64,000 nucleotides of DNA, taken from NCBI GenBank assembly GCA_002423025.1, contig DIUN01000006.1, positions 6,903 through 70,902 on the forward strand, read 5' to 3'. The notes below the pieces were generated by a model. That model was not told the origin of the DNA and searched no databases. It was given only the letters and a program-made list of their open reading frames with translations. How positions within the stretch are numbered: the first letter of the stretch is position 1; every line of letters begins with the position of its first letter. This stretch comes from Sphingomonadales bacterium UBA6157 (GTDB taxonomy: Bacteria; Pseudomonadota; Alphaproteobacteria; Sphingomonadales; Sphingomonadaceae). Below are positions 1 to 64,000 of the stretch, piece after piece. The position numbers were made by a program, and so were the translations under genes.

Positions 1-2
1 TG

Positions 3-2594
3 CGGATGGCCGAGGCCACAGCGGCAGCCGGGTTACAGGCGCTGAGGCAATCCCGGGCATTGCTCGATGCCGAGGCGACAGCGGCGGTGAGCCGGGGGCA
101 AGCGCTGGAGGGGTTGCTGGCCGCCGTGGCGCGGGATGCGGCGCGCGAGGCCTCGCTGGGTGAGGATGCAGCGGCGGCAGAGGCCCGGTTGGGCAGTGAA
201 AGCGCCGGGCTGGCCGAGGCCGTGGCACTGGCCGAGGCAGCGCTGCCGGGGCTGGTGGCTGCGGTGGACACAGCGCTGGTAGGGCAGGGTGCGGCGGAGA
301 GCCAGCTGAGCGGCGCGATGGATGCTCATGCCGCTGCCGCAGCACAGGCGCGCGGCGCGGCGGAGGCTGCCAATGCGGCAGGTGCGCGGTTGGCGCGGGC
401 GGAGGGCGAGGCGCGCGAGCTGGCCGCCCGGCGGGCACGACTGGCTCCGGCGCCAGATACCGCTGGGCTGGCAGCGGCCGTGGAAGCGGCTGCAACAGCG
501 CTGGCCGATAGCGAGGCAGCGCTGGCGGCAGCGGAAGCGGCACGGCCGGCGGCCGAGGGTGCGCGGGCGGAAGCCGCGGCCAGTCACGCCGCGACGCGGG
601 CGACGCTCGCCAGCCTTGCAGCAGAGGCCGAGGCGCTGGCCCGGCGGCTGGCAGCGGACAGCGGCAAGGGCCCGCGCATTGCCGACAAAATCGAAACACA
701 GGCCGGCTATGAGGCGGCGCTGGCGGCAGCGCTGGGAGATGATCTTGAAGCCGGGCCGGCGGACAGCGAGGCGGCGCGGCGCTGGGCCGGGGCGGCAGCG
801 GCCGGCGATGCGGGGCTGCCGGCGGGCGTGTTGCCGTTGGCGGATTTTGTGACCGCACCGCGCGAGTTGGCGCGGCGGCTGGCGCAGATTGGCGTGGTCG
901 AGGCGGGTGCTGCGGCGGCGCTGGCCGGCAGGCTCAAGCCGGGGCAGCGGCTGGTGACGCTGGCCGGAGCGCTGTGGCGCTGGGATGGGTTTATCGATGC
1001 TGGCGGGCGCAACGATGCTGCCGCGGCGCGGCTGCGGGCGCGGCGGCGGGCGGCGGAAGTGGCGCGCGAGCAGGCAGATGCGCAGGCCGGGCAAGATGCA
1101 GCGGCTGCGGCGCTGGCAGCGGCAGTGGCAGCAGCAGGCAAGGCGCAGGAGGCGGAGCGGGCCGCACGTGGCCAGCGGGACCAGACGGCGCGGGCGCTGG
1201 CCGAGGCGCGGGCGCGGCTGGCGGCAGCGGAGACAGCGGCGAGCCGGCGGGCCGGGGAGGAGGCGAGCCTGCTCACCGCCAGCGAGCGCAATGATGCCGA
1301 TGTGGCGCGGCTTAAGGCGGAGGCCGAGGCGGCGCGCGCCGCAGTACCGCAGGCAGGGGCGCTGCAGGGGCTTGCCGAGGCGCTCGCGGCGGCTCGGGTG
1401 GCGGCGGAGAGCGCGCGCGCAGCGGTGGCGCAGGCGCGCGCTGCCGCGGATGCCAAGGGCCGTGAGATCGAGACGGCAAGGCGCCGGCTGGAGGCGATTG
1501 CCGGCGAGCGTGAGGGCTGGCAGCGCCGGCGGGCCGCCAGCGGCACGCAGGCGGCCGAGTTGGAGCGCCGGGCAACCGCCGCGAAGGCAGAGCAGGTTGG
1601 GCTTGAGGAGCGTCGCGAGGCGATCGCTGCGGAGGTTGCCGGCATTGCCACGCGCACGGCAGCAGCCGAAGCCGAGCGCGCCCAGGCCGCAGATGCGCTG
1701 GCGCGGGCCGAGGCTGGGCTTGCAGAGCTGACAGCGCAGGCGCGGGCTGCGGACGAAGCCGTGGCGGCGGCGCGCGAGGCGCGGGCGACGGCGCGGGCCG
1801 AGGCCGAGCACCAGGATGCGGCCCGGCTGGATGTGGAGCGCCTCGCCGGTGAGCGCTTCCAGTGCCCGCCGCCGGTGTTGCCGGGGCGCTTTGGCTTTGC
1901 GCCCGAACCCGGCGATGCGGCGGTGCTGGCGGAAGCCTTTGAGGCTCTGGCCGAAGAACGCGAGCGGCTGGGGCCGGTGAACTTGCGCGCCGATATCGAA
2001 TTGACCGAACTGGAAGGTCAGGCCCAGCTGACAGTAAGCGAAAAGGCCGAGCTGGAAACCGCCATCGCCCGGCTGCGCGGCTCGATCGGCTCGCTCAACC
2101 GGGAGGGCCGGGCGCGGCTCGCGGCGGCGTTCCTGAGTGTTGATGGGCATTTCCGTACGCTGTTCACGGATCTGTTCGGCGGCGGCGAAGCGCGGTTGGC
2201 GCTGATCGAATCAGATGATCCGCTCGAGGCTGGGTTGGAGATCATGGCGCAGCCGCCGGGCAAGAAGCTGCAATCCCTCACGCTTCTCTCGGGTGGTGAG
2301 CAGGCGTTGACCGCAACGGCGCTGATCTTTGCACTGTTCCTTGCCAACCCGGCACCGATCTGCGTGCTCGACGAAGTGGATGCGCCGCTTGATGACGCCA
2401 ATGTCGAGCGATTCTGTGACTTGCTCGACAGGATGGCGGCAGAGACTGCAACCCGCTTCCTGATCGTGACGCACAATGCCGTGACGATGAGCCGGATGCA
2501 CCGGCTCTATGGGGTCACCATGGGCGAACCGGGGGTTTCACAGCTGGTTTCGGTGGACCTGCAGGCTGCCGAACGCTTGCTGGCGGCCGAATAG
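3..2594 (+). CDS. smc: Chromosome segregation protein SMC, C-terminal ~860 aa (5' end lies upstream of the window)
   Basis: Frame is open to base 3. A very long Ala/Glu/Arg coiled coil is followed by ABC signature [18 protein letters not shown] and Walker [17 protein letters not shown]. Confidence 0.9.
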
Positions 2595-2653
2595 GGTTCA
2601 CCCCTCATTCAATAGCGACGGCGCAAATTCTCTCGAGTGTTAGGAGAGTAGCC

Positions 2654-3142
2654 ATGTTGCGTACCACGATGTTCAAGCTCGGATTGATCGGCATTTCAGC
2701 GCTGGCGCTCGGCGCCTGTGCGGACCGCTATGGCGGGAACTACGGCTATGCGCCGGGCTATGGCGGCGGTGGCGGCGGCTATTACGACGCGGGCTATGAC
2801 CAGTATTATGGTGATCCCTATGGCTTCCGCTCGGTGCCCTATGGCTATATCGGCGCCGGCTTCGGCTGGTCCGGCAGCTATTATTATCCGGGTACGGGCG
2901 TCTATGTTTACGATCGCCGTGGCCAGCGCCGGAGCTGGAACAACCGCCAGCGCAGTTATTGGCAGAGCCAGGCACCGCGGCGCCCGGTGATCGGCCGGGC
3001 GATTGGCGGCGCGATCATCCAGCAGCCGCGCGCCCAGCAGCCGCGTTACGAGCGGCAGCAGCCACGTCAGCGCCAGCAGGTCGAGCGCCAGCGTGACCGG
3101 CGGGATGATTCCCGGCGGGAGCGCGACCGTCGGCGTGACTGA
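2654..3142 (+). CDS. Putative lipoprotein with a Gly/Tyr-rich core and an Arg/Gln/Asp-rich tail
   Basis: Signal peptide with lipobox LALGAC. Low-complexity GYGGGGGGYYDAGYDQYYGDPYG core. Sits in the gap between smc and the atp operon. No family recognised. Confidence 0.55.
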   Translation: MLRTTMFKLGLIGISALALGACADRYGGNYGYAPGYGGGGGGYYDAGYDQYYGDPYGFRSVPYGYIGAGFGWSGSYYYPGTGVYVYDRRGQRRSWNNRQRSYWQSQAPRRPVIGRAIGGAIIQQPRAQQPRYERQQPRQRQQVERQRDRRDDSRRERDRRRD

Positions 3143-3265
3143 ATCGCCCGCCTGAGGGACGAATCCGCTCAACAATAAGGGCCTATTCGGGCGCATATTG
3201 CGCTTTGGCCGGGAGCGCAGCGCGCTTCCGGCCATGTTGCGATGCAAAATGACAGTCCCGCGTGG

Positions 3266-3294
3266 TTGACAGCTAGCCCCCCCATGGATAGACG
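3266..3294 (+). promoter_or_regulatory. Possible sigma-70-type promoter for the atp operon (TTGACA-N17-TAGACG)
   Basis: Perfect -35 TTGACA at 3266-3271, a 17-nt spacer and a weak -10 at 3289-3294, upstream of the AtpI-like ORF. Confidence 0.25.
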
Positions 3295-3306
3295 CCGCGC
3301 CAAGCT

Positions 3307-3687
3307 TTGGTGGCTTGGCTGCCAAGGGCTCACGGAGTGTTTCGAGGCCTTGTTTTCGGCACGGTAGCGAAACGTCCGGTTTTTCGTTCTAGGGGTTCGC
3401 CCGTCTTGGCTGATGATCGCCAGCATGATGATGCGCTAGCGCGCCGCATCGCTGCCGCGCGCGCTGCCGAGGCATCGGCCCGCGATGGCAAGAAGCGTGA
3501 AGAAAGCGCTGGCTGGTCAATTGCGGTCGAGTTTGTGGGTGCCATGCTGGTGGGGGGACTCATCGGCTGGTTTATCGACAAGCAGGCGGGAACCGGCCCC
3601 TGGGGCTTGATTGCGTTGTTGTTGCTGGGGTTTGCGACGGGCTTGCGCTCGGTGCTGCGCCAACAGAAAAAGATCGACGGGAAGTAA
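3307..3687 (+). CDS. AtpI/AtpZ-like ATP synthase protein I (start uncertain; may be an internal TTG near 3406)
   Basis: Small protein with two C-terminal hydrophobic helices (WSIAVEFVGAMLVGGLIGWFI, WGLIALLLLGFATGL), immediately upstream of atpB as in alphaproteobacterial F0 operons. Confidence 0.6.
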   Translation: MVAWLPRAHGVFRGLVFGTVAKRPVFRSRGSPVLADDRQHDDALARRIAAARAAEASARDGKKREESAGWSIAVEFVGAMLVGGLIGWFIDKQAGTGPWGLIALLLLGFATGLRSVLRQQKKIDGK

Positions 3688-3691
3688 CGCC

Positions 3692-4441
3692 ATGGCCAAC
3701 CCGATGGAGCAGTTCCAGATCGAAAAGATCGTCCCCTTGGACGTGGCCGGCTATGATTTTTCGTTCACCAACTCCTCGCTCTGGATGCTGATTGCCGTTG
3801 GTGCAGTCGCGCTGTTCCTGTTCATCGGCACCGCCAAGCCGCAGCTCGTTCCGGGCCGCGCGCAGGCCGCCGTGGAATATCTCTATGAATTCATACGCGA
3901 CATGTTGCGTGAGAACGTCGGCAAGGAAGGGCTGCGCTATGCGCCCCTGATCTTCGCACTCTTCATCTTCGTGCTGGCTTGCAACCTGCTCGGCATGATC
4001 CCGTTCATCGGCGCCTTTACGCCCACCAGCCATATCGCTGTCACCTTTGGTCTTGCCGCCATCGTGTTCGTACTGGTGGTGATCGTGGGCTTTGCGCGCC
4101 ATGGCCTGCATTTCTTCACGCTGTTCCTGCCGGAAGGCACGCCGATTTTCGTGCTGCCGCTGGTCGCCGCGATCGAGTTCCTGTCCTTCCTCTCGCGGCC
4201 GTTCACTCTCGCCATCCGGCTTTTCGCCAACATGACTGCGGGCCATGTGCTGCTCAAGGTGTTCGGTGGATTTGTGGTGGCCCTCGGCTCGTTTGAGGCG
4301 CTGCCCTATGTGTTCGGCATCATCCCGCTCGGCGTCAACGTGGCGCTCACAGCGCTCGAACTGCTGATCGCGGTTGTGCAGGCCTATGTGTTCGCACTGC
4401 TCGCTTCGATTTACCTGAACGACGCAGTCAATCTTCACTAA
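3692..4441 (+). CDS. atpB: F0F1 ATP synthase subunit a
   Basis: MANPMEQFQIEKIVPL start (ATG at 3692, internal to ORF 3611..4441). Conserved LSRPFTLAIRLFANMTAGHVLL motif. Confidence 0.95.
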   Translation: MANPMEQFQIEKIVPLDVAGYDFSFTNSSLWMLIAVGAVALFLFIGTAKPQLVPGRAQAAVEYLYEFIRDMLRENVGKEGLRYAPLIFALFIFVLACNLLGMIPFIGAFTPTSHIAVTFGLAAIVFVLVVIVGFARHGLHFFTLFLPEGTPIFVLPLVAAIEFLSFLSRPFTLAIRLFANMTAGHVLLKVFGGFVVALGSFEALPYVFGIIPLGVNVALTALELLIAVVQAYVFALLASIYLNDAVNLH

Positions 4442-4487
4442 TCACTTCAGCAATCATGCATAACTGGTTTTAACGGAAGGACTTCTA

Positions 4488-4712
4488 ATGGATCTCGCTG
4501 CTGCAAAGCTCATCGGTGCTGGCCTTGCTGCCATGGGTGCTGGTTTCGCCGCCATCGGCGTCGGCCTCATCTTTGGCATGTTCCTCCAGGGCGCGCTGCG
4601 CAACCCGGCTGCTGCTGACAAGCTCGGCGCCCGCCTGATCTTCGGCTTCGCCGTGACTGAGGCCCTCGGCCTTATCGCTGCGGTGGTCGCGCTCGCCCTC
4701 GCCTTCGGCTGA
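4488..4712 (+). CDS. atpE: F0F1 ATP synthase subunit c
   Basis: 74-aa two-helix proteolipid with GxGxGxG-type helix (GAGLAAMGAGFAAIGVG) and the carboxylate helix FAVTEALGL. Confidence 0.95.
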   Translation: MDLAAAKLIGAGLAAMGAGFAAIGVGLIFGMFLQGALRNPAAADKLGARLIFGFAVTEALGLIAAVVALALAFG

Positions 4713-4723
4713 GGTAGAGCTCC

Positions 4724-5209
4724 GTGCCGCAGTTCGACCCCGCCAATTTCATCCCCCAGCTCGTATGGCTGGCGGCGATCTTTGCCGTGCTCTACTTCTT
4801 CGTGGTGCGTCCGACCTTGCCAAAGGTCGGACGGGTCATCGATGCGCGTGAGGGCAAGGTTGCGGGTGACCTCGATGCGGCCGAATCGGCAAAAGGCGAA
4901 GCTGATGCGATTCGCACCCGCTACGACGAAGGCATGGACGCTGCCCGCAAGGCAGCCCAGGCCGAAGTCGCAGCGGCTCGCGAGGCAGCGGCCCGTGCTT
5001 CTGAAGTGCGGCTGAAGTCGCTTGCCGGCGTTCTTGACGGCAAGGCGACGGAAGCTGCCGAGCGGTTGGCCGGAGCCTGTGCTTCGGCCAAGGCGTCTCT
5101 TACTGCCACGGCAGCGGAACTGACTGGCGAGGCCGTGCAGCGGCTGGCCGGAATCGATGTGCCGCGCGCAGAGATTGAAGCGGCGCTGGCGGCGCAGGAC
5201 CGGGGTTAA
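4724..5209 (+). CDS. F0F1 ATP synthase subunit b' (second b-type stator subunit)
   Basis: N-terminal TM (FIPQLVWLAAIFAVLYFFV) followed by a long Ala/Glu-rich helix. Positioned between atpE and atpF. Confidence 0.85.
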   Translation: MPQFDPANFIPQLVWLAAIFAVLYFFVVRPTLPKVGRVIDAREGKVAGDLDAAESAKGEADAIRTRYDEGMDAARKAAQAEVAAAREAAARASEVRLKSLAGVLDGKATEAAERLAGACASAKASLTATAAELTGEAVQRLAGIDVPRAEIEAALAAQDRG

Positions 5210-5212
5210 GAC

Positions 5213-5821
5213 ATGGCTGACGTGGTTTCTTCCCCCGCCGTGGCACAGGCCGAAGGCTTTGCCGATCCGGGCCTTGCGCCCCAGGCGCATACCGAGGTGG
5301 CTGGCGAAGCACATCATGCCGAGGAAACGCTCCTCGGCTTGGGTGCCGAGACCTATGTCTACATCTCGATCTCGATCTTCTTCTTTCTCGCAATCGTGCT
5401 CGGCAAGCTGCCGGCCCGTATCGCTGCAGCGCTGGACGATCGTATCGCCGGCGTGAAGCGTCAGCTTGATGAGGCCAAGACCATCCGCGCCGAAGCTGAG
5501 GCACTGCTTGCCGAGGCCAATGCCCGCCGCGACGCTGCCACCAAGGATGCCGAGGCGATTGTCTCGCGCGCCAAGGCAGAAGCTGCCGAACTCGTGGCCG
5601 AAAGCGAAGCTGCCGCCGCCATGACCATCGAGCGTCGTACCGCCGCTGCAGAAGCCAAGATTGCTGCTGCCGAGCGCATTGCCGAGGCTGAACTGCGGGC
5701 TGAAGTTGCCAAGCGCGTGACGGCTGCTGCCGGTGCACTGATTGCTGCTAATGCAGACAAGGCTCTGCAGGCCAAGCTCACCGACGATGCAATCGCCGGC
5801 CTTGAGCGCCAGCTGCATTGA
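5213..5821 (+). CDS. atpF: F0F1 ATP synthase subunit b
   Basis: TM segment (YVYISISIFFFLAIVLG) followed by an Ala/Glu/Arg helical stator domain. Last gene of the F0 cluster. Confidence 0.85.
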   Translation: MADVVSSPAVAQAEGFADPGLAPQAHTEVAGEAHHAEETLLGLGAETYVYISISIFFFLAIVLGKLPARIAAALDDRIAGVKRQLDEAKTIRAEAEALLAEANARRDAATKDAEAIVSRAKAEAAELVAESEAAAAMTIERRTAAAEAKIAAAERIAEAELRAEVAKRVTAAAGALIAANADKALQAKLTDDAIAGLERQLH

Positions 5822-5988
5822 TGGTGCCGGGGCGATGCGCCCCAAGATTGTGGAACGGGGCGTTGCGTGATAATGGCCCGACCACGATGATGTTGCATAT
5901 TCCGATGAGCCGACGAGGCTGATGCTTGAGCCGCCAGAAGGGCGGCCGGTGTCTTGCTGTGGTTCTCTGACGGAAAAGTGCTCCTCCC

Positions 5989-6504
5989 TTGATAAAAATC
6001 CTCCCCGCGCAGGCGGCTGACCTGCCTGAAATCGATCTCCTGCTGGATGCGGGCTTCGGTCCTGCACGTCGCGGGCGTACTGCCTACAAGCTGCGCGCTG
6101 GCGTGGCGCCTGACCCTGCGCTGAGCTTCGTGGCACGTGAGGGCGCAGCGCTGGTCGGCTCGGTGCAGTGCTGGCCCCTGCAACTGCGCAGTGCCTCTGG
6201 AGCGGTTTTTCCGCTCACGCTTGTCGGGCCTGTGGTGGCGGCTGCGGATCGGCAGGGGCAGGGCATCGGCACAGCACTGATGCAGGCCTCTCTGGCCGCG
6301 ATCGATGCGTTGGGCCGTGGGCCAGCGCTGCTTATCGGCGACGCGGAGTATTATGGTCGCTTTGGCTTTTCGGCGGCCGCGACGGCTGGCTGGCAGGTGC
6401 CAGGGCCGGTCGAGCGCGCGCGGCTGCTGGTACGCGGCGAGGCGGTGGGCTTGCCGGCGTCGGGCTGGCTGGAGCCGTCTGCGGGAGCGCGCGCAGCGGC
6501 CTGA
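5989..6504 (+). CDS. GNAT family N-acetyltransferase
   Basis: Acetyl-CoA binding motif RQGQGIGTALM and C-terminal YYGRFGF, typical of YhbS-like GNATs. Confidence 0.8.
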   Translation: MIKILPAQAADLPEIDLLLDAGFGPARRGRTAYKLRAGVAPDPALSFVAREGAALVGSVQCWPLQLRSASGAVFPLTLVGPVVAAADRQGQGIGTALMQASLAAIDALGRGPALLIGDAEYYGRFGFSAAATAGWQVPGPVERARLLVRGEAVGLPASGWLEPSAGARAAA

Positions 6505-6605
6505 ACTTCGAGCATTGGGTTCTCTGTGTTAGCCGGCGTGTCTCACCCTATGCGGGCATATGGCCGCTGGCGTTGCGCCAGCACGGCTTGTGGCTATGAA
6601 GGGGC

Positions 6606-7196
6606 ATGAGCAACGAGCATTCCTCAGGGCGCGACGGTGTGCGCGATTCGGCGGGACGGTCCCCCGGCGAGTTGGCGGCGCTGCTGGCCAAAAAGTCCTT
6701 GCCGCCGGTGCATCTGTGGAACCCTGAGCGCTGCGGGGATAGCGAGATGCGCATCGCGGCTGATGGTACCTGGTTCCACCAGGGCTCGCCGATCGGGCGG
6801 CGTGAACTGGTCAAGCTGTTCTCCACCATCCTGCGCCGCGAGCCTGATGGCAGCTTCGTGCTGGTGACGCCGGTGGAAAAGCTCGACATTTCTGTGGACG
6901 ATGCACCCTTTGTTGCTGTCGAGGTGACAAGCAGTGGCGAGGGCCGGGAGCGCAATCTCGTGTTCCGTCTCAACACCGATGAACTGGTTGCGGCTGGCCC
7001 CGAGGCACGGCTGCGGGTGGAGACGGCGCCGGATGGCACGCCGCGGCCCTATGTTCACGTCCGTGCCGGCCTTGAGGCGCTGATCAACCGTTCTGTGTTC
7101 TACGAACTTGCCGATATCGCGCTGGCCGAAGGTGCGTCGCCGCCGGGGCTGTGGAGTGGCGGGCTGTTCTTTCCGTTCATGCCTGAGGCTGGTTGA
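6606..7196 (+). CDS. DUF1285 domain protein
   Basis: Motif PPVHLWNPERCGDSEMRIAADGTWFHQGSPI. Conserved alphaproteobacterial synteny DUF1285 - CoA pyrophosphatase - CCA enzyme. Confidence 0.8.
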   Translation: MSNEHSSGRDGVRDSAGRSPGELAALLAKKSLPPVHLWNPERCGDSEMRIAADGTWFHQGSPIGRRELVKLFSTILRREPDGSFVLVTPVEKLDISVDDAPFVAVEVTSSGEGRERNLVFRLNTDELVAAGPEARLRVETAPDGTPRPYVHVRAGLEALINRSVFYELADIALAEGASPPGLWSGGLFFPFMPEAG

Positions 7197-7801
7197 TGGA
7201 CCCGGCACGGCTGCGCGCGGCGCTGGCACGCGAAGGCCCCGGTGGCCTCAGGAGCAGCTTGCGCGGAGATTGGGAGGTGACCCCCGGCGAGGCGCTGGTG
7301 ACGACGCGGGTGCTGACCCCAGCTGCCGTGCTGATTGCGCTGACGCATGAGCCAGAGCCGCAGCTGCTGCTGACCAAGCGCCCCGCCCATATGAACCGCC
7401 ATGCCGGGCAGATTGCCTTTCCCGGTGGCCGAGTGGACCCGGAGGACGAAAGCCACATTGCTGCAGCGCTTCGCGAGGCTGAAGAGGAGGTCGCGCTGGG
7501 CCGCGAGCATGTCGATGTGCTCGGCACGCTCGATCAGTATGAAACCGGCACCGGCTTCTCGATTCTGCCGGTAGTGGGGCTGGTGCCGCCAGGGCTGGTG
7601 CTGACGCCCGCTGCGGCGGAAGTGGCCGAGCTTTTTCATGTGCCATTCGCGCATGTCATCGATCCGGCCAATCACGAGCGGCGCATTGGCGAATGGCAGG
7701 GCAAGGCCCGTGAATTCTACGTCATCCGTCATGGGGACCGCGAAATCTGGGGCGCGACGGCGGCGATGATCGTCAATCTCTCTCGCCGGCTTGGCCTGTG
7801 A
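7193..7801 (+). CDS. CoA pyrophosphatase (Nudix hydrolase)
   Basis: Nudix box GGRVDPEDESHIAAALREAEEEVAL. 4-nt overlap with the preceding gene. Confidence 0.85.
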   Translation: MMDPARLRAALAREGPGGLRSSLRGDWEVTPGEALVTTRVLTPAAVLIALTHEPEPQLLLTKRPAHMNRHAGQIAFPGGRVDPEDESHIAAALREAEEEVALGREHVDVLGTLDQYETGTGFSILPVVGLVPPGLVLTPAAAEVAELFHVPFAHVIDPANHERRIGEWQGKAREFYVIRHGDREIWGATAAMIVNLSRRLGL

Positions 7802-8979
7802 CGCGGCTGAAGCTCCCGGCCTGGGTGGCCAGTCCAGACGGTGCGGCGCTGCTGGCGGCTCTGGCGGCTGACGCGGGCGAGAGCCGGTTGGTGGGCGGCA
7901 TCGTGCGCGATTCACTGCGCGGCGTCGGCTCGGCGGATATCGATATCGCAACACGGCTCAGGCCCGATGTGGTGATGGCGCGGCTCAAGGCAGCAGGATT
8001 GAAGGCCATTCCGACCGGGCTTTCGCATGGTACTGTTACGGCGGTTGCAGGCGCGCTGGTGGCCGAGGTGACAACGCTGCGGCATGATGTGGCGACTGAT
8101 GGTCGGCGCGCAGAAGTGGAGTTCACCGATGATTGGCAGGCCGATGCCAGTCGCCGGGATTTCACCATCAACGCGCTTTACGCTAGCCTCATCGACGGCA
8201 AGATCAGCGACTATTTCGGTGGGCTGGACGATCTGGCGGCGCAGCGTGTTCGCTTCATCGGTGCGCCATTGCAGCGAATTGCCGAGGACCATCTGCGCAT
8301 CCTGCGCTTCTTTCGCTTTTCGGCACGTTTTGCCGAGGCCGTGGATGCCGAAGGGCTGGCGGCCTGTGCGGCGCGGGCAAATGATCTGATGGCGCTGTCT
8401 CGCGAGCGGATCGCCATCGAACTGCGCGGGCTACTGGCAGTGGCGAATCCGCTGCCAATGCTGGAGCTGATGCTGGCGAACGGCATCTGGAAGCCGGTGC
8501 TGCCGGAGTTCACGCCTGAGCGTTTGCCTGTGCTAGCGCGGACAATCGAGGCGGAATCCGCATCAGGCCTGTCCCCAGCGTGGCAACGGCGACTGGCGGC
8601 GCTGCTGCCGCCCGACAAGGCAGCGGCGGAAACCGTGGCGGCGCGGCTGCGGCTGGCCAATGCCGACAAGACGCGGATCGGGCTGGCGGCCGTGGCGTTT
8701 ACCGGCGGCGCGTTGCTGCCGCAGGCTTGGACGCTCGGAGCTGAAGCGCTGGCTGACCGGCTGCTGATAGCCGGCGACGCGGCCGGCGCTCGGCAGGTGG
8801 CGGCCTGGCAGCGGCCGCGCCTGCCAGTGTCCGGTCGTGACTTGCTGGCGCGCGGGCTGGCGCCGGGGCCGCAGGTGGCGGCGCGGCTGGGTGATTTCGA
8901 ACGCGCCTGGGTGGCGGCAGGGTTCCCGATGGATGAGGCGGCCGTGACGGCGTTGCTTGATACTGTGCTGGCGCATTAG
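7798..8979 (+). CDS. cca: CCA tRNA nucleotidyltransferase (poly(A) polymerase head-domain family)
   Basis: VGGIVRDSLRGVGSADIDIAT nucleotidyltransferase motif and RRDFTINALY motif. Confidence 0.85.
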   Translation: MTRLKLPAWVASPDGAALLAALAADAGESRLVGGIVRDSLRGVGSADIDIATRLRPDVVMARLKAAGLKAIPTGLSHGTVTAVAGALVAEVTTLRHDVATDGRRAEVEFTDDWQADASRRDFTINALYASLIDGKISDYFGGLDDLAAQRVRFIGAPLQRIAEDHLRILRFFRFSARFAEAVDAEGLAACAARANDLMALSRERIAIELRGLLAVANPLPMLELMLANGIWKPVLPEFTPERLPVLARTIEAESASGLSPAWQRRLAALLPPDKAAAETVAARLRLANADKTRIGLAAVAFTGGALLPQAWTLGAEALADRLLIAGDAAGARQVAAWQRPRLPVSGRDLLARGLAPGPQVAARLGDFERAWVAAGFPMDEAAVTALLDTVLAH

Positions 8980-9173
8980 CCTAGCCCAGCAGGCGGCCGC
9001 CCCCTGCGAGGGGTTTCGCTCACCGGCACCTTCACGCCACGCCTTGCCAGCGCCTCGCGCAGCAGCACCTCGATCTCGGCGTTGAGGCTGCGCAGATCAG
9101 CAGCGGCGGCGCGGGCGAGAGCGTCGTGCAGCGCCGGATCGAGGCGCAGTGGGAAGGGCTTCTTTTGCGCCAC
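8976..9173 (-). CDS. Arc/MetJ-type ribbon-helix-helix DNA-binding protein (65 aa from an internal GTG)
   Basis: KKPFPLRLDPALHDALARAAAADLRSLNAEIEVLLREAL is a typical RHH fold signature. The GTG at 9173 lies 2 nt after the SPFH stop, whereas the longer ORF 8976..9266 would overlap the SPFH gene. Confidence 0.6.
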   Translation of the reverse strand: MAQKKPFPLRLDPALHDALARAAAADLRSLNAEIEVLLREALARRGVKVPVSETPRRGRPPAGLG

Positions 9174-9177
9174 GGGC

Positions 9178-10071
9178 CTATTGGTAGAGCCCGCCAGCGT
9201 TGACCACTGGCTGGGTTTCGCGCTCGCCGCACAGCACAACAAGCAGGTTAGACACCATGGCGGCACGGCGCTCGTCGTCCAGATGCACCACCTTGCGTTC
9301 GCTCAGCATGTTGAGCGCCATTTCCACCATGCCGACAGCGCCGGTAACAAGCGTTTCCCGCGCCGCCACCACGGCGGCGGCCTGCTGGCGACGCAGCATG
9401 GCGCCAGCGATTTCGGGCGCATAGGCGAGGTGCGTGAAGCCGCATTCGTCCACGGTGATGCCGGCGACGGCGAGCCGGGCAATCAACTCGGTGCGGAGTT
9501 CGGCACTCACCCGCTCATGATCGCCGCGCAGGGTAACTTCCTTGTGCTCGAAATCATCATAGGGGTAGCGCGCGCCGATGGTGCGGACTGCAGCCTCGAT
9601 CTGGGCGGTGACGAAGCTGCCATAATCATCAACATCGAACAGCGCTTGTGCCGAATCGGTGACGCGCCACACCACTTGCGCCGCCATCTCGATCGGGTTG
9701 CCACGCAGGTCGTTCACCTTGATCATCTGCGAGATGAGGTTGTGGGAGCGTAGGCTGATCTTCTGCTTGGCCATCCAGGGCCAGGTCCAGCGCAGGCCAG
9801 GGGTGCGGTCCGTACCGCGATAATCCCCGAACAGCGTGATGGCGGCGCCCTCATTGGGCTGCACCTTGTAGAATCCGGCAGCGAGAAGCAGCGAGACCAG
9901 CATGGCACCCGAGGCGATGAGCGCCATCGTGCCGCCGCCCTCGGGGATGCTCAGCGCAGAGACGATGCCGAACAGCACCGTGACAGCGAACAGTGTGAGC
10001 ACGACAAAGCCCGAACTTCCAGCGCCGGAAATCTCGCGGCTGGTGCGAACCGGCAATGCTTCTGCGGTCAT
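9178..10071 (-). CDS. SPFH/Band 7 domain membrane protein
   Basis: Two N-terminal TM helices followed by an SPFH core ([20 protein letters not shown] ... [16 protein letters not shown] ... [15 protein letters not shown]). Confidence 0.9.
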
Positions 10072-10092
10072 GGCTTTGGCTCCCTAAAAACA

Positions 10093-10112
10093 TGATATCA
10101 AAATTATATCAG
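10093..10112 (-). promoter_or_regulatory. Extended -10 promoter (TGATATAAT on the minus strand) overlapped by inverted repeat TGATAT-N7-ATATCA, upstream of the SPFH gene
   Basis: Minus strand reads CTGATATAATTTTGATATCA, 22-41 nt upstream of the SPFH ATG, with AGGGAG as the RBS. The 6-bp arms lie at 10093-10098 and 10106-10111. Confidence 0.4.
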
Positions 10113-10136
10113 TTTCCAGGCTGGCGCAAGCCGTAC

Positions 10137-10358
10137 TCAGTCTTCGGGGTCAGCGCCACCGCCGGGGCTGAACGGGCCGCCGTTGCCGGTGTCGTCGCCA
10201 AAATCGCCCCGGATCCGGCTGGAGAAGGCGTGCGGCGGCGCATCGGTATCGCTGGGGATAGGCGGCTGGCCTGGGTCCCCCTCGCGCGGCTGGCGCGGGG
10301 CACTGAACATGATGAGTGCGATGACGCCGATGGTCAGCAGGACAATGGCGATGACCAT
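10137..10358 (-). CDS. Small membrane protein: N-terminal TM and a Pro/Asp/Gly-rich tail
   Basis: MVIAIVLLTIGVIALIMF helix. High third-position GC, consistent with coding. No family recognised. Confidence 0.5.
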   Translation of the reverse strand: MVIAIVLLTIGVIALIMFSAPRQPREGDPGQPPIPSDTDAPPHAFSSRIRGDFGDDTGNGGPFSPGGGADPED

Positions 10359-10400
10359 GGCTTGGTTCTTTGTTTGCGAGGAAAGTGCGGTGCGTGACGA

Positions 10401-10541
10401 TCAGGGTTTGGCGTCAGGGTCCGGCTTGTCAGGGTTGCTCGGGCGGCGCTTGAAAATGTTGGCCGGGTCCCTTGCCATGAGCCAGAGCACCCAGCCGATA
10501 AAGGCGATGTTGAGGGCAACGATGAGGAGGATCGATGTCAT
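10401..10541 (-). CDS. Small membrane protein, 46 aa (below the ORF-track cut-off)
   Basis: Hand translation gives MTSILLIVALNIAFIGWVLWLMARDPANIFKRRPSNPDKPDPDAKP. High GC3. Same architecture as the neighbouring 73-aa ORF. Confidence 0.4.
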   Translation of the reverse strand: MTSILLIVALNIAFIGWVLWLMARDPANIFKRRPSNPDKPDPDAKP

Positions 10542-10581
10542 GAATTGATCCTATCTGACCCTCGGTAACTTGGCGATAGGA

Positions 10582-11001
10582 TCAGATGACGCGGAAGTAT
10601 TCGACGACGATCGAGCCGGCGTCGACGCTTCCGCTAATGGCGCTGACATAGGCACCATGGTTCAGCCAATCATGCGGCCCCTCGGGCGCCGTGAAGCTCG
10701 GGTGCGCCCACATCGGCGCGCCTGCTACGAGCGCTTTGCTGGAGCCCTTGTTGAGCACCTGGATAACAGTGCCGTCGTCAGTCTTCAGCGCATAACGGGC
10801 GTCCACGATCGTCCTGCCATCGGCTCCCTGCCGCAGCCAGTCAGCGCCGCCGGGCATGATTTCGGCGTTAAATTCGCCTTCGAAGCGACCGCCGGTTAGC
10901 GGGATACGCACCAGCATCATGCCATCGACAGTGCCAATCGGCTCCGGCAGCGAGATATGGACCGTCGCGCGGGCAAAGCGTTCGAGTGTTGGTTCGCTCA
11001 T
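10582..11001 (-). CDS. DUF3237 family protein
   Basis: Starts at internal MSEPTLERF; the longer ORF would overlap the parC stop at 11009. PLTGGRFEG and DWLRQGADG motifs are typical of DUF3237. Confidence 0.7.
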   Translation of the reverse strand: MSEPTLERFARATVHISLPEPIGTVDGMMLVRIPLTGGRFEGEFNAEIMPGGADWLRQGADGRTIVDARYALKTDDGTVIQVLNKGSSKALVAGAPMWAHPSFTAPEGPHDWLNHGAYVSAISGSVDAGSIVVEYFRVI

Positions 11002-11008
11002 GTCATCC

Positions 11009-13270
11009 TCAGCCGAACTTGTTGTCACGGGGGAAGCCGGTTGGCGGCAGGCGGCCGGCGCTGCCACGCGCGCCCTTCCAGAAGGTCAGGTCGCTTTCGG
11101 TTCGAGTCCGCGCCGTGGTACCGCCCATTGCCCAACTCAGCCCCTCGGTCATCACGAACGTCCGCGCATCGGCCATGCCGCCGTCCTTGTACTTCTGCAA
11201 GGCGACGCCCTGGCCGCGGCCCATGGTGGGCAGGTCATCCAGCGCGAAGACCAGCAGTTTGCGGTTTTCTCCGATCACCGCGACCATGTCGTCGCCAGGC
11301 GGGATGGGGCGAACGACGGCCAGGATGGCCTTGTCCTTCGGGTTCAGCACCTGCCGGCCCTTGCGGGTTTCGGCCAGCACATCGGCGCTGTCCACCAGGA
11401 AGCCGCGGCCATCGGAGGCGGCGAGCAGCAGCTTCGTCTCGGCGGGATAGGCGGCGATGAGCATGATCTCGGCGCCCTCTGCCAAGTCGATCATCAGTCT
11501 CAGCGGCTCGCCGAAACCGCGGCCGCCGGGCAGCTTGTCAGGCGAGAGCGTATAGAAACGGCCATCGTTGGCGGCGACCATGATTTTGTCCGTGGTGTAG
11601 GCGTGGAAGGCGAAGGCCGGGCCATCACCTTCCTTGAACTTGATGGCGTCACCTGCGGCGAGATCGATATGGCCCTTCATGGCGCGCACCCAGCCCTTCT
11701 GGCTGGCGATGATGGTGAGCGGCTCCTTGTCGATCATCGCTTCGAGCGGCATCAGCTTCACATCCGGCGCCGTCTCGACGCTGGTGCGGCGGCGGCCTAG
11801 CGGCGTGGTGGGGCCGTATTTGTCCCGCAGGGCGGTGAGGTCCTTGACCATCCGGGCGGTCTGTTCGCTGGGAGAAGCTATGAGGCCGCGCAGGCCCTTG
11901 GCTTCCAGCGTCAGCGCCTGGTTCTCCTTGGTGATCTCGATCTCTTCCAGCCGGCGCAGCGAGCGCAGCCGCATGTTGAGGATCGCCTCGGCCTGGGTCG
12001 GCGTGAGATCGAAAGCGGCGATCAGCTCAAGCTTGGCATCATCGGCCTCGCGGATGATGCGGATGACTTCATCGAGGTTGAGATAGGCCTTGAGCAGCCC
12101 GCCGAGGATATCGAGCCGGGCGTCGATCTTTTCCAGCCGGTAGCGCGAGCGGGCGATGAGCACCTCGCGCTGGTGAATGAGCCATTTGGCGATGACGTCA
12201 CGCAACGAGAGCACGCCGGGGCGGCCATGATCGAGCACGTTCATGTTGAGCGAGACGCGCACTTCCAGATCGGTGAGCTTGAACAGGCTCTCCATAAGCA
12301 CCGCCGGATCGACATTGCGCGAGCGCGGCTCGATGACGATGCGGACCTGCTCATCCGATTCATCATCGATGTCGCCCATGATGGGCAGCTTCTTCTCGTT
12401 TACCAGCTCTGCCAGCGCCTCGATGAGCTTGCCCTTCACGACCTGGTAGGGGATCTCATCGATAACGATGCGCCACCTGCCATGGCCCTGATCCTCTACT
12501 CGCCAGCGCGCGCGCAGACGGAAGCTACCGCGCCCGGTGGCATAGGATTCGGCAATGCTGGCAGCCGGCTCGACACAGATGCCGCCGGTCGGGAAGTCAG
12601 GCCCCTTCACATGGGCGAGCATCGCGGCTTCCGGCAGCTCCGGATTGTCGAGCAGCGCCAGCGCGGCGCCGAGGACTTCGGCGGCGTTGTGCGGTGGAAT
12701 GCTGGTCGCCATGCCGACAGCGATGCCGGACGAACCATTGGCCAGCAGATTGGGGAAAAGGCCGGGGAAGACTTCGGGCTCCTCCTCCTCGCCATTGTAG
12801 GTGGTGCGGAAATCGACGCTGGCTTCGTCCAGCCCGTCCATCAGTTCCGCGGCAGCAGCGGTGAGCCGAGCCTCGGTATACCGCATGGCGGCGGCGTTAT
12901 CGCCATCGATGTTGCCGAAGTTGCCCTGGCCATCGACGAGGGGATAGCGCAGCGCGAAATCCTGGCTGAGACGCACCAGTGCGTCATAGATCGATTGGTC
13001 ACCATGCGGGTGGTATTTGCCCATCACGTCGCCGACGACGCGGGCGGACTTCTTGTAGGCGGCAGCCGGATCGAGCTTGAGCAGCCGCATGCCCCAAAGG
13101 ATGCGGCGGTGCACCGGCTTCAGGCCATCTCGCAGATCCGGCAGTGAGCGCGCGGTGATCGTGGAGAGCGCATAGACGAGGTAGCGGTCCCCCAGCGCGC
13201 TGTCGAACGGCGTGTCGAGGATGCGGTCGGCGGGTGGTTCGGGGGGCGGTGCGAGCGTGGTTCTGGCCAT
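11009..13270 (-). CDS. parC: DNA topoisomerase IV subunit A
   Basis: [20 protein letters not shown] and the catalytic region [10 protein letters not shown]. ~750 aa without the long GyrA C-terminal extension. Confidence 0.9.
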
Positions 13271-13317
13271 GCTCCGGGATAGCGCGGGGCGGCGGGGGCG
13301 TCCACGGCTGGTTTGGG

Positions 13318-14043
13318 TCAGGGCAGCTTGAGGCGTGCGATCAGCTGCTGCCGTGCCGGCAGGATGGCGGCGGCGCGGCCGTTGATCAGGTCCCGCTCAA
13401 GGAAATAGCCCGAGAGTTTGAGGCCCTCGGCGATGGCGGCCGGCGTTGCCGGCGCTGGGCCGATGAGAAAGCCCGGGAGCGGCAGCAGTCGCGCTGCCCA
13501 GGGCAGGCCTGCTCCGCGGCTTACGGCTTGTGCGGACTTGGGTGAGACGTAGGCAAGATCCTCGGTGCTGCCGGTGGCGGCGCAACTGGTCAGGTCCAGC
13601 CCGAAGCCGAGCTCCGACAACAGCAGCAGCTCGAAGCGCACAAGACTTTCGCCGAGCGCCGCCATCGGCATGGCGGCGGCGATGCCATCGAGCAGGGCTT
13701 CCAGGGCCGTGTGGATGGTGGGGTGCGGATCATCCTCGGCGAGTGCTGTGGCAGTGAGAGCGGTGAACCAGGCGATGGCAGCGAGGCTGGCACCATCGGC
13801 GGCGAGCGCGGTTCGGGCGCGGGTGAGCTCGACTGTGGCGGCGGCGAGTTGGCTATCGGTGCGGGCATTGAGGCTGAGCGCGACGCTGTTGCCTGGCTGC
13901 AGCACCGGGCGCAGTTTTGATGAGCGGCCGCCGCGCACATAGCCGGCCAAGAGGCCATGACCGGGCGTGAGGAAGCGCACCACCGCGCCATGCTCGCCAT
14001 GGGCAAGCAGCGCGCAGACGATGGCGGGTGTTTCAAGGTGCAT
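13318..14043 (-). CDS. recO: DNA repair protein RecO
   Basis: [27 protein letters not shown]-terminus (internal ATG at 14043). Located downstream of rnc-era as usual. Confidence 0.85.
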
Positions 14044-14334
14044 GGCGCATCGTAGCGCAAGCAGGCGGCCGGGCGCGATGGCCGAAACGGTGACCAAGCC
14101 GCTCAGGCAACCTTTGTCCTACCAGACCGTTAATGGCTCAGTGCGCTTTTGCAGACAGGCAGGTCGGTTGATGATCAAGGTCAGTGTAGATGAAGCCCAG
14201 GTTGCGCACCTGATTCTGGCTCCTGAACCAATGGCGGCGGCCGATGCCGGCGTTGACCCTATCGCGGCCGCGGAGCGGCTGTTCTCGGTTCTGGCCAAAG
14301 GCTCGGTTGCGGCCGGCGCAGCGTCCGATCTAGC

Positions 14335-15264
14335 TCAATCCACCCAGCCCAGCCCGACATCGCGATAGACGGCGCGGTCTTCGGACCAGTCTTCCTTCAC
14401 CTTGACGTGCAGGAAGAGGTGCACCTTCTTTCCAGTGAGTTCGGCAATGCCGGCGCGGGCTGCGGCGCCGATCTCCTTGATGCGGCTGCCGCCCTTGCCG
14501 AGGACGATGGCGCGCTGCGTGTCACGCTCCACCAGGATCTGCTGGTGGATGGCGATGCTGCCATCGCGTCGCTCTTCCCACTTTTCTGTTTCCACGGCGC
14601 TGGCATAGGGCAGCTCGGCATGAAGCTGGTTGTAGATCTGCTCGCGGGTAATCTCGGCGGCCATCAGTCTTGTCGTGGCGTCGGTGAGTTGGTCTTCCGG
14701 GAAGTGCCAGGGGCCAGGGGGCATGGCGGCGGCGAGCGCCGCCTTCAATTCCGCCACGCCGTCGCCGGTGTTCGCCGAGATGAAATAGGTCTCGGTGAAA
14801 TGCGCGAAGCTGTTGGCATGGGCGGCCAGCTCGAGCAGCCGGGTTTTCGCGGTGATGTCCACCTTGTTGAGCACCAGCAGCTTGGGTTCGGGGCGGTTGG
14901 ACAGCGATTCAAGAATGGCGGTCGCATCGGCGCGAAAGCCGGTCTTGGCGTCCACCACAAAGGCGATCAGGTCCGCCCCTTCGGCGCCTTCCCAGGCGGC
15001 CTTGACCATGGCGCGGTCCAGCCGGCGGCGCGGTGCAAAGATGCCGGGCGTGTCGATGAGCAGCAGCTGGGTGTTGCCCTCTGTTGCGATGCCCATGAGC
15101 CGCGTGCGGGTCGTCTGGACCTTGGAGGACACGATGGCGATCTTCTGGCCGACGAGCGCGTTGACCAGCGTGGATTTGCCGGCATTTGGCGCGCCAACGA
15201 TGGCGACCGAGCCGCAGCGGGTGTCGGGAACGGCGAGGCCGGTTTCAGGTATATCAATCATCAA
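14335..15264 (-). CDS. era: GTPase Era
   Basis: G1 GAPNAGKST, G3 DTPG, G4 NKVD, and a C-terminal KH domain (VERDTQRAIVLGKGGSRIKEIG). Confidence 0.95.
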   Translation of the reverse strand: MMIDIPETGLAVPDTRCGSVAIVGAPNAGKSTLVNALVGQKIAIVSSKVQTTRTRLMGIATEGNTQLLLIDTPGIFAPRRRLDRAMVKAAWEGAEGADLIAFVVDAKTGFRADATAILESLSNRPEPKLLVLNKVDITAKTRLLELAAHANSFAHFTETYFISANTGDGVAELKAALAAAMPPGPWHFPEDQLTDATTRLMAAEITREQIYNQLHAELPYASAVETEKWEERRDGSIAIHQQILVERDTQRAIVLGKGGSRIKEIGAAARAGIAELTGKKVHLFLHVKVKEDWSEDRAVYRDVGLGWVD

Positions 15265-15914
15265 TCTGCCTTTGCCAGCAGGACCCGGAGCATAGCCTCG
15301 GCGGCGGCCTTTTCGGCATCCTGCTTGTTGTTTCCGGTGCCGCGCGCCGGCTCCTCGCCGCGCACGCTGGCTTCCACGGTGAAGACAGGCGCGTGCGGCG
15401 GCCCTTCGCGGTCAACGACCACATAGGTCGGCATACCGCGTCGGCGCTTGAGCGTCCATTCCTGCAGCCTCGATTTGGGGTCATCGAGCAGGCGCGGCTT
15501 GTCACCGAGCAGTCGGCCCCATTCCCGCCGCACCAGCGTATCGGCCGCATCCCAGCCACCATCGATGAACACCGCGCCAACGAGGGCTTCGGCAATATCG
15601 CCGAGCACGTTATCGGAGAGGTGCAATCCCTTGGCGCGGGTTTTGGTTTCCATGATGACCAGCTCGGAGACGCCCCAGCTACGGGCAACCTCGGCATTGG
15701 CCGGGCCTTCCACAAGCGCGTGCAGGCGGGCGGTAAGCCGGCCTTCCGCTTCGTCATGACCCTTGTAGAGCCAGGCCGCGACCGAGCAGCCGAGGACGCG
15801 ATCCCCAAGGAATTCCAGCCGCTGGTAACTGTCCGTCCCCTTGGTGGCGCTGCCATGCGTAAGGGCGCGGCGGATGAGCCCGACGTCTTTGAAATCATGG
15901 CCAAGCGTCTTCAT
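15261..15914 (-). CDS. rnc: Ribonuclease III
   Basis: Signature ERLEFLGDRVLG and a C-terminal dsRBD (DPKSRLQEW ... GTGNNKQDAEKAAAEA). Start taken at internal MKTLGHDF (15914). Confidence 0.9.
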   Translation of the reverse strand: MKTLGHDFKDVGLIRRALTHGSATKGTDSYQRLEFLGDRVLGCSVAAWLYKGHDEAEGRLTARLHALVEGPANAEVARSWGVSELVIMETKTRAKGLHLSDNVLGDIAEALVGAVFIDGGWDAADTLVRREWGRLLGDKPRLLDDPKSRLQEWTLKRRRGMPTYVVVDREGPPHAPVFTVEASVRGEEPARGTGNNKQDAEKAAAEAMLRVLLAKAD

Positions 15915-16095
15915 GGCCCAAGCGTGAAGCTGCGCGTCGCTGTGGCTCACCGGCGGAAACCCGGGTTGACGTGATTGTATAGCATCATGGCCGGTGGCGT
16001 GGCGCGGGGCGGGTGCGCGGTCAAGCACGGAAATGCCGGCGCGCTGTGCGGCAAGGGTCTTGGAGTTGTCATGCTGATGCGGCAAAGTCTCGTTC

Positions 16096-17619
16096 ATGAT
16101 GGATTTTCACGCACAATTGCAGGCTCATGCCGCCAGCGTCCGGCGGCCGATTGCGGCACTTTTTGCAGCGGAGCCCGAGCGGCTGGGAACGCTGAGCCTT
16201 GATGTGGCAGGCGTGCACTTCGATTTTTCCAAGCTGGCGCTGGACAGCAAGGCGCTGGCGCTGCTTGCCGGGCTGGCCGACGAGGCGGACTTTGCGGACT
16301 GGCGCGCGAAGCTCTTTGCCGGGGCTATCGTCAACCCAAGCGAGCGCCGCCCAGCGACGCATATGGCCGAGCGTGGCATGGGAGCAGCAGCCGACGTGGC
16401 GGCTGCGACGCAGGGTCAGGCCGCGATGCAGGCGCTCGTCGAGGCGATGCGAGGCGAGAACGTCGATCATGTGCTGCACATCGGCATCGGCGGCTCGGCG
16501 CTTGGCCCGGCGCTGCTGCTCGATGCGCTGGGGCGTGATGGTGATGGGCCGTTGGTGCATGTGGTGGCCAATATCGATGGTGAGGCGCTGGCCCGTGCCA
16601 TGGCGGTGTGTGACCCGCTCCGCACAAGAATTATCATCGTCTCCAAGACGTTCACCACCACCGAGACGATGACGAATACTGCCAGTGCGCTGGACTGGCT
16701 GGCGGCGGCAGGCGTGGTCGATCCGCGTGCAAGGACCGTGGCCGTGACAGCGGCACCGGAGAAGGCGCGGGCCTGGGGTGCCGGCGCTGTGCTGCCCTTC
16801 GCCGAGACGGTGGGCGGGCGCTATTCCCTCTGGTCTGCCGTGGGGCTGCCCTTTGCGCTGCGCTGTGGCTGGCCTGCATGGGAGGCGTTGCGCGCCGGTG
16901 CTGCCGCCATGGATGCACATTTTCGTGATGCGCCGCTTGGCCGCAACGCCCCGGTGCTGGCGGCAATGGGCGATGTGTGGGCAGCGCGTTACCTCGGCCA
17001 GCAGGTGCGCGGTGTGTTCGCTTATGATGAGCGGCTGCGGTTGCTGCCGAGCTTCCTCCAGCAGCTCGAGATGGAGAGCAATGGCAAGCGCGTGACGCGG
17101 ACCGGCGCGCCGGTCCGCGGGCCGACGGCGGCTGTTACTTGGGGCGGTACCGGCACGGATGCGCAGCACGCGGTGTTCCAACTGCTCCACCAGGGCACCA
17201 CCGTAGGCCCGGTGGAGTTTGTGGCTGTGAAGGCGCCTGGGCATGGCTTGCCGGTGACGCATCATCGGCAACTGCTCGCCAATTGTTTTGCGCAGGGCGC
17301 GGCGCTCATGCAGGGCCGCAGCTTCGAGGCGGCTCTGGCGCTCTCCGGCGGGGACAAGGCGCTGGCGGCGGCCAAGACTTTCCCCGGCAATCGTCCCTCG
17401 GCGACGCTGCTGCTCGATCGGCTCGATCCCGCCAGTCTTGGAGCACTGCTGGCATTTTATGAGCACCGGGCTTTTACGGCGGCGGCGCTGCTTGGCATCA
17501 ACCCGTTTGATCAATGGGGCGTCGAACTGGGCAAGGAGATGGCGACGGCAGTGCTGGCGGGTACGTTGGGCGACATCGACGCCTCGACGGCGGACTTGAT
17601 GCGGCGCGGCCTGGCCTGA
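16096..17619 (+). CDS. pgi: Glucose-6-phosphate isomerase
   Basis: IGIGGSALGP, VSKTFTTTET, and the C-terminal INPFDQWGVELGK signature. Confidence 0.95.
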   Translation: MMDFHAQLQAHAASVRRPIAALFAAEPERLGTLSLDVAGVHFDFSKLALDSKALALLAGLADEADFADWRAKLFAGAIVNPSERRPATHMAERGMGAAADVAAATQGQAAMQALVEAMRGENVDHVLHIGIGGSALGPALLLDALGRDGDGPLVHVVANIDGEALARAMAVCDPLRTRIIIVSKTFTTTETMTNTASALDWLAAAGVVDPRARTVAVTAAPEKARAWGAGAVLPFAETVGGRYSLWSAVGLPFALRCGWPAWEALRAGAAAMDAHFRDAPLGRNAPVLAAMGDVWAARYLGQQVRGVFAYDERLRLLPSFLQQLEMESNGKRVTRTGAPVRGPTAAVTWGGTGTDAQHAVFQLLHQGTTVGPVEFVAVKAPGHGLPVTHHRQLLANCFAQGAALMQGRSFEAALALSGGDKALAAAKTFPGNRPSATLLLDRLDPASLGALLAFYEHRAFTAAALLGINPFDQWGVELGKEMATAVLAGTLGDIDASTADLMRRGLA

Positions 17620-17622
17620 GGC

Positions 17623-18378
17623 TCAGGCTGCGGCTGGGCTCTCGGGCTTCATTCCGGTCCACACGCCGCCGATCAGGGCTTCGGTGGGCTGGAAGCGCTT
17701 CTTGTAGGCCATCCGATCGCAGCCATCGATCCAGTATCCGAGATAGACATAGGGCAGCCCAGTGCGCGCGGCGCGGATGATGTGATCGAGGATGATGAAG
17801 TTGCCAAGGCCCTGGCGGCTTGCGTCCTCGGTTTCATAGAAGCTGTAGATCATCGAGAGCCCGTCCGATTGCTTGTCGGTGAGGCAGCAGCCAACGAGGC
17901 GACCGGGGCGACCATCAATGGACGGCTCGCGATACTCCACCACCACGGTATCGACGGGGGATTGCTCGATCATGTCGGCATAATCATGCCCGTCCATGTT
18001 CGCCATGCCACCGGCTGGGTGGCGGGCGGCGAGATAGCGGCGCAGCAGCGCCCATTGCTCCTCGGTGGACCAGGGCTCGCAGGCGCTTACTTCGAGATCG
18101 GCATGGCGCTTGAGCAGCTTCTTCTGGCTTGTGGAGGGGCGGAAGCGCCGGGCGACGACGCGCACCGATATGCAGGCCTGGCAAAAATCACAGGACGGGC
18201 GATAAACGACGTTCTGGCTGCGGCGGAAACCGATGCGACCGAGGGCCTCGTTCATCTCGCCGGCCTCCGGGCCCTTGAGCTCGGCGAACACCTTGCGCTC
18301 GGTACGACCGGGCACATACGGGCAGGGTGACGGCGCGGTCACGAAAAACCGCGGAAAGCGAAAACTCTGGTCGGTCAC
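17623..18378 (-). CDS. bpt: Arginyl/leucyl-tRNA-protein transferase (Bpt/Ate family)
   Basis: [35 protein letters not shown] and YVYLGYWI motifs. Confidence 0.9.
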
Positions 18379-18512
18379 AAACCTCCCCTCTCCGGATTCT
18401 GCGGCCTATTGCACACCTTAGTGCTGCCCATGGCGCGATGGCCAGTGGCAAAATGCCGGTTTCGGGTGGTTAACTACGACGGATTCGGTTGTATTTTTTG
18501 CTGTCTGCAGGA

Positions 18513-19760
18513 TCAGTCCAGCTCCACCGAGCGGACTTCATAGCCCGAAGCCCGCAGCGCCTCGACCAGACGGTCAAGATGGTCACGGTCCCGCGTCTCG
18601 CACTCGATGTCGGTCATCAGGCCCTTGGCGGGCAGGTTGTTGAAGACGCGCTGGTGGTAGACTTCCAGGATGTTGACCTGCTGCTGATCGAAAACGCGGG
18701 CGACTTCAAAGAGCTGGCCCGGCCGGTCCTTGAGGCGGATGCGCAGCCGGGCAAGGCGGCCCGACCGCGCCAGTTCACGCAGCAGCACATTGGCAAGCAG
18801 CCGCGTATCGATGTTGCCGCCGCAGAGAACCAGGCCGACCTTGGTGCCGCGGAAACGGCGCGGATGCGCGAGCAGTGCGGCAAGGCCAGCAGCGCCGGCG
18901 CCTTCCACCACGGTCTTTTCGATCGTGAGCAGTAGCGAAACGGCATGCTCAAGATTGCGCTCACCAACCAGCACGATCTCATCGACCAGCGCCTGCACGA
19001 CCTGGCGGGTGAGCATGCCTGGCGTCTTCACAGCGATGCCTTCTGCCAGCGTGTCCCCATCGCAGATGGCACTCTCCCCGCGCAGCAGAGCATGCATGGA
19101 TGGGTAAAGCTCGGCCTGCACGCCCACCACGTCGATCTTGGGATTGTGTGCCTTGGCAACCGTGGCGATGCCCGAGATCAGGCCGCCGCCGCCGATGGGG
19201 ATGACCAGCGTATCGAGATCAGGCACTTCGGCGAGCATCTCCAGGCCAACGGTGCCCTGGCCAGCCATGACCAGCGGATCATCGAATGGGTGGACGAACA
19301 CGAAACCACGCTTTTCGGCCAGCATCAGCGCATGGGCGCCGGCCTCCTCGAACTTCTCGCCGTGCAGCACGACATGGGCGCCATGGCCCTCGGTCTGCTG
19401 GACTTTCACGATCGGCGTGAATCGCGGCATGACGATAGTGGCCGGGATGCCGAGGCGGCGGGCATGATAGGCCAGCCCCTGTGCATGATTGCCTGCGGAG
19501 GCCGCAATGACACCGCGCGCCCGCTCCTCGGCGGTGAGGCTCAGCAGCTTGTTGAGCGCGCCGCGCTCCTTGTAGGCCGCAGTGAACTGCAGGTTCTCGA
19601 ACTTGAGCCAGACATCGGCACCGGTGAGATCGGAAAGCGTCTGGCTGCGCAGGCAGGGGGTGCGAATGACGGAACCGGAAATCGCAAGGGCCGCGGCCTC
19701 AACGTCGGCGAGGCTGATCGGCAGGGCGTCTGCGGCGGCTTGGGGTGCGGTCACGGTCAT
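18513..19760 (-). CDS. ilvA: Threonine ammonia-lyase (PLP-dependent, with one C-terminal ACT-like domain)
   Basis: PLP lysine motif ENLQFTAAYKERGA and glycine loop GGGGLISG. Confidence 0.9.
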   Translation of the reverse strand: MTVTAPQAAADALPISLADVEAAALAISGSVIRTPCLRSQTLSDLTGADVWLKFENLQFTAAYKERGALNKLLSLTAEERARGVIAASAGNHAQGLAYHARRLGIPATIVMPRFTPIVKVQQTEGHGAHVVLHGEKFEEAGAHALMLAEKRGFVFVHPFDDPLVMAGQGTVGLEMLAEVPDLDTLVIPIGGGGLISGIATVAKAHNPKIDVVGVQAELYPSMHALLRGESAICDGDTLAEGIAVKTPGMLTRQVVQALVDEIVLVGERNLEHAVSLLLTIEKTVVEGAGAAGLAALLAHPRRFRGTKVGLVLCGGNIDTRLLANVLLRELARSGRLARLRIRLKDRPGQLFEVARVFDQQQVNILEVYHQRVFNNLPAKGLMTDIECETRDRDHLDRLVEALRASGYEVRSVELD

Positions 19761-19870
19761 GCGCGGTGCTTAGCCGGGGGCGTGCCTTGGTGCAAATGTC
19801 CTGTTCCGGGTAGCGCTGGGCGCCGAGCTGGGGCAAGGGGCGGCGATTGGCGATTTCGGGAGCAGGCGTA

Positions 19871-20743
19871 ATGGCGCGGGTGGCATTTCTGGGTTTGGGC
19901 GTGATGGGCGGCCCGATGGCGCGGCACCTTGCGGCGGCTGGCCATGAGGTGACAGTTTACAATCGCAACGCCGCCAAGGCCGAAGCCTTTGTAGCGGCAC
20001 ATGGTGGAAAGGCCGCTGCGACTCCCGCGGTCGCTGCGGCGGGTGCAGAAGCAGTGATGGCGTGCGTCGGCGCCGATGTGGATTTGCGGGCGGTAACGCT
20101 CGGGGCGGACGGCGCCTTTGCCGCGATGACGCCGGGTGCGGTGTTTATCGATCACACGACTGTATCGGCCGAGATCGCCCGCGAACTGGCGGCGGCGGGC
20201 GAGGAACTTGGGCTACTCGTTGTCGACGCGCCGGTTTCCGGTGGGCAGGCAGGAGCCGAGAACGGCCAGCTGACCATAATGTGCGGCGGAAGCGAGCTGG
20301 CCTTCAAGGCGGCGGAGCCGCTGATGCAGGCCTATGCCAAGCGGATTGGCCATATGGGCCCGGCGGGCGCGGGGCAGCTGACCAAGATGGTCAACCAACT
20401 GGCAATTGCCGGTATACTGCAGGGCCTCTCCGAGGCGCTCGCTTTTGGCAAGGCGGCCGGGCTCGATCTCGATGCGGTGGTGGATGTAATCTCCAAGGGT
20501 GCTGCGCAAAGCTGGCAGATGGACAACCGGGCAGCCACCATGGTGCGCGGCCAGTTCGATTTCGGTTTTGCGGTGGATTGGATGCGCAAGGACCTGGGGC
20601 TGGTGTTGGCCGAGGCCGAGCGGCTCGGCGTTTCGTTGCCTCTGGCGCAGTTGGTGGATGGTTATTACGCTGAGGTTCAGGCCATGGCCGGAGGCCGGCA
20701 GGACACGAGCTCGCTCATCCGCCGCCTCGTGCCCAAATTCTGA
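19871..20743 (+). CDS. NAD(P)-dependent oxidoreductase, 3-hydroxyisobutyrate dehydrogenase family
   Basis: Rossmann motif VAFLGLGVMGGPMARHL. Start taken at ATG 19871 after a GGGAGCAGG RBS. Confidence 0.85.
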   Translation: MARVAFLGLGVMGGPMARHLAAAGHEVTVYNRNAAKAEAFVAAHGGKAAATPAVAAAGAEAVMACVGADVDLRAVTLGADGAFAAMTPGAVFIDHTTVSAEIARELAAAGEELGLLVVDAPVSGGQAGAENGQLTIMCGGSELAFKAAEPLMQAYAKRIGHMGPAGAGQLTKMVNQLAIAGILQGLSEALAFGKAAGLDLDAVVDVISKGAAQSWQMDNRAATMVRGQFDFGFAVDWMRKDLGLVLAEAERLGVSLPLAQLVDGYYAEVQAMAGGRQDTSSLIRRLVPKF

Positions 20744-21153
20744 TGTCTGGAGAAAATGCGATGACTGGAATTGCGCGCGTTATCGAGATGACCCCCGATC
20801 CGCTGGCGCCTTACGCCATCGCGCCGGGCTGGCAGGTGGGGAATCTGCTGTTCCTCTCCGGCCAGGCTGCGATCAGCGCTGAAGGCGCGCTGGTTGGCGT
20901 GGGCGATTTTGATGCCCAGCTCGTGCAGGTGATGGCGAATATTGACCGTGTGCTGGCCGCCGGCGGCAGTGAGCGCAGCCGGATCGTCAAGGTGACGATC
21001 TACCTGACCGATATGGCAAACTTCCCCAAAATCGTCGAGGCGCGGAAGGTATATTTCACCGCGCCTTACCCTGCTGACACGATTGTGGAAGTGAAGAGCC
21101 TGGCGCTGCCCGAACTGATGCTCGAGATAGACGTCATCGCCACCACCGGCTGA
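20743..21153 (+). CDS. RidA/YjgF family reactive-intermediate deaminase
   Basis: NLLFLSGQ ... VKVTIYLTDM ... PADTIVEVKSL pattern. 1-nt TGATG overlap with the preceding gene. Confidence 0.85.
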   Translation: MSGENAMTGIARVIEMTPDPLAPYAIAPGWQVGNLLFLSGQAAISAEGALVGVGDFDAQLVQVMANIDRVLAAGGSERSRIVKVTIYLTDMANFPKIVEARKVYFTAPYPADTIVEVKSLALPELMLEIDVIATTG

Positions 21154-21156
21154 AGC

Positions 21157-21450
21157 CTAGACTGCGCCGGGCTTTCGCGCGCCAGGCGGCAGCGGCTGGC
21201 TGCCAAAATCCAGCACCGATCGAGAGACGATGGCGCCGGCGCTGTCCACGATCAGCCGCAGCCGTGTATGGGCGTTGGAGAAGGTGAGGCGGAAGCGGCC
21301 TTCATCCTCACCAACGCCCGCTTCGCACGCGGTCTTGATCGCCCCCGATTGCAGCTGGCCAGGCACCAATGACGCTTCCAGCTTCAGCCCCTCGGCGATG
21401 ACTTCCGCAGCGACAGTGAATTCGGCGCCATTGCCGTTGATTTCGATCAT
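21157..21450 (-). CDS. Hypothetical protein, 97 aa
   Basis: Clean ORF filling the gap between convergent and divergent neighbours. No motif recognised. Confidence 0.45.
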   Translation of the reverse strand: MIEINGNGAEFTVAAEVIAEGLKLEASLVPGQLQSGAIKTACEAGVGEDEGRFRLTFSNAHTRLRLIVDSAGAIVSRSVLDFGSQPLPPGARKPGAV

Positions 21451-21557
21451 CGGTGGCCCATTGCCCGAGTGCCGTGCGGATGCAAGCAGGCTTGGTATCC
21501 TTGACGCTGTTCATTTTCCGCTGTTGCGAGCGGCAGCGGCGGCGCTAAGCTGCAGGA

Positions 21558-23207
21558 ATGATCTTGCATCCTCACCTCGCACTTGCCTCTTTCGCTGCCG
21601 CCGCGCTGCTCGCCAGTGCGCCGGTGCTGGCGGACACCGTCTATACCAATGCCAATGGCTACACGCTGGGTGAGGATGGCGGCCTCAAGCGCTTCAGCGC
21701 GCTGGTGGTGGGCAACAATGGTCGGGTGAAGGCGACCCTGCCGGCCGGAGCGCCGCTACCGCGTGGCCGCAAGGTGGATGTGGCCGGGCGCACGCTGCTG
21801 CCAGGGCTGATCGATGCGCACGGTCATGTCATGGGGTTGGGCGAGCTGGCGCTTCGGGCTGATCTCAATCCGAGCAAGACGCTGGCTGAGGCGCAGGCAA
21901 TGCTGCGTGCCTACAAGCCAACGGGAGCATGGATTTTGGGCGGCGGTTGGAACCAGGAGCGCTGGTCGCTCGGACGGTTCCCGACGGCAGCCGAGTTGGA
22001 TGCCGTGACGGACCGGCCGGCGTTTCTCGAGCGTGTCGATGGCCATGCCGGCTGGGCCAACACCAAGGCGCTGGCGCTCGCTGGTGTAACTGCGGCAACG
22101 CCGGACCCTGCCGGCGGCCGTATCGAGCGAGATGCTCAGGGCAACCCGACCGGCGTCCTGGTGGATGCGGCCATGAAGCTGGTGGAGGCCAAGATTCCGC
22201 CCGCCACGCCGCGCGAGGCCGATGCGGCGCTGGCAAAGGCACTATCCATCATGGCCTCTGTGGGGCTTACTGGCGCACATGACGCCGGCGTCAGCAAGGC
22301 GACGTGGGACCGCTATCGGCGCTTTGCGGCGCGCGGTAAGCTGAGCGCTCGCATCTACGCCATGGCCGGCGGTCCTGATAATGTGGCTGCTATAGCACCC
22401 AACGGCCCGATCGGCTGGGACAAGGCGGATAGGCTCGCCATGCAATCCATGAAGCTGCAGGCCGATGGTGCTCTCGGCTCGCGCGGTGCCTGGATGCGTA
22501 GTGATTACAGCGACAAGCCCGGTGAGCGCGGGCTCGCCTTTTACGAGGAAGGCAAGCTGCGGCGGATGATGCTGGAGGCTTCGGCCAAGGGCTTCCAGGT
22601 GAACGTCCATGCCATCGGCGATGCCGCCAATGGCGCCACTATGGGCGGCTTTGGCGCCATCCCTGACGCCCAGCGCCAGGCGCTGCGCCACCGCAACGAG
22701 CATGCCCAGATTGTTTCGCTGGAAGATCTGTCGCGTTTTGCCCGGCTCGGTGTCATCGCGTCGGTGCAGCCGACGCACGCCACCAGCGACAAGGGTATGG
22801 CTGAGGCGCGGGTGGGTGATGCTCGACTGGCTGGCGGCTACGCATGGCAAACACTGATCAAGAGCGGTGCGCGGATTGCCGGCGGCTCGGACTTTCCGGT
22901 GGAGCCGCCCAACCCCTTTTATGGGCTTCACGCTGCTGTGACCCGGCAGGACCGTGGTGACGCCCCTCCCGGCGGCTGGCGCCCGCGTGAGGCGATGACG
23001 ATGGAGCAGGCCTTCGCCGCCTTCACCACCGGCGCGGCTTATGCTGGCCATGCCGAGACCAAGGTTGGCACGCTGACGCCCGGCAAATGGGCGGACTTCA
23101 TCATCGTCGATCAGGACCCGTTCGCGATTGCCCCGGCGCTCCTGTGGAAGACTGGCATCGACGAGACTTGGGTAGCGGGCAAGCGTGTGTTCCAGCGCAA
23201 GCGCTGA
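21558..23207 (+). CDS. Secreted amidohydrolase (YtcJ-like, Amidohydro_3)
   Basis: Signal peptide. LPGLIDAHGHV metal-binding motif, VHAIGD, GSDFPVE. Confidence 0.85.
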   Translation: MILHPHLALASFAAAALLASAPVLADTVYTNANGYTLGEDGGLKRFSALVVGNNGRVKATLPAGAPLPRGRKVDVAGRTLLPGLIDAHGHVMGLGELALRADLNPSKTLAEAQAMLRAYKPTGAWILGGGWNQERWSLGRFPTAAELDAVTDRPAFLERVDGHAGWANTKALALAGVTAATPDPAGGRIERDAQGNPTGVLVDAAMKLVEAKIPPATPREADAALAKALSIMASVGLTGAHDAGVSKATWDRYRRFAARGKLSARIYAMAGGPDNVAAIAPNGPIGWDKADRLAMQSMKLQADGALGSRGAWMRSDYSDKPGERGLAFYEEGKLRRMMLEASAKGFQVNVHAIGDAANGATMGGFGAIPDAQRQALRHRNEHAQIVSLEDLSRFARLGVIASVQPTHATSDKGMAEARVGDARLAGGYAWQTLIKSGARIAGGSDFPVEPPNPFYGLHAAVTRQDRGDAPPGGWRPREAMTMEQAFAAFTTGAAYAGHAETKVGTLTPGKWADFIIVDQDPFAIAPALLWKTGIDETWVAGKRVFQRKR

Positions 23208-23234
23208 CGCGCTGCCCGCTACTGTACCGCGCGG

Positions 23235-25517
23235 CTATTCCTTGAGTTCCAGCACCGGGCCTGGGCTGTCGGCTGCGATCTGCGCCGCTGTGAAGGGCAG
23301 CCTGTGCCAGCGCTTGGCTGAATAGGCGCGGGTCTGGTCCGCATACCAGGGCGAGGCCGGATCGGTGGACTGGGAGTAGCTCAGCACTGCATCAGCGACC
23401 GGGCCGGCATCATCAAATCCGACCACCTGCACATAGCTTGAGCCATGCACCGGCATCAGGCCGCCGGGCACGGGGATAGAGCGTTGGACATTGAGCACGC
23501 CCAGAGGCCCATCGGCACCGTGAATGGCAATGCGTTCGGCGCCGCGCGGCGCAGTTTGTACATCGCCCCAGCGGGCATCAAGGGCGATTCCCTCCTTGGC
23601 CAACCGCGCCACAGCCTCGGCCAGGAGGGCGCGCAACTTGACGCCCTGCTCGCCGCTGGTGATGAAATCGCGTGGGGTATTGACCGGGTCAGCAAGGCTG
23701 AACGGCGTCGCCCACAGGCCAGGCAGCTGCTGGGTCTTTTCCCAATAGGCGTGGAACAGGTAGGCGCCGCGGCTATCGTTGTTGAAGCGGCCATCCCAAC
23801 CGACGAGTGCGGCGCAGGCCGGAGCAAGCGTCGCATCGGTGGCGCATAGCGCCAACAGCGGCGCGAGTGTCAGTTCGGCCGCCAGACTCTTGTTGGCAAA
23901 AGCCATCGCCTTGGCGTTGGCATGGTCGAGCCTGGTGCCGGGCAGGCCATCTGTGCCGGCAAGGCGGCGGCCAATCTCTATGAGGCCGGAGCGGGTGCGG
24001 AGGGTGCGCTCGGTTTCCGCTGCCCCGAGGATAGGTGACAGCGCCTTGGCGGGGGCCTTGGGCGTGGTCAGCCAATAGCTGTCGTTGCTGTTGGCGAGAT
24101 AGTCACGGCTCTCGAACACAGCCTGGTCACGCGCCGGCATTAGGCCCGCAACGGGGGTACCGCGCACCGTCTCCCAATCGCAGGCGCTGCGGCTGCCATC
24201 GAGCAAGGTGAGGCGAAGGGCAAGCCGTTGGGAGAGTGGCGTCGCGCAGGCAGCGACTTTCGCGGCCGATACGTTGGGCACGGCGGTCACATCGGCAAGC
24301 AGTGCATTACCCTGCGCGTCAGCAGCAATGGTGTTGACCCAAGGGATGCCAAGACTGGATTCGACAGCCATGCGGATGTCTGCAGTGCTGCGGGCGCGGG
24401 CGATCTTGATCCAAGTGCCGATGCCGCGCTGGTTGCCGGCATTGGCCTCTTTCAGGGCATAGGCGCTGGTGCCGCTCCAACCGAGGCCGGTGGCCGGGGC
24501 GGCGAGCAACTGGCCAAAACGGCTGGAATAGAGCGTGCGCGTGATGGGTGCAGCGCCATCGGCCATGGGGACGCTGATGGTGCGACGCAGCATGGCATGG
24601 CGCTTGCCATCGACGAGATATGCGGTCGGGTCCTGCGGGTCGAGTTGCAGGGCGTGTAGCGTGAAGTGCCGTGCAGCCGTGACAGTGTGCGTCCAGGCAA
24701 TGTGTTGGTTGAAACCGAGGGTGGGCAGCGGCGTGCCGGCGATGCCTACGCCCATGGCATCGATTATGCCGGGGATCGTCACATGCATCTGCCAGAAGCG
24801 TGCTGGCCCAAACCACGGGAAATGCGGGTTGCCCACCACAAGGCCGCGGCCATTGGCGGTGGTCTCCGCGCCAAAGGCCCAGCCGTTGCTGCCGATGCCC
24901 GTATCATGGGGGTCCGGCAGGGCGATGCTCGCTGCCACGGCTGTTTGCTGCAGGGGCGGCGCGGCGTTGGCGACGGCGGGTGCAAAGTTGAGCGAACCGG
25001 CCAGCAGCATCTGCTTTTCGTTCAGCCGCAACAGGTCATCGAGCGTGATGGGGCGAACCCAAGGCTTGCCACGGCAGGCGACTGGTACACCAGCAGCTCC
25101 GAGATCGCGCAACAGGCGATTATGGCCCGCCACATAGCCGGTAAACAGTTGGCGCTCGGGCTTGCCGGCCTTGCGCCAGCTCTTGCGCAGCGCCGGCAGG
25201 TTGATGGCGGAGCGGAAGAACAGGTCGGAAGAGAGATTGTCCACTGGCTCGAAGCCCAGCACGGCGCCGGCCTTCGCACCGAAATGCAGTGAACGCTCGC
25301 CGGCGATGGTGGCGAACTCCTCGGCGATCAGGCAGAGATTGTCCTGCCCATAGGCATAGCCGACCCCATAGCCTATGCCCTGCCAATTCGTAGCGCGGAT
25401 GTGCGGGATGCCATGGGCCGTGCGCACGATGCTCACGGAAAGCCCGCGCGCTTCCGCCGGGCTTGTGGCCATCAGGCAAGTTACGGCGATCGCCAGTAGA
25501 GCTGGATTGCGCAGCAT
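23235..25517 (-). CDS. Penicillin/AHL acylase family Ntn hydrolase (secreted)
   Basis: Signal peptide. Autoprocessing site ...GIGSNGWAFG with the nucleophile Ser. GNPHFPW motif. ~760 aa. Confidence 0.85.
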   Translation of the reverse strand: MLRNPALLAIAVTCLMATSPAEARGLSVSIVRTAHGIPHIRATNWQGIGYGVGYAYGQDNLCLIAEEFATIAGERSLHFGAKAGAVLGFEPVDNLSSDLFFRSAINLPALRKSWRKAGKPERQLFTGYVAGHNRLLRDLGAAGVPVACRGKPWVRPITLDDLLRLNEKQMLLAGSLNFAPAVANAAPPLQQTAVAASIALPDPHDTGIGSNGWAFGAETTANGRGLVVGNPHFPWFGPARFWQMHVTIPGIIDAMGVGIAGTPLPTLGFNQHIAWTHTVTAARHFTLHALQLDPQDPTAYLVDGKRHAMLRRTISVPMADGAAPITRTLYSSRFGQLLAAPATGLGWSGTSAYALKEANAGNQRGIGTWIKIARARSTADIRMAVESSLGIPWVNTIAADAQGNALLADVTAVPNVSAAKVAACATPLSQRLALRLTLLDGSRSACDWETVRGTPVAGLMPARDQAVFESRDYLANSNDSYWLTTPKAPAKALSPILGAAETERTLRTRSGLIEIGRRLAGTDGLPGTRLDHANAKAMAFANKSLAAELTLAPLLALCATDATLAPACAALVGWDGRFNNDSRGAYLFHAYWEKTQQLPGLWATPFSLADPVNTPRDFITSGEQGVKLRALLAEAVARLAKEGIALDARWGDVQTAPRGAERIAIHGADGPLGVLNVQRSIPVPGGLMPVHGSSYVQVVGFDDAGPVADAVLSYSQSTDPASPWYADQTRAYSAKRWHRLPFTAAQIAADSPGPVLELKE

Positions 25518-25610
25518 GATGTCTTCCCCAAAGTCCTGTTTGATCAGGGGGTAGGACGCACAGGCAGGCTTGGCAACATAAGGGATTGATAGCGCTGCTT
25601 CGGCTGGATA

Positions 25611-27716
25611 CTAGCCGGCGAGAGCCGTTAGCGTATCGACGGTCAGTATCTGCGGAAGTTCAGTTGCGGTGCCATCGGCGGCGTAGAACATGTAGACTGG
25701 GACGCCGGCTCGGCCCTGTTCGGCGAGCCAGGCTGAGATCTTAGGGTCCCCGCGCGTCCAGTCCCCTTCCAGCACGGTGATGCCCTTGGCCTTGAAGGCG
25801 TCGGCAACGGCGGCGCTGGACATGGCGCCCTTCTCGTTCACCTTGCAGGTTAGGCACCAATCCGCCGTCATGTAGACGAAGGTGGGGGTGCCGGCGGCGC
25901 GCAGTTCGGCGAGCTTTTCCGGGCTGTAGGGCAGGGCGGCGAGCGTGGTGGCACCGGAGGTTTCGCCGCCGGAAGCCGCTGCCGGATCAGAGATTGGCAG
26001 TAGAGCGATGGCAGCGATGCTCACGGCGATGGCAGCGCCGGCCGGCAGCCAACTGGTTGCACCGCCATGCTGGCGAAAGCCTACCCACCAGAGCAGCAGC
26101 CCGAGCAGCAAAGCCCCTGCCAGACCTGCTGTCATGCCCTCGACGCCGGCCTGGCGACCGAGCACCCAGGCCAATGCCAGCGCTGTGAGAAACATCGGCA
26201 CGGAAAGAATGGCGCGCAAACGGATCATCCACGTGCCGGGCTTTGGCAGGCGGCGGCGCACGGCGGGCACGAAGCCAACCAGCAAGAAGGGAATGGCAAG
26301 GCCAAAGCCAAGGCCGGCGAACACCAGGATGCCGGCGGCTGGCGGAAGCACCAGCGCAGCGCCGAGCGCGCCTGCCATGAATGGACCCGTGCACGGTGTG
26401 GCGACAAAGGCGGCGAGAGCGCCAGTGGCGAAGCTGCCAAAGGCGCCGCCCTTTTGCACAGCTTCGCTGCCGAGGCTGCCGGTTGTCAGGTTGATCTCGA
26501 AAACGCCAGCCAAGTTGAGCGCGATAGCCGTCACCAGCAGCAGCAGCCCAGCGATGACGCGGGGGTCCTGGAGTTGAAAGGCCCAGCCGACTTGTGAACC
26601 AGCAGCACGCAGCCCGATCACAAGGGCACCCAGCGCGGCGCAGACCAGAACAACGCCAGCGGTGTAAGCCATGGCATCGCGGCGGGCATCGGCTGGGGCG
26701 ATGTTGCCCTTGGCGAGGCTCAGTGCCTTGAGGCTGAGGATCGGGAACACGCAGGGCATGACGTTGAGCACGATGCCTCCGAGCACCGCGAGCAGCAGCA
26801 CGGGCAGCAAGCCAGAGAGATCACCCTCGCCATTGCTTCCGTCCTTGCTCTCGTTGGCAAGAGCCGTTCCTGCGGCCGGCACGTCACCCGGCTGAGCGGT
26901 GATGGTGAAGCCAAGCGCTTCGGCGTCACCTTCGCGTTCGACGCGCAACAAGCCGGAAAGTGGCCCGGTGCTGGGTTCGAAGCCAGCCTTGGTCTCAATG
27001 CGGATCTGGTCTCCGGCTATGGTGACGCTCTGCGGCGCGGCATAATCCAGCGCACCGTCCTTCAATGGGAAGAAGTAGGCAGCGCGCACAGTCTCGGGAG
27101 TGCCGAACGGCACCGCGATGGTAACGCGATCTCCAGTGTATTTGTAGCGTGCGGCCCAAGTGACAGGCTTCGGCAGTGCAGCTTGGGCGGCTGCCAGCCT
27201 GGTTACGCTATCGGCATCAGGAGTGCCATCGCCGATGGTAAGCGGCAGGGAGAGCGTTGCGCTTTCCGGCACGCACTGTTCCATGCTGCACACGAGCCAA
27301 TCCGCTTTGACCGTGACGGGGAAGCTATCCCCATTCTTCAGACCGGCCGGCGGCGTGACGCTGGTGATGAGGACATTGGGGTGCGAATAGACATAATTCA
27401 TCAGCCCCGAGACGATGAGAGTTTCAGGGATTGGATAGGCCAGTTCGCCGGGTGCTTCAGTGCCAGCGGGTAGCGTCCATGCGACACGTGTCGGGGCTCC
27501 GGCATCGCCGGGGTTGATCCAGTAGGTGTGCCAATCCGCCTTGGGCGTCAGCATCAGGCCGATGGTCATCGGCTTGCCAGGAGCAGGAGTGGCGCTCGCC
27601 GCGAGTATCTCGATGCGGGTGTGCGGCTGGTCTGAGCTTGTCTGGGCCGCGGCGGGCGCAAACGCCGGCACCAGCAGAGCAGCGAGGACAGTGAGGAAAC
27701 GGATCATCATGCGCAT
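25611..27716 (-). CDS. DsbD-family thiol:disulfide reductase (N-terminal DsbD/ScsB-like domain, CcdA-like membrane core, C-terminal thioredoxin)
   Basis: Start at MRMMIRFLTVLAALL (27716); the longer ORF overlaps rpsI. Membrane cysteines NVMPCVFPILS and TPCTGPF. Thioredoxin motif DWCLTC. Confidence 0.85.
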   Translation of the reverse strand: MRMMIRFLTVLAALLVPAFAPAAAQTSSDQPHTRIEILAASATPAPGKPMTIGLMLTPKADWHTYWINPGDAGAPTRVAWTLPAGTEAPGELAYPIPETLIVSGLMNYVYSHPNVLITSVTPPAGLKNGDSFPVTVKADWLVCSMEQCVPESATLSLPLTIGDGTPDADSVTRLAAAQAALPKPVTWAARYKYTGDRVTIAVPFGTPETVRAAYFFPLKDGALDYAAPQSVTIAGDQIRIETKAGFEPSTGPLSGLLRVEREGDAEALGFTITAQPGDVPAAGTALANESKDGSNGEGDLSGLLPVLLLAVLGGIVLNVMPCVFPILSLKALSLAKGNIAPADARRDAMAYTAGVVLVCAALGALVIGLRAAGSQVGWAFQLQDPRVIAGLLLLVTAIALNLAGVFEINLTTGSLGSEAVQKGGAFGSFATGALAAFVATPCTGPFMAGALGAALVLPPAAGILVFAGLGFGLAIPFLLVGFVPAVRRRLPKPGTWMIRLRAILSVPMFLTALALAWVLGRQAGVEGMTAGLAGALLLGLLLWWVGFRQHGGATSWLPAGAAIAVSIAAIALLPISDPAAASGGETSGATTLAALPYSPEKLAELRAAGTPTFVYMTADWCLTCKVNEKGAMSSAAVADAFKAKGITVLEGDWTRGDPKISAWLAEQGRAGVPVYMFYAADGTATELPQILTVDTLTALAG

Positions 27717-27778
27717 ATGCCTGAGTTGTTCGTTGCCGCATAGCGCCCGGTTACAAACGAGCGGACGTGAAAAGGCGC

Positions 27779-27811
27779 GGGTGGTGTGAACCGCCCGCGC
27801 CCTTTCGATGT
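27779..27811 (-). terminator. Intrinsic terminator of the rplM-rpsI operon
   Basis: 11-bp GC stem (27784-27794 / 27801-27811, one G-U pair) with a 6-nt loop, followed on the minus strand by TTTTC. Lies 30 nt after the rpsI stop. Confidence 0.65.
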
Positions 27812-27840
27812 TTGTGCTACCCGGCCGAGGCCGGAGAAGC

Positions 27841-28380
27841 TTAACGCTTCGAGAACTGGAAGCTCTTGCGGGCCTTGGCCTTGCCGTACTTCTTGCGCTC
27901 GACAACGCGCGGATCGCGGGTGAGGAAGCCAGCCTGCTTGACCGTGGTACGCAGGGCCGGCTCATAGCGGGTGAGCGCTACCGAGATGCCATGCTTGACC
28001 GCACCGGCCTGGCCGGAGAGGCCGCCACCGACAACAGTGCACATCACGTCATACTGGTCCCGACGCTCGGCGATGTCGAACGGCTGGTTGATCACGAGGC
28101 GCAGGGTCGGACGGGCGAAATACACCGTCTGGTCCCGGCCGTTGACGACGATCTTGCCAGTGCCGGGCTTGAGCCAGACACGAGCAATAGCGTTCTTGCG
28201 CTTGCCGGTGGCGTAGGCGCGACCATAGGCATCCAGTTCCTGCTCGCGCAGGGGAGCGGGGGGGCCGCCGCCGCCGGTGTGGGCCGGGTTCTGGTTGCTT
28301 TCGGTGCTGGCGGCAGCCTGGGTGTAGGTGCCGTCCTGCATGCCACCGAGATCGGACAGGGATTGACGCGTGTCAGACAT
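27841..28380 (-). CDS. rpsI: 30S ribosomal protein S9 (with an N-terminal extension)
   Basis: C-terminal [19 protein letters not shown] ... [24 protein letters not shown]. Confidence 0.95.
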
Positions 28381-28886
28381 TATTTGGCAGCCTTCTTGTC
28401 GCCAGCTTCCTGGACGGTAAGGGTCGAATTCTTGCGGTTCATCGCAGCGATATCGATGATTTCCGGGTTCTGGGCGGTGTGCGGATGCTCGGTGCCCTTG
28501 AAGACGCGCAGGTTGCGCATCTGCTGGCGGCCAAGCGGGCCGCGGGGAACCATGCGCTCAACCGCCTTGATCAGGACGCGCTCCGGGAAGCGACCTTCCA
28601 GCACCTTGGCGGGCGAGGTTTCCTTGATGCCGCCCGGGTGGCCGGTGTGACGATAATAGCGCTTGTCAGTGGCCTTCTTGCCAGTGAAGCGGACCTTCTC
28701 GGCATTGATGACAATGATGTTGTCACCGCAATCGACGTGCGGAGTGAAGCTTGCCTTGTGCTTGCCGCGCAGGCGGTTGGCGATGAGTGAGGCAACGCGA
28801 CCGACCACAAGGCCTTCAGCGTCAATAAGAAGCCATTTCTTCTCGACCTCGGCGGGCTTGATCGAGTCTGTTGAGCGGGTGAGCAT
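28380..28886 (-). CDS. rplM: 50S ribosomal protein L13
   Basis: [18 protein letters not shown] ... [12 protein letters not shown] ... MVPRGPLGR. Confidence 0.95.
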
Positions 28887-28912
28887 GGTTTTTGTCCGAT
28901 GAAAAGCAAAAC

Positions 28913-28932
28913 GGCCGGGGCGGACCCCGGCC
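28913..28932 (-). terminator. GC stem-loop plus U-tract 26 nt upstream of the rplM start. Either the terminator of the 29039..29731 gene or an rplM leader structure.
   Basis: GGCCGGGG-N4-CCCCGGCC, followed on the minus strand by GTTTTGCTTTTC. Confidence 0.4.
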
Positions 28933-28942
28933 GGATGGCGGC

Positions 28943-28971
28943 GATATCGCGGAATGTGCTGATTGCGTCAA
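28943..28971 (-). promoter_or_regulatory. Possible rplM promoter (TTGACG-N17-GATATC on the minus strand)
   Basis: -35 at 28971-28966 and -10 at 28948-28943. It would place the hairpin at the extreme 5' end of the transcript. Confidence 0.3.
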
Positions 28972-29038
28972 GCTTTTCCGCGGGTTTTTGATGTGGTATT
29001 AAAATACCTTATTATTTGACTGGTTGGTGAGGCCGCAT

Positions 29039-29731
29039 TCACGGTGTTCCTGACCCAGTTTGCGGGCCGGGGCCTTGTCCAAACCATTCGGGGATATCAA
29101 CTCCCATCTCTCGGGCGCGCTCCCTAGCTGTCTCCTGCATCTGGTTTCGCAGTCGCTGGCGCTCGGCCTCGGTTGAGGCGCTGCGCATGCGCTGATGAAA
29201 TTGCAGCCGCTCCTCTTCGGTCAGCATCCGAGCGACAGCATAACCGGGGCGCGATCCGGCCGGGCCAAAGGGCGCATCCACGCCGAGGTCGCGTGCACGG
29301 GCTGTGATTGTGGCCCGGTGCTGTTCGCGTGTGGTGTTGCGCTCTTGCTCTGTGCGAGCTGCGCGCATCTGCTGTTGGAACTGCTGGCGCTCGGTGTTGG
29401 TCAGCAACTCCCAACTGGAGAGCGAGCCTTCTATGGCCTGGCTGGTTTGCAGACGGTCCCTGTCGCGATCGCGATCCCGATCGCCGCCAGGAGTACCAGT
29501 CTGGTCGCGGAGTCGATCCTGATCGCGTAGCTTGTCCTGATCCTTGAGCCGATCCATGTCGCGCAGCCGGTCACGATCTCCCAAAGCCGGGGTGCTGGGA
29601 GGAGCAGATGGCTGCATCGTGCCGATTCCGCCTCCCATGGTGCCTCCCATCCCGCCGCCGCCGTGCTGTGCTAGGACGGGTACGGAAATCGTCAGCAATA
29701 GAAGGCCGACGGTAACCTTTGACAATTGCAC
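29039..29731 (-). CDS. Secreted low-complexity protein with a DR-rich repeat and two LTxxQ/CpxP-Spy-like helical modules
   Basis: Signal peptide MQLSKVTVGLLLLTISVPVLA. Duplicated module LTNTERQQFQQQMRAARTEQER...DLGVD / LTEEERLQFHQRMRSASTEAER...EMGVD. Confidence 0.6.
   Translation of the reverse strand: MQLSKVTVGLLLLTISVPVLAQHGGGGMGGTMGGGIGTMQPSAPPSTPALGDRDRLRDMDRLKDQDKLRDQDRLRDQTGTPGGDRDRDRDRDRLQTSQAIEGSLSSWELLTNTERQQFQQQMRAARTEQERNTTREQHRATITARARDLGVDAPFGPAGSRPGYAVARMLTEEERLQFHQRMRSASTEAERQRLRNQMQETARERAREMGVDIPEWFGQGPGPQTGSGTP
29450..29578 (-). repeat. In-frame 18-nt (6-aa) tandem repeat and a DR dipeptide run inside the 29039..29731 CDS
   Basis: The protein reads DRLRDM DRLKDQ DKLRDQ DRLRDQ, then GGDRDRDRDRDRL. 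The DNA shows GATCGN-type periodicity. Confidence 0.6.
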
Positions 29732-29895
29732 TGCGATTCTCCTCTTGCCACTGCGGCTCGGAGTCGTCTCAGGCGATACTGGAGTGCAAATAAACCAGAT
29801 CGCCGGGAAAATCCGGCCAGGGCAGAGGTCAATATTGGCTATTTGGTTATGGCTGAATCCGCAATTCTACTCTTCGTGTATCTGCGTAATGCTTT

Positions 29896-30273
29896 CTAAT
29901 CTCGCGTTTCAGCTGGAGTAGCATGGGCCTGGAGATGTCCGAGTGCTGTTGTTTCCAGCGTTTTTACATGAGTAGCTTCAAGCAAAACTTCAGGTGCAAA
30001 GCCAGCTATACGGGCCTCTTCCCAGCGCGCCGCGCAGAGGCACCAGCGATCACCGGGAACAAGGCCAGGAAAGCCGAACTCGGGACGAGGGGTGGTAAGG
30101 TCATTGCCGCGCGACTTAGAGAATTCGAGGAAATCCGCAGTCACTACGGCGCAGACTGTGTGGCGGCCCTGGTCATTGCCATCGGTGTTGCAGCAGCCAT
30201 CCCGGTGCCAGCCAGTGAGTGGATCCATTGAGCAGAGGGTCAGGTCCGTGCCGAGCACGTTTCGCGCTGTCAT
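29896..30273 (-). CDS. DUF2237 family protein
   Basis: PLTGWHRDGCCNTDGNDQGRHTVCA ... GDRWCLCAARW, a characteristic DUF2237 cysteine pattern. Confidence 0.85.
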   Translation of the reverse strand: MTARNVLGTDLTLCSMDPLTGWHRDGCCNTDGNDQGRHTVCAVVTADFLEFSKSRGNDLTTPRPEFGFPGLVPGDRWCLCAARWEEARIAGFAPEVLLEATHVKTLETTALGHLQAHATPAETRD

Positions 30274-31307
30274 GCTGCTTTACCCTGTTTAGCCCAATGT
30301 GCGGCCCATATGGTGGCTGCGACCAGGCAGGCACCGCCAGCCTGGTGCAGCACGCCGAGCGGCAGCGCCACGCCACTGAGCACCGTTGCAACGCCTAGTC
30401 CAAATTGCGCCAGCACTGCGCTTGCGAGCGCCAGCGCCCGGATGCCGGCGCCAGCCCTCCAAAGCCGCAGAGCGATAAATAGTGCCGCGGCTGCCACGGC
30501 ATAGGCAAGGCTGCGATGCAGGAAATGAACGGTCACCGGGCTGTTGATGAGGTCGGCGGCTTGCTCCACCAGCCCCTGCGGCACCAACCGGCCGAACATC
30601 AGCGGCCAAGTGTTCGAGGCATGGCCAGCACGCAGACCTGCAACAAAGGCGCCCCAAATGATCTGCGTTGCCAAGAGCAGCATGAAAGGGACGACCCAGC
30701 GGTGGGGGCGCTGTGTCTGCGCCGGCTCGCTGCGGCGCAAATCGAGTGCAGTCCAAATGCAGCCGGCCATGATGGTGAGTGCGACGGAGAGGTGCACTGC
30801 CAGGCGCTCATGCGCCACCTCAGTGCGACCGACGAGGCCGGAAGAGACCATCCACCAGCCGATCGTGCCTTGCAGGCCGCCCAGTGCCAGCAGTGCGAGC
30901 AGCCGCGACTTGTAGCCTGCAGGGATGGCGTGCCGAACCCAGAAGATCGCCAACGGAAGCGCATAGGCCAGCCCGATGACTCGGCCGAGAAGGCGGTGGA
31001 CATATTCCCAGAAGAAGATGCCCTTGAACTCGGCCAGGCTCATGCCGCGGTTCATGAGTTGATATTGCGAGGTGGCTTTATAAGCGGCGAACTCGGCGGA
31101 CCAGGCAGCTTCGTTCAGCGGTGGCAAGGTGCCCGAGACGACATCCCAGCGCACGATGGAAAGGCCGGATTCGGTGAGTCGGGTGATGCCGCCGACAACA
31201 ACCATCGCGAACACCAGCGTGGCGACGCCGAGCAGCCACAGCGCCAATGCACGCGGGCGGGCAGAAGCAGAGGATGTGGCAGCAAGCGAATGGGCTAGGG
31301 TGACCAT
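30270..31307 (-). CDS. ctaA: Heme A synthase (COX15/CtaA)
   Basis: Eight-TM protein with GGITRLTESGLSIVRWD and conserved His residues (EYVHR, HLSVAL, FLHRSLA). ATGA overlap with the DUF2237 gene. Confidence 0.9.
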   Translation of the reverse strand: MVTLAHSLAATSSASARPRALALWLLGVATLVFAMVVVGGITRLTESGLSIVRWDVVSGTLPPLNEAAWSAEFAAYKATSQYQLMNRGMSLAEFKGIFFWEYVHRLLGRVIGLAYALPLAIFWVRHAIPAGYKSRLLALLALGGLQGTIGWWMVSSGLVGRTEVAHERLAVHLSVALTIMAGCIWTALDLRRSEPAQTQRPHRWVVPFMLLLATQIIWGAFVAGLRAGHASNTWPLMFGRLVPQGLVEQAADLINSPVTVHFLHRSLAYAVAAAALFIALRLWRAGAGIRALALASAVLAQFGLGVATVLSGVALPLGVLHQAGGACLVAATIWAAHWAKQGKAA

Positions 31308-31470
31308 GGTGGTGCTTTGCCGGAAATGCTGCGCGCGGCCAAGTGCACGATAGTCGCGGCGGTCTGACCCCTGTCAGGAGCGCTACCTGCCGTAGGTGAT
31401 GGTATGTGATACTGTCTTTGGCGTTGGCGGCCATGTTGACAAATGATGATGTGATATTGTATCAAGCATA

Positions 31471-31836
31471 ATGAGCAAGCGGTTCTCATCGATTCTGGAC
31501 AAGACAGCCATGACCCTTTCCGGGCTGTGCCTGTTGCACTGCCTGGCTGGCTCGTTGTTGCTGGCGGTGTTCGCCATTTCTGGCGGATTGCTCAGCCATG
31601 AAGTGCATTTCATCGGCTTGGCGCTGGCCCTCCCTCTGGCGGCAGTGGCGCTTTGGCGCGGCCTGTTGATCCACGGCCGAGTGGCCGTGGCGCTGCTCGG
31701 CGCGGTTGGCATCGGCCTGATGGCTGCGTCGCTCTTGCCGGGCCATGGCGCGTCCGGAGAGATATGGCTTTCTATGATCGGTGTGAGCGTCCTGGGGGCT
31801 GCCCATTGGTGGAACTTGCGGGCGGTCCGCCACTAA
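31471..31836 (+). CDS. MerC-domain membrane protein (putative metal transporter)
   Basis: DKTAMTLSGLCLLHCLAGSLL N-terminal Cys-x3-Cys-containing helix. Four hydrophobic helices. Confidence 0.7.
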   Translation: MSKRFSSILDKTAMTLSGLCLLHCLAGSLLLAVFAISGGLLSHEVHFIGLALALPLAAVALWRGLLIHGRVAVALLGAVGIGLMAASLLPGHGASGEIWLSMIGVSVLGAAHWWNLRAVRH

Positions 31837-32006
31837 CGTCAGTTCTGGACGCTGCAACGCAGTTTCGACCATTTTCGCGACGCGTTGAACGGTAACATTC
31901 AATCAAATGCCAGTTCATTCAGTGATCATGCCTTTTTTTCGTGGAATTTTACAATTTGAGGTTGTGTAAGGTTGCGATAGTCGGCTGGAAGGCCGATATT
32001 AAAGTG

Positions 32007-32492
32007 ATGGCCACGACTCCGCATAATCAACCGCATCACCACCACGATCGTGTCGGCGCATCGCTGGCGCGGGCAGCTGAGACTGCGCTGGTTTCGGCCG
32101 GTGAGCAGTGGACAAGTATGCGCGCGGCGGTGTTCTCCGCCCTTGCCAGCTTCGACCGGCCGGCGAGCGCCTATGACGTGACCGACGCAGTGAGCGCTGC
32201 GCAAGGCCGGCGTGTTGCCGCCAATAGCGTCTATCGCATTCTTGACCTGTTCGTGGCGCGCAATGTCGCGACACGGGTGGAGAGCGCCAACGCCTATATC
32301 GCCAATGCCCATCCTGAGTGCATGCATGACTGCATCTTCCTGGTGTGTGACACCTGCGGCGGTGCGACGCATATCGACGACGATGTGCTCTCAAAGCGCA
32401 TTCGCGAGACGGCTGAGTCCAAGGGCTTTCGAGCCGAAAAGCCGGTCATCGAGGTGCGCGGTCGTTGCGCACGCTGTGCTGCTGACGCCTGA
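32007..32492 (+). CDS. zur: Fur-family regulator, Zur-like
   Basis: His-rich N-terminus ([10 protein letters not shown]), winged helix ([10 protein letters not shown]), and CxxC pairs (VCDTCGG, RCARC). Start at ATG 32007. Confidence 0.75.
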
Positions 32493-32608
32493 AAGCCACA
32501 GCGGCCGACTGTAACGGCCAATTGACACTCTGCTTGCCATCCGCCGCATCGACTCCGGTCGGTCAACCGGCTAGCCTATCATCAAGACTCAATAATTCTG
32601 GCGGACTT

Positions 32609-34540
32609 GTGATCCAAAGACCCCACACTCCTCTGCTCGATACCGTCAATGTGCCGGCAGACATGAAGCGTCTCTCTCATGCCGAGCTGCGGCAACTGGC
32701 AGACGAACTGCGCACTGAAATGATCGATGCAGTCTCCACAACCGGCGGCCATCTGGGCGCCGGATTGGGCGTGATCGAACTGACTGTGGCGCTGCACTAT
32801 GTCTTCAATACGCCCGACGACCGGTTGATCTGGGATGTTGGCCACCAGGCTTATCCGCACAAAATCCTGACCGGCCGGCGTGATCGCATCCGCACGCTGC
32901 GGCAGGGCGGCGGGCTATCCGGTTTCACGAAGCGCGCCGAGAGCGAATATGATCCCTTTGGTGCGGCCCACAGCTCCACTTCCATCTCGGCTGCACTGGG
33001 GTTTGCTATCGCGAACAAGCTGCAGGGCAAGCCGGGCAAGGCGATCGCTGTCATCGGAGATGGCGCCATGTCTGCAGGGATGGCCTATGAGGCGATGAAC
33101 AATGCTGCCCAGGCCGGCAATCGGCTGGTGGTAATTCTTAACGACAACGACATGTCGATTGCGCCACCTGTTGGGGCGCTTTCTGCCTATTTGGCGCGGC
33201 TGCTCTCCTCGCGATCGTTCCTGGGGCTGCGTGAGGCCGTCAAGCAACTGGCGCGGCGGGCGCTTCCCAAGCCGTTGCACGACGCGGCGCGCCGGGCAGA
33301 GGAATATGCTCGCGGCATGGCCCAGGGTGGCGGCACACTGTTCGAGGAACTCGGGTTTTACTATGTTGGCCCAATCGATGGCCATAATCTTGAGCATCTT
33401 CTGCCGGTTCTGGAGAATGTGCGCGATGCATCGGAAGGTCCCATTCTCGTTCATGTCGTGACGCAGAAGGGCAAGGGTTATGGCCCGGCCGAAGCTGCGG
33501 CTGACAAGTATCACGGCGTCGTGAAGTTTGACGTGGTTTCGGGTGCCCAGGCCAAATCCACTCCCAAGGCGCCGAACTACCAGAACGTCTTCGGAGACGC
33601 GCTGGTAGAAGAAGCCAATCGTGACGCGAGCATCGTTTCCATCACGGCTGCAATGCCTTCCGGCACAGGCGTCGATCGCTTTGAAAAGGCCTTTCCGGAG
33701 CGCACATTCGATGTAGGCATTGCCGAGCAGCATGCCGTGACCTTCGCGGCCGGGCTCGCGGCGCAGGGCATGCGACCATTCTGCGCCATTTACTCCACAT
33801 TCCTGCAGCGCGCTTATGATCAGGTCGTCCATGACGTGGCGATCCAGAACTTGCCTGTGCGCTTCGGTATTGATCGCGCCGGACTGGTGGGTGCTGACGG
33901 CTGCACCCATGCCGGCGCCTTTGACGTGACCTACCTCGCCACGCTTCCGAATTTTGTGGTGATGGCCGCTTCAGATGAAGCCGAACTGGCTGACATGGTG
34001 CACACCATGGCGCTTCACGATGCCGGGCCGATTGCGGTGCGCTACCCACGCGGTGAGGGTACAGGCGTCGCTATTCCGGCCGTGCGGACGCAACTTGAAA
34101 TCGGCAAAGGCCGGCTTGTGCGCGAGGGCAAGACAGTGGCAATCCTCTCGCTCGGTACTCGATTGGGCGATGCTCTGAAGGCTGCTGATGAGTTGGAGAA
34201 CAAGGGTCTTTCCACCAGCGTGGCAGACATGCGCTTTGCCAAGCCACTCGATCATGATCTTATCCGTAAACTCGCCATCACGCATGAAGTGTTGGTGACG
34301 GTGGAAGAGGGCGCCACCGGCGGCTTCGGCGCGCATGTGCTGACCTGGCTTTCCGATGAAGGCTTGACGGACGCCGGCCTCAAGGTACGCACGCTGCGCC
34401 TGCCAGACCTTTTCCAGGATCATGACACTCCGGCCAAGCAGATGGCGGATGCCGGGCTGGATGCGCCAGCTATCGTGGTGGCGGTGCTTGAAGCGCTGCG
34501 CCACAACAGCGTCGGGCTTGTCGAAAGCGTGCGAGCGTAA
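32609..34540 (+). CDS. dxs: 1-deoxy-D-xylulose-5-phosphate synthase
   Basis: [44 protein letters not shown]. Start taken at the in-frame GTG at 32609 ([12 protein letters not shown]), giving ~643 aa. Confidence 0.95.
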
Positions 34541-34748
34541 GCTGTAAGGTAAAGGCTCACCGACTTTACAGTTGGCCTTGCGGATACAAACTCCGCATAT
34601 TATGCATTGTAAGCGCCGTCGTGACGGGGAGGGCCTCCGACGGCGCATCCTTCCCAAAACTGGTAACTCTGTATCCGCACTGCGGCCTGTTGACAGGCTG
34701 TCCATGAGGGCACTCGACCGCGCGCACTTGCTCGCTTAAGGCCAGCCG

Positions 34749-35975
34749 ATGAATATTGCCGCGCCGCACCATCAGACGACGAGCCGTGTGCCGACCCGCG
34801 GGGAAATTCTGCTGCTTGGCTCGCTTACGGCCTTTGGCGCTGTGACAATCGATCTCTACCTGCCGACGCTGCCGACCATCTCCCGGGCGTTCAATGCCTC
34901 TGCGGCGACGGTGCAACTCACGTTCACGGTTTTCTTCATCGGCATGGCGCTTGGACAGCTGGTCTATGGCCCAGTGAGTGACAGGCTTGGTCGTCGGCCA
35001 GCGATCTTGTTTGGGTGCGTGCTGTATGTGGCTGCGAGCCTTGCCTGCGCTTTTGCACCCACTATCGAGTGGCTGGTCTTCGGGCGCTTTGTGCAGGCGT
35101 TGGGCTGTTGTGCCGGCATGGTTGTGGCGCGCGCCGTGGTGCGGGACAGGTACGACCACCGCGATTCCGCGCGGATATTCTCGTTGCTGGTGCTGGTTCT
35201 GGCCGTTGCGCCGCTGGTAGCGCCAACGCTTGGCGGATGGCTGGCCCAAGCTCTTAGCTGGCGCGCGGTGTTCGTGGTACTCGCGGGGTTCGGAGCGGCA
35301 ATACTGTTGACTGTGTGGTTCCGGCTTGACGAGAGCCGCTCAGCCGCCACCGAGACGAAGGCCCGCGGTGAGACGGTGCTTGGCAGCTATCTCGATCTTC
35401 TCAGCCAGCGCCGGTTGGTCGGCTACATCCTTGTTGGCGCCTGCAATGGCGCGACCCTATTCAGCTATATCGCCACAGCGCCCGATCTGGTCATCGATAT
35501 CTGGGGCTTCAGCCCCGGCGAATTCAGCGCCATCTTTGCCGGCATAGCCGTTGGAGTCATCGGGTCGTCGCAGGTTAATCGTCGCCTGCTGAGCACGTTC
35601 ACGCCGGATCGTATCCTCGGGACGGCCTGCATCGTGGCCTTTGGATTCGGTGTGGTGCTGCTCGCTCTGGCGCTGGCCGGCGCTGACAAATGGTTGATCA
35701 TGGGTGGGATGTTCTGCGTGCTCACTTCAAATGGCTTCATAGCTGCAAATGCGTTGGCCGGTGCGTTGAATGTTGATCCGCTGCGTGCCGGAGCAACTTC
35801 GGGCGTGTTCGGCGCAGGCAATTTCGCGGTGGGTGCGCTTGGCTCGGGGCTGGCGGCGGCACTGCATGATGGTACGGCGCGACCAGTGGCATTGGTGATG
35901 GTGATGGCGCTTGCAGGGGCTGCGGCCGCATTCTTCCTGCTTGCACGGCCGCGCAATGCGGTGGAAGCCGGGTGA
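34749..35975 (+). CDS. MFS transporter, Bcr/CflA drug-resistance subfamily
   Basis: 12-TM pattern. GPVSDRLGRRP motif between TM2 and TM3. Confidence 0.85.
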   Translation: MNIAAPHHQTTSRVPTRGEILLLGSLTAFGAVTIDLYLPTLPTISRAFNASAATVQLTFTVFFIGMALGQLVYGPVSDRLGRRPAILFGCVLYVAASLACAFAPTIEWLVFGRFVQALGCCAGMVVARAVVRDRYDHRDSARIFSLLVLVLAVAPLVAPTLGGWLAQALSWRAVFVVLAGFGAAILLTVWFRLDESRSAATETKARGETVLGSYLDLLSQRRLVGYILVGACNGATLFSYIATAPDLVIDIWGFSPGEFSAIFAGIAVGVIGSSQVNRRLLSTFTPDRILGTACIVAFGFGVVLLALALAGADKWLIMGGMFCVLTSNGFIAANALAGALNVDPLRAGATSGVFGAGNFAVGALGSGLAAALHDGTARPVALVMVMALAGAAAAFFLLARPRNAVEAG

Positions 35976-36883
35976 GCGCCGACGCATCAGAGGGTGTCTT
36001 CGGCCTGCGTGCCGGGCTGCTAGCACTGGCAGTTGTGGCGGTGTGGGGCACGAACTTCGTTATCATCCGGCTCGGGCTGGATGCGCTGCCGCCTCTGCTG
36101 TTTGCCGCTTTGCGCTTTGCCGCCGTAGTGGTGCCAGCGGTGTTTTTCCTAAAGCGCCCGCCGGTAAGCTGGGGCACACTGGCGGCCTATGGGCTGGCGA
36201 TCGGTCTTGGCCAATTCGGGCTGTTGTTCATCGCCATTGATGGCTTGATCGCGCCAGGGCTGGCCTCGTTGGTGGTGCAGGTGCAGGTGGTCTTCACTAT
36301 AGGCTTCGCAATGCGCGCCAGCGGCGAGCGGCTGGCGCCGGTGCAATATCTGGCGCTTGCGTTGGCCATTGCCGGCGTCGCTATCATCTTGGCGCACACT
36401 GGGGGCGCCACCACGCCGCTGGGGGTGGCACTGGTACTGGGTGCGGCGCTATGCTGGGCGATCGGCAACATGGTGCAGCGTGCGGCCGGGCGCATCGATA
36501 TGCTGGCCTTCGTTGTCTGGTCGAGCCTCTTCGCCATTCCGCCGCTCTTCGGGCTGGCTCTGATTTTTGAAGGCGCACCGCGCATCGTCGAGGCAGTGGC
36601 AATGGCAGGGCCGTTGGTTTGGCTTGCTGTGGCCTGGCAGGCGGTGGGCAATACCATGTTCGGCTATGGCGCCTGGGGCTGGCTGCTGGCGCGCTACCCG
36701 GCTGGTAGCGTGGCACCGATGGCGCTCCTGGTGCCGGTGTTCGGCATGGGAGCCTCAGCGCTGTGGCTGGCAGAGCCGCTGCCCGGCTGGAAGCTGGGGG
36801 CAGCGGCGCTCATCCTTGGCGGCCTTGCAGTCAATCTGTTCGGGCCACGGCTGTTGGCGCAGCGCGCCGCCAGCCGAGCCTGA
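35972..36883 (+). CDS. EamA/DMT family transporter
   Basis: Ten hydrophobic helices in two EamA halves (WGTNFVIIRLG...). 4-nt overlap with the preceding gene. Confidence 0.85.
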   Translation: MSADASEGVFGLRAGLLALAVVAVWGTNFVIIRLGLDALPPLLFAALRFAAVVVPAVFFLKRPPVSWGTLAAYGLAIGLGQFGLLFIAIDGLIAPGLASLVVQVQVVFTIGFAMRASGERLAPVQYLALALAIAGVAIILAHTGGATTPLGVALVLGAALCWAIGNMVQRAAGRIDMLAFVVWSSLFAIPPLFGLALIFEGAPRIVEAVAMAGPLVWLAVAWQAVGNTMFGYGAWGWLLARYPAGSVAPMALLVPVFGMGASALWLAEPLPGWKLGAAALILGGLAVNLFGPRLLAQRAASRA

Positions 36884-36891
36884 AGCGATTC

Positions 36892-37530
36892 TCAGGCTTT
36901 TGGTTTGAGGTGGAAGTTATAGGGCTCGGTCTTGCCAGCCGCAGCTTGCCAGGCCGGCCGAGCCTGAATGCGCTCGGCATAGGCCTGCACATTCGGGAAA
37001 TGCGCGCCGAGCCCTTGCGCTGCGGCAATCTCGGCGATGAAGCTCATCATGATGTCCGCGCCAGAGAGCGTGTTGTCGATCAGCCAGTCGTTGCTGCCTA
37101 GCCGGCCCGAGAGGTAGGCGACATGCGACCCGATCTGTTCCTGAATGCGCGGCTGCAGCGGCGCTGCGGCTTCGCCGAGGCGAGCCGTGTAGAGCGCCAG
37201 CAGGAACGGTGTCATCGCCGAACCTTCGGCGAAGTGTAGCCACTCCAGATAGGCTTCGTGCGCGGCTGTACCGGCGGCGGGCATCAACTTGCCACCGCCG
37301 TGGCGGCGAAGGATGTAGTCGGTGATGGCGCCCGATTCTATGATGATCTGACCATCGTCCTCCAGCACCGGTGATTTGCCGAGCGGGTGGACAGCCTTCA
37401 GTTCCGGAGGTGCGAGGTTTGTCTCGCTATCGCGGTTGTAGTGCTTGATCTCGTAGGGCGTGCCCAGTTCCTCAAGCAGCCAGAGAATACGCTGCGAGCG
37501 GCTGTTGTTGAGATGGTGGACGATGAGCAT
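36892..37530 (-). CDS. Glutathione S-transferase family protein
   Basis: N-terminal thioredoxin-like fold with SRSQRILWLLEEL and HPLGKSPVLED. Confidence 0.85.
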   Translation of the reverse strand: MLIVHHLNNSRSQRILWLLEELGTPYEIKHYNRDSETNLAPPELKAVHPLGKSPVLEDDGQIIIESGAITDYILRRHGGGKLMPAAGTAAHEAYLEWLHFAEGSAMTPFLLALYTARLGEAAAPLQPRIQEQIGSHVAYLSGRLGSNDWLIDNTLSGADIMMSFIAEIAAAQGLGAHFPNVQAYAERIQARPAWQAAAGKTEPYNFHLKPKA

Positions 37531-37592
37531 GGCGATCTCCCAGAGTTTTGCCGAGCCTAGCGGCTGCGGGCCGTATGTCCTAGCCTGCGAAT

Positions 37593-38000
37593 ATGGCCAT
37601 CATCATTCCGGAAAGTGAGCTTGAAGAGAGCTTTGTGCGCGCCTCGGGGCCGGGGGGGCAGAACGTCAACAAGGTCAGCACGGCGGTGCAGTTGCGTTTT
37701 GATGTGCGCGGGTCGCCATCCCTCTCCGATGACGTTGCCGTGCGGCTCATGCGGTTGGCCGGGAGCCGGATGACACGAGAGGGTGTACTAATCATCAGTG
37801 CTGACAGGTTTCGCACGCAGGAGCGCAACCGTGCTGATGCCCGTGAGCGGCTGGCGGCACTGGTGGCGGAGGCAGAGGTGCGGCCGGTGAAACGCCGCCC
37901 CACCAAGCCGACCCGAGCCGCGGGTGAGCGGCGGCTGGCTGGAAAGGCAGTGCGATCGGGTGTAAAGTCAGGTCGCGCCCGGGTGCGAGCCGATGATTGA
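37593..38000 (+). CDS. arfB: Alternative ribosome-rescue factor ArfB (peptidyl-tRNA hydrolase, RF-1 domain)
   Basis: GPGGQNVNKVSTAV GGQ motif, a ~135-aa protein, and a basic C-terminal tail. Confidence 0.9.
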   Translation: MAIIIPESELEESFVRASGPGGQNVNKVSTAVQLRFDVRGSPSLSDDVAVRLMRLAGSRMTREGVLIISADRFRTQERNRADARERLAALVAEAEVRPVKRRPTKPTRAAGERRLAGKAVRSGVKSGRARVRADD

Positions 38001-38192
38001 TTCCAGCGTGTGATTCAATCTCGGCCAGGGCGCTCTTGATTGAACCTTTTGCGGTCACGACGGTTGGAGCTTGAAGGGTGGGGCGAAGTGGCAGGCTCGA
38101 TGGCTTGCTCTTCAAAAACGCTTTTCGGTTCCCCATATTGGGTTTTCGATATTCAAAGTCCCCCTGCCACGTTTCTTGAAAGGAATTCCCCC

Positions 38193-38564
38193 ATGGCTAT
38201 CAATAGCGATTCTGTCGAAGGCACCATCAACGAAACCGCCGGCTCTGTTCAGGCGACTCTCGGAGAATCTGTCGGCAATGGTTCGATGCAGTTTGACGGC
38301 AAGGTGCGCGAGCTCAAGGGCAAGGCGCAGGAAGCCATCGGCAAAGCCAAGGATGCCTATGGCAAGGCCAGCGAGACTGTGAAGGACTGGGCCGAGCATG
38401 CGCCCGATCAGGTGCGCGAGGCACGCGAAAAGGCTGCCAAGCTCGCCGAAGAAAGCAAGGCCAAGGTTCGCCAGACGGTTCAGGAGCAGCCTATTGCTGT
38501 TCTCGCCGGCGGTATCGCGCTCGGCTTCGTGGTTGGCTGGCTGCTGAGCGGCCGGAAGAACTGA
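38193..38564 (+). CDS. CsbD-like stress protein fused to a DUF883/ElaB-like C-terminal membrane anchor
   Basis: Start at ATG 38193 after AGGAA. CsbD-type GKVRELKGKAQEAIGKAKDAYGK. C-terminal PIAVLAGGIALGFVVGWLLSGR. Confidence 0.7.
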   Translation: MAINSDSVEGTINETAGSVQATLGESVGNGSMQFDGKVRELKGKAQEAIGKAKDAYGKASETVKDWAEHAPDQVREAREKAAKLAEESKAKVRQTVQEQPIAVLAGGIALGFVVGWLLSGRKN

Positions 38565-38652
38565 GGCTTGGCGGGACTGCGCGCGGCACAACTGCGTTCA
38601 GTCCCGCAAGACCAGACGGCGGGCGGCGGCTTTCGTTCGTCAGCCCAATTTT

Positions 38653-38688
38653 ACGGCGCGGGTTTTGCCCGCGCCGTTTTTGTATTTG
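38653..38688 (+). terminator. Intrinsic terminator after the CsbD-like gene
   Basis: 10-bp stem ACGGCGCGGG / CCCGCGCCGT with a 5-nt loop, followed by TTTTTGTATTTG. Confidence 0.75.
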
Positions 38689-38713
38689 TTAGCTAGCCCC
38701 GCCAGCAGACGCT

Positions 38714-39157
38714 TCAGTGGTGCTCTGGGGTTGCCATAAGCTCGATCAGTACACCCGCCGTGTCGCGAGGATGCACAAAGATCACTGGTACGCCATGTGC
38801 GCCGATGCGCGGTTCGCCCGTACCCAGTACCGTCGCGCCGCGTGCTCGCATGGCATCGCGGGCGGCGATGATATCGGTCACTTCGAAGCAGACATGATGC
38901 TGACCGCCATTGGGATTCTTCTTCAGGAAGCCGTGGATCGGACTATCCTCGCCCAGCGGCTCGATGAGTTCGAGCTGGCTGTTCGCCACGTCGATGAAGG
39001 CGACTCGCACACCTTGCGCCGGAAGATCGAAGGCCGGGGTGGACACAGTTGCGCCGAACAGGCGCTCATACATTGCGACGGTCGCATCGATGCTTACGCA
39101 GGCGATGCCGACGTGGTTGAGCCGGCCGAGGAGCGGATCGGGGAGGGTGCTGGTCAT
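38714..39157 (-). CDS. Methylmalonyl-CoA epimerase (VOC/glyoxalase fold)
   Basis: LNHVGIAC ... ELIEPLGEDSPI ... GGQHHVCFEV ... IFVHPRD. Start at internal MTSTLPDP (39157). Confidence 0.8.
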   Translation of the reverse strand: MTSTLPDPLLGRLNHVGIACVSIDATVAMYERLFGATVSTPAFDLPAQGVRVAFIDVANSQLELIEPLGEDSPIHGFLKKNPNGGQHHVCFEVTDIIAARDAMRARGATVLGTGEPRIGAHGVPVIFVHPRDTAGVLIELMATPEHH

Positions 39158-39167
39158 GGCCGGGGCT

Positions 39168-40211
<1,044 letters not shown>

Positions 40212-40302
40212 TCAGCCTGTTCGCAAGGTTAGGCTTTGGAGGCGGCTCTTGCGGCCCGCGCTGGATGCGCCATTGTGCAAGGGTGAGGGCAAGGGGAACA
40301 TA

Positions 40303-41538
40303 ATGCGCTGGTTGACGATGGTGATGCTGGCCCTGCTGCCAGTGGCAACGAGTGCCGCGCCACTACTGCTCCGCCCGGCGAAGGTGTTCGACGGCGAGGC
40401 AATGCACGCCGGTTGGCAGGTTCTGGTCGATGGCGACAAGATCGTGGCAGCAGGGCCCGGGCTGGCAGTGCCGCCGGGCACCGAGACGCTCGACCTTCCC
40501 GGCGCAACGCTGCTGCCTGGCCTCATCGAGGGGCACAGCCATTTGTTCCTCCACCCCTACAACGAGACACCCTGGGATACGCAGGTGCTCCACGAGCCAT
40601 TGGCCCTGCGTACGGCACGTGCGGTGGCGCAGGCGCGGGCCACCCTGTTGGCCGGCTTCACCACCGTGCGGGATCTTGGCACAGAGGGCGCGGGCTATGC
40701 CGATGTGGGGCTGAAGCAGGCGATCGTGCAGGGCATCGTGCCGGGGCCGCGTATGCTGGTGGCGACGCGCGCACTGGTCGCGACAGGCGCCTATGGCCCG
40801 CGTGGCTTCGAGCCCGGCGTGGACGTGCCGCTCGGGGCCGAGGCCGTCGATGGCGCTGCGCTTGTGCAAGCGGTGCGCCGGCAGATTGGCCACGGCGCCG
40901 ATATCATCAAGCTTTATGGGGATTATCGTTGGGGCCCCGGCGAGCCAAGCCGGCCGACCTTCAGCGAACCGGAGATGCGCGCTGCGGTGAGTGCGGCGCA
41001 CGATGCCGGGCGACCGGTGGCGGTGCACGCCTCCACGCCCGAGGGGATGCGGCGGGCGGTTGTCGCGGGTGCCGAAGTGATCGAGCATGGCAGCGAGGGC
41101 ACAGCCGAGGTGTTCAAACTCATGGCGCAGCACGGCACCGTGCTGTGCCCGACTTTGGCGGCTGGCGACGCCATCGCCCGCTATCGCGGCTGGAACGGCA
41201 GCGAGCCGGCGCCGGCCGACGTGCTGGCGGATCGCAAGACATTTGCGGTGGCGCGCGGGGCAGGCGTTCGGATGTGCATGGGCGGTGACGTGGGCGTCTA
41301 TGCGCATGGCGACAATGCGCGCGAGATGGAATTGATGGTCAAGGCCGGTATGCCTGTTCTGGAGGTGCTGAATGCAGCGACTGCCGGAAACGCCAGGAGC
41401 TTCGGCCTGTTGGATCGCGGCCGTATCGCGCCGGGGCTGCTGGCGGATATTCTCGTGGTGGATGGTGACCCTGCGCGTGATGTTTCCGCCGTGCGCGCTG
41501 TGCGGCTTGTGATGAAGGGCGGGGTGGTGGTTCGCTAA
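40303..41538 (+). CDS. Secreted amidohydrolase family protein
   Basis: Signal peptide MRWLTMVMLALLPVATSAAP. LLPGLIEGHSHLF metal motif, VAVHAS, and IEHGS. Confidence 0.8.
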   Translation: MRWLTMVMLALLPVATSAAPLLLRPAKVFDGEAMHAGWQVLVDGDKIVAAGPGLAVPPGTETLDLPGATLLPGLIEGHSHLFLHPYNETPWDTQVLHEPLALRTARAVAQARATLLAGFTTVRDLGTEGAGYADVGLKQAIVQGIVPGPRMLVATRALVATGAYGPRGFEPGVDVPLGAEAVDGAALVQAVRRQIGHGADIIKLYGDYRWGPGEPSRPTFSEPEMRAAVSAAHDAGRPVAVHASTPEGMRRAVVAGAEVIEHGSEGTAEVFKLMAQHGTVLCPTLAAGDAIARYRGWNGSEPAPADVLADRKTFAVARGAGVRMCMGGDVGVYAHGDNAREMELMVKAGMPVLEVLNAATAGNARSFGLLDRGRIAPGLLADILVVDGDPARDVSAVRAVRLVMKGGVVVR

Positions 41539-43088
41539 TCTGCCAGATGCACGACGGCCGGCGGCGTCTTGGGGCGACGCAGCAAGAGCAGCAGCGGGAT
41601 CATCGAAATCGTCACCCAGAACAGCATGCGGAACACGTCGATATAGGCGATCATTGCCGCCTGCCGGTTCACGGCGCCATCGAGCATTGCCATTACCGCG
41701 TCTCCGGCGCCCCCCATCGCGCCGGCAATGCCGCCATCGGCCCAAGGTAGCGCGAAGGGCGTGAGGCTGGCACCGATATCAGCGTGCGACACCTGCGCCT
41801 GTCGCGCGAGAATTCCGACGCTCAAGCTGATGCCGAAGGAACTGCCAAGGTTTCGCAGCAGCATGAAGAAGCTTGAGGCATCGGTGCGCAAATCTGCCGG
41901 CAGCGTGGAAAACGCGATTGTGTTGAGCGGCACGAACACCAATCCGAGCCCAAGGCCCTGGACAAAGCCGCTGATGACCAGCGGCTGTGAATCCATCTCG
42001 GGCGAGAAGCCGCTCATCATCCAAAGGCTGATGGCCGAGATTGCCATGCCGGTGCCGATGATGGCGCGCGGATCTGTTCGCGACACCAGCCGGCCAGCCG
42101 CCATCATAGAGATCATCATCCCGATGCCACGCGGCATTTGCACCAAGCCAGACTGGATGACCGAATAGCCGAATAGGGTCTGCAGCATGGTCGGCAAGAT
42201 AGCCGTGGTGCCAACCAGCAGGAGACCTACGAGCGTGATGAACAGAAAGCCGGTCATGATGTTGCTGTTTTTGAGCAGCCGCTTGTCCAGCAGCGTGTTC
42301 GTGCCGGTAAAGATGTGGACGCCAAAAGCCCAGAGCGAGGCAACGGCGACGCCGGCCTCGACCCGCACCTCCCAGCTCTCGAACCAATCGAGCTGCTGGC
42401 CACGATCGAGGCACAATTGCAACGCGGCAAAGCCGACAGCGAGAAGCCCGAAGCCCAGCATATCAAACCTGCGGATGCGGGGCTCGGCCTTGGGCAGCAG
42501 TGCCGCGGCGAGAAAGAGCGTTAGGATGCCGAACGGCAGGTTGATCAGGAACACCCAACGCCAATCGAAATTCTCGGTGAGCCAGCCGCCCACAAATGGC
42601 CCCAGGATAGGGCCAACCATCACGCCCACTCCCCACCAGGCCATAGCCTGACCCTGTTTCTCGCGTGGCCAGACATCAAGAATATAAGACTGCCCGAGCG
42701 GCGCAAGGAACGCGCCTGCCGCGCCTTGGAGCACGCGGAAGAACACCATCTGCTCCAGCGATTGGGCGAGACCGCAGGCCATTGAGGCGATGGTGAACGC
42801 AGTGACGGAGTACAGGAACAACTGGCGCTTGCCGAGCCGGTCCGCCAGCCAGCCGGTCAGTGGTGTGGCGACTGCGGTGGCGAGGATGTAGCTCGTCAAA
42901 ACCCAGGCGATGGTGTCGGATGCGGCACCGAGGCTTGGCTGCATGTGCGGTAGCGCGACGTTGGCGATCGTGGAATCAAGGATCGTCATGAAGGTGCCCA
43001 GCATCACCACCATGGTGATGACGATCGGGCTGGCTTGTACGGGGCTGGCCTGTGCCGGGGTTGCGACCGGAGCGGCGGTATCCGCCAT
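41535..43088 (-). CDS. DHA2-family MFS efflux permease (EmrB/QacA type, 14 TM)
   Basis: LDSTIANVALPHM motif, GWLADRLGKRQ, and ~517 aa. Confidence 0.9.
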   Translation of the reverse strand: MADTAAPVATPAQASPVQASPIVITMVVMLGTFMTILDSTIANVALPHMQPSLGAASDTIAWVLTSYILATAVATPLTGWLADRLGKRQLFLYSVTAFTIASMACGLAQSLEQMVFFRVLQGAAGAFLAPLGQSYILDVWPREKQGQAMAWWGVGVMVGPILGPFVGGWLTENFDWRWVFLINLPFGILTLFLAAALLPKAEPRIRRFDMLGFGLLAVGFAALQLCLDRGQQLDWFESWEVRVEAGVAVASLWAFGVHIFTGTNTLLDKRLLKNSNIMTGFLFITLVGLLLVGTTAILPTMLQTLFGYSVIQSGLVQMPRGIGMMISMMAAGRLVSRTDPRAIIGTGMAISAISLWMMSGFSPEMDSQPLVISGFVQGLGLGLVFVPLNTIAFSTLPADLRTDASSFFMLLRNLGSSFGISLSVGILARQAQVSHADIGASLTPFALPWADGGIAGAMGGAGDAVMAMLDGAVNRQAAMIAYIDVFRMLFWVTISMIPLLLLLRRPKTPPAVVHLAD

Positions 43089-44116
43089 CAGCCCCCGGTT
43101 TCCACTTTCACGCTGGCTGAGAGCCCGGCTATGAGCGGCACCGGCGATGTTGCGGGTAGAGCAATGCGCACCGGGACACGTTGCACAACTTTGACCCAGT
43201 TGCCGGTGGCGTTCTGGGCAGGAAGAACCGAGAATTCACTGCCGGTGCCGGCGCCGATGCTCTCGACCTTGCCGATGATCTCGGTGCCTGGGTAGGCATC
43301 CAGTTCAATGACAGCGAGCTGGCCAACGCGCATCTTCTCAAGGTCAGTCTCCTTGAAATTAGCCTCAATCCAGCGGCGATCACTCAGCACCAGTGACATT
43401 GTTGGAATTCCCGATGCCATCACCTGGCCAGGCAGCACGCGTGTCGTCTGGCTTGCAAGGCCATCGGCAGGCGCCTTGATGGTGGTGCGCGAGAGATCAA
43501 AGGCTGCCTTGTCCCGGGCTGCCATTGCGGCGAGCACTAGCGGATGCGTGCCACTGCCTGCGGCATTTGCGCGGGCGCGGGCGCTGGCCTCATCCGCCAG
43601 TGCCGAGGCGAGGCTCGACTCGGCCTGGATGACAGCAGACTGCGCTGCCTGCAGCCGGGCGCGCGTGGCAAAACCGTCTTTGAATAGTTGCTCCTGCCGG
43701 CCAAGCTCGGACCGGGCGAAGGCCAACGCATCGCGCCGGGCGGTTACGTCCGCAACGCGGCCAGCAGTGCCGGAGCGCAAGTCCGCAACGTCCAGCCGGG
43801 CGGCGGCGAGATTGGCTTCCGCTTCAGCAAGCGCAATCTGGAATGGACGGTCAGCGAGTTGGATCAAGACGTCGCCGCGCTTCACCGGCTGAGATTCGCG
43901 TACGTTAACGCTGAGGATGCGGCCGGTCACATCGCTGCTGATCGCCACCATATCCTGCTGTACATAGGCATTGTCCGTGCTCACCGAGCGGCCACCAGTG
44001 AGCCAGAAGTAGAGGCCGACTGCTACCAGAAGGAACGGCAGCGCAAGCATGAGCACAATGCGACGACGGCTGTCGCGCTGCGCGGTGAGGCTGTCTCGAT
44101 CCACCACGGCGTGCAT
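43088..44116 (-). CDS. HlyD/EmrA-family membrane fusion protein
   Basis: N-terminal TM, lipoyl-like and coiled-coil regions, TDNAYVQQDMVAISSDVTGRI. 1-nt TGATG overlaps with both neighbours. Confidence 0.9.
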   Translation of the reverse strand: MHAVVDRDSLTAQRDSRRRIVLMLALPFLLVAVGLYFWLTGGRSVSTDNAYVQQDMVAISSDVTGRILSVNVRESQPVKRGDVLIQLADRPFQIALAEAEANLAAARLDVADLRSGTAGRVADVTARRDALAFARSELGRQEQLFKDGFATRARLQAAQSAVIQAESSLASALADEASARARANAAGSGTHPLVLAAMAARDKAAFDLSRTTIKAPADGLASQTTRVLPGQVMASGIPTMSLVLSDRRWIEANFKETDLEKMRVGQLAVIELDAYPGTEIIGKVESIGAGTGSEFSVLPAQNATGNWVKVVQRVPVRIALPATSPVPLIAGLSASVKVETGG

Positions 44117-44589
44117 CAGCGCGGCCTCCCGGCGCGGCGCGCGGCTGGCCTTGGCTCGGCCTCAGGTTCCGGCCGCGTTTGCAGATTGGTCCGGATTCTG
44201 TTCAGCATCGTGGCCAACTTCAGTTGGTCAGCTTCACCCAGACCTTCGAAAGTTTCGGCGACAACAAGTTCACCCACTTCACGGAGCGCAGCCAGAATCG
44301 GATGGGCCGGCGGAGTCAGGTGCAGGCGCCAGGCTCGGCGATCGGCTGGGTCGGCCCGGCGTTCAACGAGTCCGGCTTCCTCCAATCGATCGACCATGCG
44401 GCCTACGGTTATGGTCTCCACGTCCAGTGCCTCGGCGAGACTCGCCTGGTTGCTGCCTTCGTTTCGTGAAAGTGCGAAGAGCACTTGCCATTGCGCGCGG
44501 CTGACCCCCAAGCGACGCGCGCGCGCATCGAAGCGGCGGCGCAACAGGCGGGAACAATCACCGATGAGGACGGCAAGGCTGTCTGACAT
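44116..44589 (-). CDS. MarR family transcriptional regulator
   Basis: Start at internal MSDSLAVLIGD (44589). Winged helix SRAQWQVLFALSRNEGSNQASLAEALDVETITVGRMVDRLEEAGLVERRADPADRR. Confidence 0.85.
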   Translation of the reverse strand: MSDSLAVLIGDCSRLLRRRFDARARRLGVSRAQWQVLFALSRNEGSNQASLAEALDVETITVGRMVDRLEEAGLVERRADPADRRAWRLHLTPPAHPILAALREVGELVVAETFEGLGEADQLKLATMLNRIRTNLQTRPEPEAEPRPAARRAGRPR

Positions 44590-44595
44590 AAGCAC

Positions 44596-44604
44596 TGATA
44601 TAAT
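44596..44604 (+). promoter_or_regulatory. Extended -10 element TGATATAAT facing prsK
   Basis: Exact TGnTATAAT in the AT-richer 117-bp divergent spacer, ~100 nt upstream of the prsK ATG. Adjacent inverted repeat GCTTG-N7-CAAGC (44611-44627) may be a MarR operator. Confidence 0.3.
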
Positions 44605-44706
44605 AAATATGCTTGTAATCATCAAGCCGCTTATCGGGAAGCTATGGTGCGCTTGCAGCGCTCCCGCTAGGGTGGCGGGGATGACAAAAATGACCTCCCG
44701 CAAAGC

Positions 44707-46866
44707 TTGCATATGCTGCTGACTGACGTCGGCCTGTTCAGCCATGTGCTGGCATTGTTTGGCTTCGCTGCGTTGGCGGCGACTGTGCTGTGGAAGGCCG
44801 GTACACGTGGTACTGGCCTATGGCTGGCGGGCGCAGCCTTTGCCACCGCGGCTTGGGCTCTGGTGTTTGTCATGACAACGCAAGACGCGCTGGCTTGGCA
44901 AGGTTGGCTTTCACCGTCGGAAACGCTGCGGACTTCGGCTTGGCTGGCCTTTCTTATCGCCGTGCTGCGCCCAGCCTGGCAGATGGCGAAGCAGGTGCGC
45001 GCGGCTTTCGTCATCGCTTCCGCGCTCGGCTCTGTGGCGGCGCTCCTTCTCCTGCTCGATACCGGCAACATTGGCGCTGCGGTGCTGATGGGGGACAGGT
45101 CGCTTGCCGGCCAGCTCTTTCTTATCCTGCGGCTGGCAATGTCGGTCAGTGGTCTCGTGCTGGTGCACAATCTTTATGTGAACAGCCAGAGTGACACACG
45201 TGGGGGCGTGCGCCTGCTGACCATTGGGCTGGGCGGACTGTTTCTTTATGACCTGAACTTCTACACCTTGGCCTATCTGCTTCCGCCCGCATCGGCGGAC
45301 CTGTTCAATATTCGCGGCGCCGTGGACACCATCACTGTCCCGCTGTTGCTGCTCTCGGCGCGTGAGGCCTGGGCGGCGCGATTCTATGTTTCACGCCAGG
45401 TAGTGTTTCACACGCTGTCCTTCTCGATGATTGGTTTCTACCTCATCGCCATGGCGTTGCTTGCCTATGGCTTGCGGCTGCTCGGCGGAAATTGGGGGCT
45501 GCTGCTTCAGGTCAGTTTTCTGTTCGGCACCGTTATCCTTGGCATGGTCGTGCTCGTTTCGGAGCGGTTTCGCGCGGCGCTGCGTGTGCAGATTGCCAAG
45601 AACTTCTTTCGATACAAATATGATTATCGGAAGGAGTGGTTGCGCTTCATCGCCACAGTCTCGCAGACCGGCGATGGCGCGGCGGCGCTGCATGAGCGGG
45701 TCATACAGGCGGTTGCCGCGGTTATGGATTCGCCCGGCGGGGTGCTGATGGTGCCAGATGATGGCGCGCTGCACCCGGTAGCCGATTGGCAGACGCGGCG
45801 ACTGGGGCTTCCGGCCGAACCAATCAGTGGGGATTTTGGCCGATTAATCACACGGCAGTTCATTATCGACTTTGATGATTGGCGCGCTGGCGGATCGGAC
45901 TATGTGGGCCTTTCCTGCCCGGATTGGGCCATCGGCAATCGCCGTATCTGGCTGGCAGTGCCACTTGTCCATCTGGACAGCCTTGCTGGTGTGCTGATCC
46001 TCAAGCGGACTTTGGCACCTCGGCCCCTCAACTGGGAGGATTTTGACCTGCTGCGCACGCTCGGCAGACAGGCGGGCAGTTATATTGCGGAAAGTTCCAA
46101 GCAAGAGGCGCTCGACGAAGCCAGCAAGTTCGATGAGTTTAACCGACGCTTCGCCTTCATCATGCACGATATCAAGAACCTCGTGAGCCAACTCAGCCTT
46201 GTGGCGCGCAATGCCGAACGCCACGCGGATAATCCCGAATTTCGGGCCGACATGGTGGCGACGCTGCAGAGCTCAGTTGCCAAGATGAATGACTTACTGG
46301 CCCGGCTCTCGCAGGCGCCGAGTAGCCGCGGCGAGGGTGGTCGGGCGCCGGTGGACGTGGCGTCGCTGCTTGCGCAGGTGGTGGCGATGAAGCAGCGCGC
46401 ACATTCTGCCCTGACGCTGGCTCTTCCAGAGGGGCCGGTGCAGGCGGGCCCGGAGTTGACAGGTGCGCTGGAGGCGCCAGAAGGGCTTTCTTCTCCGCTA
46501 CTTGTGTCCGGAGATGCGGGACGGATTGAGCAATTGTTTCTGCACCTTGTCCAGAATGCGGTGGATGCCTCGCTGCCCGGCGCCCCGATCAGCGTCTCGG
46601 CAACACTGGCCGACGGCATGGTGCGAGTCGTCATAACGGATTCCGGCACTGGCATGACGGCGCGCTTCATCCGACAGGAACTATTTCAACCGTTCCGCTC
46701 CACCAAACCTGATGGCTTTGGCATCGGCGCTTACGAGGCGCGCGAGATCGCTCGGGCCCACGGCGGCGCATTGGAAGTTCACAGCCGCGAGGGTGAGGGC
46801 AGCGTGTTTACCGTAGTACTGCCGCTGATGTCCGCCTCCGCCCGATTCCAGGCGGAAGCCCTGTGA
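44707..46866 (+). CDS. prsK: PEP-CTERM system histidine kinase PrsK (XrtA-associated type)
   Basis: ~300-aa polytopic N-terminus, a GAF-like middle, H-box FAFIMHDIKNLVSQL, and N/G boxes (LVQNAVDA, DSGTGM, GFGIGAYE). Paired with a PrsR-type regulator. Confidence 0.75.
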   Translation: MHMLLTDVGLFSHVLALFGFAALAATVLWKAGTRGTGLWLAGAAFATAAWALVFVMTTQDALAWQGWLSPSETLRTSAWLAFLIAVLRPAWQMAKQVRAAFVIASALGSVAALLLLLDTGNIGAAVLMGDRSLAGQLFLILRLAMSVSGLVLVHNLYVNSQSDTRGGVRLLTIGLGGLFLYDLNFYTLAYLLPPASADLFNIRGAVDTITVPLLLLSAREAWAARFYVSRQVVFHTLSFSMIGFYLIAMALLAYGLRLLGGNWGLLLQVSFLFGTVILGMVVLVSERFRAALRVQIAKNFFRYKYDYRKEWLRFIATVSQTGDGAAALHERVIQAVAAVMDSPGGVLMVPDDGALHPVADWQTRRLGLPAEPISGDFGRLITRQFIIDFDDWRAGGSDYVGLSCPDWAIGNRRIWLAVPLVHLDSLAGVLILKRTLAPRPLNWEDFDLLRTLGRQAGSYIAESSKQEALDEASKFDEFNRRFAFIMHDIKNLVSQLSLVARNAERHADNPEFRADMVATLQSSVAKMNDLLARLSQAPSSRGEGGRAPVDVASLLAQVVAMKQRAHSALTLALPEGPVQAGPELTGALEAPEGLSSPLLVSGDAGRIEQLFLHLVQNAVDASLPGAPISVSATLADGMVRVVITDSGTGMTARFIRQELFQPFRSTKPDGFGIGAYEAREIARAHGGALEVHSREGEGSVFTVVLPLMSASARFQAEAL

Positions 46867-48227
46867 GCGAGCTGCGGCGCAAGCTCCTGGTGGTGGAGGA
46901 TGATGAGGGGCTGCAGCGCCAGTTGCGCTGGTCCTATGAAGATTATGACGTGATCATCGCCGGCAGTCGCGATGCAGCGATGGCTGCGTTGCGCCAGCAT
47001 GAGCCGGCAGTTGTGACTCTGGATTTGGGGCTGCCGCCTGATCCTGATGGTGTTTCGGAAGGCTTTGCCACGCTGGATGCAATCCTGGTCGAGCGGCCGC
47101 AGACCAAGGTCATCGTGGCCTCCGGCCACGGCGCTCGGCAGAGCGCGCGGGATGCGATCGCCAATGGCGCTTTCGATTTTTACCAGAAACCGGTTGATAT
47201 CGACGCTCTTGGCTTCATCGTGCGCCGGGCGTTCCATGTGGCAGACCTCGAGGCCGAAAACCGCCGACTGGCCGATACGGCCGCTGCCGCCACGCGTGAT
47301 GTGCTCGGCGGCATCGTTACGGGTGCGCCCGAAATGCTGAAAGTGGCCAGGATGATCGAGCGGGTCGCCTCTGCTCAGGTGTCGGTAATGCTGCTGGGTG
47401 CCAGCGGCACCGGCAAGGAATTGCTGGCACGCGGGTTGCACAACGCATCGCTGCGGGCTGCTAAGCCGTTCATCGCCATCAATTGCGCCGCTATTCCGGA
47501 GAACCTGCTCGAGTCCGAACTGTTCGGCTATGAAAAGGGCGCCTTCACTGGCGCTGTCAAAACCCAGCCAGGCAAAATCGAGATGGCTGAGACCGGCACG
47601 CTGTTTCTGGACGAAGTTGGAGATATTCCGCTGCCACTGCAGGTCAAGCTACTGCGTTTCCTGCAAGAACGGGTAATTGAGCGAATTGGTGGCCGCCGGC
47701 CGATTCCAGTCGATGTGCGCATTGTTTGCGCCACTCACCAAAATCTTGAAGCGATGATCGCGGAAGGGCGCTTCCGCGAAGATCTCTACTACCGGTTAGC
47801 CGAGATTGTGGTGAGGATTCCCTCGCTTGCCGAGCGACTGGGCGATGCGTCGCTGCTGGCGCATCATTTCCTGATGCGCTTTTCGAGGGAGCATGGGCGT
47901 AATTTCAAGGGGTTCACGCCTGATGCCATCGCTGCAATCAGCGATTGGCATTGGCCAGGCAACGTCCGCGAGCTGGAGAACCGCATGAAACGGGCGGTCA
48001 TCATGTCCGAGGCCTCGCGGCTCTGTGCTGCCGATCTCGATCTTGGTGCTGCCGCCGATGCGCCGGCGCTTACGCTCAAGGCCGCGCGGGATGCTGCGGA
48101 CCAACTGGTTATCCGCAAGGTGCTGGCGCGGTGCGACAACAATCTCTCATCCGCCGCCAAATTGCTCGGCATCAGCCGGCCGACTCTTTACGATCTGATG
48201 CGCCAGCACGGGCTCGATGCGAGCTGA
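46863..48227 (+). CDS. prsR: PEP-CTERM-box response regulator PrsR (sigma-54-dependent activator)
   Basis: Receiver [17 protein letters not shown] ... [19 protein letters not shown]+ [29 protein letters not shown]-terminal HTH ([16 protein letters not shown]). Confidence 0.85.
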
Positions 48228-48301
48228 TCCTGCATTTCAGGGCCTCCTGACGCGCTTCGCCTTGCACTATTGGCGGGAGTGTCTTAAGCGCGCGCTTCGG
48301 T

Positions 48302-48378
48302 CGGAGCGTGGCGCAGCCTGGTAGCGCATTAGACTGGGGGTCTAAGGGTCGCAGGTTCGAATCCTGTCGCTCCGACCA
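48302..48378 (+). tRNA. tRNA-Pro (anticodon GGG)
   Basis: Hand-folded cloverleaf. Acceptor CGGAGCG/CGCTCCG, D arm GCGC-AGCCTGGTA-GCGC, anticodon arm TTAGA-CTGGGGG-TCTAA, T arm GCAGG-TTCGAAT-CCTGT, discriminator A and encoded CCA. Confidence 0.9.
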
Positions 48379-48457
48379 GCCCTCACTGCATATATTGCTA
48401 ATCATGCAATAAGCTGGCCATGCCGGGTGAGGTATCGTGACTATTTGGCATCTAATA

Positions 48458-48484
48458 TTGACAGAATGAACCAAATAGGATAAT
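48458..48484 (+). promoter_or_regulatory. Possible promoter of the lysis cassette (TTGACA-N15-GATAAT)
   Basis: Perfect -35 and a 5/6 -10 but a short spacer. Followed by RBS AAGGAA 7 nt before the ATG at 48514. Confidence 0.3.
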
Positions 48485-48513
48485 TAGGTTGCTCCCCAAC
48501 AAGGAATGCGACC

Positions 48514-49068
48514 ATGGCCGCTCCCGATGACATAGTGCAGCCGCTGCTTGCGGCGCTTTTGCTGAAGGAGGGTGGCTTTGCCGACCATCCGCATGATCGC
48601 GGAGGCGCCACCAATTTCGGCATCACCGAGGCGGTTGCGCGGAGTGCCGGTTGGCTTGGATCCATGCGCGATTTGCCGCGTGATTTTGCTCTGGCCATCT
48701 ACAAGCGCCGCTTCTGGACGCTGCCGCGATTCCATGATGTCGCCGGCATTGTGCCGGCAGTGGCCGCAGAATTGTTCGATACCGGTGTCAACATGGGGCC
48801 GGCGGTCGCCACGGGCTTTCTTCAGCGCAGCCTCAATGTGCTCAACCGTCAGGGGCGAGACTGGCCGGATGTGGTGCTTGACCGGGCAGTCGGCCCGGCC
48901 ACCCTCGGTGCGCTGCGTGGCCTAAGGCGGGTGCGTGGACCGGCTGGCGAGGTAGTGCTGCTGACTGCCCTCAATGCCTTGCAGGGCACCCGCTATATTG
49001 AATTGGCCGAGGGCAGATCGGCGAACGAAAGCTTCCTCAATGGCTGGCTTTCGAGCCGCGTCGCATGA
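48514..49068 (+). CDS. Glycoside hydrolase family 108-like endolysin with a PG_binding_3-like C-terminus
   Basis: LLKEGGFADHPHDRGGATNFGIT (catalytic Glu region) and a C-terminal peptidoglycan-binding-like half (LDRAVGPATLGAL). Confidence 0.8.
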   Translation: MAAPDDIVQPLLAALLLKEGGFADHPHDRGGATNFGITEAVARSAGWLGSMRDLPRDFALAIYKRRFWTLPRFHDVAGIVPAVAAELFDTGVNMGPAVATGFLQRSLNVLNRQGRDWPDVVLDRAVGPATLGALRGLRRVRGPAGEVVLLTALNALQGTRYIELAEGRSANESFLNGWLSSRVA

Positions 49069-49376
49069 AGCTAAATATTGATCCCAACTGGCGCCGAGCA
49101 GTGCTGGCGCTGCTTTTTGGCGGCTCGGGAATCTCACTGTCGCTTATGGCGCTCTGGTTGGCCTGGAATGTGCTTCACGGCCCTTGGCCGGAAGCTCTGG
49201 CCGGGCAGAGGCTGAGGCTCATTGGCGGCGCACTTTACGCAACGATGGCGTTGCTAGGTCTGGTGCTGACAGGGCTGGCGATGACGGTAGCGCTACGCCA
49301 GGTGTCCGCCCGCTTCATGGGGGCTGATTTCTCGGCTTCAGGCAATGGCAACGACGGGCAGGGGCCGGGAACATGA
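49065..49376 (+). CDS. Holin-like small membrane protein (two TM helices)
   Basis: 103 aa with helices VLALLFGGSGISLSLMALWLAWNVL and LIGGALYATMALLGLVLTGLAMTVAL. ATGA overlaps with both the endolysin and spanin genes. The call is positional. Confidence 0.5.
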   Translation: MKLNIDPNWRRAVLALLFGGSGISLSLMALWLAWNVLHGPWPEALAGQRLRLIGGALYATMALLGLVLTGLAMTVALRQVSARFMGADFSASGNGNDGQGPGT

Positions 49377-49918
49377 TGGCGTTGGCGGGATGGCGCGGGC
49401 TGTTGGCGATGGTGCCGCGCACTGCCTGGCTGGTGCTGGGCGGCCTCGCGGCTCTGTTGCTGTTGGCACGCTGGCACGAGGGGCAGGTCGCGAAGGCCGA
49501 ACTGGTCGGGGCATCAGCACAGGCAGAACGGGACAGGACCGCCTTTACTCAGGCCTCCGAAGCAGCAGCAGCAGCTCAGCGCGAACTGGCGGTAGAGCTG
49601 GCGGTGCGGCAGCAGAAAATCTCGAAAGGAACGAATGATGCGCTTGCGGTTCGCCATGCCGAGCTTGCTCGTCGTTACGATGCTCTGCGGTTGCGCTGGG
49701 CGGATGCCCGCACCGGTGCCGGTGATTCCAGCAAGGGTGGAGCAAATGCCCTTTCCAGCGCCTCCGCCGGGACTGTTGACGCCGCTTGTGCGGCCCGCGG
49801 GTGGGTATCTCTCGACACTGCCGCAGCCGCTGCAGAAGCGGCCGACACAGCCATAGCCAAGGACGATGCCTGGATTGCCTGGGCGAAAGCGCAAGCGGCG
49901 GCCTGGCCGAAAGGCTAG
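49373..49918 (+). CDS. Rz-like inner-membrane spanin (i-spanin)
   Basis: N-terminal TM anchor (AWLVLGGLAALLLLA) followed by an Ala/Glu/Arg-rich predicted coiled coil. Contains a nested lipoprotein ORF in the +1 frame. Confidence 0.6.
   Translation: MMALAGWRGLLAMVPRTAWLVLGGLAALLLLARWHEGQVAKAELVGASAQAERDRTAFTQASEAAAAAQRELAVELAVRQQKISKGTNDALAVRHAELARRYDALRLRWADARTGAGDSSKGGANALSSASAGTVDAACAARGWVSLDTAAAAAEAADTAIAKDDAWIAWAKAQAAAWPKG
49635..49856 (+). CDS. Rz1-like outer-membrane lipoprotein spanin (o-spanin), fully embedded in the +1 frame of 49373..49918
   Basis: MMRLRFAMPSLLVVTMLCGC lipobox. The short mature part is very Pro-rich (PAPVPVIPARVEQMPFPAPPPGLLTPLVRP). RBS AAGGA lies 4-7 nt upstream. 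Confidence 0.6.
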   Translation: MMRLRFAMPSLLVVTMLCGCAGRMPAPVPVIPARVEQMPFPAPPPGLLTPLVRPAGGYLSTLPQPLQKRPTQP

Positions 49919-50439
49919 ACCGCGAGCGACGCCTTGTGCAGCTTGGCTGTCTCCACATAGCTTGCAGCGCCCCGGCGGTTCTGGGCTATCTCTGGTTCGC
50001 TTAGCAGGCGCAGAAGCCTGGCGGGGCGGCCAGCCCAGAGCTCGGCACGGCGGATGCGTTTGCCCGGCGTCAGCATGGCGCCGGCGGCGAGCATGCCGTC
50101 ACTTTCCACCACGCAGCCATCCATGACGATGGCGCCTAAGCCGATGAAGCTGTGATTCTCCAATACGCATCCGTGAATCATGGCAAGGTGCCCTATCAAC
50201 ACATCGTCACCGATGCTCGTTGCGTAGCGATTGGTCGTGACATGGACGACGCTGCCATCCTGGATGTTCGTTCGCGAGCCCACTGTGATGCGTTCGACAT
50301 CGCCGCGAAGAACGCAATTGTACCAGATCGAACTGTCTTCGCCGATCGTCACATCCCCAATAATTCTGGCACCCGGCGCAACGAAGGCGGACGGCGCGAT
50401 GAATGGCCAGCAATCCCCGAAGCGCAGGATGCTGCTCAC
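49915..50439 (-). CDS. Gamma-carbonic-anhydrase-like / hexapeptide-repeat protein
   Basis: GTG start at 50439 overlapping the argC stop (GTGA). Left-handed beta-helix repeats (IGDVTIGEDSSIWYNCVLRGD, IGDDVLIGHLAMIHG). Confidence 0.85.
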   Translation of the reverse strand: MSSILRFGDCWPFIAPSAFVAPGARIIGDVTIGEDSSIWYNCVLRGDVERITVGSRTNIQDGSVVHVTTNRYATSIGDDVLIGHLAMIHGCVLENHSFIGLGAIVMDGCVVESDGMLAAGAMLTPGKRIRRAELWAGRPARLLRLLSEPEIAQNRRGAASYVETAKLHKASLAV

Positions 50440-51479
50440 GGAAACAGCGGCGCTGCTTCCAGCCCCATGGTTTCGGGCAGGCCAAACATCAGGTTCATGT
50501 TCTGGATGGCCTGGCCCGAGGAGCCCTTCACCAGATTGTCGATGGCGGCGATGATGATGGCGCGGCCGGGCACGCGATCTGCAAAGACGTTGACGACCGT
50601 ATGGTTGGAGCCGCGCACCATGCGCGTCGCCGGCGCCAAACCTTCCGGCAAGAGGTGTACAAACGGCTCTGCTGCATAGCGACCGGCAAGCGTGGCGCGG
50701 AGGTCGGCAATGCCAGTGCCGGGCGCCATTTCGGCTATGCAGGTAACAAGCTCGCCGCGGTTCATCGGCACGAGGTGCGGCGTGAAGCTCACCACAACCG
50801 GGCTGCCTGAGGCAAGACTCAGTTGCTGGTCGATCTCTGGCATGTGGCGGTGATGCCCGATGCCATAGGGGTGCACGGCCTCGGCGACTTCTGGGAAGAG
50901 ATTGCCCTCCTTGAGGCTGCGGCCGGCGCCAGAAACGCCTGAGAGCGCGTTGATGGTGATGCGCTCGGGCGTGATGACGCCGGCTCCGAGCAGCGGCTGC
51001 AACGCCAGCAATACTGCCGTGGGGTAGCAGCCGGGGCAAGCAACCAGGCGCGCGGCGGGCAGGCTCGCTCTTGCGTATTCGCTCAGCCCATAAACTGCCT
51101 CTGGCAGCAGCGCCGGCGCCGGGTGCGCGCCGCCATACCAGTGGGCATAGACGTCTGCGTCCTTAAGCCGAAAATCAGCCGAGAGATCGATGATGCGCGG
51201 GCCAGAGAGCGTGCCGAGCAGGCTGGCCGAGGCCGCGTGCGGCAAGCAGCCGAACACTGCGTCGATGCTGGAAAAATCGATGCTCTCGCTAGGGACGAGG
51301 CGCGGCAGGCTGGGATAAGGCGCGAAGTGCGGCCAGATCTCGGCCATGGTTTGCCCGGCCTTGGAATTGGCCGAGAGAGCGGCGACCTCGATGCGTGGGT
51401 GGGTGAGCGCGAGGCGCACAAGATCGGCACCGGTGTAGCCGGAGGCACCGAGGACGGCGATGCGAATGGGCGTTGTCAT
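50436..51479 (-). CDS. argC: N-acetyl-gamma-glutamyl-phosphate reductase
   Basis: IAVLGASGYTGADLVRL Rossmann motif and active-site region VACPGCYPTA. Confidence 0.95.
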   Translation of the reverse strand: MTTPIRIAVLGASGYTGADLVRLALTHPRIEVAALSANSKAGQTMAEIWPHFAPYPSLPRLVPSESIDFSSIDAVFGCLPHAASASLLGTLSGPRIIDLSADFRLKDADVYAHWYGGAHPAPALLPEAVYGLSEYARASLPAARLVACPGCYPTAVLLALQPLLGAGVITPERITINALSGVSGAGRSLKEGNLFPEVAEAVHPYGIGHHRHMPEIDQQLSLASGSPVVVSFTPHLVPMNRGELVTCIAEMAPGTGIADLRATLAGRYAAEPFVHLLPEGLAPATRMVRGSNHTVVNVFADRVPGRAIIIAAIDNLVKGSSGQAIQNMNLMFGLPETMGLEAAPLFP

Positions 51480-51540
51480 GCCGTCGCGTTAGGGCAAGCG
51501 ACCGAGGGGTTCAAGCTTGCGCCGAAACTGCCGGGCTCTC

Positions 51541-52275
51541 TCAAGGCGTTTGCGGCTCGTCCCTGGGCCTTGAGAAATCGAAGCGAATACGTACCCATTC
51601 ACCGATCTGCGCCTTGCCGTCGATGCGCGGTGGCCGCACGCGGAATTGCCAGGCAGCTTGTCTCATGGCCCGTGCCAACCCCGAACCAGGGGGTGAGTCG
51701 CCGAGTTCCTGGCAGTCTTCGACTCGATAGTTCGGCACAGTGCGACAGGCGATCATGGCCCAGCTGCCTGGCGGTGCGCCGCGCGGCAGATAGCCGTTGA
51801 TCTCGGCATCGGTTGGCTCGCGTTGCCATTCGGCATTGTAAAGCGTTCGCCCGGCCGGGCCCTGGCTGGGCCCATAAGTTGCGGAACTGCTGGCGACAGT
51901 GCTGTCACTGCCGGCACTGGCTGCGGCTGCACTTCGAGCGCTGGGCAGCTTCGTGATGTCCACCATCGGCATCAGGCCAAGATCGAACGGCTTTGTTTCG
52001 GGCGGGGCTGGCGAAGGGGCAGGGGCTGGCTGGACGAGCGGCTTGCTGGCGGCTGGTGGCGCGGTCTTTACAGGGGCGGGCTTGATGGCTGGCTCGGCGA
52101 TCTGGCGCATCTCGAAAATCTTTTGCTCGATTTTCGCCTTTTGCTCCGGCGTCAGGAACAGCAGCATTGTCGCGAGCAGGGCATGCACGAGCAGAACGAG
52201 CAGAAATGCCAAGGCGCGGCGCTGGAACAGCGCGCGACGTCCGCCCGGCGAACCTTGGAAAATCACCGAAGCCAT
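51541..52275 (-). CDS. TonB-family energy transducer-like protein
   Basis: N-terminal TM ([19 protein letters not shown]), a Pro/Ala-rich linker ([31 protein letters not shown]), and a C-terminal TonB-like domain. Confidence 0.6.
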
Positions 52276-52363
52276 CGTGGCAGCGCCTAGCCCGCGCCGA
52301 CACCAGCCGCAACCCGGCAGCAGGCGTTCTTGATGCGGCTTAACGGCCTGTCCTGCCCTGTTT

Positions 52364-53371
<1,008 letters not shown>

Positions 53372-53405
53372 TTAGCGCGGGTTTCGCCGCGTGTCATCTC
53401 CCACG

Positions 53406-54233
53406 TCAGTGGATCGGCACACCGCCAAGGCTCCGCGAGAGTGCTGCCGAAATGCGGGAGCGTGCTTCCGCTGAAATTGCCTTGCGGTGTGGATGATCGC
53501 CGGGATCGAACGGCTCGAGGAAATGCACCCGCACTTCAAAGCTGCCCTTGCGCTTGAAGACACGAAGCGCATTTTCCGGCGCTGTTTCCTCCCCGATCCA
53601 AGCCAGGTCTTTGCCGGCGTCATCAAAGTCCAGCAGGACCGGCTGAATCCACAGGGTGCGAGGCGGCGGCATCAGCACGGCAAACAGCGGCGCCTTGAAG
53701 GGCAGCAGGCTGCGGCCATCAGTGGTGGTGCCTTCCGGGAAGATGGTGACGGGCTGGTGCTCGGCCAGCGCGGCGCGAAGCTCCTCAACTTGCGTACCCA
53801 CGGTCATCCGTGCCGTGCGTGAGACGAACACGGTGTGATTGAGCGTCGCCAGCCAGCCGATCAACGGCCATTCCGCGATTTTGTCCTGTGCCACAAAGGC
53901 GGTGCCGGTGGCGCCGCCGATGACCGTGATATCGATCCACGAAAGATGATTGGCGACAAAGAACACATCGCCCGGCAGCGGTTTGCCGAGCACCCGTACC
54001 CGGGCGCCAACACAGCGCGCCGCCAGGCGAAGGAAGCGGCGCGGCCAGGGTGAGGGACGCCCCACAAGTCGCCAGAAGCCGTGCATCGGCAGACAAACAG
54101 CCAGCGCCGCCGCCAACAGTGCCACGCGCGCTGCGAGCCTCGTAAGGCCCAGCAGGCCAGGCCGTGCCGTGTCAGCAATGATGTTATCGGCCCCCCATGT
54201 CTCGCCGCTAGCCCAGCACTCTTGCTGCTGCAA
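53406..54233 (-). CDS. 1-acyl-sn-glycerol-3-phosphate acyltransferase family (PlsC-like); start uncertain
   Basis: HxxxxD motif FVANHLSWIDI and FPEGTTTDG motif. The ORF-track start at 54344 would overlap murI. In-frame alternatives are TTG 54233 and GTG 54257. Confidence 0.7.
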   Translation of the reverse strand: MQQQECWASGETWGADNIIADTARPGLLGLTRLAARVALLAAALAVCLPMHGFWRLVGRPSPWPRRFLRLAARCVGARVRVLGKPLPGDVFFVANHLSWIDITVIGGATGTAFVAQDKIAEWPLIGWLATLNHTVFVSRTARMTVGTQVEELRAALAEHQPVTIFPEGTTTDGRSLLPFKAPLFAVLMPPPRTLWIQPVLLDFDDAGKDLAWIGEETAPENALRVFKRKGSFEVRVHFLEPFDPGDHPHRKAISAEARSRISAALSRSLGGVPIH

Positions 54234-54274
54234 GCATGGACAGGGCCGCCCCGGCACAACTAAAGCGATGTTGC

Positions 54275-55066
54275 ATGAGCGCACCCATCCTCGTCTTTGA
54301 TTCCGGCGTCGGCGGGCTCTCCGTGCTCGGGCCAATCCGAGCACTGCTGCCGGGCCTGCCGGTGGTCTATGCGGCTGACAATGCCGGCTTCCCTTATGGC
54401 ATCAAGACCGAAGCCGAGATCGCGGCGCGTGTGCCGGCTTTGCTCGGCAGACTGGTCGAGCGCTATCGCCCCTGTCTTGTCGTGATTGCCTGCAATACTG
54501 CCTCCACCATTGCACTCTCCCACGTTCGCGCAGCGCTCGATTTGCCGGTGGTGGGCACTGTGCCGGCAATTAAACCGGCTGCGGAGCAATCCCGCACCCG
54601 CGTGATTGGCGTGCTCGGTACCGAGGCGACAGTGCGCCAGCCTTATGTCGACCGTCTCTCGGCCGAATATGCGGCGGACTGCATCGTGTTGCGCCACGGC
54701 TCTGCGGCGCTGGTCACGATGGCCGAGGCCAAGCTCGCTGGCGATAATGTGACGGCAGCTGACGTTGCGCCGGAGCTTGAGGGCCTGCTCCGCCAGCCGG
54801 GCGGTGACCGGATGGACATGGTGGTGCTGGCTTGCACGCATTTTCCGCTGCTGCTGCAGCAACTCGCTGCGGCCAGCCCCCGCCCTCTGGGCTTTGTGGA
54901 TGGCGGGGCCGGCATTGCCCGGCGGGTGGCCTTTTTGCTCGGTGAGGATGCCGGGAAGGGATTGCCGCAGCCCGGCCGCGCGGTGTTCACCCGTGCCGAT
55001 GCACAGGTTGACCGGCTGGCCGGGGCGCTTAAGAGCTTCGGGCTTGAGACCGTCGCGTTTCTCTGA
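54275..55066 (+). CDS. murI: Glutamate racemase
   Basis: ILVFDSGVGGLSV, VIACNTAS and LACTHFPLL catalytic cysteine motifs. Start at internal ATG 54275. Confidence 0.9.
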   Translation: MSAPILVFDSGVGGLSVLGPIRALLPGLPVVYAADNAGFPYGIKTEAEIAARVPALLGRLVERYRPCLVVIACNTASTIALSHVRAALDLPVVGTVPAIKPAAEQSRTRVIGVLGTEATVRQPYVDRLSAEYAADCIVLRHGSAALVTMAEAKLAGDNVTAADVAPELEGLLRQPGGDRMDMVVLACTHFPLLLQQLAAASPRPLGFVDGGAGIARRVAFLLGEDAGKGLPQPGRAVFTRADAQVDRLAGALKSFGLETVAFL

Positions 55067-55095
55067 GCGAATTTCTCTGAAAAGGCCCCAGCCCT

Positions 55096-55548
55096 GTGCC
55101 GATGACCGATGCTGAACTGCTCGAACGCATGAACAAGTTCGTGCCGCCTACCGCCATTCTGCTCGGCCAGGAACTGCTGGAAGTGGATAGCGCTGCCGGC
55201 CGCGTGCGCATGAAGTTCCAACCCGGCCCGGAATGCTGCAATCCGATGGGCAATGTCCAGGGCGGCTTTGTTGTTGCCATGCTGGATGATGCAGCTGCAT
55301 TTTCGGCAATCGTCAAATCCGGGGAACGCATTGCCATTCCGACGATTGAACTGAAAGCCAGTTTCTTCGCGCCTGCACGCGCCGGAGTGCCGCTGTTTGC
55401 CGAGGGGCGCTGTATCAAGCTCGGCAAGCGGATTGCCTTTATGGAGGCTGACCTGACCGACGAGGCCGGCAATTTGCTGGCCCGGCTCACGACCAGCGCA
55501 GTGCCGCTCGCTGTCAACACCAACCCCAATCTGGTGGAACGCAAATGA
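55096..55548 (+). CDS. PaaI-family hotdog thioesterase
   Basis: NPMGNVQGGFVVAMLDDA motif, typical of PaaI/4HBT thioesterases. Confidence 0.8.
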   Translation: MPMTDAELLERMNKFVPPTAILLGQELLEVDSAAGRVRMKFQPGPECCNPMGNVQGGFVVAMLDDAAAFSAIVKSGERIAIPTIELKASFFAPARAGVPLFAEGRCIKLGKRIAFMEADLTDEAGNLLARLTTSAVPLAVNTNPNLVERK

Positions 55549-56594
55549 CCGATATCGCCGTTGAACCCGAAGTCCTGATCGAGCGCCGCGGCCGCGCCCT
55601 GTGGCTGACGCTTAACCGCCCAGCCGCGCTCAATGCGCTCAACCACCCGATGGCGCTGAGCATCCACCGCGCTCTGTTCGATGCCGCAGCCGATCCGGAC
55701 ATAGAGCGTGTCATTATCGAGGGCGCCGGCGAGCGCGCGTTTTGCGCCGGTGGCGATGTCGCGCTGCTTGCACGCCGCGGCCGGGAGGACCGGGCGCTTT
55801 GGGAGCAATTCTTTCATGACGAGTATCGCATGAACCAGGCCATCGCTCGGCTGGAGACGCCCTATGTGGCGATCCTCGATGGCGTCACCATGGGCGGTGG
55901 TGTTGGCCTGTCCATCCACGGACCTTATCGCGTCGCTACAGAGCGTCTGCTGTTTGCCATGCCCGAAACCGGTATCGGCCTCATTCCGGATGTTGGCGGC
56001 ACGCACGCACTGGCGCACCTGCCCGGCGAAATCGGCACCTGGCTGGCGCTTACGGGTGCGCGGCTGAAAGCTGCAGATTGTGTTTATGCCGGAATCGCCA
56101 CGCACTTCGTGCCTGTGGAGCGGCTGGCCGTGTTGCGGGACCTGCTCGCGACGGGTGAGGAGCCGGTGGCCGAGATTCTGGAGACCCTGGACGCTCCGGC
56201 TGGCGAATCGGCTTTGGAAGCGCTTCGCGATGGCATTGATTTCCACTTCGGCCACGACCGTGTGGAGGACATTCTGGCCAGCCTCGACGAAGGCGATGAT
56301 TGGGCGCGCGAACAAGCCGCGACTATTCGCAAGATGTCTCCCACTTCATGCAAGCTCAGCCTGGCGGGGCTGCGCGCCGGCCGTGGTGCCAGCATCGAGG
56401 ATGCGCTGATTACCGAATATCGGATGGTCTGTGAAATTCGTAACGGGCATGATTTTTTCGAAGGCGTTCGTGCTCAGTTGATTGACAAGGACCGCAACCC
56501 GAAATGGCAGCCGGCGCGTTTCGAGGATGTGAGCGATGCCGATGTGGCGCGGCACCTTGCGCCGCCGGAGACAGGTGACCTGACGTTCGAGTAG
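55545..56594 (+). CDS. Enoyl-CoA hydratase/isomerase family, 3-hydroxyisobutyryl-CoA hydrolase-like
   Basis: RPAALNALN, FCAGGDV, MGGGVGLS, PETGIGLIPDVGG, and the long C-terminal HIBCH-type extension. Confidence 0.85.
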   Translation: MTDIAVEPEVLIERRGRALWLTLNRPAALNALNHPMALSIHRALFDAAADPDIERVIIEGAGERAFCAGGDVALLARRGREDRALWEQFFHDEYRMNQAIARLETPYVAILDGVTMGGGVGLSIHGPYRVATERLLFAMPETGIGLIPDVGGTHALAHLPGEIGTWLALTGARLKAADCVYAGIATHFVPVERLAVLRDLLATGEEPVAEILETLDAPAGESALEALRDGIDFHFGHDRVEDILASLDEGDDWAREQAATIRKMSPTSCKLSLAGLRAGRGASIEDALITEYRMVCEIRNGHDFFEGVRAQLIDKDRNPKWQPARFEDVSDADVARHLAPPETGDLTFE

Positions 56595-56701
56595 CCGGCG
56601 GCTGGCCAGCGGCAATTTTGCATCGGCCGGAGGGTCTCGCAGCATTGCCCGCAGCGCCCGCCGCCGCTAGATGTTGCGCTCGCTTGAGCGGATTTGCCTG
56701 A

Positions 56702-57157
56702 ATGACCACAAAACTCGCCATCGCTTCCGACCATGCCGGCTATGCGCTGAAGGCCGAACTGGTATGCGAACTGCGCCAGGCTGGACACGAGGTGCTCGAT
56801 CTCGGGCCGGATAATGAGGATCGGGTGGATTACCCGGATTTCGGTTTCAAGCTCGCAGAGGCGATTGCATCGGGCGCGGCGGAGTGCGGTATTGTGATCT
56901 GCGGCTCGGGCATTGGAATTTCGATTGCTGCCAATCGTCACCCGGCGGTACGCGCGGCGCTGTGCACAAGCGGACTGATGGCGCGGCTCGCACGGCAACA
57001 TAATGATGCCAATGTGCTGGCGCTGGGCAGCCGCATCATTGGTATCGAAGTGGCGCGCGATTGCGTTGCAGAATTTCTCGCCACCCCGTTCGAGGGTGGC
57101 CGTCATGCCGGGCGAGTCGCCAAGCTCGGCACCATCTTGAAGGACGCTTCTGCATGA
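56702..57157 (+). CDS. rpiB: Ribose 5-phosphate isomerase B
   Basis: [28 protein letters not shown] and [12 protein letters not shown] motifs. Confidence 0.9.
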
Positions 57158-58467
57158 GCACCAACCCCGCCAACATCGATGCCGCACCGCCGGTCGGCTT
57201 TTTCGAAAAGTCGCTCGCCGCTGCTGACCCTGCCATTGCTGCAGCTGTGGCTGCGGAACTTGATCGCCAACAGAACCAGATCGAACTCATTGCATCGGAA
57301 AACATCGTCAGCCGTGCGGTGCTGGAAGCCCAGGGCTCAGTGTTCACCAACAAATATGCCGAGGGCTACCCCGGCAAGCGCTATTATCAGGGCTGCGGGC
57401 CCTCCGATGTGGTCGAGCAACTGGCTATTGATCGCGCCAAGCAGCTTTACAATTGCGCTTATGCCAATGTGCAGCCGCACTCGGGCGCGCAGGCCAATGG
57501 CGCAGTGATGTTGGCGCTGACCAAGCCGGGCGATACCATTCTGGGCATGAGCCTCGATGCGGGTGGTCACCTGACGCACGGTGCGGCCCCTGCAATGAGC
57601 GGCAAGTGGTTCAACGCTGTGCAGTATGGCGTCCGCCGTGAGGATCACCTCATCGATTTCGATCAAGTCGAGCGCTTGGCGCATGAGCACAAGCCGACTC
57701 TCATCATCGCCGGCGGCTCGGCCTATCCGCGCATCATCGATTTCGCCCGCTTCCGTGCCATTGCCGACGCGGTGGGCGCCAGGCTGCTGGTCGACATGGC
57801 GCATTTCTCGGGACTGGTTGCGGCTGGCATCCACCCCTCGCCGCTGCCACACGCCGATGTCGTGACCACCACCACGCACAAGACGCTGCGCGGCCCGCGA
57901 GGAGGGATGATCCTCTCCAATGACGAGGCGCTGGGCAAGAAGTTCAACAGCGCTGTGTTCCCCGGCCTCCAGGGCGGCCCGCTGATGCATGTCATCGCCG
58001 CCAAGGCTGTGGCTTTTGGCGAGGCGCTGACGCCGGAATATCGCGACTATGCCGTGCGCGTCGTCGCCAACGCCCAGACGCTGGCGGCCCGGCTCGTGGC
58101 CCGCGGCTGCGCCGTTGTCGCCGGTGGCACTGATACGCACCTGGCGCTCATCGATCTCACGCCCAAGGGCCTCACTGGCAAGGATGCTGATGAAGCGCTG
58201 GAGCGTGCCGGCATCACCTGCAACAAGAATGGCGTGCCGTTCGACCCGTTGCCGCCAACCAAGACCAGCGGTATTCGCGTCGGCTCGCCCGCCGGCACAA
58301 CCCGTGGTTTTGGCCAGACAGAATTTGCCGCGATCGGTGACATGATCGCCGATGTGCTCGACGGCCTTGCGGCCAATGGCGCCGAGGGCAATGTTGCTGT
58401 GGAAAAGGCCGTCAACCAGCGGGTACGGGCGCTATGCGCGCGCTTCCCGATCTATCCGAACGCCTGA
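57154..58467 (+). CDS. glyA: Serine hydroxymethyltransferase
   Basis: [20 protein letters not shown], and PLP lysine region [18 protein letters not shown] overlap with rpiB. Confidence 0.95.
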
Positions 58468-58482
58468 GCAGGGCTTCCGGGG

Positions 58483-58968
58483 GTGCGCTGCCCATTCTGC
58501 GGCAACGAGGACAGCCAGGTGAAGGACTCGCGTCCCACTGAGGATGTCAGCGCCATTCGCCGCCGCCGGCAGTGTCCGGCGTGCGGCGGGCGGTTCACGA
58601 CCTTCGAGCGCATCCAGCTCCGCGAGCTGACAATCGTCAAGAAGTCCGGCAAGCGCGAAACCTTTGATAGGGACAAGCTGGCCCGGTCCATCGAGATTGC
58701 CTGCCGCAAGCGGCCGATAGCGCCGGAGCGTATCGAGCGCATGGTCAATGGCGTCGTGCGCAGGCTGGAATCGATGGGCGAAGCCGAGATCGAGGTTGGC
58801 AAGGTTGGCGAGATGGTGATGGAAGGGCTGCAAGCCCTTGATCCCGTTGCGTATATTCGCTTTGCTAGTGTGTATAGGGATTTCCGCGAGGCGCGTGATT
58901 TCGAGACGTTCGTAGGGGCGCTTTCCGCCGTGCGGCACGGCCTGGACATGGATCCGGAACCGGAGTGA
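58483..58968 (+). CDS. nrdR: Transcriptional repressor NrdR
   Basis: Zinc ribbon [17 protein letters not shown] ... [16 protein letters not shown] plus an ATP-cone. Confidence 0.95.
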
Positions 58969-59705
58969 GCAACTCTGCACCGGCGGTCATCCTCGTCAGG
59001 CCGCAGCTTGGCGTGAACATCGGGGCCTGTGCCCGGGCCATGCTCAATTTCGGACTGACGGACCTGCGGCTGGTGAGCCCGCGTGACGGCTGGCCCAACC
59101 CTGATGCCGGCCCTTCGGCGAGCGGTGCAGACGAAGTGCTGGAGAATGCCAGGGTTTTCGAGACAGTTGCCGAAGCCTGCGCCGGGCTGTCGCTCGTTTT
59201 TGCGACGACCATTCGCGGCCGCGAGCTGACTAGGCGGGTGGTGACCCCATTGCAGGCGTCATGTGAGTTTCACGGCCAGCAGGGGCAGGGTGGCCTGATG
59301 TTCGGCCCGGAGCGCACGGGGCTGGAGACCGAGGACCTCGCCGTGGCGCACGCTATATTGAGCATTCCGGTGAACCCGGCGTTCGGCTCGCTCAATCTCG
59401 CCCAGGCAGTGCTGGTGACGGCCTACGAGTGGTTTCGCCAGGCCAGCGATGCGCCCGACGACCAGATGGTCAACCATGAAGGCCCGGCACCGCATGAGGA
59501 ACTTGAGGGCCTCATTGCAGCTGTGGATGAGACGCTGGTGACCAATGGCTATTACAATCCCGTGCCGGGTCGCGCGGCTGCGGCCCGCCTGACGATGCGC
59601 AACCTGTTCACCCGTCCCGAGTTCAGCGCTGGTGAGGTGCGGACCCTGCGCGGCATTGTGCGCGGCCTGGTGCGACCGCGGCACAGTCCGCGCGATCAGG
59701 ACTGA
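58965..59705 (+). CDS. SpoU/TrmH-family RNA 2'-O-methyltransferase (TrmJ-like)
   Basis: [23 protein letters not shown] and GPERTGL ... [23 protein letters not shown] knot motifs. Confidence 0.8.
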
Positions 59706-59711
59706 GCGGGC

Positions 59712-60257
59712 TCAGGCCCAGCAAATACCGTCATTCGAGGCGGTGAGGCTTACGCCAGCGCGTGTCGCCGCCCGGACGAGCATTGCGGCGACGGCGCTGC
59801 GGCTGTCCGTGGCGGGTTCGCCAGCCAGGGCAGCTGCCACGGTCTCCGAGAATGGCGCTGGAGTCGCCCAATGGACATGGGCGACGCCAATGCCGAGCGC
59901 CTCGCCTCGCCGCACGTCTGCAAGCAAAAGCGCAGCGCCGGTGATGACTGCGGCGCGCGCGCCATCGGCCTCGGCCAGCGGTGTGACGAAGCTGATGCTG
60001 GTGCCTTCCAGGCCGCTTGTCAGCAAGGCTTGCAGCGAAGGCCCACTCATCGGCGCCTCCCCGGGAGCCAGCGCGGCGCGGATCAGGCGCAGCCGGGCGG
60101 CGAGCCGGCGGGCGGCAGCGGCGATCAGGCCGTTGATTTCGGCATCGGCGCTGGTGTCCGAGAGCAGCTCGCTCGCGGTCATCATGGTGGCGATGGGCGT
60201 CGCGAGATCATGCGTCAGCCAGCGGACCAGCAGGGGCGGCAACGTATCGTGGCTCAT
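59712..60257 (-). CDS. Histidine phosphotransferase family protein (ChpT-like)
   Basis: LVRWLTHDLATPIATMMTASELL resembles the phospho-His helix of the ChpT/HPTransfase family. 181 aa, with no ATP-binding boxes. Confidence 0.65.
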   Translation of the reverse strand: MSHDTLPPLLVRWLTHDLATPIATMMTASELLSDTSADAEINGLIAAAARRLAARLRLIRAALAPGEAPMSGPSLQALLTSGLEGTSISFVTPLAEADGARAAVITGAALLLADVRRGEALGIGVAHVHWATPAPFSETVAAALAGEPATDSRSAVAAMLVRAATRAGVSLTASNDGICWA

Positions 60258-60487
60258 TCGGGCTCGCTGTTTGAGGGAATGCTATCGGCGCGCAGGCCAT
60301 GGGCGATCAGCCGGCCATCGCCGCTCTGGGACAGCTCGAACTCCAGCCGCTGGCCGGGCTTGAGCGTTTCCAGCCGGGCGGCCATCAGAGCCGAAACATG
60401 GACGAAGACATCGCGGGGCCCATGATCGGGTGCGATGAAGCCAAAGCCCTTGCGGGCGTCATACCATTTGACTACGCCGGTCGCCAT
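60254..60487 (-). CDS. Cold-shock domain protein (CspA family)
   Basis: RNP1 KGFGFI and RNP2 VFVHV. ATG at 60487 shares one base with the upstream stop. ATGA overlap with the ChpT-like gene. Confidence 0.85.
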   Translation of the reverse strand: MATGVVKWYDARKGFGFIAPDHGPRDVFVHVSALMAARLETLKPGQRLEFELSQSGDGRLIAHGLRADSIPSNSEPE

Positions 60488-60897
60488 CAACCGGCCTCCA
60501 GAGCCACGGGGGTGAAACGGCCTTGTACACGGCCGTTTGCCACCGCCCGCCAGCCATGCACTGCTCCGCCGGCTATGATCAGCCAGAGCTGGCCGTTCTC
60601 GCTGGCGCGGGCGGCATCGCGGCGGGATGGCTCGGGACTGGCGTCGGGGTGCGAATGATAGTGGCCGATGATTTCCAGCCCCTCACCACGCGCGGCGCGA
60701 TGCTGGCTGAGCAGCGTCGACGGGTCGATCTCGAAGCTGGTTTCGGGATGTGTCGCAACGTTGCGGGCAGGTACTGCGCTGTCGATGGAAAGGGGCTCGC
60801 GGCGGCCAAGCAGCAGTCCACACGCCTCGCGCGGCACCTCGCTTGCCGCATGGGCAAGAAGTTGTTCCGCAACGCCGCTTGCAATCTTCGCGATCAT
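60487..60897 (-). CDS. JAMM/MPN+ (Mov34/M67) metallopeptidase family protein
   Basis: EACGLLLG plus HYHSHPDASPEPSRRD, which matches the HxHx7Sx2D JAMM motif. Start at internal MIAKIASG (60897) within the artefactual 389-aa ORF. Confidence 0.8.
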   Translation of the reverse strand: MIAKIASGVAEQLLAHAASEVPREACGLLLGRREPLSIDSAVPARNVATHPETSFEIDPSTLLSQHRAARGEGLEIIGHYHSHPDASPEPSRRDAARASENGQLWLIIAGGAVHGWRAVANGRVQGRFTPVALEAG

Positions 60898-60915
60898 ACC
60901 GACATCGGCTAAGCG

Positions 60916-61878
60916 ATGGGGGCAGAAAAGTCGATTGATCTTGTGCTGGCAGCGGATGCTGCGGGCTGGCGGCTGGACCGGGCGCTGGCGGCTGCCTTGC
61001 CGCAGCACAGCCGCGAGCGGCTGAAAGCGCTGGTGAGCAGCGGCCAGGTTTCCGGTGCCGCCGGCCAGTTGTTGCGGGATCCCGCACAGAAGATGAAGGG
61101 TGGCGAGGCGCTTACGGTGGTGATCCCCGAGGCTCGCCCATCCGAGACGCAGGCGCAGGATATCCCGCTGACCATTGTTTATGAGGATGAGGCGCTGCTG
61201 GTTGTCGACAAGCCGGCGGGGCTGGTGGTGCATCCGGCAGCGGGCAATCTTGATGGCACCATGGTCAATGCTCTGCTGCACCATTGCGCCGGGCGTCTGT
61301 CCGGCATCGGCGGGGTGGCGCGGCCCGGCATCGTCCACCGCATCGATAAGGACACTTCGGGCCTTCTGGTGGTCGCCAAGACCGATACGGCGCATGAGTT
61401 CCTTTCCCGCCAGTTCTCCGCTCACACCGTGGACCGCCGCTATACTGCGGTTGTGCAAGGCCTGCCCGTACCGCCGGCTGGCCGGATCGAGGGGTCTCTC
61501 GCCCGTTCCAGCGCTAACCGCCAGAAGATGGCGATCGTGCCGGAAGGGCGAGGCAAACGAGCCGTGACGCATTACCGCACCGTGCAGGCACTGCGCAGCG
61601 CCGCGCAGATCGAGTGTCGATTGGAGACGGGGCGTACGCATCAGATCCGCGTTCACATGGCATCAATCGGTCACGCGCTACTTGGTGATGCTGCTTATGG
61701 TAGAACACCGGGGAGCCTTGCGGGCGTGTTATCCGAACTGGCTTTCCAGCGGCAGGCGCTTCACGCTGCCACGCTGGGGTTTGTGCATCCGCTCACCCAA
61801 GAAAAACTTTCATTCCAATCGGCGCTTCCGGCCGATATAGTGGAGTTAATCGGTCGCCTTTTGGGGGCCGCAGAGTAA
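60916..61878 (+). CDS. rluD: RluA/RluD-family 23S rRNA pseudouridine synthase
   Basis: S4-like N-terminus, catalytic HRIDKDTSGLLVVAK, and TGRTHQIRVH. Confidence 0.9.
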   Translation: MGAEKSIDLVLAADAAGWRLDRALAAALPQHSRERLKALVSSGQVSGAAGQLLRDPAQKMKGGEALTVVIPEARPSETQAQDIPLTIVYEDEALLVVDKPAGLVVHPAAGNLDGTMVNALLHHCAGRLSGIGGVARPGIVHRIDKDTSGLLVVAKTDTAHEFLSRQFSAHTVDRRYTAVVQGLPVPPAGRIEGSLARSSANRQKMAIVPEGRGKRAVTHYRTVQALRSAAQIECRLETGRTHQIRVHMASIGHALLGDAAYGRTPGSLAGVLSELAFQRQALHAATLGFVHPLTQEKLSFQSALPADIVELIGRLLGAAE

Positions 61879-61887
61879 GGAGTTCTC

Positions 61888-62796
61888 ATGGCCAATGTTC
61901 CCGCGGTAAAGACGAGCATTCCGGCGCTTGGTGGCGAGGCCGGGCTCAACCGCTATCTTTCCGAAATCCGCAAGTTTCCGCTGCTTGCCCCCGAGCAGGA
62001 ATATATGCTCGCCAAGCGCTGGGAGGAGCATCAGGACCCTGAGGCTGCCGCCAAATTGGTGACGAGCCATCTGCGTCTCGTCGCCAAGATTGCGATGGGC
62101 TATCGTGGCTATGGCCTGCCGGTGGCTGAGTTGATTGCCGAGGGCAACATCGGTCTGATTCAGGGCGTCAAGAAGTTCGATGCCGAAAAGGGCTTCCGGC
62201 TTGCCACCTATGCGATGTGGTGGATCCGTGCCTCGATCCAGGAGTATATTCTGCGCTCGTGGAGCCTGGTGAAAATCGGCACCACGGCGGCGCAGAAGAA
62301 GCTGTTCTTCAACCTGCGCCGGCTCAAGGGCAAGCTCGGCGCCATGGAAGATGGTGACCTGCGCGGCGAGGCTCTCTCCAAGATTGCGACCACGCTGGGC
62401 GTGACCGAGGATGAAGTGACCTCGATGAATCGCCGCATGGCGATGGGCGGAGACACCAGCCTAAATGCTCCTTTGCGTGAGGAAGGCGAGGGCGAGTGGC
62501 AGGATTGGCTGGCCGATACAGGCCCGCTGCAGGACGAGATTGTGGCCGATGAGCAGGAGCGTGACCAGCGTCACGCGCTGCTCACTGCTGCAATGGAGGA
62601 ACTCAACGAGCGCGAGCGGCACATCCTCACCCAGCGCAGGCTGGTCGATGAGCCGGAGACGCTCGAGGAGCTTTCACAAGCCTATGGCATCAGCCGTGAG
62701 CGCGTCCGCCAGATCGAAGTCCGGGCCTTCGAGAAGCTCTCCAAGGCCATGCACACGCTGGCAATTGAAAAGCGGCTGCTTCCTGAGCTCGCATGA
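61888..62796 (+). CDS. rpoH: RNA polymerase sigma-32 (heat shock)
   Basis: RpoB-box-like QKKLFFNLRRLKG (the RpoH box), region 2 LIQGVKKFD...YAMWWIRASI, and region 4 GISRERVRQIE. Confidence 0.95.
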   Translation: MANVPAVKTSIPALGGEAGLNRYLSEIRKFPLLAPEQEYMLAKRWEEHQDPEAAAKLVTSHLRLVAKIAMGYRGYGLPVAELIAEGNIGLIQGVKKFDAEKGFRLATYAMWWIRASIQEYILRSWSLVKIGTTAAQKKLFFNLRRLKGKLGAMEDGDLRGEALSKIATTLGVTEDEVTSMNRRMAMGGDTSLNAPLREEGEGEWQDWLADTGPLQDEIVADEQERDQRHALLTAAMEELNERERHILTQRRLVDEPETLEELSQAYGISRERVRQIEVRAFEKLSKAMHTLAIEKRLLPELA

Positions 62797-62819
62797 AATA
62801 ACAATTGATTGCAATGTTA

Positions 62820-62855
62820 GGCCGGAGATCCCTGATCTCCGGCCATTCTTTTGTT
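62820..62855 (+). terminator. Intrinsic terminator of rpoH
   Basis: 11-bp perfect stem GGCCGGAGATC / GATCTCCGGCC with a 3-nt loop, followed by ATTCTTTTGTT. Confidence 0.85.
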
Positions 62856-62958
62856 AAATGTCCAATTTGTCATGGAAATATCATATCCGGGCAATTGTTT
62901 CTTTACGATCGAATGCCATGGTGCATCGCAACGTAAGTGTTGCTGAGGCGGCCCGGAT

Positions 62959-63228
62959 ATGACGACTTTTATTGCATTGCGATCTGCACTTCTTTTGGCC
63001 GGCACGATGGTGCTCACGGCCGCCGTGCCAGCGAATGCGGTTGTAGTGATGCAGGATTCCGCATTCGTCGCACCATCGCTTGGCAAGCCCCGTCCGGCTC
63101 GCATCCAACGTGCCCAACCGTCGCTGGTTGAGACTGTCGGCACCGCAGAGAATGCCAGCATCCTGCTGCTTGGCCTGGGAATTGTCGGGCTGTTGTCCCG
63201 CCGTCGGCGTGGCGGCGTTACTGACTGA
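62959..63228 (+). CDS. Small secreted protein with a PEP-CTERM-like C-terminal sorting tail
   Basis: Signal peptide ending AVPANA. C-terminus TAENASILLLGLGIVGLLSRRRRGG (short motif, TM helix, Arg cluster). Lower GC3 than its neighbours. Confidence 0.5.
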   Translation: MTTFIALRSALLLAGTMVLTAAVPANAVVVMQDSAFVAPSLGKPRPARIQRAQPSLVETVGTAENASILLLGLGIVGLLSRRRRGGVTD

Positions 63229-63334
63229 GCGCCGCGCTGGCCGATTGCATGGTTCCGATGCCTCTGGTCGCGCAAACTGATTGACCTTTAGCCCTCAAGG
63301 CCCGCTATTGGCAGCATCCAGTGCAAGGGTTCCG

Positions 63335-64000
63335 GTGCCGCCTTCCCGCTCTTCCTTCGGTTCATCGCGTCGCAGTCTTTCAGGGCAGCTTGGTCGTTTT
63401 CTCATACGACTGGTGTTGCTGTTCGTGGCAGCAAGCGTTGGCTGGGTGCTGGTTTATCGCTTCGTGCCGGTGCCGCTCACCTGGCCCATGGGACGCGATG
63501 CAATCAATGGCCGTCACCTTGAGCGGGATTGGGAGCCACTGGCAAACATGGCCCCAGCCATGGCCCGCTCTGTCATTGCAGCAGAGGACTCGCGCTTCTG
63601 CAGCCACAGTGGATTTGATCTTGAAGCCATGGAGGCAGCCGTGCTGCGAAATGCCGAGGGTGGGCGGCTGCGCGGCGGTTCCACTATCTCGCAGCAGACA
63701 GCCAAGAACGCCTTCTTGTGGCCAGGGCGTTCCTATGTGCGCAAGGTGCTGGAAGCCTGGTTCACGGTACTCATTGAGCTGCTGTGGGATAAACCCCGGA
63801 TCATGGAAGTTTATCTCAACATCGCCGAGATGGGGCCGGGCGTGTACGGTGCCGAGGCCGCGGCGCGGCACTATTTCAACGTCTCGGCTTCAAAGCTCAG
63901 CAACAGCCAGGCAGCGCGTATCGCCGCTATTCTGCCGCAGCCGGTCAAGCGCAAGGCTGCGGCGCCCGGTCCGTTCGTGCGTCGTTACGCTCGCAATATC
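63335..64000 (+). CDS. mtgA: Monofunctional biosynthetic peptidoglycan transglycosylase, 3' end beyond the window (start uncertain: GTG 63335, TTG 63308 or TTG 63281)
   Basis: Not in the ORF track (no stop in the window). Hand translation gives a TM anchor LIRLVLLFVAASVGWVLV, then AAEDSRFCSHSGFD, RGGSTISQQTAKN and EVYLNIAEMGPGVYGAEAAARHYF. Confidence 0.85.
   Translation, partial: MPPSRSSFGSSRRSLSGQLGRFLIRLVLLFVAASVGWVLVYRFVPVPLTWPMGRDAINGRHLERDWEPLANMAPAMARSVIAAEDSRFCSHSGFDLEAMEAAVLRNAEGGRLRGGSTISQQTAKNAFLWPGRSYVRKVLEAWFTVLIELLWDKPRIMEVYLNIAEMGPGVYGAEAAARHYFNVSASKLSNSQAARIAAILPQPVKRKAAAPGPFVRRYARNI

Follow-up and report, generated by a model that had tools for sequence, protein, structure and literature searches.

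Bacterial lysis cassettes that are owned by the host are known from few systems, namely the gene transfer agent RcGTA, the pyocins and type 10 secretion. The lysis cassettes of pyocins and tailocins are host-regulated sets of holin, endolysin and spanin genes that release a phage-derived particle. They sit inside the tail-gene cluster, whereas the cassette reported here has no tail gene within ~74 kb. The endolysin-holin locus of RcGTA, rcc00555/556, lies apart from the structural genes, is syntenic and has been vertically inherited (PMC5026251). In Caulobacter, the route by which its gene transfer agent (GTA) is released is LypABC. For the GTAs of Sphingomonadales the lysis route is unknown (PMC9765227), and published work offers no more than speculation on XseA. 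Polymorphobacter sp. PAMC 29334, a member of a genus that carries the cassette, has 14 of the 14 surveyed GTA head-tail genes (PMC10883770 Table S3). The carrier genera are absent from the supplement of PMC7360931.

The cassette lies on the forward strand of a 64,000-nucleotide stretch of DNA (the window) from Sphingomonadales bacterium UBA6157. Like rcc00555/rcc00556, it is a lysis operon of phage type on the chromosome of an alphaproteobacterium, with core genes on its flanks, local synteny and vertical descent. It differs in having four genes, including a predicted embedded two-component spanin, and in its site, which is defined by tRNA-Pro, a gamma-carbonic anhydrase (gamma-CA) gene and argC rather than by cycJ and heme lyase. 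With SRRzRz1 of phage lambda it shares the parts list in three steps, an embedded o-spanin in the +1 frame and tight packing. Its homologues in genuine phages of this clade lie in their late regions. Unlike in lambda, the endolysin comes first and is a predicted GH108 muramidase, not a transglycosylase, and the products do not resemble S, Rz or Rz1 in sequence. The operon is also located outside a phage and has its own, presumably operator-controlled, promoter instead of late-gene antitermination.

Upstream, the locus begins with tRNA-Pro(GGG) (48302-48378, + strand; found by ARAGORN and scoring 63 bits with the Rfam tRNA model, the sole match of the Rfam scan), which is the upstream landmark in most relatives. 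It is followed by a spacer of 135 bp (48379-48513) with a GC content of 0.444 vs 0.641 for the window, and then by the four genes, with ATGA stop/start overlaps at 49065-49068 and 49373-49376. Downstream, a gamma-CA-like gene (49915-50439) and argC (50436-51479), both assigned by NCBIfam matches, occupy 49915-51479 on the minus strand and form a constant anchor. ORF3 and the gamma-CA gene converge, and their stops share 4 bp. Terminator-like matches at the locus all fall inside genes. The first-pass annotation of this DNA had drawn the same layout, with the tRNA directly 5' of an AT-richer spacer and the two ATGA overlaps, and had read the four products as a GH108-like muramidase with a PG-binding half, a two-helix holin-like protein, an Rz-like protein and a nested lipoprotein. 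Its coordinates hold, and its reading of each product agrees with the family searches, which it had proposed, and with the predictions given below.

ORF1 (48514-49068, + strand, 184 aa) exceeds the Pfam gathering cut-offs of both Glyco_hydro_108 (PF05838; E = 1.7e-22, 80.2 bits vs 21.2) and PG_binding_3 (PF09374; E = 3e-15, 56.5 bits vs 24.6). It also matches the PHROG endolysin phrog_315 (E = 3e-39), and 480 of its homologues in isolated phages are annotated as endolysin or lysozyme. Matches over the full length were obtained with Sen1395 (PDB 6V3Z, E = 3e-53) and TtsA (PDB 6V40, E = 2.6e-51), with which ORF1 shares the two-domain fold family and the Glu/Asp/Thr triad, and the catalytic Glu of the EGG[YF] motif is in place. 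Its residues E19, D24 and T33 align with the catalytic triad Glu14/Asp19/Thr28 of TtsA and are kept in 20/20, 19/20 and 20/20 copies, respectively. Neither a transmembrane segment nor a signal peptide is predicted for ORF1, so that the protein is expected to be cytoplasmic. By these matches ORF1 is a predicted GH108/PG_binding_3 N-acetylmuramidase, close to TtsA and Sen1395, with an intact catalytic triad. Unlike in the typhoid-toxin islet that encodes TtsA, a putative holin and predicted spanins adjoin the muramidase here. In the comparison with RcGTA, ORF1 is far below the cut-off of the NCBIfam model for holin-associated N-acetylmuramidases (NF040573; 44 bits vs 240), though this model may not represent rcc00555; the putative holin is akin to no named family, and a GTA role is a candidate role for the cassette.

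ORF2 (49065-49376, + strand, 103 aa) has two hydrophobic segments (about residues 12-37 and 52-77) and a polar conserved tail, ALRQVSARFMGADFSASG. Its slot between endolysin and spanin is conserved across loci, and a phage (L029) has a homologue with 34% identity in the equivalent position. ORF2 matched none of the named families of Pfam, PHROGs and NCBIfam, and the 79 remote relatives retrieved by an exhaustive profile search are likewise without a match in these three collections. ORF2 is small, has two transmembrane segments and a hydrophilic C-terminus, and neighbours an endolysin gene. These are the features of a class II holin, and we regard it as a putative one.

ORF3 (49373-49918, + strand, 181 aa) has a single N-terminal transmembrane segment (residues 16-32), followed by a long periplasmic helix, a linker and a conserved helical C-terminal domain. 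In its AlphaFold2 model (mean pLDDT 84) a helix spans residues 16-115, a disordered linker 121-131, and two further helices 132-141 and 147-177. Members of the ORF3 family match nine Rz-like spanin PHROGs weakly (best E = 1.1e-4), and in three different (pro)phages a homologue is found at the lysis position. The window's own ORF3 has no match to known spanin families and none among 50,697 isolated phage genomes, and a Foldseek search of its model against BFVD gave nothing meaningful. ORF4 (49635-49856, + strand, 73 aa) lies within ORF3, in its +1 frame, and encodes a signal peptide with the lipobox L-C-G-C, Ala as the +2 residue (no Asp) and a mature part, some 53 aa long, that is rich in proline. 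The PHROG matches of ORF4 are weak (E about 0.4). Its frame is open in 24/24 loci and the lipobox Cys is conserved; 22 of these loci have the pattern [LI][CS][GA]C, and the other two have F-G-C and S-G-C. A conserved motif, QLPFPxPPxALxTPLARPxGGYLSTLPQPP, is also present. The Shine-Dalgarno sequence of ORF4 falls within the conserved ISKG codons of ORF3. Because third-position variation of ORF3 is suppressed where the mature part of ORF4 overlaps (entropy 0.65 vs 1.46 and 0.88 outside), we count ORF4 as being under selection of its own. Sequence and model together suggest that ORF3 and ORF4 form a two-component Rz/Rz1-type spanin of the embedded architecture.

A TTGAC[AT]-N17-TAnnnn element is conserved upstream of the cassette in 21 loci. 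In the window this promoter is at 48458-48486 (+ strand), with the -35 element TTGACA (48458-48463), a 17-nt spacer and a -10-like TAATTA (48481-48486). It was not called in a strict sigma-70 scan, the consensus of which is of the E. coli type, because the -10 has no T at position 6. Since the -10 is non-canonical, the promoter call is based on conservation, not on a consensus score. Across the promoter spacer and the -10 there is an operator-like dyad, TAnAACC-N5-GGnTAnTA (48466-48487, + strand), which scores on both strands and whose invariant bases are AACC, GG and the A of the -10. In 393 kb, comprising the window, the chromosomal loci and the phage loci, operator PWM scores of >= 19 bits were obtained at cassette promoters only, and a second operator copy was not found in the window. 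We presume that the dyad is a repressor site private to the cassette. Upstream of the cassette no canonical CtrA box (TTAA-N7-TTAA) is conserved. Of the 8 positions of the ungapped CtrA motif TTAACCAT, the operator core shares 6-7, and it overlaps the -10, while its invariant bases differ. Inspection by eye led us to reject an ECF-type and a LexA (GAAC-N7-GAAC) reading of the operator, since the second element that they call for lacks conservation.

Directly 5' of the start codon of ORF1, an inverted repeat, GGTTGC...GCGACC (48487-48513, + strand), surrounds the Shine-Dalgarno sequence AAGGA (48501-48505). Hairpins with differing arm sequences are found at this leader position in most loci. 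The mean pairing of the Shine-Dalgarno sequence is 0.63 vs 0.46 in shuffles, a suggestive difference, with start codons mis-set in four loci. The evidence for this element is weak. The 5' arm adjoins the -10 and the hairpin therefore may not be transcribed. No consensus structure was obtained with RNAalifold on the 5' UTRs, since the hairpins are out of register between loci. The stop/start overlaps, which suggest translational coupling, are conserved among loci.

The comparison of this interval in relatives, also proposed in the first-pass annotation, places the cassette next to the gamma-CA gene and argC in about 25 species-level genomes of the Polymorphobacter/Sandarakinorhabdus group, which belong to two genera (23 GTDB loci and 2 metagenome loci). 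Among the complete genomes with the cassette are NZ_CP180346.1, NZ_JAFCUV010000001 (Sandarakinorhabdus sp. DWP1-3-1), S. glacialis CGMCC 1.15519 and P. multimanifer DSM 102189. Wherever a locus extends far enough, the gamma-CA/argC pair is seen downstream. The tRNA-Pro(GGG) gene is upstream in 16 GTDB loci and in L035, while L025, L016 and L022 lack it there. A metagenome scan gave 4 loci and no new context. In relatives, ORF3 and the gamma-CA gene are separated by anything from -4 bp to 3.8 kb. Thus, the 4-bp overlap of convergent stops in the window is real, but the earlier argument that it leaves no space for an att scar holds for this lineage only. The downstream inserts in relatives are unrelated, lineage-specific genes.

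Divergence of the cassette follows that of its neighbours PrsR, argC and the gamma-CA gene (r = 0.42-0.74, Mantel p <= 0.0025). The dN/dS values, which are rough because dS is near saturation, are 0.22 for the endolysin and 0.28 for the holin vs 0.24 for the neighbouring gamma-CA gene. On these rates the cassette is apparently under purifying selection. Its GC3 is host-like and resembles that of the flanks. The chromosomal copies form a single clade, with the prophage copies outside. Homologues are found in genuine (pro)phage lysis cassettes, namely those of a siphovirus (L028/L038), a podovirus-like phage (L029) and a prophage (L037), and prophages of the same hosts have homologous cassettes near their ends. 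L028 was also considered as a GTA cluster, but its tail genes have no RcGTA-type Pfam domains, and it is therefore an ordinary siphovirus. The holin and spanin families occur in a single lineage. In three independent lineages (L016, L021 and L022) the endolysin is absent while promoter, holin and spanins are kept, with the expression signals preserved or re-fused to the holin.

Pfam annotation of contig 88-162 kb (~74 kb around the cassette, covering the window minus about 3 kb at window 35.5-38.5 kb) returned housekeeping genes only, and integrase, repressor, terminase and other packaging, capsid, tail and other structural genes were all lacking there, in line with the earlier remark that no phage genes are visible. 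Flanking att repeats were also sought, and a second copy of the tRNA-Pro 3' end was not found within the window. The first-pass annotation had proposed a chromosomally fixed, domesticated module rather than a prophage. That proposal is now well supported because of the synteny, the co-divergence, the purifying selection, the host-like GC3, the single clade, the private promoter and operator and the conserved overlaps. We consider it likely that the cassette came from a temperate phage, was captured by an ancestor of Polymorphobacter and Sandarakinorhabdus, and has since been a host-owned, vertically inherited lysis cassette that is kept functional.

The following mechanism is suggested by the arrangement of the parts. 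The promoter would normally be shut by a dimeric DNA-binding protein bound to the dyad over the spacer and -10. Derepression, probably in a subpopulation of cells, would give a single mRNA, from which endolysin, holin and i-spanin would be made in turn by stop/start-coupled translation and the o-spanin from the embedded frame. The signal-less GH108 muramidase would build up in the cytoplasm and the two-segment holin in the inner membrane, until the holin triggers and the muramidase reaches the wall. Once peptidoglycan has been cut, the Rz/Rz1-type spanin complex would fuse the inner membrane with the outer one, so that the cell would burst. Since a complete lysis kit has been inherited at one spot without a phage, the cell probably uses this kit for controlled self-lysis. 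We find the altruistic release of something that has no exit route of its own the most plausible purpose, and an RcGTA-like gene transfer agent of the clade is the leading candidate for the released item. The roles listed in the first-pass annotation, namely the release of a GTA, a tailocin or vesicles and programmed autolysis, are speculative, and no direct link of the cassette to any of these clients emerged from the analysis.

One version of this idea is that the cassette is a dedicated counterpart of rcc00555/556 for an RcGTA-like agent of Sphingosinicellaceae, independently recruited, equipped with spanins and co-induced with the head-tail cluster in a subpopulation. The RcGTA precedent offers an equivalent genomic logic, a congener has the complete head-tail cluster and such clusters are without lysis genes, the Caulobacter route differs and the literature gives none for Sphingomonadales (PMC9765227), and the operator core has the partial agreement with the CtrA motif TTAACCAT across the -10 described above. 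Against this, the TTAA-N7-TTAA box is absent upstream, the invariant AACC and GG differ from the critical TTAA of CtrA, the cassette families occur in one lineage while GTAs are order-wide, the NF040573 score of ORF1 is weak, three lineages have lost the endolysin, and GTA genes are near no locus, nor in the ~74 kb of contig. We hold this version as a tentative possibility. The fuller claim, in which the cassette is the independently recruited exit route of Sphingomonadales GTAs, with a dedicated repressor and a sacrificial subpopulation, is somewhat more doubtful. If it were true, Alphaproteobacteria would have three solutions to GTA release, the holin-endolysin pair of Rhodobacter, LypABC of Caulobacter and the present cassette, and the endolysin-less lineages would mark a switch to a different wall-degrading partner.

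The cargo could also be a protein, exported by holin, muramidase and spanins either non-lytically or by lysing specialised cells, on the model of Serratia ChiWXYZ, Salmonella TtsA and the Yersinia entomophaga cassette. Type 10 secretion systems descend from phage lysis cassettes, and spanins may be among their components (PMC10847048, PMC13284979). Like them, the present cassette is a domesticated one under apparent host control with no surrounding phage. The defining combination of a holin and a peptidoglycan hydrolase of phage origin under host control is found here in predicted form, and the closest solved relatives of ORF1 are TtsA and Sen1395. ORF1 is nevertheless as close to Sen1395, an ordinary homologue, and to phage endolysins in their hundreds. 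In none of the about 25 loci does a candidate cargo gene adjoin the cassette, the neighbours being PrsK/PrsR, tRNA, gamma-CA and argC. A secretion role is quite improbable. A marginally better case, though still an improbable one, can be made for a suicide or defence module, a kill switch serving abortive infection or stress-induced autolysis, in which eDNA or nutrients are set free for biofilm kin, and fired on repressor loss. A tightly placed operator and coupled translation would suit a dangerous, normally silent operon, and a holin without endolysin in three lineages suits killing rather than wall digestion. However, PADLOC gave no match, neither sensor nor defence genes are linked, and the spanins are kept though they would be useless without wall degradation. 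That the cassette is an inert leftover of a prophage decayed at tRNA-Pro, functionless today, is very unlikely. Such an origin would fit the adjoining tRNA gene, the homologous cassettes near the ends of prophages in the same hosts and the three endolysin losses. But all four frames are intact across lineages with near-saturated synonymous sites, dN/dS is 0.22-0.28, and the embedded frame, lipobox, promoter, operator and overlaps are all conserved; even the lineages without endolysin have retained expression signals for the holin.

As a host-owned cassette kept functional, the locus is a clean natural example of its kind, long kept at one site in a freshwater Sphingomonadales lineage and with prophage relatives for comparison. 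It offers a testable candidate exit route for Sphingomonadales GTAs or other cargo. Two unannotated families, the putative holin and the predicted spanin pair, could be named, and the operator can serve as bait for the regulator and for the genes of its regulon. That the endolysin alone has been lost repeatedly poses a small puzzle on what is selected, since keeping the holin and spanins without it is odd if full lysis is under selection, unless another muramidase substitutes.

The four plus-strand ORFs downstream of tRNA-Pro(GGG) are best read as a lysis cassette that belongs to the host, has an operator of its own and includes holin and spanin families not annotated so far, a reading drawn from comparative sequence analysis. 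The tRNA (48302-48378, + strand), the sole one that ARAGORN finds in the window, is followed by a 135-bp spacer with a GC content of 0.444 versus 0.641 window-wide. ORF1 (48514-49068) is the endolysin, ORF2 (49065-49376) is holin-like, ORF3 (49373-49918) is an Rz-like i-spanin, and ORF4 (49635-49856) is an o-spanin nested in the +1 frame of ORF3. All that the first-pass annotation described is present where it placed it, including the ATGA overlaps between ORFs and the 4 bp shared by the convergent stops of the cassette and of the gamma-CA gene (49915-50439, - strand).

The surroundings were assessed with a precomputed Pfam annotation of positions 88-162 kb of the source contig (ENA ERZ27315062, 224 kb), which covers the window except for about 3 kb (window 35.5-38.5 kb) and extends 9 kb past its right edge. 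Only housekeeping genes are found there, namely those for ATP synthase, ParC, RecO, Era, RNase III, PGI, L13/S9, DXS, Fur, PrsK/PrsR, argC, hemB, SHMT, NrdR, a sigma factor and DnaX. Genes for an integrase, terminase, portal, capsid or tail are absent from the annotation of this 88-162 kb span, and the window holds no second copy of the tRNA-Pro 3' end. Directly upstream on the same strand, with just the tRNA in between, is the PEP-CTERM/exosortase two-component pair PrsK (TIGR02916, E = 1e-169) and PrsR (TIGR02915, E = 5.5e-198), at 44713-48227. This adjacency is kept in most relatives but not all, and is thus probably not functional. A YkuD-type L,D-transpeptidase gene lies about 5 kb past the window's right edge on the same contig (locus L032, 16667-17692); it is mentioned solely in view of the specificity that TtsA-like muramidases can have for LD-crosslinked peptidoglycan.

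ORF1 belongs to the GH108 muramidases and also carries a PG_binding_3 domain, both scoring well over the Pfam cut-offs, in agreement with the muramidase-like and PG-binding-like halves seen in the first-pass annotation. It matches the PHROG endolysin family phrog_315 (E = 3e-39), and the closest solved structures, Sen1395 (6V3Z, E = 3e-53) and TtsA (6V40, E = 2.6e-51), align with it end to end. The TtsA catalytic triad, Glu14/Asp19/Thr28 (PMC6996933), has its counterparts in E19, D24 and T33 of ORF1, which are kept in 20/20, 19/20 and 20/20 copies, respectively. Relatives of ORF1, 50-54% identical and annotated as endolysin, lysozyme or GH108, are encoded by 480 isolated phage genomes. Since ORF1 has neither a TM segment nor a signal peptide, a holin would be needed for it to reach the wall. 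In one relative (L006, ~9050-9100) a 9-nt unit, GCTACGCCT, is repeated about five times in tandem at the start of the endolysin gene, giving an (ATP)n-like N-terminal extension.

We consider ORF2 to be a putative holin of a family not annotated so far. It has 103 residues, two TMDs and a strongly conserved polar tail, and no named family in Pfam, PHROGs or NCBIfam accounts for it. A word-based search returned 121 clusters, which are confined to this clade and include no named holin; an exhaustive profile search of 1.84 billion representatives gave only 89 clusters, nearly all of 90-150 aa, again with no named holin family among them. The call is based on the protein's size and topology, on its conserved position, and on a counterpart with 34% identity that occupies the equivalent place in a podovirus-like phage (L029).

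ORF3 has a single N-terminal TMD. In its AlphaFold2 model (mean pLDDT 84) a long helix (about 100 residues) is joined through a disordered linker to a C-terminal domain that is also helical, an architecture that corresponds to the Rz layout. Matches of its family members are weak and, among annotated families, are almost only to Rz-like spanin PHROGs (9 families, best E = 1.1e-4). The nested lipoprotein ORF proposed in the first-pass annotation holds up, as the ORF4 frame is open in 24/24 loci and in every copy a basic n-region and a hydrophobic core precede a lipobox whose Cys is followed by Ala-Gly; the mature part is rich in proline and conserved. Across the codon alignment of ORF3, entropy at third positions falls from 1.46 ahead of the overlap to 0.65 over mature ORF4 and stands at 0.88 beyond it, and this drop indicates that two frames are selected simultaneously. 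The o-spanin Shine-Dalgarno sequence (AAGGA) and start codon lie inside the nearly invariant i-spanin ISKGT codons (49620-49640), which places a single DNA stretch under three constraints. The spanin family is unannotated so far.

A promoter of the form TTGAC[AT]-N17-TAnnnn lies just upstream of the start codon in all 19 endolysin-bearing loci (TTGACA-N17-TAATTA at 48458-48486, + strand, in the window). A strict E. coli-type scanner does not call it, the -10 lacking T at position 6, and the call thus rests on conservation. An imperfect dyad, TAnAACC-N5-GGnTAnTA (48466-48487, + strand), lies in the promoter spacer and extends as far as the -10, a position that would fit a repressor. Its weight matrix reaches at least 19 bits at cassette promoters only, across 393 kb of window, chromosomal and phage loci, and the window has no second copy. 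One chromosomal locus, L016, has besides the spacer dyad an apparent second operator-like dyad (TAACC-GTATA-GGTT, 9585-9625) over the -35 TTGACA. No conserved CtrA box TTAA-N7-TTAA is found upstream of the cassette. Compared with the ungapped CtrA motif TTAACCAT (motifs taken from PMC6180460), the operator core (48466-48475 and its equivalents in relatives) agrees at 6-7 of 8 positions, but the bases that never vary in it are AACC and GG, not TTAA, and the resemblance is therefore no more than a lead. At both gene junctions, nearly all loci keep overlapping stop and start codons (ATGA or TGATG), which argues for coupled translation. In most loci a hairpin overlaps or encloses the Shine-Dalgarno sequence of the first gene (48487-48513; equivalents in L005-L026), with arms that vary by lineage. 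Such a structure may hold down translation of the entire coupled operon, though the statistics are weak; the 5' arm in the window directly adjoins the -10 and may sit upstream of the transcription start.

The ORF3 family comprises 123 clusters, in which every informative protein name is "hypothetical" and the named organisms are all Polymorphobacter or Sandarakinorhabdus (Sphingosinicellaceae). One scan of GTDB species representatives gave 23 cassette loci, 16 of them with the order PrsK-PrsR-tRNA-Pro(GGG)-endolysin-holin-ORF3/ORF4-gamma-CA-argC, with which two additional metagenome loci agree; this is the comparison of the tRNA-Pro-to-argC interval that the first-pass annotation had proposed. 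The gamma-CA/argC flank is constant, and the upstream flank differs in a deep branch (L025, with an opp-like transporter). The ORF3-to-gamma-CA gap ranges from -4 bp to 3.8 kb, with unrelated lineage-specific genes inside. Inserts of 0.5-3.9 kb occur here in L006, L008, L014, L020, L022 and L027 and include fatty-acid hydroxylase-like, methyltransferase-like, TetR regulator, luciferase-like monooxygenase and kinase-like genes. In L016 the argC/gamma-CA block is inverted compared with other loci.

Protein distances of the endolysin, holin and ORF3 track those of argC, PrsR and gamma-CA (r = 0.42-0.74, Mantel p <= 0.0025). Pairwise dN/dS (NG86) is 0.22 for the endolysin, 0.28 for the holin and 0.49 for ORF3, compared with 0.24 for gamma-CA, 0.19 for argC and 0.11 for PrsR, at dS values of ~0.8-1.2 that are near saturation; the ORF3 value is inflated because of the overlapping frame. 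Cassette GC3 (0.67-0.69) lies near the values for PrsK/PrsR and hemB (0.70-0.71) and is lower than those for gamma-CA/argC (0.74-0.78). In neighbour-joining trees of the endolysin and ORF3, two phage copies pair outside a single chromosomal clade, whose subclades largely match the argC tree. Vertical descent and selection thus support the earlier view that the cassette is domesticated and not a prophage.

Parts of the cassette occur in this clade's phages at the normal lysis position, a finding that speaks for their function and for an origin by capture from a temperate phage. L028/L038, a prophage of siphovirus type that resides in a Polymorphobacter-like chromosome, has tail assembly chaperones, an HNH endonuclease, tape measure, distal tail protein and tail fibre, followed by endolysin, DUF6527, a small ORF, i/o-spanin and an Xre-M78 regulator; its tail genes contain no RcGTA-type domains. 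In the distinct phage L029, endolysin, holin homologue and spanins lie 3' of the tail fibre. In another prophage (L037, 9498-10534) the gene ahead of the ORF3-type spanin encodes a T4-type Phage_lysozyme (PF00959) rather than a GH108 enzyme, which shows modular shuffling of lysis genes among the clade's phages.

As for its role, the closest analogue is the RcGTA endolysin-holin locus, which is likewise apart from the structural genes, syntenic and vertically inherited. Caulobacter gene transfer agents (GTAs) use the LypABC route, without holin or endolysin; for the Sphingomonadales lysis route XseA has been proposed, as speculation only, and in Polymorphobacter sp. PAMC 29334 the 14 GTA head-tail genes surveyed are all present. 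Together these observations make GTA release a plausible candidate role. However, no regulatory link to a GTA was found, and GTAs are distributed far more widely than the holin and spanin families. Type 10 secretion systems share a TtsA-like enzyme and the logic of domestication, but no cargo linked to the cassette was found at about 25 loci. A role in defence is unsupported by PADLOC, and the selection data contradict the idea of an inert prophage remnant.

The endolysin alone has been lost independently in three lineages. L021 (6532-6675) retains a 47-aa stub, still coupled to the holin, after a deletion that removed the stretch between two LLR microhomologies in frame. In L016 (~9590-9660) and L022 (6079-6125; the isolate P. 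multimanifer DSM 102189) the gene is cleanly absent, and the promoter, again TTGAC[AT]-N17-TAnnnn, and operator are fused directly to the holin. Either another muramidase takes its place or the holin is the main target of selection. All three lineages have an intact holin and intact spanins, and promoter and operator are also kept.
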